A stretch of 63,169 bases of DNA, filler included, from Sphacelaria rigidula (Eukaryota): assembly GCA_964200075.2 (NCBI GenBank). It is 8 parts of 8 records of this genome, joined end to end, with 100 filler letters (N's around TTAATTAATTAA, not from the genome) between each part and the next. Parts side by side here need not be neighbours in the genome. Positions count along the whole stretch, not along the records: positions 39,547 to 47,354 come from CAXNAA020013388.1; 7 more parts are not named here. One strand, 5' to 3'. The position numbers and the translations under genes were made by a program. Of the stretch, positions 1-63,169 are shown in pieces. The stretch's first letter is position 1. The number at the start of each line of letters is the position of its first letter. The notes under the pieces were generated by a model. That model was not told where the DNA came from and searched no databases. It saw nothing but the letters and a program-made list of their open reading frames with translations.

Positions 1-675
1 GATGCGAGGTCAATGGTCTTATGACTATGGCATGCATGGTCATGAGTACACCCCCCCCCTCCCGGAGGAGATTTTTTTCGAAAATTGTCATGATTTTTGA
101 CATTTTTGATTGAGATTTTTTTTGTGTTTTTGTTGCTGTTGAAATTGTTGGAAGAAATTGATAAACAAACACTGACAAAAACGGAAAAGCCTGGCGGACT
201 TTGCGAGGCCCGTATATTTGCTTCTGCTTCCTGCCCGCCCTGTCCCAATGACCTCGGATGCCGGCAACGCTCACACACATCTTTGTACAATACACGAGCG
301 CGCCTGTAGCCAAAGTAGCAACATTATCTCACGCCTCGCCAAATTTTCCCGGGCTACTAGTGGTAGGTAGTCGAGGCACACGACACGGAACATGATCCCA
401 TAAATGTAATCATGGTAGGTGATGAGCTTAGAGGGGCCGTGCGTCCGTCATCTCAGCGGTCTCTAGGCCAAGGATCGCTGTACACGACAGCTGACCGTAC
501 CCGCCAATGCCTCGGCAATAAATAAGGGAACAGCAGGCTGGGTTCCCCCCCCCCCGTTGAAAACTCGAATTTTCGATCTTGGGGCGTACTTGTCCCGAAA
601 AATATTTTTGACAGACCCTTGGATACGTCTATCATGTGACCACGGATAGATCCCTGGGGAGTCAGTTAAAGTGCG

Positions 676-676
<1 letters not shown>

Positions 677-707
<31 letters not shown>
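677..707 (+). repeat. (CAAT)7 microsatellite
   Basis: Direct reading of tandem CAAT units. Confidence 0.95.
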
Positions 708-708
<1 letters not shown>

Positions 709-1444
709 TAAGACTTCAGTACGTCAGCAAACACGAACCTCTCTCAGCATCCGTCGGTAGACAGTAACTGGATGTTTATGAAGATGATTACATTCCCATA
801 AATACATGAGCACGTGCCGTGTGCGGTCGAGGTGCGATAGGGCGGGGTACCAACCCGCATCATCATGACAAGGGGTACCGCAGGACACCACCTTCCTCAC
901 TCTCTTCGAACGGTTTGCTGCACTTGCGTGTATCCTGATGAGGCTTCCCCCCGTGCGTTGGTTCTACACGGTTTTGCTGATTCATTGCTCAGGGTGCTGA
1001 TCTAGACCCAGAGCTCGCGGACGGCTTCGTGAACGACAACCGCTGTTTCCTCCCCTTCGACAGCCCAGAGTTCCTATGCTCTGACTGCAGCCAGTTGCTC
1101 TTGGGATTCCCTGACACCGTACCGCCGTAGTCGACGAATGGAGCTGGAGGTGACCGCATTTTAGGTCAAGTGTAGTGATCGCCCGGTGCTGGTGCAAACC
1201 TTTGCGTACCAGCAACTACTACTACAGGTAGCAGCAGTATGCGTGTAATGCAGCACGTTGATGCAGAGATGAATTTCAATTTTCGGTCTGGTGTCACGGG
1301 GTTAAGAACTACGTGTAGTAGCACATATCGCGAGTACAATTGTAGCGTGTTGTCCAAGGCGCTGTCCGAGTAAAAAACGCTGGAACGCTACTAGAATACT
1401 GTAGCGTAGTGGCATCCCCTCACTATTTTCGCAGTTCTCGACAT

Positions 1445-2111
1445 TGTAGGTTATTGTAGAGTCCACCCGCTCGTGGAGCCTTGGACGCACGTCGCGCCTG
1501 CCTACAGATTCAAGCAGTACTAGCTCGAGACATCAAGCACGAGGTAGGTGGGAGTGTAAAATGCAGGGCATGAAGCCTTGGACAGCCAGATGTATCGAGA
1601 CCGCAGAATATCCAGGGTCTGGACGCTGGGTGTCAGGGGATCAGGAGTGAAAATCTCGTGTAAGTCGATGTCTCCAGTGTCTAGGCGCTGGGTATCAGAG
1701 CGGGGGAAGTGGGAATCTCGAACTGAGTTGATGTATGTAGAAGAGCTATATATGCTTGTATGTAAGTAGGCGTATGTGCAGCTATGATGATATGCGTGGT
1801 GTCACCCGAGGCCAATCATACGCGAGCAAATCGGCTCGATACGGCCAATCACATACCGAAAGGTCATCGTTCCCCACTTATTGCTTGCTGTGTGGTATGA
1901 TTCGAGAGGCATTATATCTGTTGCAGTCGTGGTGTCCGCTGCTCTGTGCCCTGGTGATAAATGTCGCACCCTGCCACGAGGTAACGTGCGCCCGACTGTT
2001 TGCCAAAATAATTAGACACATGATCCTCATTTGCAGGATATGGAACATAGATGTACGCGTGTGATATTGAGGTGTATATCTTGCATCGGTATCTACTGGA
2101 CAGATGACCAT
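1445..2111 (-). mobile_element. Degenerate Ty1/Copia 3' end: RNase H C-terminal remnant, polypurine tract and putative 3' LTR
   Basis: Minus ORF 1878-2111 reads ..YTPQYHTRT.. and ..HVTSWQGATFITRAQ.., resembling Copia RNase H motifs NPxYHxRTKH and QxADxFTKA. It is followed by PPT-like TAAGTGGGGAACGA, then TG at 1866. The LTR end (..CCTACA at 1445) is tentative. Confidence 0.55.
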
Positions 2112-2179
2112 CTATCTGGTAATATCATTGGCCGTTTTTGTGATCAAAAATAGTACTGGATTGACGAACAATATTTGCG

Positions 2180-2480
2180 CCATGGTTGTGATCGATGTTG
2201 ACGTTTGTGGCTCGAGAGTGATCGATGAAAATGTGTGGCTTGGAGGTGCATACCTTCAATATTCTGGATATTGTTTTGGAGGCATGGTCGTTTTTGGCGT
2301 CTGTGGATTGAGAGCGATCGACGAAAATGTGTGGCTTGGAGGTGAAAACATTCAAGATTCTGGATAATATTGTGTTTTAGGCATGATCATTGTTGGCGTC
2401 TGTGGCTTGAGGGTGATCGTCGAAAATGTGTGGCTTGTAGGTGAATACATTCAAGATTCCGGATATTGTTTCGGGGGCAT
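2180..2480 (+). repeat. Three tandem degenerate copies of a ~98-bp unit
   Basis: GAAAATGTGTGGCTTG..TTCAAGATTC.GGATA-like core recurs at ~2227, ~2323 and ~2422. Confidence 0.85.
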
Positions 2481-3494
2481 CGTTGATTTGAGGCATGATG
2501 TATCGGATGGGACTACCGGAGACGACTTATCGTTGGCTCCCCTCTCGACGCCATTTCACGCTACTGTTGTAGCTACTTCCATCCAATAGGAACGCTGTCG
2601 ATTCGTATATATACAGTAGACTAAAAAAAAAGAAACACTTCCGTCAGGATATTGATTCTCTTCTCGAACAAATCTCGCCTCTGGCGCTCGAGTCTCCATA
2701 CGACGTTGAGAGCATAGTGAGGGTGTGATTGTTCTCGAATTCGACATGTTCTCCCAAGTATAGCTCACACTTAGATCACCGAAGGAAGTCGTTTAAACCT
2801 GTCAAGTTTGTTGGAACACCAGGTTACAAACCAACCTTCAGCTAGAAAGCCCATGTTTCATCGGTATTCCGGGACAATGGTGAGGTCTGTGAATGTCTCA
2901 ACGGATAGCCGTGAAAGCTAGCACAGCATGGGAATTCCGCTCTCTCGCGCGCGCCAGGCTAGCATCAAACTGTGTCTCGGTTTTTGTGTCGATCTTTGTT
3001 ATCGCGTCGAAATTTATTAGGAGTTTCTATTCTATTTCTGACCTGTCTGATCTTTTGCGCGGACAAACCTTTCGTGTTGGCGTTTGTCTTGTTTGGGACA
3101 TGGACGGGTCACACGTGAGTGGTATTACGGCCCACACAGTCGCTCGTCCATCTCGGCTTGTTGTGCCCCCGGTGCACCGTGTTGGATGTGCGCACCTTTT
3201 TCGAGGAATGGTAAAAGAGGATCGTCGTGCTATTATCATAGTGGGTTCAAGAAGACATGCTGCACACGCTGATGTCCATGACATACTACGGTAACTGCAC
3301 CAAGTAACTCTACACGTTACATTTTTTGGTACACCTTGTTGTCTTGCTCTGTGCACTCTCACGTAGTGTTGCCTTCGACACAACATTGTTGATTCATGCA
3401 CATCATTTTACAGTGTAGTCACCCCGTGGTTTGGACAATGCTTCACTTTCGCGTGAAGAATTCAACGTGTTCCCACGCCACAGCTCATCCTCAA

Positions 3495-3596
3495 CCCTTA
3501 GATCGTGATGCGGGTGGTCCATCTGGATCATGCATTCTTTTTTAAAGTGAGCATTGATGTCGATTCGGCAGGTGACCTACCTTCGCGGCCAAAGGG
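3495..3596 (+). mobile_element. Diverged copy of the ~100-bp piggyBac-type MITE
   Basis: CCCTTAGA...CGCGGCCAAAGGG ends and internal GATGTCGATTC core match copies at 29223 and 56899. Confidence 0.7.
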
Positions 3597-5213
3597 TTGC
3601 ACAGGGAATCCTGAAAACCCATTTGTCGTAGGAGCGAAGTGAGGTCGAATTTCTATACAATATTACGCGATTCGGGCGAGTAAAATGATGATTCGACTCA
3701 AATTCAACATGATTTGTACGAATCAATCGTACGACTCGTACACAAGTAAAAACATTCTGTTGATGCGTGGGGATAGAAATATGACTGGCGCTGCTACGGT
3801 ATGGGTCCACAAAACATTTTTCAGGTGAACGTAAACGATGACACACGGGAGAGCATGCCACGATAAGCACTCGAAAGGGCTACGGGTGTATCGAATGGAA
3901 TTCAGAAATAAAATTTAGAATGGGAATGTCTTCACCCATCATCTATTGCCACCATTAAATCGAGAAGCCCCTCAGTGAGAAACATCTGGACCCAAGTGTG
4001 CAACCCCTTCCGCGTGGCATGGCTCCAATTTCCGCCACGGACGGCCTCACGCGTCGTTCAGGGATTTTTGGCCAGATTCCTTCACCCAATATGTTGCTGA
4101 TCAAACACTGCAAGCCCCTTTGCCCATTGATTCTCTCCTCCTGCCATCTCCGCGAAATTTGTGCTCACTTCGCGTTGTCACTGCTTTGATGGACACGTGG
4201 ATATATATTTTGCTAGCTACTTGAGATACCCTTGCTTTGACTGGTACATGGCGAAATAACTCCCGCACAGATATGGGCCAGAGTGAGAATTTGAAAAGTA
4301 TTGAGAACACAGTGCAGAACTCTAAATTAACCATGGAGGGGAATACGTTTCATAATACTACTGTCTTCATCAAGCAGTACATTCTTGGGAGAAGAGTGCT
4401 TCAATCGTGTCGTGAAAAACGAGCGGCTCCTCCCAAAAACTAATCGTGGAATGGTTCTATCCTGATTACCGACGCAAAACATCGTTAGGTCCAAAAATGA
4501 ATTTGTATTCGCATCCTAATCTTACTCGGGGTCTTCGAAGGACCAACAACTACAGTACAAATATCGTCATGTCCACCCCACCTATCGAGGAGCCACACAG
4601 ACACACAATAGCCTGTCCACGCAGAGGAGCTGCCATATCAACGATGATGGCTATCCTCAAGAGCCTACTGTCGCAAACCAAGGAGCCGACCCCGGTGCAA
4701 TCGCCTCTCAGCGAACGGGGAGAAAATATTTCAGCAATACTTTCCGGGTGCATGATCCGAAGCCGGAAAATAATGGACTGAAACTAATAACAAAATTGCT
4801 GCCTTGTTCAAAGGTGAGAATAGCGATAGCAACAGAAGATCGGCAACCTATATCGACCAACACTGCCCGCACACCACTACATATATTTCTACTTCCTTCG
4901 CTGCACAGCGATCCACACGGCAACCTAGCAATATGGAAATGCCGTGGCTTCACTAATAACCGTCAGCTTCCCCCGTTATCCAGTTTCTAACACATACGCT
5001 AGACAGGCCTGCTCCGGGGCTTTCCTGACCATTGCACATCAACGTTTGGGTGACCTCCACCCTAAAATTTTCTCAACACGCGGAGGACATCTTCTGCACG
5101 AAGCACTCCAACGCCACGTTTTGGTATCAAAATCTGACCACCACAGCCATCGTGGGGATAAATTTCTGTACACTAAACACGCTCAACTCCGCCCCGCCAA
5201 CCCGCTGGCTCAT

Positions 5214-6698
5214 CTAAACGCCCCCGTCAAAGTAGTCATCCTCTCCCCCCGGGATTGTCGATGGGTCCCCGAACCCTGCGCCGCCGCCGCCGCTTCCGCT
5301 CCCATCCCCTGCTCCCATGACGCCGTCAGTCTCGAAACCTCCGCCCTCCCTGTTGTCACTGCCAGGGGCACCAGTGTTAAGCCCCGCGTCGTGGTGTTCA
5401 TTGATGCCTGTGCTGTACGCAGCGATTGAGCTGTCATCGGCGGTCGGACCGGCTGCGGTGGCGGCTGCGACGTCACCAAATCTGCTGAAGCCCTCGTAAC
5501 TCCCGTTGCCCTCGTCGGTATTTCCGCTGCTACCGCGACCACCAAGGCTGCTGCTGCCCACCCCACCGTTGCCAATTCCGCCCTCTGAGATTTTGCCGCT
5601 ACCATCGCCACCCCCGATCGTCGCAGGGGATGCTGCGGTGTCAGACGCCGCAGAGATTACTGCACCGGTTTCTCCAGACTTGATGGATGCCGGACCCGAT
5701 TCCACGATCTCGCCACTTCCAACCCCACCCCTGACATGCGTGTACCCGCTTCCGGCACCGCCGAATGCACTCGCGCCAGGAAAGGGATAAGAGAACGAAC
5801 CCGAAGACATCGCGGGGACCGCGCTGTTTGACGACGACGGTCGGCGGCGGGTGGATGGCATTGGCGGCCCCGGGTGAGGCAAGTTGATCGGAGGTGGAGT
5901 TGACTGCGGCGTTGGTGCAGGCTCTTCTCCCTCTCCCTTGTCCTGCGCCAACTGCTGCTGCTTGTGCTTCGCTGGTGGCGCCACTGCCCCGGTTGCAGCG
6001 GCAGAATTGTAGTATCCGTGGATCGGCGGCGGGCCGGCCACGACGGTCGCCTGTCGCGGTGACTGTGGTGGTCCGTTATCGTAAATGCCTTGCGTAGGCG
6101 GCGGGCCCGTCACAGCCATTTCCTGCTGCGGTGGCAACTCCGGCTGTGCAGTACCGTAGTACCCGTGCAAGGGCGGCGGACCACCCACCAGCGGAGCCTC
6201 CGCCGGGACCGGGGCCATCTCTGAGCCCCCACGCCCAGCCGGCACTTCGTCAACCTGTTGCCACTCCCCCTGACTATCCGTGCTGACGCCCGCGGTCTCA
6301 TGGCTTCCGTCGTCCGGGTGTTCTGATTCTACCCGCCCTCCTCCGCTAGATTCCTTATGTTGCCCAATCACAGCGTCGCCCTCGACACGCACGGGGATAA
6401 CCGCCGGCTCCGCCTCACCAGCCGCTTCATCCGACCCGCCCCACCCACCGATCTCCTCTTCCTGATTGAGGTCACTAGCCCCGTGCGCTTCCCGTCCTTT
6501 CAACCCAGGGACACTGTGAACGTCTCCAGAGTCATCGGGACTGCCCCTGAATCCTTCACTCGTATGGCTGTTGTGGCTCCTCACGCGGTTGTCGGGAAGC
6601 GGGAGCTGGTGTGAAGGACCTGCTGTCGCTGCCCACGCCTCCGTCGGAGGGGAGGCGGCGTTCGGTGATTGCGGAAGCGGGGCCTGTGATGCCGCAAC
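5214..6698 (-). CDS. Terminal exon (~494 aa) of an unknown Pro/Gly/Ser-rich disordered protein
   Basis: Long GC-rich ORF, CAG acceptor at 6701-6699 (phase 0), stop TAG at 5216-5214. Three internal GPPPxxGxY repeats and an acidic C-terminus EDDYFDGGV. Confidence 0.8.
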   Translation of the reverse strand, partial: VAASQAPLPQSPNAASPPTEAWAATAGPSHQLPLPDNRVRSHNSHTSEGFRGSPDDSGDVHSVPGLKGREAHGASDLNQEEEIGGWGGSDEAAGEAEPAVIPVRVEGDAVIGQHKESSGGGRVESEHPDDGSHETAGVSTDSQGEWQQVDEVPAGRGGSEMAPVPAEAPLVGGPPPLHGYYGTAQPELPPQQEMAVTGPPPTQGIYDNGPPQSPRQATVVAGPPPIHGYYNSAAATGAVAPPAKHKQQQLAQDKGEGEEPAPTPQSTPPPINLPHPGPPMPSTRRRPSSSNSAVPAMSSGSFSYPFPGASAFGGAGSGYTHVRGGVGSGEIVESGPASIKSGETGAVISAASDTAASPATIGGGDGSGKISEGGIGNGGVGSSSLGGRGSSGNTDEGNGSYEGFSRFGDVAAATAAGPTADDSSIAAYSTGINEHHDAGLNTGAPGSDNREGGGFETDGVMGAGDGSGSGGGGAGFGDPSTIPGGEDDYFDGGV

Positions 6699-7810
6699 CT
6701 GTCGTATCAACCGTACACACATACGCAAATGACGCAAAGATTGGCAACCCAGGAGACGAACGCAAGGACTTCGCGAACTGCGCGCAAAATACTAGAATAG
6801 ACGAGACGAGAGCAGGGCGCGAAACTAGTTGGAGAGCTTTCATCACTCCCGATTGTATTCGTCCAAATATTTGGTTTGCTGAAACTGCTCATGACAATGA
6901 CCTCATACGCACAAGTCAGTGGTCGCGCTCATGTGCCGACAGCGCACAACGGTAGATGGTTTTATACAAAGGGCGCAGAACCTGATGTAAGTTCACACAT
7001 CGCGCATGAACCCTACTCCCGTTGTCATGCAGGACTGTTTTGGGGGTGAATGGGGCCCGATTTCGGGCACTATATTTCTGAAAAGTGGACCGACCACTAT
7101 CCACTACAGAAAAATGATCCGTAATCGAGCCAATCGTATCAATCACAGATACAGACGTCATCTCCGAATGACGATCTCGCTAATATGGAATGAACTCTAA
7201 CTTGGGCACATATTCACAAGCCTACGAGTGGTCGGTGTCGCGGAAATGTAGTTGCTCCCGCGACTGCACTGATATAGTGTTGTGTGCTTGTATTGTTTAG
7301 CTGTTGCACTCGGGAAGCACACGCCCACTACGTTCCACCCCACATTCACCGTCCTTCTCAACACCAGCAGTCAAGAACACGAAAAGTGGCAGTAGTTGCG
7401 GGTGTCACCCACAACAACCCTACTTAACCCTTTAACTCACATATCACAAAAACGAAGCAGCAGAGAGTATTCAAACAATTAGCACAAGTGTCGAATATCG
7501 TTGAACAAGTGAGGGATGATGTAGACAAGGTTGACGAAGAAAAAGCTATTCACGCTGTGCGGCTGAGCTGCATATGGCATACCTCGCACCTTTCGGTGAT
7601 GGCGGGTTTGGATAGCAATTGCTTAATGGGCCCCATGGGCTCAGGTTCGTGGCACGAGCGGAAGAAATCACTTTTGTGTTCTCCACCCCTGAGAGCAAAC
7701 CTTCAACGGCAAACTTTACCTCTGCGACACAAGACAGAAGATATTCGGAGCCATCAGCGTTGAACCGTCACGTTGCCGTTTGTGTCATGCTGACCACCAT
7801 GGCAGCGCAA

Positions 7811-7910
7811 NNNNNNNNNNNNNNNNNNNNNNNNNNNNNNNNNNNNNNNNNNNNTTAATTAATTAANNNNNNNNNNNNNNNNNNNNNNNNNNNNNNNNNN
7901 NNNNNNNNNN
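7811..7910. other. Artificial contig linker
   Basis: N44-TTAATTAATTAA-N44, giving stops in all six frames. Confidence 0.99.
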
Positions 7911-7955
7911 GCGTGCTATGTCCATGGGCCCCCCCCCCCCCCCCCCTCATTCCTT

Positions 7956-8030
7956 GCTCCGTCTCGAAAGGGATACGTAGTCAATGGTCAAACGACTAAG
8001 GCACGCAACAAATGAGTACGCCCCCCTCCC
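7956..8030 (+). repeat. Dispersed repeat (GCTCCGTCTCGAAAGGGATGCGTGGTCAATGG...ATGAGTACG-polyC)
   Basis: Related copies at ~1-60, 15821-15885, 16350-16490(-), 18490-18553(-), 24890-25125(-) and 54990-55065(-). Confidence 0.85.
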
Positions 8031-8069
8031 TTATTCCTGGACGTTGATTTCCAAATTACTAAACGATAG

Positions 8070-8483
8070 GTACGATGATATGGACTGGATTCGAGGCAGG
8101 CCTCCAGATGCGCTCTTGTTTCTGAAGGCCTTGGTGAAGGCGGCTTCCAAAGACCTGTCTCCCTCCAGTCCTTCCCCGTTCCCCGAGCAACCCAAACGCC
8201 TCCCCGACCCTCATGATCACCTTCCGGTGGTCAGGGGCTCGTCGGCAGCCACCTCGGCGCAGCCGCCTTCGGCGCGTTCGCTGCCGTGCCCTCTTGATCC
8301 AACGACGTCTGCTGAGGGCAGCGAGCTCAAGCGCGGCGATGTGAGTAAAACTGCGGTTCATGGCGCGGACGCGCGGCGGTTAGCGGAAGGGGCCTTGCTG
8401 GGGCCGCTGAGAGAGGTCGGAACGTTGGCCGGGGCGGTGAGGGGGCGAGTTGGGGATGGGCTCCGAGAAAGAGCGGCTGTCAG
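8070..8483 (+). CDS. Contig-2 gene, exon a (internal)
   Basis: TAG acceptor 8067-8069, donor AG|GTTTGT; phase 2 joins exon b in frame. Encodes YDDMDWIRGRPPDALLFLKALVKAA...RERAAVR. Confidence 0.7.
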
Positions 8484-9092
8484 GTTTGTGGTTGATATTT
8501 GGTGGTAACTGGATGACTTTTCCGACCGGACTTTTTTCACACCATTAACTGTAATCGCGTGTTTGTTCTGCGCGTTTGATGTTGCATGGACGCTGGTTAC
8601 CTTGTTTTGTATTTTTGCACGGGGGAGGGAAATTATACATCAAATCGTACTCACCTAGTCTTCCAGGTGACTCAATTTTTCAAGTACTTCCGGGGTTCAT
8701 GCTGGTGGTGGGGGAAGGGAGGAGGGGGGGGTCCCTCACGCGTACGCGGCGGTGTACGTTTTGTTTTTCTCGGAAGGTAAAACTCATTCGCGGAGAATTC
8801 AGCGGGGCTTTCTTAGCGCCAGCCAGGTGTTTGTTGTCTACGCTGTCGCGCTATCTTGTGTTTTGGCTATCGACCTGTATGTGGAACCAAAAATGATTTT
8901 CGGGCCGTGTTCCGCGCACTGCTATACCGACGAGTAGAGTAAATTTCTCCCTGCTTGCCAGTCCCCGCACCTCCGTCCCTTCGAGGACGCGTGGTCATCA
9001 GTCTAGTATTTGAAAGATCCAAGACAAGAATACAAAATACGCCCCCCTTCCCCCGCGCGTGCGCCTCCTCTCCACAACCTCCGTCTGGACAG

Positions 9093-9746
9093 AGCTGCCA
9101 AAGATTTGGCCGACCTGTTGCTTCAAGAAGAAGCAGCTTCCACGGAGGCGGTCAATGGAAAACGTCACATGAGATCGTCGCCAACGTCATCTGCTCGAGG
9201 CGGCGGAGGGTCTGGTCGTACGCATGACGGCGCAAGCGCAGGTGCAGGCAGGTCCAAAGTTCGCGGAAAGAAGAAAGGCCTCAAGAAGAAGCGCGGCGGC
9301 GGCGGCGGCGGCCGGGGAGGCGCTAGTGGTTCGACAACCGGAGATAGAACACGAGAGGTCGCCGAGGCCAGCAACAATTCCCCCGCAACGGCTGCAGGAT
9401 CGAGCGCCCTTGACACCGTTGATTCTCCGGAAGCACAAGTTGAGGTGAATGATGGCCAGACGCGAGCCGATGATAACGGCCGTGACAAGAGCGTGGCTGA
9501 TGAAGGAGGCTACTCTACCGATGCATCGTCACAAGAAGAGGATCTGGAGATGCTGCGTCGTGAAACGGCGGGGGCGAAAGGGTTGGAGAGGTCGCGAAAG
9601 CATGGCCGTGCTGACGCTCGTGGGGCTGAACGGGAAAGGGGAGATGGATATGGAGGGAGGCGAAGGGAGGAGTCGACGGACGACGAGGAGGAGCAGAGGG
9701 GAGTGGTGAAGAAGCTCAGATTGAGGACGGAAGTCGGACGCATGGG
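9093..9746 (+). CDS. Contig-2 gene, exon b (acidic helix, Lys-rich NLS-like patch)
   Basis: CAG acceptor, GG|GTGAGG donor, phase 2/2. Encodes AAKDLADLLLQEEAAS..GKKKGLKKKRG. Confidence 0.8.
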
Positions 9747-9932
9747 GTGAGGAGTGGGAAGCGTCTGACTCGAGTCACAATGTCGCCGTAGTTTCCAGTC
9801 GTGGCTTCAAGGTTTTCACGCCGGTGATTTTCACGCCGGTACTCGCTTTGTTGTTTTGTTTCACATCTGTTTTAGGTGCTGCCTCGTTCGAGCATCTTTT
9901 TCTTGTTTTGTGCTTTCAGCTTTATGTCGGTG

Positions 9933-10190
9933 GAGCAATGCTACGGTAGGGGTGTGCTTTTCTCGCGTTTTTTTTTTTCTGGTTCAGGGGCTCCTAACGA
10001 TTCCAGACGCACTAGAATATGGGTTAGGGCATCCCCGTTTGCAGATTTATTCGGGATATCTCCAGCACATTAAGTAGTAATCCTGGCGTACTCTCGCATA
10101 GTTTCATAAGTCGTGTTTTGGATGAGATGAAGGGCTCTTAACATTTCTAACCTCAGAAAATATTTGTGTACCCCAACCGTAGCATCACTC
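9933..10190 (+). mobile_element. 258-bp non-autonomous TIR element, Sola2-like
   Basis: TIR GAGCAATGCTACGGTAGGGGT / ACCCCAACCGTAGCATCACTC, 4-bp TSD GGTG on both sides, intronic, homologous to 35380-35637. Confidence 0.85.
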
Positions 10191-10289
10191 GGTGTGATTG
10201 TTTCTGTCAGAAACCAGCGTGTCCAAGAAACGCGACCAATCACGCCTCTCCTGCACTTCGCTCCGTTGTACCTTGTACCTCAGCTCTAG

Positions 10290-11073
10290 GCCCAACGTCG
10301 GCGCGACAACAGGAAGGATGGGTGTGACAATTCTTGCCACCGCCGGCCGTGGTACCACCAGCTGTGGTAACGGAGCAGGTGACGGCTTCGTCGTCCCTGT
10401 CGACATGCGCAGAAAAGCCAAGCTCAGAGCCTCGGTGCACTCCTTGGTCCTGGAAGTGGTGGAGAACGCTCTCACCCTGTGTATTCCTGCTCCGAAGACC
10501 TCGTTGATATCACCGGAAAAGAACGTGAAGCAACAACGCTCTCGACGGGCCGGCGGCAGCGGGGGGGGCTTTTCTGCATCCACAACAACTACAGCTGTCT
10601 CGGTACCCCCTCGGACAGCAGCCCCGCAGGATAAAACGCCGTTCACCATGCGGAAAAACAATGCTGCCGCAAAAGTCACAACGGCGTCGTTGAGATATTT
10701 ACCTAGACAATTAGCTCCCGGGTCGATTACAGTGACGGTCCCCCAAAAGCCTCCGCTGCCCCCGCCTCCCGTGTCGTTGACGCGGGCTTGGCCTTCACCA
10801 GCAGAGTCCTTATTGTCTGCTCCGCGCCCCGCATGGGATATCCCGAATACTGGTCCTTCGGCCGTTGCGCAGGGGAGTGGCGAAGGAGGTGGAGGCCGCA
10901 ACGTTTCGCTTCAGGCGACGATTCTAATGCCGCCACCCTCGCCGACACCGCCTCCGACGCCATCGATTAACACTGTTCATAGCGGTACCGCTGCTGTCGG
11001 CCCGACAGTAGCTCAGGCTGTGGCAAAACCGCGCAGGCAGTCGTCGAGGTTGGGATCGCCGAGACCGAGGGAA

Positions 11074-11109
<36 letters not shown>

Positions 11110-11262
11110 ACCGGTGGCGATGTTGGTGGTACCCGACTGGTAACTCGAAGGAGAGAGCCAAGAAGAGAGTCGAGGAGGGACGCGGCGGCGATAATCAACG
11201 ATGCGGATGAGAGGATGTCTTGGTCGAGTTTTGACAGCTTGGATGTCCGGGTTGATGACCAG
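10290..11262 (+). CDS. Contig-2 gene, exon c (Pro/Gly-rich)
   Basis: TAG acceptor (alternative in-frame CAG 6 nt upstream), CAG|GTGCGT donor, phase 2/0, within ORF 10198-11385. Confidence 0.8.
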
Positions 11263-11612
11263 GTGCGTAGGAGAGGAGGCAGGTGGCGAGTATGGTGTAG
11301 TTTGGTAGTGCGGCGATTTAATGGTCTTGTTGGGAAATCGTTCTGCGTGTGGGAGTTGGGAACATGCGCTTGCGGGACAGCTTAAACCGCACCAACCAAT
11401 TCGTGTTTCGAATCACTGGTTATGATGCCCTCGTACTCTCCTATGATACGGCAGCTCTCAGCACCGCGGCCACAACAATCCACACCCTATTCCATAGCCT
11501 AGTCAGCCAAGTGCTTGCAGTGTCAACCTCGTATGTAGTCGTTCAAACACTCGATCATAAAACCCAACACTCGCCGTTCTCATCGTCCTGCCCCTTGACA
11601 CACTCCGAGTAG

Positions 11613-14607
11613 GACTTTGCCGACATCGTGGACACCACATGCCGTCCACCACGAGGGCCGCATTCCTCCTTGAGGACGACGACCGCATCCTCCTCTGCCG
11701 GGCACATCCACGCGCCACGAAGCGCTCCGGGTTACTTCTCTTCGTCGCCACGTCCGGTATCTCCGTCAGTTCCCTCCCCACGTCCTCCCGCGCCGGCACC
11801 GCCAACAGCAACAACGGCAACCTCGGCCGCATTCCACAACCATGGAATGGCGCTCGACTGGCGCACTAGCGGCGGCGGCGGCGGAGCAGGACGTGGCGGC
11901 GAAAAACGAGCTGGGAGCACGGTGGACCACGCCAGCGGGTCATCGTCATCAAAAGCGACCGGCGATGTCGCAGAGGTTTCGCTGATCTCCAACGGGCACG
12001 ATGGCGGCGGTGGCGATGGCCCCGGAGGGACGGACCGGAAGCGGTCGGGCAGAGGATCTGGGATCTTCACCCCGCAGATGGGAGGCGGGAGCAGTTTTTT
12101 CGGAGGGCAGGGTCTGTTTTTGTGGACTCCTTCTGTTGAAGGCCACTCTATCGATGAGAATCGAGGAGATGAGCTTGCTGGAAGTGGGTGGGGCGGCGGC
12201 GGCGGAGGCGGTAGAGAAGGGGGGCAATCCAATCGGCACATAGCGGCTGTTGCATCAACGCCACCGTCTACGATGCAGCAAAATCCAACGCTCGAGTCTT
12301 GGGAAGGCGACGGGAGATCTGCGATGGGGGATTCGTGGGATGCCGCGCTCCGGGAAGGCATGGTCTCTCCCGATGTAGAGTTGGAAGTAGATTTGCCGTT
12401 AACAGACGGGCTTTCGGTGGATGATGGTGGCGAAATAGCAGGGATGGGGATAATCGGCAGTAGGGGGTTGGATGAGATACGGGAAGAGCCTGTCGGGGGC
12501 GAGGCAGAACCTCTGCTTCCGGATGGTTGTGAGCATGCGCCGCCGGGCGAGTCAGCCCTCGAGAGTGGTGTTTCATCACCGGCCAGCGCAGTCGACAAAG
12601 CCCCCGTAACCTCCGACGCCGATGCTACCCGGGCCTCTGATAAGGATGATGGAGACGATGCCGGTCGAGCTGGCGAGATTTCAATTGCGACTCCGCCAGA
12701 CGTACCCAGCGGCATACCTGAGGGTGACGGAGGTTCGGATACGATGGCTCCTGCCTGCGGGGGAAGCACCATTCCAAATGAGAGCGAATCTGAAGAACCG
12801 CGTGCGCGGGCCGACGGTGCAAACAAGAAGGCTACGGATATCAAGGACAGGAACAGTCCCACTGAAACACCAACGGATGGCAAGGATCAATTGTCGCCAA
12901 CCGATACAGTTCCAAGCTCAAGCGATTCCCACGATCCCGTCGCAATCGTCACCGGCACACCTGAGGATCCTTCTACCAAGGTGGTGCCGCCCCCGGAGCC
13001 TCAAGATGCTTCGGAGGACGTCGCTGTGTTGTCCGTTGAACATTCTACGGTGACTACGGGCAATGTGACCTGCTGCTCGTGCGCGTGTCACAAGTTGCAA
13101 TCGCATTTGCCTCCAACCCCGCCGCCTTCGCGATCTTCACGGCTGAGCCGTCGTCAGCAGCGGCGACGGGCGTCGGCGCCCGAGAAACGCGGTGGCGGCA
13201 GCGTTTCTGGTAAAGAGGGGCAGTCTCGTGAAGGAAATGAAGCCGACAGTGGCGCCGCTGCCACCGCCCCTGCTGCTGCTCCCTCCTCTAGTAGTCCAGG
13301 TGTTGCCGGCGGCGGGCGTATACCAGGCCCTCACGCGCTCGCGCGTACCTTGAGTGAGGACTCGCGGCGTGTGCCCAAGAACGCTCGCCGTCACCAAGTT
13401 CAACAACAGTATCAACGGCAGCAGCAGCAGCAGCAACAACAACAGCAACAGCAACAGCAACAACAGCCGGCCGTCGTTGGCACCCTCGCTGCGGTGAACT
13501 CGTCGTCGTCGCTGGGAAAACTTGTCTCGGGGTCCGGCACGAGTCTCAAACCCGCTGCCGGTATCTCCACTGTCGGCGCTTCCCCCGAGCGCCACCCTGA
13601 TTGCAATGCCCGCACGCCGCCTCGATCGGGGCGACGACATCAGCCCAGTTCAAACGGCGGTGGCAGCGGTGGCAGTGGTGGCAGCGGCGGCAGCGGAAGA
13701 GGAGGGCGCGGCCGCGTCGGATCGTCCTCCGTACCATCCAATCGTCTGTCTAACGTGCGCCGTCGAAAGAGTGAATCCGGTCTCGGACAAGCTGCGATAT
13801 CACGGGCGGGCCTCGTTGACCCACCTTACCCTGGGACCAGCGGTACAAAGATGCGAAGCAGACGCAGCGTTTCGGCTGCAGGGGCCAATGCAGGAGCCCT
13901 TGTAACGCCAGCGGCAGCGACCGTGGCCACGGGGACTGCAGGCGGAAAAATAAAAGCCGGCACGCCGCCTTCATGGAGTTGGTATGTTTTCAACGGCGAC
14001 GATTCATCTGCTTCCCGCACGGATGCCGGCGGAAGCGGGGCACCGGCTCGCCGTGGAGGGTATACGTGGTCTCGCGGGCGCAGCGACAGCGATGCGTGCA
14101 CGCCGTCCAACCGGAAACACGGACCGCAGGGGGATAAGGACCAAACCTCATACTCCCTTGGTGTTTCGGCTCACTCTCACCCGGTATCCGCCGGGGAGGA
14201 AGGGTGGAGCGTCAGCCGAGAAGGCGGGGTCAGCGGCGGAGATGACGACACATCAGCGACGGCGGCAGCGGTAGGGCGGGCTCAGCGAACGTTGCTGCCT
14301 TGGGGCGGCGGGGCGGGGCACCAGCGAGGGGGCCCCGACCGGAACAATGCCGCGAAGAGCCAAGAGGGTGACGCCGCTGGTCATGGTATGAGTTTCCGCA
14401 GCAGGGGGGGATCGTGGGACTCGGATCCGAGAGACGGATTCGAGCTTCGGATTGACCGTGACTTGAAAGCCGGCAGGCCGGGAGCAAGATCGGCGCCGCG
14501 GGGAGGGGCGTCGAGAAGGATGTTCGGGGATGGGGCGAGGAGTACGTCGGAGCTAATGGTAAGCGGCGGAGGCGCGCAGGACGAGTCGGTGCTCACCACC
14601 GGCGAAG
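11613..14607 (+). CDS. Contig-2 gene, exon d (~3 kb, disordered, poly-Q, CCSCAC motif); gene continues beyond contig
   Basis: TAG|GAC acceptor in phase 0, in frame with the 995-aa ORF; G|GTATGT donor in phase 1. Confidence 0.85.
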
Positions 14608-15644
14608 GTATGTGAGAGGATTGTTGGAGGATACGTTCATGGCCGTCCAAGCACCTGACGGGTTCTATCGGCCGTTTTTTGCTGTATTGGTGGCTTTTCG
14701 TGACTGCGTGTGTGTGTGCATTCGGTACTCCCATTTTTTACCGCGGGAAACCGTATTTAAAACTTGCTCGGCCGACGACTTCTTGCGTACCGGTTGTCGT
14801 ACTTTTGTTTTTTTTCATGTTGGTACAACCAACCCTTCGCCAGAATTCTCCACCACACTCAGTCATTCTACAATTCACTCGATGCTGCCGCTTGAATAGC
14901 TGTGGCCAAAGAAAGTGAGGGAAATATTCCGAGAATGTAGTAGCTAGTGTTGTACACCAACAACTTATATTCAAGGGTCAATTAATTATTAAAAGTGTAT
15001 GTGATTGTTGATTATAATCAAATCAACTTGCTGCTGATTGTTGATCATCAATCAAATACGGTTGATTGGTCAATCTCTCAACTGATCGTGATTGGTCGAT
15101 CATCTGTGGAAATAAGAAAAAGGCGTTCGCGTCGTGTAACGCCAAATGTTTGCTTACCACGCGCGCGAGCAAACAGTGGATCTACTCAAGACGATGGTAC
15201 ACGGCTACAGCAGATCCATACATACTTGTCCCTATATAGCAGTAGCAGCACACACCAGCCCGCACGCCGCACAGCACAGGAGTAGAGGAGTACGCTCAGG
15301 GTTACTCGCAACTCGATACCATGACTGGCGCCGTCAGCCATGGTGCAGGTGCTGCACCCGCTGCCGACAATGCCGCATCGGTGGTTCTCCCTCACTTGAC
15401 AACAGTCAAGCTGAAAGTACAGCCGGTTCTGTGTTGTCGGTTGCACTGTTTGCTGTGCACTGTTCATTCTTATTTTGGTAAAATAGGGTATCTTCATCAA
15501 TACTGCTTGCAGGGTACCGGACGGAAAGGAAACATGACATTCTGCATATTACAAGAGATGCGTGTGTTCCATCTCTGACGACGGTTTGTGGGTAGTGAGT
15601 GGGTAGAACGGTACCGGATCTGTTTATCCGTTGCACCCGGAGGA

Positions 15645-15720
15645 GACGGTCGCCCCGGTGGCTCAGTTGGTAACCTTGAAACCTTCTGACGGTTGGGTCG
15701 TGGGTTCAATGCTCGGAGCG
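15645..15720 (+). mobile_element. 5' head of tRNA-derived SINE, cut by contig end
   Basis: GGTCGCCCCGGTGGCTCAGTTGG A box and GGTTCAA B box, matching 61751-62148. Confidence 0.85.
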
Positions 15721-15820
15721 NNNNNNNNNNNNNNNNNNNNNNNNNNNNNNNNNNNNNNNNNNNNTTAATTAATTAANNNNNNNNNNNNNNNNNNNNNNNN
15801 NNNNNNNNNNNNNNNNNNNN
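15721..15820. other. Artificial contig linker
   Basis: N44-TTAATTAATTAA-N44. Confidence 0.99.
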
Positions 15821-17560
15821 GAAAGGGATGCGTGGTCAATGGTCAAATGACTAAGGCAAGCAACAAATGAGTACGCCCCCCCCCCAAAAAAAAAAAAAAA
15901 ACGAGCTAAAAGTTTCACGAAAAAAGTGGCCATGCAGCGCCTGATCTTCGGGATCAGGCTGCATGAAGCGCTTCATATTGGCGACATTGGCTAGGACGAA
16001 CCCAAGCGTGGTAATTCCCAGCTTCTCGTTGTGGTCGGCTTTTCCCATTTCGATTTACATGAAGAGTTTGCCTCCCAAAATCATGCACTTTTCCGGGGGG
16101 GGGGGGGGGGGGTTTTGAAAAAAAGGCCGGTGCCCGGTTTTTGTTTGCCGCCTGGTTGGGGGGGACGGAGGGGAGCGGGGGGGNNNNNNNNNNTTTTTCC
16201 CTTTGTGTTTACTTGAAAGGGTGCCCCCCCCAAACTCGGGCCTTTTTCGGGGGGGGGGGGGGGGGGCTATTGTAAAAAGTGTCGGTCATGTTGTTTTATT
16301 TGCTCCTATATTGTGTGAGGCGCACTCATTTGTTTCTTGACTTGGTCTTTTGACCGCTGACCACGCATCCTTGCGAGACGGAGCACCGTATTCGGTCGAG
16401 GGGGGTGGGGTGGGGGAGGGGTGTCCATGATCTTGCATGCCGTAGTCATATGCCCATTGACCTTGCATTCCTACGAAGCCGGGACGGAGCACGCTGGATT
16501 TTCGCCCGACCAGGCTTGCAATCAATCACCAAGCGCGAAGCGCCGTGACGTGACGTGTTCGGCGAGTCGCATGGTGAGCTGCATCATGCTAACATTCTTC
16601 GGCCCGGGGCGTACCGATTATCTTGCATTTGAATAACAGCCTCTAATGAGTTTCTTCGGTGTCTGGTATCGCCACTTCCAGAGACAGCCACGGCTTACAT
16701 ACTGCCCCATGGGTGTCTCACCATGTTAGCACCAGGTAGCATAACCATCCCCTTTGCGCGGATTTGAGGTTCTCGCACTCCGCACAATATGACCGATAAT
16801 AGCTCGACGACCATGATGGTTACCGCCTATAAAAATAAACGCAAGCGCGGGAAAAAAACGGTATCCTGGTTGCCTCGCTTACGCAATCAGGGGTGTGCTT
16901 TACAGCGCCGTTGCCAACCGACGCCAACCCCATAGGGTGTCCGTCCCTCCAGTGCCGGGACGTAGCACGCAGGTTTTTCGCCGGACCAGGCTGGACCAGG
17001 CTGAGGGGGGGGGGGGGGGGGGGGGGTGTTCGTCTAACCTCCAATATCTCATTTCGTCGGGGATCAGGGCGTGTTATCGATCATTGGTCCAGCCCTCGCG
17101 GCGCACCCCCTTGGCTTTCTATTATTTGAATTATTTTTGCCATGTCGGAATAGAAATACGGGTTCAGACCGGCAAACAATGCGGTGTGTTTTCGGCAGTG
17201 AACACGGAACAGCAATATATGAGCCAAAGTAGGGTAGCAAGAAGCAAGTCAATATTGGAACGGGTACCCGTAATGCGCTCCATAACAAAAGTCGATCTCT
17301 CGCGCTCTCTCTCCCTCTCCCCATGTGGGATACGTGCAGCACATGCACATGTTGTGTCTCGGTTCGTTTTTTTTTTGTCGAGGTTTGTCTTCGTTCAACG
17401 TTGTTTTCGCTTCGTTCCCTGCGATACTGTACGTATGTCAATCTTGTAATAATTCCTGTGTTCATAGCGCATGAGCTGTAATAGTGTGCTCATGTCGATC
17501 AATCAGATAGCTATAATCAGCAACCCATGACCGTGACCACGCACCCCCCGCAACACACAG

Positions 17561-17804
17561 CTACACCGCGCTGGCCTCGTCTGGTGCGAGCGGGCGGCGC
17601 CACCACTCCTCGTCGCCGGAGATCGAAGCGATCAAGACGTCCAGTCCAAGCGCGCCGGCGGCGACGGAGGGACTAGGTCTCTGTGGCAGGATTGCGTTGC
17701 GATTGTTCGAAACCTTGCGCTGCTCCGTGATTCGGGTCCTGTGGGAAGCGGTGCTGCTGGGGGTTTAACCCAGCCGGAGATCGGACAGGCTGAGGACCCA
17801 ATAG
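17561..17804 (+). CDS. Contig-3 gene, exon a (internal), unknown protein
   Basis: CAG acceptor, ATA G|GTGCGC donor (phase 1). Encodes LHRAGLVWCERAAPPLL..SLWQDCVAIVRNLALLRD; not in the ORF track. Confidence 0.7.
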
Positions 17805-19300
17805 GTGCGCGTGTGACTGCGAAGATCTGTTTCGTAAAGGGTCGAGAGAGGACTGACAGGAGGGTGTGTGTATGTGTGGAGGGTAGTTTTTAACACTATG
17901 TGCATGATTGCGTGATGGGGTGCATGATGGGAATGTACAGTGGGTACAGTGGGCACCGACTCAAGATGTAGATAACAAGATAGTTCTTGTGCTAGTGAAC
18001 GTGTGAGAAGATGTACTATTATTCGTTTTTTTTGCCCGTGCATACTAGAGACTTACGTATCAAGCCAAAAATGTGTTTGTGTGTTTTCTTTGCTTTTATT
18101 GTCAAGCCCAAAGTTTCTGTGTGTATGCTCAGAAGCTCAACGAAACTGGGATATCTGGGTTGGGTGACCGAAGCATCAAATCTGTGTTCTCGAACAGATG
18201 TATGGCATAGGCGCATCCCGGACGCAAACGGTGAACTCATGTAACCTTGTGTATGAGACGTGGAGAAAGTTGATGTAGTACTGGTAATTCTACACAGTCG
18301 AGAGGGTTCAATAACATTGTAATGGCATCCAAGATGGTTTGGGAGCGATAGGTTTGGTTTCGGATGCGAGTGCGGGAGATCGAAACGTGTTGAGTGTTCA
18401 ATACACACGATGCGTGGCGGATGCTGTGGTGTGATGCGGCATCATATGGAGTGAAGCCATGCCACGGTCGGCAGGGGGGGTGGGAGGGGGGGTACCCATT
18501 TGTTGCCTTCCTTGATTGTTTTACCATTGACCACGCATCCCTTTTGAGACGGAGGTCGGCAGAGGGGGGCTGTTAATTGTTACCCGAAACAAGGAGGTTC
18601 GTGGGTGTAAGAAAGAACTCCCCACATCTTCTGCGTGCTGTTTTCTCGGGGTGGGTCAGGGTGTCGTCGAGCTACAGTGTAGTACTGACATGTCGACACG
18701 TCGCGAGTGCTGGGGGTTCAAGAGCATTCGAAGTACTCTTTGCTCTTTTGCGATCCCAAGCAACACTCTTGAAGTGGTTTCTTGGGACATCTATTTGGTC
18801 GGAATGCTCGTACCCCCACCCACATCCCACCCCCTACTGTTGGATGACCGACCCACCCTAGACTAGGCGGTTTCGGTCAGACGGATTGATGATTGATGCA
18901 CCCGAACGAAACACTCGCAATGCCTTGCGGTCCTGTGCTTGTCAGCCCACTGCTACACCTGTCGAACTTTGGCTGAACAAATTCAAGTGCATGCTTGTTT
19001 TTCATAGGATCAGCTGAAACAGCCCCAAGCTCTTGGTGATACAAAGCGATCTCCTGTCAGCGACAAGAGTAACCTCACGGGATCACAACCGTCACCATTA
19101 AATTTCAGCAGACCATTGCCTGAGCGCATGTTGCATGCATGGTATTCCTGGAAGAGCGTTTGCGCTACGCGTACTCGATTAAATGTTTCGTCCGTAAGCG
19201 TCCGTTGAAAGGTTTCTTGATGTTTTCTCTGTTCATCCTTCGTTCTGTTTTGGCTTGTCACTCGTCACTCGTCACTCGTCGCACCTATCGTTTTCGGAAG

Positions 19301-19439
19301 GACGAGATGTGGCGGCTCTGTGCAACGCCACGGCCGTGCTGGACGGTGAAGGCATACGCTCCACCTTGAGACTGGCGGCGCATCCCGTCAATGCACCCGC
19401 ACAGGAGCTGCTGGAGCTGCTGGAGAAACTTGTTCTCAG
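19301..19439 (+). CDS. Contig-3 gene, exon b
   Basis: AAG acceptor, AG|GTACTT donor, phase 1/2. Encodes helical RDVAALCNATAVLDGEGIRSTLRLAAHPVNAPAQELLELLEKLVLR. Confidence 0.7.
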
Positions 19440-21319
19440 GTACTTTGTTTTTGTTTCTGTTACTTATCTTGTTTTTCCAGTTGACTCGCTTTCCCCCCCC
19501 TCTGTCGAATTCCCATGTTGTGACCTCCAATTGACGAGACTAATGTTCTAGGCCAATGAGTAGTTACGCTATCTTTGAAGATTTGCTGCTTCGAAGCCTA
19601 CCTTCTGACTGTCTATGAACTAAAATAGTCGGCGCAGGACCTGTGCATGGGGATGATTTTGTAGCGAATGAAATTATTTGCGCAAAGGGCGATTACGGCC
19701 GAGCATTCAAGACAGGCACCCGACAAACACTGAGGACCCGTTTAAAATTAGCCGAAGGACTAAAACATGGGACATGTCCTATTTCACTGTACTGCAGCAC
19801 AAACACACTCACGTCCTCTCTCATATGTGCTGTAGCTATCATTATTCTGTGGTGTGTTCAGACCTTGCGAAGACGGTTTGGTCTCCGCTGAGATTGCTTG
19901 AGGTGCTGTGTGGTTGCGTTTGTCTCTCTGTAAAAGTCGGGACGCAGTGCTGTCTACACGCTTTACTGTCTGTTGAAAACTTCATGTTACACGGACTCTT
20001 CACTTGCGCGATACCGGACATGACTTGGTAAAGACACAGCCAGCGCGGACAGACACCGCTCGACCGGCTGGATCAGACCCCGTGCTCCGATGAAAGAAGC
20101 AACGCACAGCTCAATGCGGATATATTGCACCGCCAGCGTACTGCTTGCACCCGTCAGCATGGCGGCTACTGCCGCTGGCATCGACGCCAGCTCCCGCGGC
20201 CATGGAAAAAAACAACCAGCCATAGTAAGATGGGGATATACCGATACACGAGCATCGCAATGGCCCACTGCGGCGGCAATGTACCACTAGCTGTCTGCGT
20301 GTCTGCTTGCAGCTTGGTTTTCTGCTGCTATTTTATCCGTCCCGGCGTACACTACAGGTGTCACTCGAGTCTGCGAGCCTATCTCAAGCATTTTTCACGA
20401 CATAATTCGCCACGAAGGTCGCCTTTTGTTGGCGCTAGATTCCGCCGATTCCTCACTGAAGGGCCTCTGATTAGTTGAATTTCACATTTCACTACAAAAA
20501 TCTATCCCCATGTATGGGCGTTGTTCGGAATAATCTGAGCTGATTCCCTCTTGAACAAGAATCTTGGCATGCTTATTTTGTCTACCCTATATGAAAATCA
20601 GTTGGTATTCCAAGTTTGCCGAAGTTTAGTGGGAAAATTCACCCTTGCTTGTACAGTGCTCTACCCTTTATTGTTAATTATAAGACGCTGTACTAAAATA
20701 GATTTTGCAGAAATCCAGCTATAGCCGATTTTGATTGGCCCTTCACCCCTACACTCAGCGGCTGAATCCCTCGGGAATCAGTTGATGTTAATGTGCGATA
20801 TCGACCAAATGAAATGAAATGAAATCAATCAACCAACTGATCAATTGGGACATCCGTTGTTCATCCTTTTGGAGCCAAAATTCTCATTCAGAAGCACCTT
20901 GTATATGCTGTAGAGGCGCGGCTGCTTGGCCATGTTTGAGATGTCTTCTTGGCGCCTTTCGTGCTTGGAGCTCCATCCCTCTCATGATGACAATCCAAAG
21001 TCCGCACAAACATTTCCTCAGAGAGGGAGCTGCCCTTGCCATGAGTGTAATATACCACAGCGCTCAAATTCAACGCGAAAATGATTGAGCACTCCGTTTG
21101 CTTCAGCAGGTGTAGGACCTACAATCCTGGAGCTTGTCCAGGCTATTTTAGCTAATTTCATGACCACCCTGACGTTCGTCCCTGTATTCTCTGTACAGAA
21201 AAAAGTTGAATATAAGGTATACATATATTCTACTTTGTTTTGCTAGTAAACGTTCAACTTGTCATCGCCGTGCCGACGTTTCCCCATCGTGTCCTCATGT
21301 ACTACCTGACTCTACACAG

Positions 21320-21710
21320 GGCTGCCAAGAGTCGAGCGGAATACAAGAAGAACTTAGCCCCTCCTCTTCCGGGACCTCCTGCCAGCTCCGCCGACACGGC
21401 ACCAAACACCGTCGGCGGTCAATCCGGGACTCCTGCTAAGAAGCAGAGAGGGTCACCGGGTACTTCCGCAAACGCCGGACAAAGTCCGCCGACCGCCAGA
21501 CCCGTCGGGGTCAGCGGCGTCAGCGGCGTCAGCGGCGTTGGCGGCATGGAACGTTCTCTCTCACGCCAAGGGTCGACTTTGGCCGGAATTGGTTCCAGCG
21601 GCGGTGGGATGGGCGGCGGGCGGCAGGGGGCAGCGGCAGCGGCAGCGGCGGCGGCCGCGAGCATGCTGGTTGTAAAAAACACGGACGTTGAAAAGGGCAT
21701 CGTTATCGAG
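21320..21710 (+). CDS. Contig-3 gene, exon c
   Basis: CAG acceptor, GAG|GTACGT donor, phase 2/0. Encodes AAKSRAEYKKNL..poly-Ala..VVKNTDVEKGIVIE. Confidence 0.8.
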
Positions 21711-22500
21711 GTACGTGTGACTCCGAGAAGGGGGGGAATGGGGACGCGGCGTTCTTGCTGCGCAAGACGGGTTTGGGTCGGCAGGGTGAGGGGGGGGGGG
21801 ATGGGGCGACTGGAGGGTTGCGGGGCGTGACGGCTGCGTCTCGAATGTTGCCCCCGTCGGTGTAGTGGGAGAGATTGTGAGGTTTGTACCTGGGTTGTAT
21901 GCGTCGTCGATAGTGTACCGGTAGGAGGTTGTTTGCGTCCTGGGGTACCTGTCACGATGGTGGCGACGTGCTCCCCCATATAGGAGAGACGCACCTCGTG
22001 AAGATTTCTCCACAGTAGCGGCGATAGATTCCTCGCGTGTTTGAGAGGGATTGCTATCCCATGCGTACCCTTGCTGCACTTTTTTTATTCTGTTTTTTGC
22101 ACCGATTCGCGGAAATTCCCCCCCCCCCCCCCCCCCCCCCCGAGCGCTCAAAAATAAAAAAAATATTGAAACTTTTTTTTCCAGTATTTTGATGTCAAAC
22201 ACTAGACGAGCCACCACANNNNNNNNNNGCCCTTTTTTTTATCCGTGTTTTGCACCGAGTCGAGGAAATCCCCCCCCCCCCCGCGCGCTCAAATATATCG
22301 CGATCATAACAATGTTGAGCATTGTTTATCACGTACTGTATGATGCCTCACACGATGGCGCTCTCATACGCGTGAAAATGCTGCAACAATCGCCCTCGCC
22401 CTCGAAACGCTGAGAGTGGCGTATTACATTCCCTCGTTCCCGGCATTAATACTCCTCGATCTCTGCCGTCTTATTCCTACAAAAACAATAAATATCACAG

Positions 22501-22839
22501 CTGTTTCAACTGTCCTTCCACAAAGTGCGGCGGAACCGCACCAACGTCATGGCCATGCAAAACTTTATGAGCGGCGGCAGCGGCAGCAACAACCCAGGCA
22601 ACAACGGCAGCTTCAACATCGACACCGGCAACAGAGCCGGCAGCGGCTTCAGAAGGACCAACAGCAGCAGCAGTTTCGGCCACAGGGCCGGCGAAGGAGG
22701 CAGCGGTAACGGGCCTGGGTTGGGCGGGGTGGGAGGTCTATGGGGAGACATGTTCTTCGCGAGACAGAGGGTGGAGCCTGGTGCACCTCTGCACCGTCGC
22801 GGGGAGAGTGGCGGCGGCAGCGGTTCTAGAAGTGCGTGA
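22501..22839 (+). CDS. Contig-3 gene, terminal exon
   Basis: CAG acceptor in phase 0. Encodes LFQLSFHKVRRNRTN.. and a Gly/Ser/Asn-rich tail ending at TGA. Confidence 0.8.
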   Translation: MFQLSFHKVRRNRTNVMAMQNFMSGGSGSNNPGNNGSFNIDTGNRAGSGFRRTNSSSSFGHRAGEGGSGNGPGLGGVGGLWGDMFFARQRVEPGAPLHRRGESGGGSGSRSA

Positions 22840-23557
22840 TTGAGTTTTGACTGGTTTGATGAAATGATGGATTAATGCATTGATGCATTGGCCGGGTATT
22901 TGTCGCACAACAACGCTAACAACTAATCCGCCGCGAATCCAACTGTAGTAATGAGATGGGGTATGTAGACATTACTTTTTGCAAAATGAAGAACAAAATT
23001 CCGCGTGACTGTTGATACTTGTCTTGCGCCCACACATAGCTGAGTCTGATTCGAACCTCGACGCCAAGTAGCGCCGAGCACTGCTGGATCAGCCAGGTTG
23101 CAGGTTCCAAAGGCACATCGCCTGCTTTTCTTCGCCTTTTCCCCCTGTCTCTTGTCTCAGCGGTGCTAGAGTTTGTGCGTCGCTTCTGCAAAGTTGGTGG
23201 CTGAGACTTGCTGCCCTCATAGTGCCGCCTGAAAATAGCTGCGTGGCAACCTGCTTCTACGGCCTTGCCTTTTACATGACCTCCTCTCCTCAAGCTCCGG
23301 ACGGGGCGTAGCGTGTGCGTTTTTTTCTTGGGATTGGTGGTAGTTGTTAGCTCCGCGTCTGTTTCTCCCCCCACAGTTCACTCTGTTTGCTCCCTCTATT
23401 TTTTTTCATGTGTACTTCATGTGTATATCTTGTCTGGCCTTTCCTTCAGCGATTGTTCGCGCTTGCTCCGTTTATCTGCCTGTTTGTCCATCTTGGGCCC
23501 ATGGTTGTATCCACAATGTATAATATAACACTTCACGTGCGACAAGCAATTCTTCAG

Positions 23558-23629
23558 GCCGGTCGCTCCGGTGGCTCAGTTGGTAACCTCGTAACCTTCT
23601 GATGGTTGAGTTGTGGGGTTCGATTCCCG
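23558..23629 (+). mobile_element. 5' head of tRNA-derived SINE, cut by contig end
   Basis: GCCGGTCGCTCCGGTGGCTCAGTTGG...GGTTCGATTCCCG. Confidence 0.85.
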
Positions 23630-23729
23630 NNNNNNNNNNNNNNNNNNNNNNNNNNNNNNNNNNNNNNNNNNNNTTAATTAATTAANNNNNNNNNNNNNNN
23701 NNNNNNNNNNNNNNNNNNNNNNNNNNNNN
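23630..23729. other. Artificial contig linker
   Basis: N44-TTAATTAATTAA-N44. Confidence 0.99.
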
Positions 23730-25015
23730 GCTGAGACGCGGGCCGGCGGGTGGGGGGGGGGCATGGGCGGGGGGATCAAACGCCTCGTGCAAGATAGTTC
23801 ACACCCTGCCACGGCTGAGGGGGGTGTTACGACAAAGGGTTTTACGGTGGTTCAACGAGCGGTGCTAAATCCTCATTTCCTTACAAAACAAAATACGAGT
23901 ATTGAGCGAAGAAGGGGATAACTTGGAACTGCACACCGCCACGATATGCAACGCTGGCTAAGGTGTGCGTTGCTTACCCTCACACACACACACACGACTC
24001 TCGTCTGTCAGGTAGTGCCAGCATTCGCATTCGCGTTTAGCGCTAAACCCTTGATAGGGAGGGAATCCGCCATATTCCGAAGGCCGTCTCAAGGAAAAAT
24101 GTACCCTATGCCGACAATCGCGTGATGGTAAGGCCTGCCTTTCTTCGGGTTAAGGTGGGGCTACGAGTACGGCGGGCGACTCAGGCTATAATCACTATAC
24201 CGCGGCAACACGGGTCTACCACTGCACATAAGTTATATTATGTTTTCCTTCAAGGCCGGAGATCGGAATTATTCGCATGCAGCGATAGCGAGACCCGTGG
24301 AGATTCCAGACGAACAAGCGGGAACATGGTATCCAGAACAACGGAGTTTTCAACTGCGCAATCACTTTTCACGGCAAACACTAGACCGGGTGGAAGTGCG
24401 ATTGAAGGGGTACAAAGGTGACCAGGAATAACCACGACGATACGATCTCGTGATCATATTCTACCGCTATCTTGAGTGGATTGTGGCGAGTCTCGTCTAA
24501 GAACTAGGTGTGCGCGGCGGCGGGCTGGAGGGTTTGCTCGCTGTGATGTCAAGACTATCCAGGATTAGACGCCAGCGCCCTTCTGGCTACGTGCGAGTTC
24601 GGATGTACAGAGAAAGTGTGGGCCTCGCGTGCAGTTGTTCGTGGGCCCGTTGTACAAATGTCAGAGTATGTATTCAACTCGGGAGGCATAAGTGGTGCAA
24701 CCTACCTCGTGGGGGTTGACGTTCAGCGGGCAGTGATACAGCTAGTGGGCCGTTGAAGTAGTGGAGCCTTTGTGGGGTTCGAACGCACAACTTTAGAGAA
24801 GAGTCGAGTGACTCTGAGGGTGCTAGTGATTGATACTGTTGAACGTGGCATTACGACCCGGATGAGGGGGTCAAGGGGGGGGGAGGGGGGGGGGGGGACC
24901 GATTTGTTGCTTGCCCTAGTCGTGGAACCATTGGCCACGCATCCCCTTCGCACCGGCGNNNNNNNNNNAGGAGTGGTGACATGCAACCGATTGTTGGCGA
25001 GGAGGGCTGGAGGGG

Positions 25016-25058
<43 letters not shown>

Positions 25059-26469
25059 GGGGGTACTCATTTGTTGCTTGCCTTAGTCGTGGAACCATTG
25101 ACCACGCATCCCTTTCGAGACGGAGCACTCAAAGGGGGGAATTGCAGCGATGGGCTTTCAATATGGGGGTAACGGTAAGCGACATGTTCGTGGGTGCAGT
25201 ACGCTGAATCGAGGAGAAGGAGTGTTAGTAACATCTTTATATCGTTTTACAGCCCTTCGTGTTCCTGTAGATGATGACGGGTAATGCGAGTAGTGGCGCG
25301 GCACGCTGCACACTTGACCCTTCATTTCTTCATGACAAACTGCAGCACACAGAGAGCCCGGACTATTGTGAAGGCGATAGGGACGTATCAAATGCGTCAG
25401 GAGCAAAGTACATGCCACGTTTCGAAGAAAGTTGAGGAGGCGTGGGACGAGGGGAGACCGAGTCTCTGACGGCTTCGGTGTTTACCACCCCCCACACACG
25501 GACTAGCCACATGATGTCGCGAGAAACTTCATAATACGTCGCTTCCTACGTCCCCGCCGCAACAAACGTGACCTCAGGATCATGTGCGAGGCCCAAGAGA
25601 CGGCTTCGATTCACTAGCAAGAGCCATGTGTGGCGAAACCGCGATGTCCAATGTGATTCTTCTGGTCGTCAGTCCGACCGCATCATGTACACATAAACAC
25701 TGTGCAGACATCTCTAGGGATAAGGAGCCAACTGAGAGATAGCCGAACATGTGCTGTGTAACCAAGACACATGGCTTCCAATGACTTGCGGAGCTGTTGT
25801 TATATATCCTTGCCGTGAGTTGATATTCAGAGGAAACATCCATGCGTCGGACAGTTCATGAGCTATTGTACGAGTACCTAAAATAATTATTTGAAGAGGA
25901 CTCTCGATTGCCCAAGCACACAAAATACGTGATAGTGGGCCCGAGAAGCCAAATCGCCACCTTCGCTCTACCCCCCGTGCTCGGCGCCCAGGGTTTATAG
26001 GGAGCGAATACGGAAGAGGAGGCCAAATGAGCTAGCTCATGATCCGGATCAGTACACTCACGGCAAGTAATATTTTGGTAGCGCATCAGCCGTCCGACGC
26101 GTGGAAACGTCGAAAGCACGACAAGCAGGTACCGCACTTCTTCTAGCTCGTGACTACAATGTTAGCCTCAAATGATGGCTGCTACCGGGTGCTATGCTCA
26201 CGTGAAAACGCGCTGTGCGGGGTCTCGTACCAGCATGAGTCATCTGCCATCGCGTCTCGTCAGGGCAGAACGGAGCAGGGCTCGCAGGCTTGTACAGATA
26301 TCGATATCTGATGTTGGTGGTGCTTTTCGAGACTCATCGATCGCCAATTTGTGCGCTGTGGTCAGTGGAGTCGCCTCGGGGTTCCTCGAGGACTCACCTC
26401 CAGGAACCCTCTCCATGCACGTGTACTCCTCTGTTGGCTGTTTCATGTTTGATCAAGTTTGTTGACTTC

Positions 26470-26726
26470 GCCGTATCTCGCTTTCTCAGGAGGTGGTGCC
26501 TAAAGCGACCTTATCGACAGCGAAACACTGTCACGCTATTAGTTGGCGAAGTGGGTGGAGTACAGGACATGTACCAGGCCTCTAGAGTTTCCTGCGCACA
26601 TGTTAAATGGAATGCGCATGCACTTGTTGGGCGACACGTTTTCAAGGCAAAAATGTTAGTGCACAAGGTGCAGGATGTCCAGAGACTGTACCCGCCTCAT
26701 TCCTCGCACGTGATGCATTTTGTGTT
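26470..26726 (-). pseudogene. Disrupted PHD-like zinc-finger remnant
   Basis: My translation is KCITCEE*GGYSLWTSCTLC..KTCRPTSACAFHLTCAQ..FRCR*. FHxxCA is typical of (e)PHD fingers; two in-frame stops. Confidence 0.35.
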
Positions 26727-27289
26727 TGAAATTAATTCGGCTCGCCTACTACAGTACGGAAATACATGAATACGCAGAATGAGAGATTCAAGATAGGAGC
26801 ACGATGAAGGAGCAGAGCGACCGGATCAGCGGTCCAAGGATCGGGGACGAGTCGTCTCGATATGCACGCTATCATCGGAGTAGTTGCGCAGCCGGATAAA
26901 AATGGAGAGCAAGTTGCTGAAGGGGCAAAGAGTAGCCGTTGGGGTCAGCACAGCACAATCGGCATACTGTACGACCAGAAATGAATCTGTCACCCTCCCG
27001 GGACGAAAAGGCAAGACTAGACGGCCCGCCGTTCAGACGGTCCTGTGCGGAAAAAAACACCAACCAATAAATATCCCGTGGGCCGCGTCGATTTTGGAAT
27101 CTTTATTGCAAAAATATTTTCTGATGAAGCCACCCAGGCTTGCAGTGGCACGCATCGACTCGTGATGACTACCCAGCTACCTGGTGGTCGAAGGTTCAAT
27201 AAGGAGTGGCGCGGGGCGTTTTATGTAGAGCCCGTGAAACTCACCACTTGGTAGGAATCGAACTTTCCGACTTGATTTTAGTGTAAAAA

Positions 27290-27510
27290 GCGAAATCCGG
27301 ATTTAAATGGGGGCTGTGCTCCGTAGCGTGCGCTGAAAGCGTTTTTGTCCAAATCGGCGCCGATGAGGTCTGGCGAAGCCTGGGTAAAGCACACTTTGCC
27401 AAGGAAAAAATTTGCACCCCTCTTTGACCAAGGGTTCTCGGATTGCCTTCGTTGCGGTGAGGGTTTGGGTTTGGGTTTGAGCTGTTCGAAATCATGGATA
27501 TCTGAATATT
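27290..27510 (-). repeat. Dispersed repeat carrying a degenerate (CCCTAA/CCCAAA) patch
   Basis: Shares CCGAGAACCCT, GGCAAAGTGTGC, GCCAGACCTCA, GACAAAAACGCT and ATCCGGATTTCG with 56300-56550 and 57500-57680. Confidence 0.8.
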
Positions 27511-27889
27511 TTCCACGCCTAGCAGGTGGTAAACTAAACTTGTTAAGGCCCATCTTCGCGGTCTGCTCAAAGCAGCGAAGAGCAAGACAAGCGTCCAAAA
27601 TCCGCATGGCAGCACAGCAGCGTGTTCGTTCCTCGTCGCATTACGCGGCGGCATGCTGACAAATCAACACGCTGCTTTTGGGCGTTACCTTTGCTCTTCG
27701 CTATTTTTTCAGCCCGATGAGAGACATGGCCTGATCAGAATTACAACGCGAATGAGACTGTCGCTGGGGGCGGGGGGGAAAGTCTTCGGCAGCTACTGCT
27801 CCTACAGTACCCTCGAAGAACCCCCGATTTCCCGCCGAATATCGTGGTGCTTTCCCTTGGGGAATCGGAGTTTATCGGAAAGCCACTGG

Positions 27890-29560
27890 CAGACGCAGCC
27901 GAAGGGTTCTTACGTGGGACTTGAAGTAGTAGTTTGAGTGAATTTGATGCCGATTCAACACTTGACAATCCCTGCACGGTAACACGGTAACCGAGGGTAG
28001 GTGTCGTTGAACTTTGGACCTCAAAGTGTACCTTGCCTCATTCTTGATGCCGATTAAACAGATGAAAAATGCTGGCGGTCATTCTGGCCGCAAGGGTGGG
28101 TTACGTGGATCTTGCAGTCATTTTTCAAGTGATCATGATGCCGATTCAAAAGGTCAGTTGGGTACCGTTTTCGGGTGAAAAAAAATGGAAGGCTTTCATC
28201 GGTGGAATCGACAACATATTTGTCAAGTCAAGATGGCCCCATCCTGCGCTCGAAAGGTGCGGAAGGGTGCGCCATTTGACCGCTGCGTTTCAGGACATCT
28301 GTCGTTGAATCAGCACCATTTTCGGTTGACAACCCCTTGACCAAGAGCTTTGTGTCAGTGATCTGGGCCTGGTGTGATCATGTTTCAAGTGAGAGTCACG
28401 CCGATTCAACAGGCGACGCAGACGACCCATGATGGGGGTCTAGGTACTATCTGTTGATACTTGGACCCTTGAGGCTACCAGGGTGGGTCGTCTGGTTCAT
28501 ATGGTCATTTTCCAAGTGAAAATGATGCCGATTCAACAGATGATCTGCCCTCGCACTGAGGATTATCCTTTTCACCCTTAGACCGCGGTATGGGAAGTCC
28601 ATCTGGACCACGCATAATTTATTCGAGTGAAATTGACACCGATTCAGCAGGTGACCTACCCTCGCGGCCAAAGGGTTACCTACTCTCGCGGTCTAAGGGT
28701 CACCCTTTGACCATGAGTGTAGGTCATCTGCTGAATCGGAATCAATATTTTCACTTGAAAAAAGTATGGTTGATCTAGATCGACAACCTGCATCACAGTA
28801 AGGGTTAACTGGGAACGGTGTACAAGTAGGATACGAGGTATTCATCGCAAGCGCGATCGTTTCCAACATTCGATGCACAAAGTTCTCCGTCATCAAACGT
28901 GAATTGGACTACTTCGCCGTCAGAGGGTTGACCTAAACCTCTGAGCGCCAGGGTGGGCGGGCGACATGTTCAATCCGCATTTTTTCTACGTGAGGAATAA
29001 CCGTGAATGTCAAGCGTCTGAGACTGTTGATGAGAAAAATATCGTGTACTTGTATTCCGCGATGAAGAAGCTAACGCTCAACGTGCCAACCTCTCTCCGC
29101 GAAGAGTTTGAGATAAAGTGTTCTTTTATGTAGGAGCAGGTGAGCAGGTGTACAAAACATTGGATACTGTATACAGTGATGTTCACCGGTATGGATGGAC
29201 GCGAATCGACCGGTTGCCTTAACCGTTAGACCGCGAGATTAGTCTTGCTGGATCATGCATACGTTGTTTCACTTGAAAATGATGCTGATTCAACAGGAGA
29301 CTAACCTCGCGGTCTAAGGGTTAAGGCGGACGATTTTAAACCCGTTGGCCGCCAAGTTGGGTCATCTGGGTCTTGTATACAAGTAGTACACTTTCCAAGT
29401 CAAATTCGTGCCAATTCAACAACCCACTCTTGCGGTCAACAGAGGTAGGATTACTCCCCTAAACTCCAGGGTAGGTCATTTGTTTGATTGGTAACATTTT
29501 CACTTGAAAAGTGGATGCAAGAGCCGGATGAACCATGCTTGCGGTCGGGGAGCTAGCCCG
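27890..29560. mobile_element. Cluster of roughly a dozen variably decayed piggyBac-type MITE copies in both orientations
   Basis: Core GATGCCGATTCA(A/G)CAG or its complement at ~27946, 28046, 28137, 28303, 28398, 28524, 28635, 28728, 28968, 29281, 29408 and 29480, with CCCTT/AAGGG ends. Confidence 0.8.
29223..29320 (+). mobile_element. Intact 98-bp piggyBac-type MITE with TTAA on both sides
   Basis: TTAA|CCGTTAGACCGCGAG...CTCGCGGTCTAAGGG|TTAA. Confidence 0.85.
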
Positions 29561-30635
29561 CAAGGTGCCTATGCGCCGGCGAGCCACTGGTCTAGTTTTC
29601 CGCCGGGGATATCCTCGTGGTTCGACATGGTAATTTTCGGTTCAGAGACACCGGCTGCTATAAATTAAAAAAAAAAGTTGCTGGGCATGTGCCCTGCCTC
29701 AGAAAATCACGCGCACAACCACGGCCTGTAGCGTTGCTGTCTCATGATCAACAGTACGTACATGTGGCCGACACGCACAGCTGTGATCAGTTGCGTGCGC
29801 ACTTGAAGCGGGTGTACCTGCTATAGGCGGTGGGTTCTGGGGTGGCGTCTTGATACTGTGGCTGAGGATTTGCGGGATGTTTAATCTCACCTCACCCCAT
29901 CCACTCAAGAAAGTCAACCAGATGACACAACAGTAACGCGTGCAACCGCAACGGTGAGCTCGTCCACGTCACGAGAACCTGGTTCCCAGACGGAATCTCG
30001 TGACGTTGGGGATAGAGGAAGTAAGGGCGACCTCCGTCGGGTTCCACGTCATGAAAATGTAGGGAAGAACATGTCGATCCAACAGATGATCCACACTGGA
30101 CCTTTCTTACCGTCAAGGTAGGCCATCTGGGCTTGGCATACATGTTCCAAGTCAACATGATGCCGGTTCGGTCGGTAAAGAACGCGCCCCAGCGGTCGAG
30201 GTCGACGGGTTTGACCGTTTTGCGTTTTGAGCTCGAAGAGGTCCGTTCGATTTGATGATTTCCACCCACCACTTTTTGATGCGGATTGTTGCGTACCATT
30301 TCTCCCACAGTAAAGTTCCTACACTGTTGTTCGTCGTGGTTGACGAGTATCATGGGGTTGAGCCCTTTGGTCGCCAGGGGAGTTCAATTGTCTAGTTCGC
30401 ACCATGGCCACTAATATCAAGAGCGTCCAACTCAGGTGATCATCTTCCTCGAGCCCCCCTCCCACCACAACTTTAACGCTGACAGTCCCGTGGACAATTT
30501 TCCAATAGCGGGGTAATTATTTGGGGTACGGCCTATAGTTGAATGATAAATTAAAGTGTGGTACAATATACTCTCATCGGCAGCAGCCTCTCGAACACCA
30601 GGTTCTTCATCAGGTTCTTGATATATACGACCGTA

Positions 30636-31250
30636 AATGTATCTCAAACTCGAGATTCCCGGTGTATTCAGAGTAATTCATAGTCATATATATCGAGAAC
30701 CTATCAAACTTGAGGTTCCCGATATCTGACTGTAAATTACTCTGGAGTATACGGGGAACCTTAAGTTTGAGGTACCTCCAGTAGGACCTATTATTGTCGA
30801 CATTGTTTTTCGTATCTCCGATTTTTCCAAATCTTTCAGACTCCCCGTTCAGATTTCTTCGAAAATGAAGTGGCTTGATTTTTGTTCAAAGCTTCGTTTT
30901 TGACGAAATCCGAAAAGTTCGGACGCCAACGCAGCACTTCGGAGAGTTTCCCCGTGTGTACGCCGTGGCGCTCGCGATAATTCGATATTCATGAGGTACC
31001 TTACCAGTGACAGTGACGCCTGGCGTCCTCGGGCCGGTGAAGGCAAGCCAACGACGAAATCAGAGGTGTACTGTACCGTGTCCGTGATGAGATTTCCACC
31101 AGCAACTGCAGAACTCTATAAGATTGAGCTTCAAGGAGCTCTCCGAAACTGAAGGACTTCTTCGGGAAGAAATATTTTAGATAGTCGAGACTCCCGGTTC
31201 AAACTAACTTACAGCTACATATATCAGGAACCTCGAGCTTGAGGTACCTC
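30636..31250. repeat. Repeat with palindromic GAGGTACCTC / AAACTCGAGGTTCC motifs
   Basis: Inverted motifs at ~30640 and ~30755-30779; the motif recurs at ~31185-31250. Confidence 0.5.
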
Positions 31251-31265
31251 TAATAATGGGCCCAA

Positions 31266-31538
31266 TGTGTGTGTGTCGTCTTCCTGTTCATCCCGGGCGC
31301 CAGTCTACCCCTTTCGGGATATGTGGGCATCAGCCGGGGTCACACAAGAGGAAGGTCAACACAGGGGCTTTTTCTTTTTATTTGTTTTTCGTACCCCACC
31401 TTCCTTCTGCGGTGCTTGCCTATTTTTTTTTATCGCGAGAGGGGTTCAGCAGTCCCATTCCCTCGTCGACTGTGAAGTCGAATTTTGTGTACCCACGACA
31501 TATTCGCTCTCCACTATTGGGCATAAAAAAAGAAAAAA
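31266..31538 (-). mobile_element. 3' body of tRNA-derived SINE, cut by contig end
   Basis: Aligns by eye to 61782-62050 (CAGCCGGGGTCACACA, CCACCTTCCTTCTGCGG, TTTTGTGTACCCACGACAT). Confidence 0.85.
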
Positions 31539-31638
31539 NNNNNNNNNNNNNNNNNNNNNNNNNNNNNNNNNNNNNNNNNNNNTTAATTAATTAANNNNNN
31601 NNNNNNNNNNNNNNNNNNNNNNNNNNNNNNNNNNNNNN
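31539..31638. other. Artificial contig linker
   Basis: N44-TTAATTAATTAA-N44. Confidence 0.99.
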
Positions 31639-32680
31639 AGCACGAAACCAGCTTTAACGGCATTTATGATCATCGACTCCGTGCACGTTTTTGGCCGGTT
31701 TGGGGGGGGGCTATCTCGGCAGCAGTCAAACACAGACTTCATGGCGAAATTTGTTGCGAAAATCAGGGGATATGCGCTTTTTAACCCCGCATTAATTGTT
31801 TTTTTCTGCAAAATGGACCACCGCAATATCATGGATACTTGTACCAAAGGAGAAGGTCTAAACGTCTTAGGTCGCGAGAAATAAACTGTTGTGTAAAGTG
31901 TACCTTAATTGGAACAGAGGGTATTTTGGCTGCATATTTTACGTCAATAAAGCCACACTCCATTGCTGCTCCTACAACTTGGTTTGAATACTTTTCAATT
32001 TATTAAAAAGGTTCGGGTGATAAAAGATCAAATTGTCTCTCTCCGGGTACTCTGGGCATTGTTCTACGTGCCGTGGATCCCACGAACCAGAGTTTTTCCA
32101 GTCAGATGCGTCAAGCGTACCTTATTTGGAATATTTACCTCTACCCGAATAGGCTACAAGAAAAACTAGCTGACCCGCACCAGTAGACAAGGCTTGGTGG
32201 CGGTGATGCCGGACTGTATAACATTAACCGCCTCCACGAAAAAACAAAAGACGTGCCCTGTAGATGGCACTGTACATGGGAGCAACGCGTCTGCCGCTCA
32301 AAGGCTGCGTTAGGCGTGATACATATAACATATAGAAGTAAGCGGCAGAAATGAACTGTGATTTTCGGGTGGCACATACAACTTGATGTGAGAACTGCGG
32401 GAGGGAACCATTTCGGCATGTCTTACTCATCATGTGTTGTGGTGGATGGGGTAGCTCTAATCGCGAAGGGCATACACGAAATACCACAGAAAGGTGCGCT
32501 GTGTATTGCTTTGGGGTTAGTCGTTCGTCGATCCACCACCGCATGACACAAAACAGTGGTGCACAGAGACACACCTGGCACGTGCTTGTAGAGCGGAAAC
32601 GTGTCACCCAAATACGTGCAGACATGGGTAGTAGCAATCAACAGTGCGTAGTTACTCCACATGTGTTCATAATATATATA

Positions 32681-33025
32681 CTTTCTCTGTTACATAAGTA
32701 AAGGGACCTGAATTTGTACGGGCCCTTAAGGATGTCCACCTTTTGTTTTTTGAGCACTCTATGGTGTTTTTTGGGTTAAAAAAAGGTGTTTAAGATTTGC
32801 AGTTTGTGCTTGAACCATGCCGCCGAACGGCTGCAAAGAAAGTAGTCGGCCCAAAAATGGCCATTTTTTGCCCCTTTCAGAGGGGAAGGAAAGTGTCGCA
32901 AACCTTCTTTTTATTAACTTTTTAATTCGCCCCCGCCTTTACTGGGGCTTGCTGCCAGGAAGTCCCACGCGATGAAAAAAATAAGCGTACAAATTTAGGT
33001 ACCTTTACCTATGGAAGAGAGGAAG
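32681..33025. mobile_element. Stowaway/mariner-type MITE (345 bp) in TA dinucleotides
   Basis: TA|CTTTCTCTGTTACATAAGTAAAGGGACCTGAATTTGTACG ... CGTACAAATTTAGGTACCTTTACCTATGGAAGAGAGGAAG|TA. Related ends at 50561 and 55201. Confidence 0.75.
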
Positions 33026-34312
33026 TATATATATATATGAAGGGAGCAAGGGATTGCTGTTGTATGAAACCGGAAACAAGAAACATGACACCAAACTAGG
33101 CAGCTACAAGAGAGGGGGAGCACGCGGTAGTTCGCCGCGGCTGTTAGGTGCCGTGTACGGGCGATACCTCTGCGTGATGGTCGGAGGATGCGTTCCTCCA
33201 ATCAAAAACCATCGACGGCGAGGTGCTATGTTGTGGTGTTGAGACATTACAGAAAGGGAAACACGCAATATTGTACTGAAAGCATCCGTGCTGCAGATTC
33301 TTCCGCCGTGCCGGGAGTATAACACGAAGCACTTTTCTGTGCTATACCGAGGGGACATCAAAGCATTCACAGACTAGTGGGTAGCGAAGGGGGTGTGACC
33401 GGTACTATAGTAGTATAGGAAAGAAACGTCGAGGGTATTGTAGATTGCACATGGTGAACAAGGTTGCGCAATGGTGTACGGTGGTTCACCACGGTTGGCG
33501 AATGCTGTGAAAAAATATACCTCGACGCTGCCCGCTCGGGGTTTCCTTGTCCGGACGCAACAATATTGTCAGAGTGCTCTGAATTCATAAAAAGAACGGA
33601 GCGAGCAAGACCCCGGACCAACTGTACACGTGCTATACAGCAGGGGAATGATCGCAGCCTGCACAGGACCCACCAAGCCAGGACACACTATTTGGCAAGA
33701 CGAGAACCGCGGTACACGCTAATACCGCAATCGTTGCTTGTGCAGGCGTGGCAGCCAAAGGCGAACGCGTGCAGACAGAGAGCAACGACGTCAGAAAAAC
33801 AAAACGAAATCCGTGCAGTGGTGGTGAACACACAGAGAGGGGAACACAAATATTCCGAGTACCCCCAACCGTGACTGACTGTAATGTACGCACAAAAGAG
33901 AAACGTATCGGAGCACAGGTAGCAGTGCGGTGGGGTGGCGCACAGCTAGAGCTTCTTCAAATCGCGCCAAAGTTGAGCTCGGGTGTTTGCGGCAGTACAC
34001 TCATTGTGAAACTCGCACCGCTCATTTGTGACGGTGCAACAGACGCGTACTTCCTCCGAATTATGTAGAGAGAAAAATGAACGGAAACAACACAACAATT
34101 AATTCGCGGTATGAAGCGACCATTATATGAAGTATACTACTCCAAGGAACAGAAACCTACACCAGCGCAAGGAAGCGGACACAACTTAAGCGTACTTGTG
34201 CACCAACCAAAGCCCCATAATGCGACAGTATTGCGTGTAGAGATATAGTTTTGACCTCAGATGAGGCTCGCAAGCACCTCAAAAAGAAGTCCTGATCATA
34301 CACGAAAGCAGC

Positions 34313-34770
34313 GGCTTGAAACAGCCGATCATCGAGAATGAGGATGAAGCTTTTCATTGAGGATGAGAACCCGGAGGATTATGAAAATCTTTTTATCCAC
34401 ACCAAGTCATCGAAATATGATTCCATTCCTTCACCTACTGGTGTCTATTGACAAGTACTACACGTCATACGAGTTTGGATTTCGATAACCGAAATGTTGG
34501 GGTCCTAGGTGGAATCACATTTTGGGGGAATTTCGGCGATCCGATCTGATCACCTGAATTCCTCAAAACTGTTTCTTCATCTAGAACCCCAACATTTCGG
34601 TTATCGAAATCCCAATTTGTAGGAGTGTAGCAGTTGTCAAGCTACCAGGAGGTGAAGGAGCGGAACCATATTTCGAAGATTTGGTGTGGATACGACGAGT
34701 TTAATCTTCCGGGTTCTCATCCTCAATGAAATGCTCCATCCTCAATTTCGATGATCGGCTGTTTTGAGCC
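34313..34770. repeat. 458-bp imperfect foldback (arms ~225 bp, centre ~34545)
   Basis: Blocks such as AAACAGCCGATCATCGA, TTTCATTGAGGATGAGAACCCGG and GATTTCGATAACCGAAATGTTGGGG each recur as reverse complement in mirror order. Confidence 0.9.
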
Positions 34771-35379
34771 ATGTTGTGCTTTCTTCAAAACTGGCCTCAC
34801 AGTGCATGCATGCAGAGCCAAGTTGACCTCAGGCGGTGGAAGAAACCAATAATTTTATTGTACAGTACAAATGAGTTAGCCCTTTCCCACATGAGGAGGT
34901 TCATCAGTAGGGACTCAGTTTGCCCATAGGAGCAAGAGAATGTTGTTCAAAGGTCGTTGCTGAGGTCCGAAACGAGAGTGAGGGAGGGTGCTAGTCTCAA
35001 CCCGTCTCAGAAAGACTCATATCTTACACATCTGTCATCTACCACACCTAGAACCAGAAATGATACCGAAACATGCCTGGTAATATGCCCAAAACAAAGA
35101 ACACCATGAAAGTCCGTTGTGGCTCATGGCCGGTAGATTCGCCTCTTATGATCTACGGAGTACCGGTTGATGCTCTGCAGGACGATGAAAACTAAATATA
35201 CGAATCTCAAGTGAAACTCGTGCACGGTACACAGACGGAATCAAACATGAGTTGCATCCTAAATCCGTGACTATCCGAACATATTTCACGTTCATATCCG
35301 TCCGACAGAACTACTAGTTATCCTCGAGAACCTTTCCTCCAGATACCATCACAGATATGGACCCCTATCTGGTGTATCA

Positions 35380-35637
35380 GAGTAATGCTGCGATAGGGTC
35401 AGCATTTTTGTGGCCAAAACCGATCTGATTCAGGGGTTCCTCGAATTAGGAACTACACAAGAATATGGGTGAGGATATCCCCGTTTGCAAATTCATTAGG
35501 GATATCCCTAGCAAATTGGAAGAAAAACCCTGGCGTACTCTCACCTATTTCGAAAATCGTGTTTTGGATTAGATAAAGGGTTCCTAACAATTCTTATCTC
35601 AGGCCGAAAAAGCGCTGACCCTATCGCGGCATCACTC
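35380..35637 (+). mobile_element. 258-bp non-autonomous TIR element, Sola2-like
   Basis: TIR GAGTAATGCTGCGATAGGGTCAGC / GCTGACCCTATCGCGGCATCACTC, 4-bp TSD ATCA. Confidence 0.85.
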
Positions 35638-35639
35638 AT

Positions 35640-36330
35640 CAGATCCATCTGAGATACCTAGCATATGAAGGATAACTCCTTGGGATGTCCATCTGGGACA
35701 TGAGCATCCACCTGGGATGTCAACATCCTAGATGGATCTCTTAGATCCCAGATGGAATATTTACATTTATCTGGGATACAAACATTTCAGATGGACCTCT
35801 TAGATGAACATCCACGGTGAACACACCAGATGGACATCCCAGATGGGATATGAGCGTCCATCCGGGATGTAAACATATGGATCTCTTAGACGAGCATCCC
35901 CAGTGAACACACTAGATGGACATCCCAGATGGAATATGGGCATCCATCTGAGATATGAACGTCCCAGCTGGGCCTCTTAGATGAACATCTCCGGTGAACA
36001 CACCTGATAGACATCCCAGATAAATCTAATATCCCGGATGAACGCTCCGGATGGATGTTGGTATCCCTAATGGACGTCCCATATGAATACGACATCCCAT
36101 ATGCACATCCTAGATGAGAACGATATCCTAGGTGGAGGTTGCACGATAAGGAAGGGTGCCTGCTTGAAGGGACATATGATATAATGTTGAAGCCACTGCG
36201 GACGCGAGGGGAGTCCTAGATGGACGTCTCGGAGGGGCGTTGATATTCCTAATGGGCGTCCCAGATAAGTACATCCAAAATGCATTGCCCAGATGAACAC
36301 GATATTTCGGATGGAGGTTGCACATTCAAA
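35640..36330. repeat. Degenerate minisatellite built of GATGGACATCCCA-like motifs
   Basis: Many CATCC/GGATG and CCCAGATGG units in both orientations, with a higher-order duplication (~35790-35900 vs ~35970-36070). Confidence 0.75.
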
Positions 36331-37039
36331 GCTCCCTACATGCACGCACAGGCAAGATGATGTTCAAGCTGCTGCGGACGCGAAAGTCCTAAATGCGTTG
36401 TCGTGAGGGATCATGGTTTTTTGCGGGTGGTTGATAAGATTGACGGAGGTTATTGATCGATCGGATTGACTACGTCAGTCGTCCACCTCACAACAGTTGT
36501 CAGCTGAGCAGATTATACGTGTATCACGCACAGACATACAACGTTTCACAGTTCATAGGTAGTTGAACGTTCGGTTGTCGAGGCCGACGGACTCACTGTG
36601 GGTTCGATTTGCTCGTCTCGCGCACTGAACAGACAAAAACTATACAAGCACAGCCACATGAGACAAATATAGACACATAGTCTGCGGCACACAGTCAAAG
36701 GGCCGCCAATCAAAACCTCAACGTCAATTTAACACGACGTCTGTGATTCGATTCATTCCGCATGTTATTACAAACAAACGACACATACCTCTAGCAAGCA
36801 CAAACACAGGGCCCATGAACAAATTTCGCAGTACACAGTCAGGTGGTCGATCGCCAAATGATACCAATTGCTGTATCTATTCCCCGCGCACGCTCCTTCC
36901 CGACAGTTCTTTCGTTCTGCCTGTTTTCCCCTCTAATGCAATATATATGTTCCGGGATATTCGCACCCAATATTCACGAAGCCCTCAAGTGACATCTATT
37001 ATATATTTTTCCTCCCCGTTGCCTCGGCAGAACTGAACC

Positions 37040-37286
37040 CTATGGTTAACATTTTCTACGATACCCTCCCCTCCCCCCTCCAAAAAAAACAGCCCAAAAG
37101 TGTCACGAAAAAAAGGATATACAGCGCCTGATGTTTGGGTTCGGGCTGCATGACGCGCCTCGTTTGGGTAGGAATTCCCAGCTGCTCGTTGTGCCTGGCT
37201 TTTCCATTTCGGCTCACGTGAAGATTTTGCCTCCCCAAACCAGGCACTTTCGGGGGGGGGGGGGCTATCGTAGAAACTGTCGGCTC
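37040..37286. mobile_element. MITE with poly-C/poly-G subtermini
   Basis: Inverted TTTCTACGATA-polyC / polyG-CTATCGTAGAAA. Body homologous to 15900-16100; related end at ~38270. Confidence 0.65.
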
Positions 37287-37386
37287 TTCATAGCAGCAAA
37301 GACCCGTACAGCGATCTACACATCTGCGTCATCCGATCTACGTGGAGACTTCTGTACCATACTTGAGCGTCACACCGCACTAGAAG

Positions 37387-37617
37387 CTACGGACGCACTG
37401 TGGGCGCGTCCGCGACGTACTCCTCGTAATTGTTAGCGTACGTTCCATTTGGCGGCCACGAATCGCGTGTGACCGTCACTTCTAGGTAACCCCGATTGTT
37501 CGCGTACAGCCCATCGGCATCGTTTGCGAAGCACACCAGTTCCCCCGTGTCCTCAGCCACGAAGGTCAGGTTGCGCCCCACAGGAAACAGGGTTTTGCGC
37601 ACATCCCCCTCGCTTAT
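37387..37617 (-). CDS. Terminal exon encoding the C-terminal half of a LecA/PA-IL-like lectin domain
   Basis: CAG acceptor in phase 0, stop TAG. TLFPVGRNLTFVAEDTGELVCFANDADGLYANNRGYLEVTVTR aligns with P. aeruginosa LecA [45 protein letters not shown] (recalled sequence). Confidence 0.75.
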   Translation of the reverse strand: MSEGDVRKTLFPVGRNLTFVAEDTGELVCFANDADGLYANNRGYLEVTVTRDSWPPNGTYANNYEEYVADAPTVRP

Positions 37618-38507
37618 CTGTACGCCGTGTGAATTTTATTCCGGTTGTGGAAAGGAGAAGGGGGGTGGGGATAACGGGGGAAAGTGAGGAGGGGGAGAGG
37701 GGTGTCGACCTGACCTTTTACCATGTCAAAAGGATCCGGGAGAAATATCACGATCCTGACGTTTTGCAGGTCACGGCCAAGACTCGCCCCATGGATCACG
37801 GAAAACGCCAACCATATATGGTATCATTTTCTTCATTGATGAGAACCCATGATCAATCGACATACTTCATATATATACAAGAGTTTTGGCGGCTTCGCCC
37901 CCCCGATCAGTGGGACGACAGCCAAGATACATGAGCACCGGTGATATAGCTGTATGCGTCACGTAATGGCAAAGGTCACATTTTGGAGAAGGAGCCGTAG
38001 CAGCTCATGGGCTGAGCATGGTAGTGAATCTTAATCATGGATACTTCTATTGAGTAAGATTGATGCCGCTTCAACAGATGACCTACTTTTCTCGCTGTCA
38101 GAGGGTTGATGGAGAGCGGCCGGAAACTTTTGTCGTATCATTTGATTGTCATATGAGAATGATGCCGGTTCGATCTTCATCTAAAATCGACGCCGATTCC
38201 ACAAAACACTTTTTCTGTTTCGTTTTAGCCCGCAGAGCAACATGGATGATAGGGGTACGTACGAAGAAGACTCGACACTTTCCACGATAGCCCCCCCCCC
38301 AAAAAACAACACCCCTGATGGGGTTGGAGTCGGTTGGCGATGGCGCTATAAATCACGCGACTCGCTGCGTAAGCTAGGCAACGAGGTAACCGATTGTTTT
38401 TGCGCGCTCGCGTTTTTTTTACCCAAACAGATGGTGGTCGAGCTAGACCATGTTGTGCGGCGTGGGAGAACCTCAACTTCGCACAATGAGGATGATCGTA
38501 CAACATA

Positions 38508-39277
38508 CTTCCTCTCGGCCAATAAATAAGCTCACTTTCAAAAGACCATAAGATAAGCTCACTTGGTTGTGTTGCGATAACTCAGCCAAACAGATGTGCT
38601 TGACCGTCCAACCGCCAACATATGTTCCACATATGGCTGGCATCACATGAAAATATATATATATATATATATGATACCGGGATGACGAGTTATCGTCCCC
38701 GGCGTGAAAACAGCACGAAGTGAGCTTATCTAATGGACCTTTTCGCAGGAGGACACCGGTTTTAGCAGATATTTGCGCCAATGTGCGGTACGGCGGGTGC
38801 AAAGAACCTTTACTGTCGATGTTCAGACCCACGTAGTGTGTTTTAAAGTGACTGGGAATGTGCATGAGAAAAAAGTAAGCTTGGACACCCGGGGACAACA
38901 TGATGACCTTGTTGATGGCTGCCGCCTGATGGTATGCTGACTGCTGTGTGCTCAAATAAGGCTGTGGTGGTCCGATTTTCAAAACCAGCGGTTTTGGGAG
39001 ATTCTCCGAAACGCCTATAAAAACATTAGCAAAACCGTTTTTCCAAAAAATGATGGGAAGGCTGTCAACCGGTAGATTTTCGTTCTGCGCGACCGACATC
39101 CTCTGGTTGCCGTGAGTGTAGGTGAATATCTTCTGGGGACTTAGCAAAGACCTCGTTTTTGAGCTCTTCTCCAGAACTCTACGAGTGCAGCAAAAAAAAA
39201 CGTTTGACAAAGTCGAAGATAGGCAGGAGTTATACCGCAAAACCTGAAAGTGAGCTTATCTAATGGCCGAGAGGAAG
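38508..39277. mobile_element. Non-autonomous mariner/Stowaway-type element (770 bp)
   Basis: TA|CTTCCTCTCGGCCAATAAATAAGCTCACTTTC ... GAAAGTGAGCTTATCTAATGGCCGAGAGGAAG|TA, with internal copies of ATAAGCTCACTT. Confidence 0.8.
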
Positions 39278-39446
39278 TAGTGCTTATATGATGATACACC
39301 CATGAGGCAGTGTATACGTCGTAAGCCGTGGCTGCCTCTGGAAGTGGCGATACCAAAAAATACAGCAACTCACTGGAGGCTGTCATCCAAATGCAAGATA
39401 AATCAGTAGGCTTCGGGCCGAAGAATCTTAGCAGGATGCAGCTCAC

Positions 39447-39546
39447 NNNNNNNNNNNNNNNNNNNNNNNNNNNNNNNNNNNNNNNNNNNNTTAATTAATT
39501 AANNNNNNNNNNNNNNNNNNNNNNNNNNNNNNNNNNNNNNNNNNNN
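39447..39546. other. Artificial contig linker
   Basis: N44-TTAATTAATTAA-N44. Confidence 0.99.
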
Positions 39547-41746
39547 TCTCTAATTTGCTACAGAGTAAAAACTCACACAATGCAAGCAGCCAGGCTGTGC
39601 ATATTTCCAACAAATTTCACGCCAAGGCAAGAAGAAATGTGTAATATTACCGAATTTCTCGACAAACCTTTGTACATGTGCTTCTTGGGGATCATCCTGG
39701 CACGCATCGTGGTGTTCTTCTTTTCTTGTAAGCCGTCCTGTACCGCCTTCAGGGGGCCTGGATACTGGGACCCCTGGAAGCTGGTGGCTAACGAAGAGTA
39801 CGATCAATTGATCGATTTGGAGCATCAAAATACCTTCGGAACTCCAATCCGGATGACCTGAGCATTTCTGCAACAGATATGAGGGAAATCGTCACGAGGC
39901 TCCCTGGGTCTTTTGTGCGCATCATGAGTGGAGAGTAGACGACGCCAAAACGCAAAACATGACGGTTTTGGGCATATTCTGACTTCGCTGGAACCGGTCC
40001 AAAAATGTGTTTTTCCCGCTAGATTTCCGAGCACATGACGGTTACTAGGATTTTAGGCACGTGGGGATTCGGTGGAGACTGGGCTTGGAATATGTGCCTC
40101 CAATTTCACAACAATCTGAGAGGCGCTGATTGTTCGAGACACATTTTCGTCCATGGCGCCAACGCTCTAGCCTTGGACAAGAATCCGGCCATGTCACCCT
40201 CTTTGTCTGTTCATCGCGCTCAGCATGAAACCATGCATACGTATGACTATCGGGTGCGTATCGCGGAAGGCATTTGCGGAAGAGGAATATCGGGTCCTTG
40301 ACGTGAACCAGCCTGTATTGCTGACACGTGAGTTTCGTCCGCTTTTGCACGAGATCTGCAAGCCCCGTATTTGAATTCCTGAGTGACGGTATCCTACCAC
40401 AATCAATTCATGTTGGCGCATCATGAGTTCGGAATGCACCCAGAGAGAGAGGTCGAAGGAATGTGTGCTTCGCCGCCGCCACAAGAATTAGGATTTCGCT
40501 AAACCGCTGCAAGTTGAAGCGCAATTTGCTACAGAGCTGTACTTCGCACGAACGAGGTATGAACCACGCCGCTTTGATCTCAACACACGAGAGTTGGGTA
40601 GGCACGTTGGCGGTGGTCCTCCGAACGACCGTACTCGAGACCCGAGGAATCCACACCTGGGGGGTATCACGAGGCCGAGGCCATCTAGAACGCTCGAACG
40701 AACCAGGAAAGTCCAAAATGTCGTGTTCGAAAGGGAAGTGCCCTCCCTTTCACCACTGGTGATGAGTGAAAATGAGCCCTCGATGTTGTTGGGATGGTTC
40801 GGGGGTTTTGCCACTACCATCCGAAGCCGTCAAGTCATTGTATGTATGGAACCGGCAGCGCAATGGCTGGCCACGGCGGTGGTACGTGGTTTACCCCCGT
40901 CGCACAGCTTGGATCTCGACAAGAGCATGTACACATCGACGTCCGATTGTCGCCGAGCGAACGACTCTGTGCGTAGCGGGTACAGAGCTGGTGTTGCACG
41001 AGGTTAGCTTGTGCTGCGGCTGTCTGTGCGTGTATGTCCACGCTCGGTTGTGTGAGAGTGCAGTGAGACGCTCACTCCCTCCAATGGAGATGCTGTTGCC
41101 CTGCTACGGTACAGGAAGAAACCCCACTTGTCGGGTAAAGTCCGTTCTGTGCTCCTCCACCATGACGGAAGCGGTTGTGGTGAGCTGCCGAGTTCGACCC
41201 CGTTGACCTCGACCACCGTGACTTTTATGAAGAATCCTGCAGTCCTGCAGTCACTACGCGCCCGATGAACCGATCTTTATCCGGACGTGGGAAGACGCCG
41301 TCGCGGCAGGCGCAAGCATTCCGTTGGAAGGGGGTGGTGCGGTCGATCGCAGGTGAAATAGTTCAAAGCAAGGCGTGTGCACCTGCAACCTCTGTCGCGA
41401 GAGTATGCCGTTACCCCCCGGAAATCGAGGGTGATTCCGCCCCGTTTGTTGGCAGGCAAACGCGATATTCCATCCCCTTCTATCCGCCGGACACGAGCTC
41501 GGCGTACCCCAACCCTAACCCTAATCCCAGCCCGGAGTCCCAGCCAACAGCGTTCAAGTCGGCTCCCACAGATGTTGATTACATCCACGGTTTGAAACAC
41601 GAGTGCCACGCCAGTTCTTTGCCACCTTCCCTCCACGAAGTCCGCATCGGTTGGTTGTTGGTAACCATACTAGTGGCGCGTTTTTTCCTCGCTCATTGCG
41701 TCGTCTCTTGCTTCGCCTCCTTCGGTTGCTTCCGCAGGGGACGACT

Positions 41747-41831
41747 ATGTTGTCCAAAGTGAAAATACTTCGCCTCTGCAGCATCGGGATCGTCAGCGTC
41801 CTGCTTACTCCATCTGCCGTCGGCCAGGATC
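41747..41831 (+). CDS. Secreted Cys-rich/mucin-like protein, exon 1 (signal peptide)
   Basis: MLSKVKILRLCSIGIVSVLLTPSAVG-QD has a basic N-region, hydrophobic core and AVG cleavage motif. C|GTGAGT donor in phase 1; upstream 5'UTR acceptor at 41737. Confidence 0.7.
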
Positions 41832-42453
41832 GTGAGTTGTCGAGTGATTGTGGTTGAGATGATGGTTTCACTGTAGCACCTGCACGGGACTGGCGGAACG
41901 GGTATCGGGCGCAACAGGCGCGGGAAGTTTTGTCGGAGTCACGGCAGGGGGACATTTATTGCGATGTTGCGGAACAAATGGCCGCGCCCTTCGAGAAATT
42001 CCACGTCCACGAGCTGATTCCTCAGCCGTATTTTATCGCCGTGCGTGCTGTGTGTTGTTGACCCTATTCCATGCATTTCTTTCCCACTGCTACCCCGAGT
42101 GCGGACTCACCTCCTGCCTCGACATCCGAGACGAACCCCAGCACCAGTTCCCTCTCCCGCCCCAACGCCAGCGCCGACTCCCACCGGTCAGGGGTGGCGC
42201 ACGACCTCAGCGGCATGAAGTTGCCCGCATCCCGAGGAACCACCAACCCCACGCCATTGTGATCGCTTTTGTACGAGCTAAGAGCAACGATTGTTGTGTA
42301 CGAAAGGCGTACGCGTCAAGTTGTCGGAGTCACGGCGAAGCGAGGGTTCTCCCCTGCGTGAGCGAAACAGTGCTACGACCTTCACGGAAACGCACATCGA
42401 TTTGCCGTCGCGTGTACATGCTCGTGTCGCCGCTCCTGCCCGTTATGTGACAG

Positions 42454-42543
42454 GCTGTGCCGCGAACAGCGACTGCGAGGATACGTTCACGGGCGAGTTC
42501 GCCGACATCTGCGCTGTTCAGGGCAACAGTGGTAACTGTGCAG
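42454..42543 (+). CDS. Secreted protein, exon 2 (4 Cys)
   Basis: CAG / G|GTGACT, 90 bp, phase 1-1. Encodes CAANSDCEDTFTGEFADICAVQGNSGNCA. Confidence 0.75.
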
Positions 42544-42871
42544 GTGACTGTCCCCCCGCGATCGACCGTGCATCCTGTAATCATACGAGTCAGTTCCACG
42601 CACAGCCAACAGGACGGACTGCACACGGGTGAAGTACATGGAACAAGACCTCCCCCTGTTGACCACAGGAGGGTTGGATCCGATCCGAGGGTGCGGCCGT
42701 CCAGAGACGGTTGCCACGAGCCACGAACGCTCGTTGATCGCTAAGCGCAACTCGCGAGCAAAAATGACGCCGTTCTTCCCCCCCCCCCGTGCGGTGCAGC
42801 GGTAGCAAGAGATGCCATTTGTCTACTGCTGCTCTGACGACTGCTCCCGGTTTTTCTGTACGCATACACAG

Positions 42872-43012
42872 CGTGCATCGACAATACGGCTACGTGCAGA
42901 ATCAGGGAGTTTGATGACGGCACTCGCGAGAACGACTGCTGTAGGACCAGAGACTGCGTGAATGCCAACGGACCCGGCGATGGCGGAAACGACGACAAGT
43001 GCCAACTCAAAG
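42872..43012 (+). CDS. Secreted protein, exon 3 (knottin-like C-x6-C-x13-CC-x4-C-x14-C)
   Basis: CAG / G|GTATGA, 141 bp, phase 1-1. Encodes CIDNTATCRIREFDDGTRENDCCRTRDCVNANGPGDGGNDDKCQLK. Confidence 0.75.
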
Positions 43013-43329
43013 GTATGATCATGTCTGTAGATGGCGCGCAAGCGACGTTTCGTCGACCACAGAAAAACTGGTTTGGCCCGAGAGGTGGCACCTGGTGACT
43101 GGTGACAGGTTGCCTGCGTTCTAGCTGGGAAGTCGTACATAATCCGACGATCATTCGGCCTTTGTACGCTCTCTCAACGCGGAACCACGTGCAAGGCGTG
43201 TTGGTTACTTTCGACGTCATCGGCAAATTCACCGGTCAACTCACGACGACTGCCTTGTACTCCCGTACGTGTGACATCGTCTGTTTTCTCCACTGCCGAT
43301 AACGCACGCACCCACACACACGCTCCCAG

Positions 43330-43398
43330 GTTGCGTGAGCGATGGCGTCATCTGTCAGGGCGGCACGTGCTGCGCGATCGACCTCGACGTCTGTCTAG
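43330..43398 (+). CDS. Secreted protein, exon 4 (C-x6-C-x4-CC-x6-C)
   Basis: CAG / G|GTATTC, 69 bp, phase 1-1. Encodes GCVSDGVICQGGTCCAIDLDVCL. Confidence 0.7.
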
Positions 43399-44457
43399 GT
43401 ATTCGACAACACGGCAACACGCATGTGCACGTAGTCTGCGTGAACGCCGGCGGCATGGTACCACGAAATTGTCAGGGCCCACTACGTCTCGCTTGACCCA
43501 TGAGCGTGGCATTCGAACCGAGCAACGTTGTGACACGATGGTCCTTTATCCAATAGAGAACATTGTTCTTGTTGGGCAGTCGAACCAAGCTGAGCCCGAG
43601 CATGTCGGTATCAGCGCCGGACCCAGCTAGACGTGCAAGTATCACCCTCGTCCGTGTAGCCCATGGTCCCGACGTGAGCCCATCCCGACGTGGGCCCGTC
43701 ACATATTCGCGAAGATATAGGAATTGCCGGCTGATGCAGCGGGGGGTCTTGGGTACAGCGGCAAGCGTTGCTGCCCGCGATAGGTGGAAGGCTTGTTGAT
43801 GCATTTCTGCGAATGTCATGATGCGAACCAAACCTCGGGCGGTAGACATCAGTAACACGAGTGATGGAGCGAAAGGTACGAGATGTGTGAAGCGTAGCCA
43901 CCCTGCATGTCATTGGCGCGCCATCGACACGCCCACCCGACCTCGCTATGCTCGCAGACGATGGCCAAAGCATCGGCACCCCGGTGGTTGACGTTTGCCA
44001 GTGCACGAGTGGATCCCGCGATCCGGACACGAGGGAATGTGTCGGTGAGTTGGCGGCAATGTTGCTGACTCGATGTGAATGAATGTCGCCCTTCGCAATG
44101 TGACACGGCCGAGGAATGACGTCCGCCACCGTCGATAGTACCGTTCTTTCTTGGTACACAGCTGTGCGCGGGGATTTGTTGGCGTCAGAGAGCGTCGCAC
44201 GCGTCGTTTGCGGCTCAACTTCATGTTGCAGCGGCAGATGCAGTGCGTTGGCGACGGAAGGACTGAGCAATAGGAAACAGTCGTTCCAAGCCCGCAGTCT
44301 GCATCTCATGGGCATCTGCCTCGGGCACGGTCTGTAACTGAAAGTATGTTAGCAGGCGTATCTTGACGTGGTTGCAGTTGTCCATATTTGTACGCGCGTG
44401 ACCGTGACGACGTCGAGACGAGTCGACGTTCCTCGGCGCACGTCCCCTCCACCGCAG

Positions 44458-45617
44458 CGTCACCCCGGGCGCGCACGACGAGCAGTATCGTCGGTCTATC
44501 TTATCGCCATGCGTGCTTCCATGCGGTTAACTCACACCGTGCACCTTCCCCACTTGCTGCTCCGATTGTGAACTCACTTCCGGGACAAATTCTGGACCCA
44601 ACTCCTGCCCCAACACCGGCACCCACGCCTGCGCCTACCCCCGCCCCGACTCCTGCCCCAACACCGGCACCCACCCCTGCGCCTACCCCTGCCCCGACTC
44701 CTGCCCCAACACCGGCACCCACCCCTGCGCCTACCCCCGCCCCGACACCAGCACCAACCCCTGCGCCTACCCCCGCCCCGACTCCTGCCCCAACACCGGC
44801 ACCCACCCCTGCGCCTACCCCCGCCCCGACACCAGCACCAACCCCTGCGCCCACCCCCGCCCCGACTCCTGCCCCAACACCGGCACCCACCCCTGTGCCT
44901 ACCCCTGCCCCGACTCCTGCCCCAACACCGGCGCCGACCCCTGCGCCTACCCCCGCCCCGACACCAGCACCCACCCCTGCACCTACCCCCGCCCCGACTC
45001 CTGCCCCAACACCGGCACCCACCCCTGCGCCTACCCCCGCCCCGACACCAGCACCCACCCCTGCGCCCACCCCCGCCCCGACTCCTGCCCCAACCCCGGC
45101 ACCCACCCCTGCCCCGACTCCTGCCCCAACACCGGCGCCCACCCCTGCCCCGACTCCTGCCCCAACACCGGCGCCAACCCCTGCGCCCACCCCCGCCCCG
45201 ACACCAGCACCCACCCCTGCGCCTACCCCCGCCCCAACTCCTGCCCCGACCCCTGCCCCCACCCCTGCCCCAACCCCTGCCCCGACTCCTGCCCCAACAC
45301 CGGCACCGACCCCTGCGCCTACCCCTGCCCCGACTCCCGCTCCGACCCTTCCACCTACCCCGCCGCCGATGCCCGTCGGCGGCGACAGCTCCGACTCCAG
45401 TGACTCCGGTGACGGAGGAGGTGGCGGCCACGGCTCTGACTCCAGTGACTCCAGTGACGGAGGAGGCGGCGGCCATCGCTCTGACTCCGGTGACTCCTCT
45501 GACTCCGGTGACAAAGGGGGTCGCGGCCACAACTCTCGGGGTGGTGGCCACAGCTCTCGCGGTGGCGGTGGCGGTGGCGGTGGCGGTTCCAGTGACTCTT
45601 CGGATTCTCATGACTAG
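44458..45617 (+). CDS. Secreted protein, terminal exon: (PTPA)62 stalk plus Asp-Ser-Ser/Gly/His tail (5' boundary uncertain)
   Basis: The 744-bp array 44598-45341 varies almost only at synonymous sites. Stop TAG at 45615-45617; nearest phase-1 acceptor is CCGCAG at 44457. Confidence 0.75.
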
Positions 45618-47354
45618 AGCGGAAGCTCTTACGGCGGCGATTGCTCAGACGCCATTATCGGTCGGGGCGATGGATAGGCTCTTCTTGGTCGATATTTGTT
45701 CTAGTGTCGAGCTCCTCGCCTCAGGCAAGGACTGTTTGGTCGGACTGTCGTGGGACTGTTGCTCAACCTGTACGTGCTGAGATTGAGTGTCGCACAGCAA
45801 TAGAAGAACAGACAGCCAAGCGACCGTCGTCGCTTTGGTTTGAATATATAGGGCTTCAGCACACGTCACGGACCGTATTCAGCTCCAGACCTGCGTCGAA
45901 ACCGTACACGGTGTGGATGTTCTCGGCCGATCGTCTGGCAGTTCTAGTCTTTATTTATAACGTCAAATACACAGAGAAGCAATCCTCCTGCTCACTGCAG
46001 CTCATGAGATATTTCACTCAGATGTAAGAAAGACTTGTTGTTCACGATATCGGATGACGGCGAAGGACGACTCACGGGAGGGGCGAACGCGTCACTTGTC
46101 CTCGTCTCGAGGCATTGCTTCACGTAGGGATGCGTGGTCCTCCCCATTTTTGTTTATCATACAACGCGAATGCACGGCAGGGGAGGGAGGATCCTGAATG
46201 TCTTCCTATGGTGTTGAATGAGCGTGTACTGGGTGGTACCTTGATGGGGTCGTCATTTTGGCCAGCGCGCAATGTTCCTCCTAATTTCGTTCGTGTTCGT
46301 GCACCACATGGCGGAGACTGCGAGGTACTTGTGTGTATATTGATCAGTGTGACGTGAGGGTTGAGCGCGTCAGTACACTAGAGGAGGATGACGATCACGC
46401 TTGCTATGGCGTGGATGGAGGAGATGGAACGTCTGCTCTCGACGGCTCACCCTCCTGTGTGGCTTCACAGCTGTATGTTGCTAATGTATGACGTGTACGG
46501 GTCGCGCCCCTAGTGTATTCCTGTGTACGCAGGGTGCTAACCACTTGTTTTCGAGGCTACCGATACTGTTGGCTGCCGCAAGCCCGATGGGTTTTCACGG
46601 TACCTGGGTGTGGATTGCCGAAAGTACCCCGGGGTACGTGGGCTGTCGGGATCCCGCAGTGTTCGGTGATCGGGCGCGATAGCCTGTAGCTAGACAAGGA
46701 CACACAGTACGAAGCAGTATTGCAATGAAGTAGGAGTCGTGCTCGTCATGGCTGAAAACAGTGAAGACGGTCATGACCAGTATTGATATGTACGCAGACC
46801 GTTGCTGAATCTGAAATGATGAGCATCGTACAGCATGACCGGGAAGAACGGTCCGATGTAGCCTTGAATATTTCCTGTAGACTTCTGAGGGAACGAATAG
46901 GTTTTGTGGGAATGTGGGATGGCGGAGCATCCGTCGAGCGAAATGGGAAGAAGAAGAGCTTGATCCGTAAGGGAGCATAGCCACCGGCGAGTAAGACTAC
47001 CCGTGGAATGTATTGGGAGATTCTCATTTTATGGAAGTGAATCACTGTGATGGGAGAGCACTGTCGGATGCTCCCTTCGAGGCACAAAAGTGAGGGGAAG
47101 TGGTTTTTGCTATAAATACAGCGAGTGATGGGAACGTCATCCTGGTCGGATGTTTTTACCGAGAACAAGGTGGGAGCTTTCTCGGGTGCATGATGTATCG
47201 AGTGATGAGCCGGTGAGATTCAAGATTAATCCCTTGTTTCCTCTTTCTACATCTTCGCGGGCTGTTGCCCTCCCCGTGTGTGTGCCATTTGTGTTGGCCG
47301 CTGAGCGCCACTTCCAAAATTCATCTGTTTCTTTGCCTCGAGTGTGTTGGACAC

Positions 47355-47454
47355 NNNNNNNNNNNNNNNNNNNNNNNNNNNNNNNNNNNNNNNNNNNNTT
47401 AATTAATTAANNNNNNNNNNNNNNNNNNNNNNNNNNNNNNNNNNNNNNNNNNNN
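47355..47454. other. Artificial contig linker
   Basis: N44-TTAATTAATTAA-N44. Confidence 0.99.
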
Positions 47455-47547
47455 CACCCCCCCACCCACCCACCGCCCACACACACAAATCGGTCGATAA
47501 GCGCGACCGAAACAATGGCTGCGCAAGCGCTGCCTACATTTACCCAC

Positions 47548-47880
47548 CTGTTTGTTCCTCATGTAGAAGTATATAGCATGTTGATGCGGCATATTTTGCC
47601 CATATGTGTCTGCGTATCTGTCGAGGAACGCCAAGATTTTGTTTCGGTGAACAGGATCCCTCCCATCTCCCGGACCGCAATCACCCCTGACACGACACCC
47701 GAAACACAACATTCGTGAGATTCAGAGGGTTGTTTCAGATTCGGAGTGAGACCCGAAACAATCGACTTTCCAGTCGTTTTTGACATCGCCACAGATCGAG
47801 GAGTAATGCGCCCAGCTAGTGATGCGGTGGCTTCAATGACAGTTGTCACCTCCTGCACGATCATTTGGACACACCACTTG
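47548..47880 (-). pseudogene. Possible intron-containing transposase fragment (Sola-like)
   Basis: ..RNKILAFLDRYADTYGQNMPHQHAIYFYMRNKQ ends at a CAG|GTGGGT donor. It resembles an FL-x2-YA-x3-G-x2-MP segment I recall from Sola2-type transposases; recall-based only. Confidence 0.3.
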
Positions 47881-48282
47881 ATCGCAACAAATGATAATGC
47901 TCAAGCAAAAACAAATCATAATAAAAGTTTGCTGTTGGGAACGCTGGGTTATCCACTCCCACTCTGATACTACCCTCTGAATCTCCACGAATAGGGTCTT
48001 CCGGGTGCATCACGGTGAGAAACCCAGTTGAGCAATCAAGTTTCTCGTCACAGGTGTTTAACGGGTCTGTGTCGCATATAAAACCGCATGTGGACTGGGT
48101 TGGACCATGGCATGTGCGAGATTCAGAATCATTATTTCGCCATAATATCACACGCCTCTTGTCATGACCATGCGTGTGTAGTACATACGCGTAGACACCA
48201 GTACACGAAAGTCCTTGACCGGTTTTGAGCGCAAAGTGTGTATCCACCCACATATAACAGTGTTTTCGTGAGATTGAGAGTA

Positions 48283-49253
48283 CAGTGGGGGTTCCGATTT
48301 AAGAGCATCCGGAGTAAGAGAGTCCCCGATTCAAGAGCGGTTGAAATGGCTTGGCACGCACCGCTCTTAAATCGGACCCAATTTCCTTCGACCGCTCTTG
48401 AATCGGACCCCATCCGCACCGGCCGCACCCGCCTGTAGAAATCGGTGGAAAACGCGTCCTACAACCTGTACATAGGTAAGTACAGCAGTACAGTACGGTA
48501 CTGGTGCACAGCAGTCCCTCGCCTACACCACACATAGGCAGCTAGATAAGGATGGTCAATACTGCTGTACAGCAGTACAGCAGCAGTAGTCTCTAGTGCT
48601 GTACAGCACTGTCACATATTGAAGTGCGATGCCTTGTGCGGCGGGATCGCTCGGCAAATTTCCGCTGCTGACGCCGGACTCCCGGCATCCCACTGTGTTA
48701 CCTTAAAGTATACATATTATTTTTTACTACTGCTGTGAATCAAAGCAACACCGCAGTTCACTCCCTTGAAAAAAAGGGAATGAATCGTGTCATCCTCTTT
48801 CTTTTTTTACTTCAATGCTCGTGTTGCTTCAAGTCCCTTGGCCGAAGAAAAAACATGTTCGTTGAAGCAACGACCCAGTCAGGGTTGCTCGTGCTGCTGT
48901 CTGCCGATCTTTGTCTTGACCTGACGAAACAGCAGACGTAACGACACGGTGAAACCATTTTGACACATCTGCTCTCCCAAAGGATGCGAAGAAACACATT
49001 TCGACGCTTAGAATGCTCCTACCGAGATCTACGGGGAAACGTGCCGCAAAAGAGGAGCTGTTACTTCACTCGATAGCCTCGCAGAAGCCCATGCAGTACT
49101 GTAAAACACATCTGTTCGATATAAGGGCACTTTCTCTTAAATCGGTCGCTCGATTTAAGAGAAAGCGCTCTTATATCGGAACAAGAGCAGTTCCGATATA
49201 AGAGCGCTTTTAGCGATTTGGCACAGACTGCTCTTAAATCGGAACCCCCACTG
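48283..49253. mobile_element. Non-autonomous pogo/Tigger-type element (971 bp)
   Basis: Perfect 25-bp TIR CAGTGGGGGTTCCGATTTAAGAGCA, TA on both sides, multiple subterminal CGAT(T/A)TAAGAG repeats. Confidence 0.9.
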
Positions 49254-49984
49254 TATCCACTCCACATTCCAAGAAGAAAAATCATCTGTACTCAATATTG
49301 AGCGACTTACGGGCTGACCGGTCACCGGGGGTCCTGACATATTTCAGCCCAGATTCTGACTCTTCGGTATTCTCGGTCGATCAAGTCTGTCCCGATCGTA
49401 TTTGCGAAGAATGTGCAGGTTCGGTTTTTTTAAGTCTACCTACTAACTGCACTAGAGCCAAAAAACTGTGTCTCACGGTGAAAAACGTCTTCCTGATGAT
49501 AATCGGGATATCTGCCCGTATCACCCGATAACACCAATAACTAACACTAACTTGGGCACTGGGGAAGGGAAGACGATCTGTTTATTTCATCAAAGTCTGC
49601 CGACGCTAGCATTTTCGAGTTCTATCGATTAATGTGCGGAAATAATAGTGATGATAAAAAATTGAAGAGAAGTGACGAAAGAAATCTTGATGAGTACGAA
49701 ATGGTTCAGGCGCCCAGTACTGTAGGCGGGGGTATGCGGTACTGTAGTGTTTCACCACTTCGTACGCTTGTGTGGAGGTCGTGAGACTTCCAGAAGACGG
49801 TAGCAACCGTCGAAGGTGGCCAATGGTTCTCCTCGTGTTATGTTGTCAAGGAGTGACCGTAGTCAAGGGGTTCAGGCAGCTGGATCACTCGGCACCGGTT
49901 AGGGCAGATGAAATCTCATGAGAAGAGTGATCCCCAGGGCTTGACAGCAGTTCGCTGAAAAGATCTCTGTTACGGTGGGATCCC

Positions 49985-50561
49985 ATGCCCAAGGGCGCTC
50001 TAGCCTCCATCGCGGAGCGTTACGGTGTTCGCGCTGGCTACCCAAGAAAAAATTGGTTCGAGTGCCAAGCTAGAAAGGGTGGTGAAAATTTTATCAGGGG
50101 GCCTTTACGGAGGCGTGGGATTATCTAGCGTCAACCCACAAAAAAAGCCTTTGACCACCGGAGGTGTCCATTTGTTGACGATATCAACTCATTTGTGAAA
50201 CCGGCATCATTTTCATCCGTAAATGGCCTGGAAATGAGGCCGATTCTACAGACGCTCACCTCCTATGGTCAACGAGTTTGGTTCGGCGCCATACGAGGTG
50301 ACGGGGAGAGCTATTCACGAAAATGTCTTTTTGCTTTTTTTCGACACTTTTTATGTGCTAGAAATGGGGCAAAATACGGCCTCTTCTGGGCCGACTGCTT
50401 TTTTTTCGGCCGTTCATGCATGTAAGGTGGTGCGTGCGAAAACAAACACGGGATTCAATGACAAAAACACCGAAGATTTCAACAAGAACACCGCCTACGG
50501 TGTCGGACACCGTTAAGGGTCTGTGCAATCATAAGGATCTTTACTTATGGGACAGAGGAAG
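49985..50561 (+). mobile_element. Truncated mariner/Stowaway-type element with possible transposase HTH remnant
   Basis: Right TIR ..CTTTACTTATGGGACAGAGGAAG|TA at 50561, subterminal homology to the 32681 element, and peptide MPKGALASIAERYGVRAGYPRKNW resembling a mariner N-terminal HTH. Confidence 0.5.
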
Positions 50562-51007
50562 TATGCACTTGAGCATTAGAGGGTAACACGTGGACAAAAA
50601 AAGGTAATATGTAATTTGTAGCAGTAGCAGGGTGCACTTTCCTGGTTCGTTTATAAAAGGGGGTACTCTCACACGCTTTTCTTTTCCGCGGCGAAGTTAA
50701 GCCTAACACCACGTGCGCAAAAATATAAAAATGATCGGGCATGCTGCCCAGACAACTTGGGCGTGGAGCTGAGGCACTGGAACGTGTTTTCGAGGTGTTC
50801 AGCCCGCGTGCAGCACCGCGCTCTAGGCCGAAAAGTGTTACCCTTTTTTGTTCCAAGGACGAGGGTGCACCCTTTTTTGTTTAAAAAGTATGATAATGAA
50901 CCCTTTTTGTATATTGCCCAATAATGAAGCCGCTTCATATTCGGAAGGTTCCGAGAAGTCCAAAAATTTCGGGGATCTCCGAAAAACAGTGTATATCATA
51001 ATGGACC

Positions 51008-51738
51008 TATAAGACAGGCCTGTGGACGGCAGGCGTGGCGTTTCTAACCCGGGACTGGGTCTGTGTAGGTTGTAGCTTCTCACTCGATGTAAGGGTACGG
51101 CGCGTGTAGGGACGCGAGGACAAAGACAGTACCGACAGACGGTGGGGGGTCGGGACGGGCACCCCAAGTAAGGGGCATAACCATAACCCGGACAGGGGAT
51201 TGGAGGATGACAGCCCCAGGGTTGACATACCCGGGATGACGGTCCAGGTTGACATCCCCGGGGTTCGTAAACTGGTCGGGTCATACAGCGGTCATATTCA
51301 CATACCCCCCCAGCTACAGCGGTGTTAGCCGGCTACTCAGCTGAAGCTAAAAGGCAAGGGATTTTCACCTCCAGGGACAAGATTTGACGAGTTTGCTAGT
51401 TATCCAATCCATGCGTGATGTCGAAGCCAATATAAGACCTGTGGACGGCAGGCGTGGCATATCTAACCCGGGACAATAGCTCTGTGAAGGTTGTAGCTTC
51501 TCACCTGGTGTAGGGGTACGGCGCGTGTAGGGACGCGACGTGGACTTAGACTGGCTGAGCTCTGCAGAGCAGGGCTTGGGACAAAGATAGGATTGACAGG
51601 CGACGGGGCGTCAGGACGGACACCCCAAGTGAGAAGCATGACCATAGCCCGTACTGGAGATTGGAGAATGACGGTCCGGGTTGACCTGCCTGAGGTTATT
51701 AGTAAGCGGGTCGGTTCATACAGAGGTCATAAATCACA
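51008..51738 (-). mobile_element. Two diverged tandem LTR-like repeats separated by a short PPT-like segment
   Basis: 51008-51302 and 51431-51738 are direct repeats. On the minus strand both start TGTGA.T.TGACC, and the left copy is preceded by GGGGGGGTA. Confidence 0.5.
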
Positions 51739-51758
51739 GGCCTAAGGACCGTTATTAA

Positions 51759-52065
51759 CCCTTAGAGAGCGACCCCGGACTGAGATGGACAATGCCACAT
51801 TTGGGGTTCAGAACAGCTCTTTTCTCGTACACACAACGCCTTATTTCGTCAGCATGTAGATGTTGGGCATCTGTATGGAAAACTGGCCATTCTGGTGACA
51901 TATAACTCACGCTGATGAGGCTAATTTCGCGTTTTCGCTGTTTGACTAGCCATACAGGTGACATATACTGCACCCTGAGGAGTCTAACTTCGCGTTTCGC
52001 TGTTTGATTAGTCATGTGGGTGACATATAAATGCACGTTGAGGAGGCTAATTTCGCGTTGACCCA
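51759..52065 (+). mobile_element. piggyBac-like left end with three ~62-bp subterminal tandem repeats
   Basis: TTAA|CCCTTAGAGAGCGACC; GGTGACATATA..GAGG..CTAA.TTCGCGTT at ~51894, 51957 and 52019. No right end found. Confidence 0.45.
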
Positions 52066-52231
52066 AGCACATGACCCCAATAACCTCTCAATTCGAATAA
52101 TTATGCACATGACCCATCCGTTTCACCTGGAGGAGCGTTCCTTGGAGGACCCTAGCGATTCCCGTGTCGGGGAGCAGTCGGTCCTCGTTCTAGTTTTTTA
52201 CTTCTACGGCCTGTCATGCCTTATTTCTTTT

Positions 52232-52594
52232 CCTGGTGTCGCCAATGTGAGGAAGGAATGTCGCTAGAATAGACAGAGATCTACGGGGGAGACTGCCGTC
52301 CTGATGCCGAAGGAACTCCGAGGCTGGCGATGATTTCCTCTAGCATATGTAGGCAAGAAGGGGGTCAGACGAGAAGTGGTCGCCAGAGGCGACCAGTTCT
52401 TCGGGGGATGTTGGACCGTCCTAATATTAGGCTCTTCCTGGCATCACCCGAGTTGTCTAGTTTCGTTAACATTACAGGGTCGTCGGTAATCTGGTCCTTT
52501 CGGACCGTTCCCATCTTGTACCTGCTTGCGCTGTTTCTTCATACATGTGTGGCACCAGTCTCTGATACGTCCCTGCAAAGAAGTATCTTCCACA
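52232..52594 (-). mobile_element. 5' LTR (52246-52594) with primer-binding site
   Basis: TGTGGAAG..CCTCACA on the minus strand followed by T-TGGCGACACCAGG; near-identical to 53789-54131. Confidence 0.85.
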
Positions 52595-52696
52595 CATGAA
52601 CGGAAAAATATCTGGCATGTTAACGGTCACTAGGGTGAAACTTCTCAAGGAAGATAACCTTTCAGCAATCGGGGTAGTGCTGACAAGGAACAAAGA

Positions 52697-53550
52697 TCAT
52701 TTCGATGATGTTTAACCAAAGAGCACAACGCTCGCATGATGAACATAATATCCATCGCTTTGTTACTAACACGAGAACTTTGTCTTACTCCGGTGTCAGC
52801 GGAATCGAAGGCATCCCAGAACCCGGACACAAATAACCCAGGCGCCCGTGGACCGATCAGTGTCCCAGTGCCCAGACATGTAGAAACAGCAGATGCATCC
52901 AGCACCAAAGTGCAAAGGCATCTCGTGGAAATAGGTCACACGTGACACACTTACATGCCACAAAATGATATGAAGCAACGATCATGTCGATGTTTCACGA
53001 AAGAGCACAGTCCTCACAAGATAAACATCAGATCCACCTCTCTGGTACTAACGCGAGGACTTTGTCCTATACTCCGGTGTCAGTGGAATCGAAGGCATCC
53101 CAGAACCCGGGCATGAATACCTCAAGCGCCCGTGGACCGGTCGGTGTCCCAGTGCCTAGTCATGTATACCTAACTGATGCAGCCTGCATCAAAGTGCAAA
53201 AGCATCCCATAAAATATGCGTCACACATGACGCAGTTACATGACACAAAATAACAAAAAGCCAGGGTCATTTTGACGGTGGTTAGCCGAAAGAACACAAT
53301 TCTCACAGGTTAAAGAAAAAAATATCTTGAACACCGCCTTGTTACTAAACCGAGAACTTAGCCCTACTCCGGTGTCAGCGGAACCGAAGGCATCCCAGAA
53401 CCCGGGCAGGAATAACCCAGCCGCCCGTGGACCGATCAGTGTCCCCGTGCCCACTCATGCATACCAGCAGATGCACCAGCACCCAAGTGCAAATGCATCT
53501 GATGGAAACATGTCACATATGATACAGCCACATGGCAGAGAAAACCAAAA
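52697..53550 (+). repeat. Three tandem copies of a ~285-295-bp unit
   Basis: ACTCCGGTGTCAG..GAAGGCATCCCAGAACCCGG..GCCCGTGGACCG at ~52787, 53071 and 53366. Confidence 0.9.
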
Positions 53551-53774
53551 TGAAAGGGTTTGCAATACAAACACTGTTACTGACCACAGGTAGCTGAAAT
53601 TCACTGGGGGTGTTCACTCAATACCACAGTGTAGAGAAGGGCTGCCTTTGCGATTAGCTGTGGCGTAACTCAATCAATGATTGTCACTCGAAGATACTTC
53701 CACGATGATATCATCAACGAAGCTGATGATTGCCTCGTCCCACCAACCACAGGCCTGATGGGCTTGAGGCGCGT

Positions 53775-54131
53775 AAGGAGGGGGGAAATGTGGAAGATAC
53801 CTCTTTGCAGGGACGTATCAGAGACTGGTGCCACACATGTATGAAGAAACAGCGCAAGCAGGTACAAGATGGGAACGGTCCGAAAGGACCAGATTACCGA
53901 GGACCCTGTAATGTCAACGAAACTAGACAACTCGGGGTGATGCCAGGGAGAGCCTAATATTAGGACGGTCCAACATCCCCCGAAGAACTGGTCGCCTCCA
54001 CTTCTCGTCTGACCCCCTTCTTACCTACATATGCTAGAAGAAATCATCGCCAGCCTCGGAGTTCCTTCGGCATCAGGACGGCAGTCTCCCCCGTAGATCT
54101 CTGTCTATTCTAGCGATACGCCTTCCTCACA
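53775..54131 (+). mobile_element. PPT and 3' LTR (53789-54131)
   Basis: AAGGAGGGGGGAAA immediately before TGTGGAAG..CCTCACA. Confidence 0.85.
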
Positions 54132-55262
54132 AACATGGACATTTTATTCCCCTACAAAGTGGTAACCTACGTACAGATAACCTACCTCGCAGCGGAGCTG
54201 CATTCGACCACGTGGGTAACGAGCTTTCAGCCCTAGGTAGATGTGGCCAACGGACGTGCTTTTTGCTCTGCTCGTAGTCTCCGTCCCCTGCCCGGCACCT
54301 CTTGTGCTGTTAACATACAGTAGCTTCACTTCGTCTGTATTGTTGTAGAACACAAAGGGCCGTTATTAGTGGTCTTGATTTTTCATTCACTTTCATCCAT
54401 ATTCCATCATGAAATGGATGAAAATGGATGAAAAGGATGAACGAATAACCCGTCAATACGGACCCGAAGCAGAGATAGCAACAGCATGCAGTGTTTCATG
54501 CCGTTGTATTCGGCCGCTGATGAAATGAAGTTCGTGTGTACAGCGGCAGCAGGAGCAGCAGCGTCTACAGCGGTACAACGCCAGTGAAAAGTGAAGTCGA
54601 GGCGATGTGATACGCGTGGAAGATCGAAGTACGCTCGAAGTGTGCCATCCTTGCCCCGAAAGAGCTAGGACTACTGCGGAAGCATACTGTAGAGATGGGA
54701 GGAGAGGATGTACGTTGCTTGCATATATCGCAGCATTTGGTGCCTGTCAGCGCGCACCACTTGCAAGGGATGAGAAGCATATACCCCAAGAAAACAGACT
54801 AGCGAAAGACATACATGTAAATACGTGCGCTTAACTTGTGTCTCAACACCGGTGAGAGGTCTCGTAGCACTAGTTCTTGTACATATGCCCCAACATTCAC
54901 ATGTTTATGTAAAAAGGCGTTCTGTCTGTTGAAAAGCAGGTATTCCGAACCCCAAATGTGCCACCGAGTTTTTGAGGCGACTTGCCGGGCGGGGAGGGGG
55001 GGCGCACTCATTTGTTGCTTGCCGTAAACGTTTGACTGTTGACCACGCATCCCTTTCGAGGCAAGCGGGGGGGATCGCAGCCAAAGGGCTGACCTCCCGG
55101 GTTCCTAGTTGGACTCCAAACGAACGGACTTTCTGATGGGTTTCGATTAGTTTTTGTCGGTGGAGAGACAAATCCTTCACAAAAGAACCCTTGCCATATA
55201 CTTCCTCTGTCCCTTACGTCTGTATCGTTATGTTTGTACGAGCCCTTAACGATGTCCGATTT

Positions 55263-55362
55263 NNNNNNNNNNNNNNNNNNNNNNNNNNNNNNNNNNNNNN
55301 NNNNNNTTAATTAATTAANNNNNNNNNNNNNNNNNNNNNNNNNNNNNNNNNNNNNNNNNNNN
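55263..55362. other. Artificial contig linker
   Basis: N44-TTAATTAATTAA-N44. Confidence 0.99.
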
Positions 55363-56299
55363 AATATCATAAAAAAGTAATGAGTATCATAGAAAAAAAA
55401 AAAAAAAGTGTGGGGGTGGGTGTGGGGTAGGTGGATGAAAGAGTGAAAAAAAAGCAAAAAAATCTGAGTGAAAGCTGGGAAACAGAAGCAAAAAAATCGA
55501 GAAAAAAACAATATAAAACAAAACAAAACCAACTGGAAAAGGGAACAGAATGAAACCGAGGAGAGCTCAGAATAAATACATGTTTTTTTTTTATAATACA
55601 TGATGAAAAAATGACAACAAAAAAAACGAAGACACGAAAAATCCAAAACTACAGACACGAAGGCACACATAAAAAGACACGAGAGGAAAACAAAACGATA
55701 CTGACAGTCCATCCTGTGTGCATGATCGTGCTTGCACCATGAGGAGGCATTATGACTGAACAGCATTTGTTTGGTTATGCTGGAGTGGATTTTACTACAG
55801 TACAAAAGTCACGCACTGCCGTAGATTCACCGTTGACAGCGGCGAATCATGGACGAATCCGAGTCTTCCACTAGCTTTCTATCAAACACACAAAAAGCAT
55901 CGCGAGAATCCCAGAAAAAAACAGAAAACAGATGACAGATAACAGAACCACAGTGGAACCAAATTGGACCTAGACCCAAAACCATACGACAGATCGAACC
56001 GTCAACCGCCAGGTCGAAAAAAACGACTGACTAGAGCGGACAGAAAAAAAAAAAAAAACATTAACAACCCATTTTTCACGGAACGAGAAAAAAATAAGCT
56101 GAAGCTCGTGAAAAGTGATGGCATTCACGGCACAGCAGAGATAGAACTTACGTGTAAAAGGGTCAAGTGAACAATCGTTGTTACTTGCACAAACCGAGCT
56201 GATACCGCCAGGGCTGCATGTATGTGTGTGTGTGCTACTGTGCTGTGCTGTGCTGTGCTGAGGTCACTGTACCACTCGGTAGTTGAGAGATATTTCTCG

Positions 56300-56550
56300 G
56301 AAAATTATGGTTTGTGCAGGTGCTGATGCAATTCGAATAACACGAACCCTAACCCTAATCCCAACCCCAACCCCAACGAAGACATACCGAGAACCCTCGG
56401 GCAAGGGAGGCGCAACGTGTTCCCAAGGCAAAGTGTGCGTTGCCAGACCTCAAATCGGCGCTCCAGGCGCCGAATTAGACAAAAACGCTCTCTGCGCACG
56501 CTAGGAGCACGCCAGGAGCATAGCGCCCTCCAAAGATCCGGATTTCGGTG
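56300..56550 (+). repeat. Dispersed repeat with telomere-like patch (family of 27290-27510; another copy at 57500-57680)
   Basis: AACCCTAACCCTAATCCCAACCCCAACC followed by the shared conserved blocks. Confidence 0.8.
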
Positions 56551-56898
56551 TCTCAATAGGAAAGATGACAAATTACGGCAAAACATAAATCACTTACGGG
56601 GGAAATGTCTTGCAATCGTAACGATGTTCACCGAAAAAACTGTCATCAGTTACTCGTAGTGAACGGCCATGTATAAAAAAGACGCTACGAGGTGGGCCCG
56701 CCAGGACTTCGCCTCAGCGGTTCACCGGCCATGAGCAACGCAATTTTTCGGAATTCCGGCTGAAAAATTGACAACAGATTAGCAACACATGGATAGGGCT
56801 AACCTCTGTCTGGAAGATTCAGGTCTTTCGTTTGCTTCTATTTTTCGAACCTCATCTCCGACCGATGCAAAATTTTGGGCTGCCTTCAGCCCCCTTAA

Positions 56899-57210
56899 CC
56901 CTTGGACCGCGAAAATAGTCTTTCTGGATCATGCATATTTTTCTTCACTAGAAATTGATGCCGATTCAACAGAAGACTAACCTCGCGGTCTAAGGGTTAA
57001 CCCTTAGACCGCGGTGCAGGTAGTCCATCTGGATCGTGAAAACTTTTTTCAAGTGAATATTGATGCCGATTCAGCAGGTGACCTACCCTGCCGTCAAAGA
57101 GTGAACGTAACACCCTTGACTGCCGGGGGAAAATCACCTCGGTCACGCAGTAACTTCTTGAGCAAAAAGTGACACCGATTCAGCAGATGGCCTAATTTGG
57201 CGATCAAGGG
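56899..57210 (+). mobile_element. Three head-to-tail piggyBac-type MITEs; the first (56899-56996) is intact and shares its TTAA with the second
   Basis: TTAA|CCCTTGGACCGCGA...TCGCGGTCTAAGGG|TTAA|CCCTTAGACCGCGG... Confidence 0.85.
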
Positions 57211-60200
57211 TTTGAAGTACTATGAGTAGAAAAGAGGTCAAGAAAAGTCATCATCTGATTCTATTTCAAGTAAGGCTACAGTGGTAGATAGGCGTACTGC
57301 ACGTTTGTGTTGTCCATCCATCTGGTATCAAAGTGTCACCCCAAAATTCGAAAAACTTGCGCCGCCCACGCACGGACGTTTTCACGCGTCGGATAGATAG
57401 CTCATGTGCTACCTGAATATTACTCCTTCTTAGCATACGGATCCGGATCATGAGCTATAATAGCTCATTTGGAGGGGACTTGAGTAAATATACGTAAACA
57501 ACGGTTGGTACTATGGAGATGCCGCCGACCCTGACGCTAACGTTAACCCCAACCCCGACCAAGGCATACCGGACCCCCCGTCGGGCAAGGGGGGTGCAAA
57601 GTGTTTATTGAAGCGAAGTGTGCGCGTTGCCAGAGCTCAAATGGACGCCTTTGAGCCGATCTTGGACCAAAACACGTTCTGGATGGGTTGGGTCCACTGC
57701 TCACCACTACTCACCTGTCCCAAGTCATGAATTTGCTCAGAACTTTCTTCCGTCTGAAATCAAGTAAAATCGAGTACCAACCATTGCTCACGTACATTTC
57801 TTCAGGTCTACTGCTCATTTGGTCCCCCTTTTCCACAGTTGCTTCCTACAGCGCTAGACGCCGGACACGCGAAGTAGCCCAAAGGTAGCGCTTTGGCGTC
57901 TGGGACCCACCCTACTGTTACTCAATTTGTGTTTTCTTGGACAACGGATCTGACAGTCTTCGTCGACCGGCTATTTTAGATAGCATTGAGTGCTTGGAGG
58001 CTTTTCGTTAGCAAGGAGGAAAACCACCGGCGATGCTACTATAAGAGGTAGCTTTCATTGTGTAAGGTAGCCCTAATAATCACTTGTTCTCCCCCTTATC
58101 GTAAAAGCTGGTGGGGATAGAGGTCCTCTCTCCCAGCGCTGATCGTTCGGCGGGCTCCAGACGCCACGTCTAAAGCGCATCCAAGCGCGCGTGGGAGAGG
58201 CAAGCAAAGGGCCGCAGCAGAGTCCCAAAGCACACACAGAAAAATCCCGCCGCATATTTTTGAGACCCAGCTCCGCCGCATAGATTTTGGCCTTGTTCAG
58301 TCGCAGTTTTTGTCGGCGCTTCATACTATATCACCCAGTATCACTATATTATCGGCACACGATTTTATTTCTCTTCTTTCTTTTTGTCATGAAGTACTCC
58401 AGTATCATGCATTGCACGCTTTGTCGGGGCACGACCCGCATGGAGATTTTCAAATTACAGGGAGGTTTGCGTTCATGTGGCGATCATCTCGCCGCCATTC
58501 TCGAGATACGTTCGGTGGCAAGAATGAGCATATCAGTTTCTAGGCCGGGGCCCAGCATGGAGACTGACCACCGATTTTACATTCACAGAGAAAAATGTTT
58601 GCAAACATGTCATGTGTGTTCATACGAGCCCAACTAATAACTGCATCGTTCACCAGAGGTTTTGAGGAAAAGAACCTCAGAAAGAGTTCTGGTGCTTTGT
58701 TTTGTATTGTTTTGTTTTTTTGGCATTCCCCGAAACAGTTACCTGTGAAAGATCCGAAAAAATTATACGTTGCTGAAAGAAATAGACCAACACGTAACGT
58801 AGGTTCAACAACTGCTGAGATTTTCTTGTATCTTCACGGCAGGAGAATTCGTCCACCACGACACAACATCAAGTCTGGAAAATAACGCATTGGCATGAAT
58901 TGACCAAACCCGACAACATCAAGATGAACACTGCAGCAATAATAGAGAGATTCCGGAACATATAAAAAAATGTTTCATGATCAGGACGCAAATCCTTCAG
59001 GATGGAAGCTTGCAAAAACTCAGGATGGGAACTAAAAACTTCACGACGGAAGGTGACCTGACGTGGCTCGACGTTACTTTATTGGTTAGCGGTGACAGGC
59101 CGCAGGTTGCCCCACCAAATGCGCGATCATACATTGCAATCAAAAATGCAAAAGTCAGCACAGTACTGCACAGAAGTAGTCAGTCCCTAGTACAGACAGC
59201 ATATTATCGTACCGTCCCGTGTCGTACACTATGCTACATTACTACACTTCACTACAGTACAGTAAAGTATACAGTACAGGACAACCTCAATGCATAACAC
59301 TACAGTACAGTGTGGTACGGTACAGCGATATGATACATAGAGCACGTTACGCTACTTCCAACCAAAGAACAGCCGAGGTCGCATGGCAACGATTTTGCAG
59401 CAGCATGCCACCGACAACGATGGTGGAAGACGCCATGAACTTTAACGGAATGGCAATGCAGCACTATTGCTGCGCGGTAGACTAAGAATCGTCCACGCCG
59501 TCTTCTTCGAGCTGAACATACACGAGGCAGACAATAGTGAGGAGCTATACGGAAGGCAACGCCTTGTGCACATCAAACATTTCAATTCCACGCAACTTAA
59601 CCCAGCGAATGCTAACACTACGGCGGGAGGGGGAGGGACGTCGCCTGCCTGCGATGTCTAACATAGCTGCATCGTGACTGGTCCATTGTGATAAGGACGA
59701 CACTTGTGATGGATGTCCTACGTTGCTTGTTATGGGCATATTGATGATGAACTGACTGTGACGACGGTGGTTGGTGCGGCTCATGTTCTTCCTCGCATTC
59801 CTGACTTCTGAAGCTGCACTCCATACTTCAGGATGAAGGTCTCAAAACAGGGCCCTGGTCCTGAAATGCGAAAAAACAGCTTCCGAAACTTTCTGATAGC
59901 ATTTTTTCCCCCTTTCTTCATAAGTTGTTTTGTTTTGTTTTTGTGCTTTGTTTTACTTTGTTTCGCTTTGTTTTTTTTGTTTTTTAACAGTACCTGTCGG
60001 TACCTATCGTGCCTCTTCTTGAACAAAGAAAAGGTCAGATCTACTCTGGTGAGGTAAACTAGAACACGAAGTCTTGGAAGAAAAAAAAAACGCACACACA
60101 CTGGGCATTGACGGAGCAAGACCGACAACAAGTTGGCGGGGAGGGAAATATTATGATTTTCCCAGGCATTTCCTTTGGGGGGTTTTGCCATGTACCACCT

Positions 60201-60250
60201 TTCGTGGCTTTTTTTTTTCAAGGAAAAAGGTCAAAGCAGGGTATGCGGTG

Positions 60251-60323
60251 CATGCATGCATGCATGCATACATACATACATACATACATACATACATACA
60301 TACATACATACATACATACATAC
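60251..60323 (+). repeat. Compound (CATG)n(CATA)n microsatellite
   Basis: Direct reading. Confidence 0.95.
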
Positions 60324-61215
60324 AAAAGCACATCACTGTCTGTACCTGCCCGCTATAGTGCACATCATCGATGGCTTCCAAACCACCGTGCTTCTCCACG
60401 AGTCGCGGACCCCCGGGAATGCTCTCGCAGACCAGCTTGAGAAATGAAAGCGCGCATCTGCATCCAAGCACGCACGCGCGCGCGCGCACACAGACACAAG
60501 CAGCATGAGATTGACGGGTTGATGGATTGATTGCCGCGTACACTAGGAGCTGAGCCAGCTGATGGTGATTCTTGTCGGTAATAAAATAATAATAATACGA
60601 AAAAAAAACGGGAGGCGGTGCTCACTTTTAGAAGTTGGGCGCTGAAATTTCGACACGACATTTTCATTCAACACACGCGCAAAATTTGTTGGGATGCCAA
60701 GAGAAGAAAAAAAAAACTGGGAGCGTTTTGAAATTTCAGCAAAAACTGGGAAAATGTCATGATATTTCCGTGAAGAAAACGAAAAACGGCGACATCTCCA
60801 CAACTGTTGTACATACTTCCGCGCAGAAATTCCTGGTCAAATATCGGCTAAAAAATCCTAAAATTGGGCCCAATCTGGCACTTTTTGTGTGTCACCGCTG
60901 CGCCCCGGTGGTCCAACTGATAACCCGAGCCTCCAGTTACACAAAACACGAGTTCCAACCTCGACACGACCATTTTTTCTCCCAAAATCTGGCAGGTTTT
61001 TCTTCTCCAATTGTAAGAAAAAACCATCACCATCGGGGATTTGATTGAGGAAAAGCGTTGCACCCCAGTTCCAGTTGGATGGCTGTGCCTGTGCTTCTTG
61101 CATGTGATAATCGGCTCGGAAGTCCTCTCCCATGATGGAGCTGCTGACGAGCTTGATGTCATCTCGCAGCATTCCCAGAGCACTTTTGACTGTGCTTGTC
61201 AACGTTGTCATTCGT

Positions 61216-61295
61216 AATTCCGCCGCGTTTCCTAAAACTCCGCGGCGTTTCCTGAAATTCCGCCGCGTTTCCGAAAATTCCGCCGCGTTTCCTAA
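61216..61295 (+). repeat. Four tandem 20-bp units AATTCCGCCGCGTTTCCTAA
   Basis: Contiguous repeats without spacers. Confidence 0.9.
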
Positions 61296-61750
61296 AAAAC
61301 TTGGAACACGCTCTCACGCCACGATTTGAGACGCACCCGGTACTCAATGCAGTACAATAACGTCATGCGCCAAGATTGCGCCGATCGAGCAGGGGTGGAG
61401 CCGTGCCTTACCACCTTGGTCTGCAGTTCACAACGATATGCTCAAGTCGGGCTGAGTTGGGAAACTTGAGAAGTTGTTGTGTGATACGCGTCTGTACGTT
61501 ATACGACTAGCCTGGCTCGTATATGTCATCCTCCACGAATGCACCTATGGTTGGTCATGAGAAAAAACGAACAGTAGTAAAGCAGTAGTATTTACTCAAG
61601 GTGAGCAAATATACGGCGCCTATTAATAGTGTGTTTGATTTTATCGTACTCTATTTCGGGTAGTTAGCCTGTGACCACGGAAGGCGTCCGCATCAGACGC
61701 CCAGTACAGAGCGTTGCGCAGATATCGGAGCGGTTTTTAATATGAAGACC

Positions 61751-61781
<31 letters not shown>

Positions 61782-62148
61782 GTGTGTGCGTGTTGTCATC
61801 CCATCTATTCTGGACCCCAGTCAACACCTTTCGGTATATGTGGGCGAATCAGCCGGGGTCACACAGGAGGAAAGCCAACACGGGAGTGTTTTTTTTCGAT
61901 TTGGTTTTGGTACTCCACCTTCCTTCTGCGGCGCTTGCCTTATTCTTTGATCGCGAGAGAGGATCAGCGGTCTGTTTCCCTCGTCGACCGCGACGTCATA
62001 TTTTGTGTACCCACGACATGGTCGATCTCAGCTGTTGGGCATGGTGCGACAAAAAATCTCAGATCGTGTAGCTTCGCCGGGATTCGAACCCACGACCCAA
62101 CTGTCAGAAGGTTCCGTGGTTACCAACTGAGCCACCGGGGCGACCGGC
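61751..62148 (-). mobile_element. Full-length tRNA-derived SINE (~400 bp) with (TTG)n tail
   Basis: A box TGGCTCAGTTGG, B box GGTTCGAATCCC, ~290-bp non-tRNA body and (TTG)10 tail; three other copies in this window. Confidence 0.9.
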
Positions 62149-63169
62149 ACTATAATAGTAGCTGAAGGAAACTCGAGAAAAGAGATGAATATGGAAATTA
62201 GATTGTGTTGATTGATTGGTTGTTGATTGATTGTCGCATATCAAGTGAGATCCCCGCGGGATCCAACCGTGGTTTGTCACAAGATAAAGGTATGTACCCA
62301 AGGTAAACAAAACAGAAATGCTCGCTGAAAAAAAAAAAAATGAAAAGCAAGCAGCAGCAAGGTAAAGGAAAAGGAACGGAGAAGAACCACGAATAAAAAA
62401 AGTATACGACATATGTAAATAAAAAGAAAAAAAATGGAAATGGAGAAACTCTGCTCACATCACATCATGAAAGAGTGTTTTTTACATGTCGGCAGATCAG
62501 CTCGTGACAGATCCGGGTCGGCTCATTTGGGGCGTAGATCGTGATCTGTCCGCGGTGTGCTATCACACCCATGCACGTTTGTCCGGTGGTGACCTTTAGG
62601 ACCCACCTGACCTGTACATACTTGCCGACCGACGATCTGTAGGACCCTCTTCACCCACACACTTTCGAGCACGACTGATCTGCAGGACTGTGTCATCTGT
62701 ACAACGTCAAATAGTTGTCATTAACATAACTTGGCTCACACAAACGCAGCAGCTTGTCGTCGACCCGCGCCATTTCAATCTCATGTATATACCAAAAGCT
62801 ACCCCTCACCAGTGAAATCCGAATCAACTATACAAGAAACACTCTTTCCGCACCCGTAAGATCCGGATCAAGTATACGAGAAAACAGTATTCAGTATTCT
62901 TCACCTGCTAACTTGTATGGCCCGGGAACAGTGCATGTTCACAAGTCCATAGGTTGACTGTAGCAGCCGGCACATGGAATACATGTACGTATGCATATTT
63001 ATCCCGAGTCATTCCACGGTAGGGGTGCACTTTTTTTTTCCGAAGCTGTGCACTGTCGGAGTATCCACCATTGCAAGTATGCAATGAACAGTATATATAT
63101 ATATATATATGTATATGTTGTCCCCAGAGGACAGGAAGGAACCTTAAACCATGCACTTCGCTTTTTCTA

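Follow-up and report, generated by a model that had tools for sequence, protein, structure and literature searches.

The locus is a plus-strand spliced eukaryotic gene, as shown for exon 1 to exon 5 at least. It lies in the window, the whole stretch of 63,169 nucleotides of Sphacelaria rigidula DNA that was analysed, and its features are collected in Table 1. The whole gene most likely has at least seven exons, six of them coding and one a leader exon that the window does not include, and the CDS of the six-exon model is 1632 nt (543 codons). A further 114 ORFs of the window gave 0 Pfam families, and neither Rfam families nor tRNAs were found in the window. The six exon peptides were also compared with the window by tblastn for paralogues, which returned self matches only; the best non-self match was at 56120-56191 on the minus strand (E 0.027).

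Table 1. Positions of the gene features, counted along the window
Feature	Position	Strand	Description
5' UTR end	41738..41746	+	3' of the 5' UTR intron acceptor (CAG 41735-41737), pyrimidine tract upstream
Coding exon 1	41747..41831	+	ATG at 41747; predicted signal peptide; 28 codons + 1 base; phase 1 end; donor GTGAGT
Exon 2	42454..42543	+	90 nt; phase 1-1; CAG acceptor, GT donor; 4 Cys, C-5-C-11-C-8-C
Exon 3	42872..43012	+	141 nt; phase 1-1; CAG acceptor, GT donor; 6 Cys, C-6-C-13-CC-4-C-14-C
Exon 4	43330..43398	+	69 nt; phase 1-1; CAG acceptor, GT donor; 5 Cys
Exon 5	43958..44044	+	87 nt; phase 1-1; 3 Cys; donor GTGAGT; absent from the earlier note
Possible extra exon	44162..44242	+	candidate; 81 nt; phase 1-1; CAG acceptor, GTGCGT donor; 4 Cys
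Last-exon start, linker	44458..44597	+	putative acceptor, pyrimidine-rich, CAG; 47-residue non-repeat; 1 Cys
PTPA array	44598..45341	+	62 tandem four-residue units (61 PTPA + 1 PTPV), 248 residues
Tail	45342..45617	+	91 residues; acidic Gly/Ser/Asp/His; net charge -9; TAG stop

Splice joints were read from contigs of four sequencing runs (X1 to X4), whose RNA nature is a guess only. The contigs were compared with the window region 41000-44600, and the array and tail are outside that region. Joint 41831/42454 was present in one contig each of X1 and X2, with a shorter side of 87 letters, and also in X3, shifted by a few letters. Joint 42543/42872 was present in all four runs, with 77-87 letters on each side. 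Both joints had been predicted from the sequence in the earlier note, and the spliced RNA-like contigs contained them. The third predicted joint, 43012/43330, was seen in one contig, of X3, but its short side of 23 letters is under the 31-letter rule. Joint 43398/43958 was found in one X3 contig with 69 letters on each side, and this contig runs on through 43958-44028. The data showed that exons 1-2-3 are linked by contigs of X1, X2 and X4 (in part), and exons 3-4-5 by X3, all with GT..AG ends. The sequence also bore out the GT-AG borders and the 1-1 phase that had been described for the Cys exons of 90, 141 and 69 nt, and the borders of the ATG exon are of the GT-AG type too; all three of these Cys exons are real, but a fourth, exon 5, had been missed. 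Upstream of 41737, the contigs of 4/4 runs carried 15-89 letters that are absent from the window (0 matches, at most 3 mismatches); the mRNA has a 5' leader exon, which is outside the window and is spliced to acceptor 41736/41737. Prokaryote-style ORF tracks overlook the entire head of genes like this one.

Contig cover of the compared region ended at 44028, and 44029-44600 is bare, which is a data gap. For this part of the gene we infer from the sequence a link from exon 5 into the PTPA exon through acceptor 44458. Exon 5 is stop-free up to its GTGAGT donor and so requires another exon downstream. Among the 17 phase-1 AG acceptors listed (ORF of at least 20 codons), the long frame was opened only by 44458 and 44752; acceptor 44752 is inside the PTPA array, and 44458 is the sole fit outside it. 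The alternative is that there are two transcription units, or some other 3' structure, so that the signal peptide and the Cys exons form a small secreted Cys-rich protein with an unlocated final exon, and the PTPA/tail frame is in another transcript or is joined via additional or alternative exons only. The missing contig cover speaks for this alternative, as does a second plausible phase 1-1 exon at 44162-44242, one of two candidate exons that passed the filter. We nevertheless judged it rather unlikely, because exon 5 has a strong donor and no stop, because the PTPA frame (416 codons, with no Met upstream of the array) lacks its own start codon, and because a well-formed acceptor 413 nt downstream of exon 5 gives the exact frame, with an intron length within the range of the other four introns (317-622 nt). 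Further points on the side of two units come from the exon 6 linker, which is low in GC3 (0.50 versus 0.68-0.82 in exons 1-5) and without relatives (15 candidates for residues 1-47, 0 at E<=1), and from an abundant paralogue that was seen over the Cys modules only. The start of exon 6 together with the first repeats matched 4 proteins at E 0.24-0.83, which are not significant and were crowded by repeat words, and an Atlas search with the last exon gave no usable match. The mature six-exon protein has 19 Cys, an odd number, which counts against the model.

Sampled words of 41600-45800 were recovered at 0.17 in X1 and 0.14 in X2, more than the aligned pieces account for; given this excess, the last exon might also be present in these two runs.

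The six-exon protein is probably secreted, judging from an N-terminal signal seen by inspection. Residues 7-21 of exon 1 are hydrophobic (mean Kyte-Doolittle value 2.16); small residues come next, and then Gln-Asp. The most hydrophobic 19-residue window starts at residue 7 (1.89), and beyond the first 30 residues the mean of such a window never exceeded 1.10. Hydropathy of the whole model revealed neither a membrane segment nor a GPI signal, as hydrophobicity is confined to one segment at the N-terminus and the chain ends in hydrophilic residues. Inspection and hydropathy thus agree with the signal-peptide exon, and with the tail free of a TM or GPI signal, that had been proposed from the sequence.

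The Cys-rich head was then considered. It contains 18 Cys in about 130 residues, is acidic (pI 4.05) and has 3 aromatic residues. Exon 3 encodes 46 residues with 6 Cys (spacing 6, 13, 0, 4, 14) and one aromatic residue. Its relatives were few: 4 among 1.84 billion representatives (E 4.5e-12 to 1e-4, 59-73% identity), all of them unnamed proteins of 89-153 aa, and the similarity of these relatives ends at the exon borders. All six Cys of exon 3 were invariant in 7/7 aligned sequences (6 related sequences and exon 3 itself), so that the C-C-CC-C-C spacing first noticed in exon 3 is kept in the 6 related sequences. The relatives P0002-P0007 are encoded on contigs of 602-2398 nt. A search of exon 3 against longer proteins gave no candidate, which is a weak blank since the other search gave proteins of 89-153 aa. 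Pfam returned 0 families at E<=10 for 7/7 pieces of the protein, in agreement with the earlier statement that no named family was recognised. The combined Cys spacing of exons 4 and 5 is C-6-C-4-CC-6-C-14-C-1-C-11-C. No internal duplication was detected by local alignment: exon 3 versus exons 4+5 gave z 0.97, a score reached by 89 of 500 shuffles, exon 3 versus exon 2 gave z -0.49, and exon 2 versus exons 4+5 gave z -0.14. Because of these z values, the common Cys spacing of the modules is not backed by sequence similarity.

An AlphaFold (AF2) model of exon 3, built from 7 sequences, showed a small beta-rich fold with a pLDDT of 80.3. When it was compared with 48,161 chains by VIA-align, 47 chains were at Z>=2 and none at Z>=5. 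The best match was 6xyh (Z 4.5, rmsd 2.6, 39 aligned residues), and many others were at Z 2-3.4. Judging in part from their titles, we take about 40 of the 47 chains to be inhibitor cystine knot (ICK) peptides. A second structural comparison of the model placed 3/50 chains at Z>=2. Of 50 Foldseek matches to the PDB at E<=10, none reached E<=0.001 (best E 0.64), and the single match of the PDB sequence profile, chymotrypsinogen C at E 1.7, was not significant. The nearest Atlas clusters of exon 3 partly carry Toxin_12, at a weak score of 0.75. The knottin fold proposed earlier for this exon agrees with neighbours that are mainly ICK peptides, but the matches are weak (Z 4.5, Foldseek E 0.64), and the model weakly suggests that exon 3 folds as an inhibitor cystine knot.

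The word depth of a paralogue was very high in the RNA-like runs (about 8,700-11,000), and this paralogue was seen over the Cys modules only. Its expression is perhaps about a hundred-fold higher. The abundance of this paralogue suggests that the family may be quantitatively important.

A fold of this kind would also suit modules that are themselves the active part of the protein, that is, defence, antimicrobial or inhibitor peptides like many knottins, displayed on the stalk at the cell surface or released from a precursor, with the stalk and tail serving only for their presentation or retention. The structural neighbours include tachystatins, Ep-AMP1, an amaranth amylase inhibitor and a spinach trypsin inhibitor, and the word depth of the paralogue fits such a role as well. 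However, a common fold is no proof of function, and the matches are weak. Most antimicrobial knottins are cationic, whereas the present head is strongly acidic, and inspection of the exon translations revealed no dibasic processing sites between the modules. We therefore regard active peptides as quite improbable.

The array follows the linker. Its TRF scores were 608-902, and its composition is P, T and A only, except for one V. The count of 62 units given in the earlier note is exact, but one unit is PTPV and 61 are PTPA. At the DNA level there are 19 distinct units encoding 2 peptides, and all variation but one base is at codon position 3; this third-position-only variation points to coding constraint and not to a neutral minisatellite. 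The codon-position pattern is equally consistent with a minus-strand (AGVG)n frame. It is very improbable that the array is not read as PTPA, but instead codes for (AGVG)n on the minus strand or is a GC-rich minisatellite in a non-coding 3' UTR, for although the minus frame (60 AGVG and 1 TGVG) is stop-free with equal third-position-only variation, and 3/3 plus frames are open through the array, the minus frame has no Met and no exons identified around it, the plus frame connects in phase to the verified spliced gene and leads on to a tail with structure of its own, closed by a stop, and the strict period-3 pattern speaks against non-coding DNA. Read as PTPA, the array brings the mature protein to P 27%, A 15%, T 14.8% and S 7% (P+A+S+T about 64%), and this stalk fits the glycomotifs of arabinogalactan-protein or mucin type. 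A literature search found no text containing PTPAPTPA.

The tail has a hydrophilic end and is composed mainly of G (31), S (23), D (14), P (7), H (5) and R (4). A 45 nt period is present within its DNA (2.7 copies, 45377-45497), and no Pfam match was obtained for it at E<=10. It had been likened to phosphophoryn; DSS triplets are indeed present, but the likeness is one of composition only, with 6 DSS in 91 residues, one third Gly and no Pfam family.

Taken together, the data make it fairly probable that the locus encodes a secreted chimeric proline-rich matrix glycoprotein of about 543 residues, with a new knot-like head and a non-enzymatic role in the extracellular matrix or cell wall. Cleavage of the signal peptide would leave the acidic Cys head, the (PTPA)62 segment and the tail. 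The head would consist of exon-sized phase 1-1 modules, of which exon 3 at least is predicted to have an ICK-like fold. The (PTPA)62 segment would be stretched out as a polyproline-II-like rod, at most about 77 nm long, and its alternating Thr-Pro/Ala-Pro dipeptides, which are O-glycosylation motifs of arabinogalactan proteins and mucins, are predicted to be glycosylated. The tail would be disordered, rich in Gly/Ser/Asp/His and net negative. In a protein whose secretion, knot fold, glycosylation and any binding we infer, the stable knot-like head may attach to a partner in the matrix, the rod with its glycans may act as a spacer, and the acidic tail may contact cations or charged polymers.

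A more specific proposal, to which we give a low probability, is that the protein is a member of an undescribed lineage-restricted family of matrix proteins, in which shuffled phase 1-1 knot modules, an arabinogalactan-protein-like (PTPA)n rod and a phosphorylatable tail would bridge a ligand of the head to a cation-cross-linked acidic polysaccharide, e.g. Ca-alginate. If so, a large share of the structural or adhesive material of the wall could consist of the abundant paralogue. The protein parts of algal and protist extracellular matrices are poorly known in comparison with the polysaccharides. If verified, a secreted protein that combines a stable knot-like head with an acidic tail and a rod whose length is defined would be a concrete, testable candidate for the tethering or spacing of wall polymers, and would present knottin-like modules as blocks of a large structural protein, in contrast to free toxins or inhibitors.

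The protein was compared with known systems. With ICK peptides, exon 3 shares the C-C-CC-C-C order of six Cys in a module of 30-50 residues, and the neighbours of its predicted model, although weak (Z 4.5 at most), come mainly from the toxins, antimicrobial peptides and inhibitors of this fold. ICK peptides have the disulphides I-IV, II-V and III-VI, the third passing through the ring, a pairing that is putative in exon 3. However, exon 3 matches no knottin sequence family (Pfam at E<=10; best PDB profile E 1.7), its loops of 13 and 14 are longer than in most matches, and it is a module of a 543-residue protein with an acidic head, not a free peptide. No algal knottin was evident by title among the matches listed for knottins and brown algae, and the passage found for cystine knot and Ectocarpus treats VWD domains only.

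Dentin phosphophoryn and other acidic, Ser/Asp-rich proteins that bind minerals or cations resemble the probably secreted and disordered tail in their Asp-Ser-Ser triplets and acidic character. In phosphophoryn, however, a long (Asp-Ser-Ser)n run is dominant, with heavily phosphorylated Ser and Ca binding that would be putative for the tail, whereas here there are 6 DSS in 91 residues, with 34% Gly and with His and Arg interspersed. The CBM1 modules of fungal cellulases and of oomycete CBEL are likewise small disulphide-stabilised beta wedges combined with a Pro/Thr-rich glycosylated linker. According to passages of one paper (PMC3532174), CBEL shows this combination of CBM1 and linker in a stramenopile relative; in CBM1 there are 2 disulphides, and three aromatic residues are aligned on a flat face; and no CBM1 is reported from Ectocarpus or diatoms. 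The lack of a Pfam CBM_1 match, the 6 Cys and the one aromatic residue speak against a CBM1 identity for exon 3.

Mucins are similar in that they are secreted and have an extended Pro/Thr tandem array, for which O-glycosylation is expected, flanked by disulphide-rich modules. However, no VWD, C8, TIL, CysD or CTCK domain was found here by Pfam, the protein is much smaller, and Ser is almost absent from the array. With chimeric arabinogalactan proteins and hydroxyproline-rich glycoproteins, the protein shares a signal peptide and a long run in which Pro is non-contiguous and paired with Thr or Ala (Thr-Pro, Ala-Pro), and in both systems the Pro-rich run is fused to an unrelated globular domain. 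Passages of two papers that cite Herve et al. 2016 (PMC8307928, PMC11468063) report that brown algae express chimeric arabinogalactan-protein-like core proteins. In contrast to classical arabinogalactan proteins, which have a C-terminal GPI-anchor signal, no GPI signal is present here; the array is a perfect 62-unit PTPA array and not a set of mixed glycomotifs, and the knot-like Cys head has no known counterpart among them. Arabinogalactan proteins carry type II arabinogalactan linked to hydroxyproline and are Yariv-reactive, features that would be putative for the present stalk. No named family includes the head, but the overall build resembles that of known proline-rich wall proteins.

The exon structure of the gene was examined using contigs of four runs guessed to be RNA (X1, X2, and X4 from organism A; X3 from organism B), which were aligned to 41000-44600; no run recorded as RNA contained the stretch. 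Sampled words of the stretch were recovered at 5-17% in five small RNA-guessed runs and at 81-94% in four other runs. The piece 41832-42453 was precisely absent from X1 and X2 contigs (shorter side, 87 letters), and 42544-42871 was skipped in contigs of all four runs, so that two junctions predicted in the earlier note, 41831/42454 and 42543/42872, were present in RNA-guessed contigs. The third, 43012/43330, was only partly borne out: one X3 contig skipped 43013-43329, but its short side was 23 letters, below the 31-letter criterion. The same contig also skipped 43399-43957, with 69 letters on each side. All skipped pieces had GT..AG ends, and depth was zero in each wholly intronic bin. Exons 2-5 were all Cys-rich and in phase 1-1, each with a GT donor and with a CAG acceptor preceded by pyrimidine-rich sequence. 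The three Cys exons first proposed (exons 2, 3, and 4) stood, but the set was incomplete, and exon 5 was added. The N-terminus encoded by exon 1 began with a short basic segment, followed by a hydrophobic core and then small residues ahead of Gln-Asp, from which entry of the protein into the secretory pathway would be expected.

Exons of the gene and a candidate additional exon
Feature	Position	Strand	Description
Exon 1	41747 (ATG) to 41831	+	28 codons, phase 1 end, GTGAGT donor
Exon 2	42454-42543	+	90 nt
Exon 3	42872-43012	+	141 nt
Exon 4	43330-43398	+	69 nt
Exon 5	43958-44044	+	87 nt
Candidate extra exon	44162-44242	+	81 nt, phase 1-1, CAG acceptor, GTGCGT donor, 4 Cys

Contigs of the four runs bore 15-89 letters ahead of position 41737, and these leader letters were found nowhere in the window (no match even with 3 mismatches allowed). 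Since they are missing from the window and a CAG acceptor lies at 41735-41737, the mRNA leader exon is placed outside the readable window, in a masked stretch, farther upstream, or on another contig. Runs of N, either in pairs of 44 or as single runs of 10, occurred every ~7,909 bases over 7811-55362, one of them at 39447-39546, and have the appearance of masking, not of assembly gaps. Telomere-like interstitial short repeats of the CCCTAA/TTAGGG type were seen at ~41511-41530 (+), ~220 nt upstream of the ATG, and at ~56340-56375 (-). Organism A had an in-frame ATG 15 nt before 41747, within the final 30 leader letters, but organism B had ATA there; therefore, the conserved start is 41747. The five extra residues from the upstream ATG would not alter the signal peptide.

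The link between the head and the stalk was analyzed by acceptor survey. The frame 44367-45617 had no Met ahead of the repeat, and exon 5 had no stop and ended in a strong donor. In 44061-44800, 17 AGs left 20 or more codons open when entered in phase 1, and just two of them opened a long frame: 44458 (386 codons) and 44752, inside the array. Acceptor 44458 was a CAG with a pyrimidine-rich tract, and its use would give an intron of 413 nt after exon 5 (the other four introns were 317-622 nt) and a six-exon CDS of 1632 nt, or 543 codons. We infer this junction from the frame, as the contigs leave 44029-44600 uncovered. Three features of the exon 6 linker (the first 47 residues) weaken the six-exon model: its GC3 was 0.50 versus 0.68-0.82 in exons 1-5, a search for its relatives detected none, and it brings a 19th Cys, making the total odd. 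That head and stalk lie on separate transcripts, or that more exons lie between them, is an unlikely alternative, and the candidate extra exon between exons 5 and 6 is possible.

The head (exons 2-5) had ~130 residues with 18 Cys, three aromatic residues, a pI of ~4.05, and no N-x-S/T sequon. Cys spacing was C-5-C-11-C-8-C in exon 2, C-6-C-13-CC-4-C-14-C in exon 3, and C-6-C-4-CC-6-C-14-C-1-C-11-C in exons 4+5, where the exon 3 order recurred in the first six Cys. Sequence similarity of the modules to one another was not significant (z 0.97 or less), and at E<=10 Pfam gave no family for any of the seven pieces. When exon 3 (46 aa) was compared by a complete HMMER search with 1.84 billion representatives, four proteins reached E<=0.001 (E 4.5e-12 to 1e-4, 59-73% identity, 89-153 aa), all unnamed ORFs on Logan/ENA contigs of 602-2398 nt. 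Their similarity ran from one exon 3 border to the other, with apparent translated acceptor and donor sequences flanking it on both sides, and these ORFs look like genomic, unspliced versions of this exon at related loci. The seven-row alignment of exon 3 had fourteen invariant columns, including all six Cys.

Short contigs matched part of exon 3 (42948-43005) with 0-4 other letters and diverged past 43005; their word depth was ~8,700-11,000 in X1 and X2, compared with 392 in X4. One such contig type also matched the start of exon 2 (42453-42482), with 137 unlike letters between and spacing as in the gene, which points to a putative paralogue outside the window that is much more abundant and shares the layout of modules. 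A weak exon-2-like peptide match at 56120-56191 (-) (tblastn E 0.027, 50% identity over 24 residues), adjoining a CA-rich microsatellite, is probably due to chance.

The fold of exon 3 was predicted by AlphaFold2 from the seven-row alignment. The earlier note had proposed such a model, with a Foldseek comparison to knottins and CBM1, as a check; a model was obtained (mean pLDDT 80.3, four short strands), and Foldseek against the PDB gave a best E of only 0.64. Of 48,161 representative chains compared by VIA-align, 47 reached Z>=2 and not one reached Z>=5; by the tool's warning, Z < 8 may mean merely a common arrangement. The top match was the sea-anemone peptide 6xyh (Z 4.5, rmsd 2.6, 39 of 40 residues aligned). 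Judged largely by entry titles, ~40 of the 47 chains are inhibitor-cystine-knot (ICK) peptides, among them spider, scorpion, cone-snail, and anemone toxins, gurmarin, tachystatins, amaranth amylase inhibitor, a spinach trypsin inhibitor, AgRP, and asteropsins; the remainder are IGFBP N-domains, draxin, Dickkopf, colipase, a tick complement inhibitor, and a Conus peptide. For a predicted model of 46 residues a large Z is impossible, and the weight would lie in the make-up of the match list. The Atlas feature search pointed weakly in the same direction (score 0.75 to clusters partly carrying Toxin_12). For exon 3, the best prediction at present, and a fairly probable one, is a knot-like fold; the results do not support membership in any named knottin family. 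That the knot modules are defence or inhibitor units shown on the stalk is quite unlikely; the acidic head speaks against a typical cationic antimicrobial.

The array (44598-45341) consisted of exactly the 62 units of 12 nt counted before, 61 PTPA and one PTPV. There were 19 distinct DNA versions among the units, and all variable bases, bar one C-to-T change, were at codon position 3, which indicates coding constraint and not a neutral minisatellite. The minus-strand frame (60 AGVG and one TGVG) showed this property too; since the pattern is symmetric, it proves coding but not strand. The plus strand is preferred, because its frame is in phase with the verified plus-strand spliced gene and leads into the tail and stop, whereas the minus frame over the array has no Met; a minus-strand or non-coding array is very improbable.

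The tail had 91 residues (G 31, S 23, D 14, P 7, H 5, R 4), a net charge of -9, and a hydrophilic end before the TAG at 45615-45617. The top 19-residue hydropathy window beyond the signal peptide was 1.10; therefore, there is no membrane span or GPI-type C-terminus, as had been claimed. The proposed likeness to dentin phosphophoryn, in contrast, ends at six DSS triplets.

The rest of the window is poor in recognisable genes. None of 114 ORFs of at least 96 aa outside the gene had a Pfam family, and the whole window gave no Rfam family and no tRNA. A low-complexity open frame of 1000 codons at 11613-14615 (+), rich in Gly/Ser/Ala/Pro and containing a poly-Gln stretch, had no Pfam family; an unrelated disordered protein may be encoded there in one large exon.

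The features first described are thus borne out and added to. The interpretation as a matrix protein with a knot head, a stalk, and an acidic tail is partly supported, and the most probable role would be that of a non-enzymatic matrix glycoprotein in which the head would bind a partner, the glycosylated stalk would act as a spacer, and the tail would carry charge. The 18-Cys head would form compact, protease-resistant modules. The 248-residue array could not form a globule and, as polyproline-II at ~0.31 nm per residue, might span up to ~77 nm. The disordered acidic tail could bind cations or basic partners; its phosphorylation and bridging to Ca-alginate are speculation. In plant AGPs, arabinogalactan-type O-glycosylation is directed by non-contiguous Pro motifs such as alternating Thr-Pro and Ala-Pro, and Thr is a possible carrier of mucin-type glycans. 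According to two reviews (PMC8307928, PMC11468063), AGP backbone motifs occur in proteins encoded by brown-algal genomes, and chimeric AGP-like core proteins are expressed; this bears on the present protein only if its source is a brown alga. The PTPA repeat string did not occur in the literature searched, nor did a description of algal knottins in literature searched mostly by title. A classical AGP was ruled out by the absence of a GPI signal, and CBM1 by the lack of a Pfam match and by the single aromatic residue of exon 3 versus the three needed according to PMC3532174. In its working the gene product would resemble small mucins and the chimeric proline-rich glycoproteins of cell walls, and its head looks similar to knottins.
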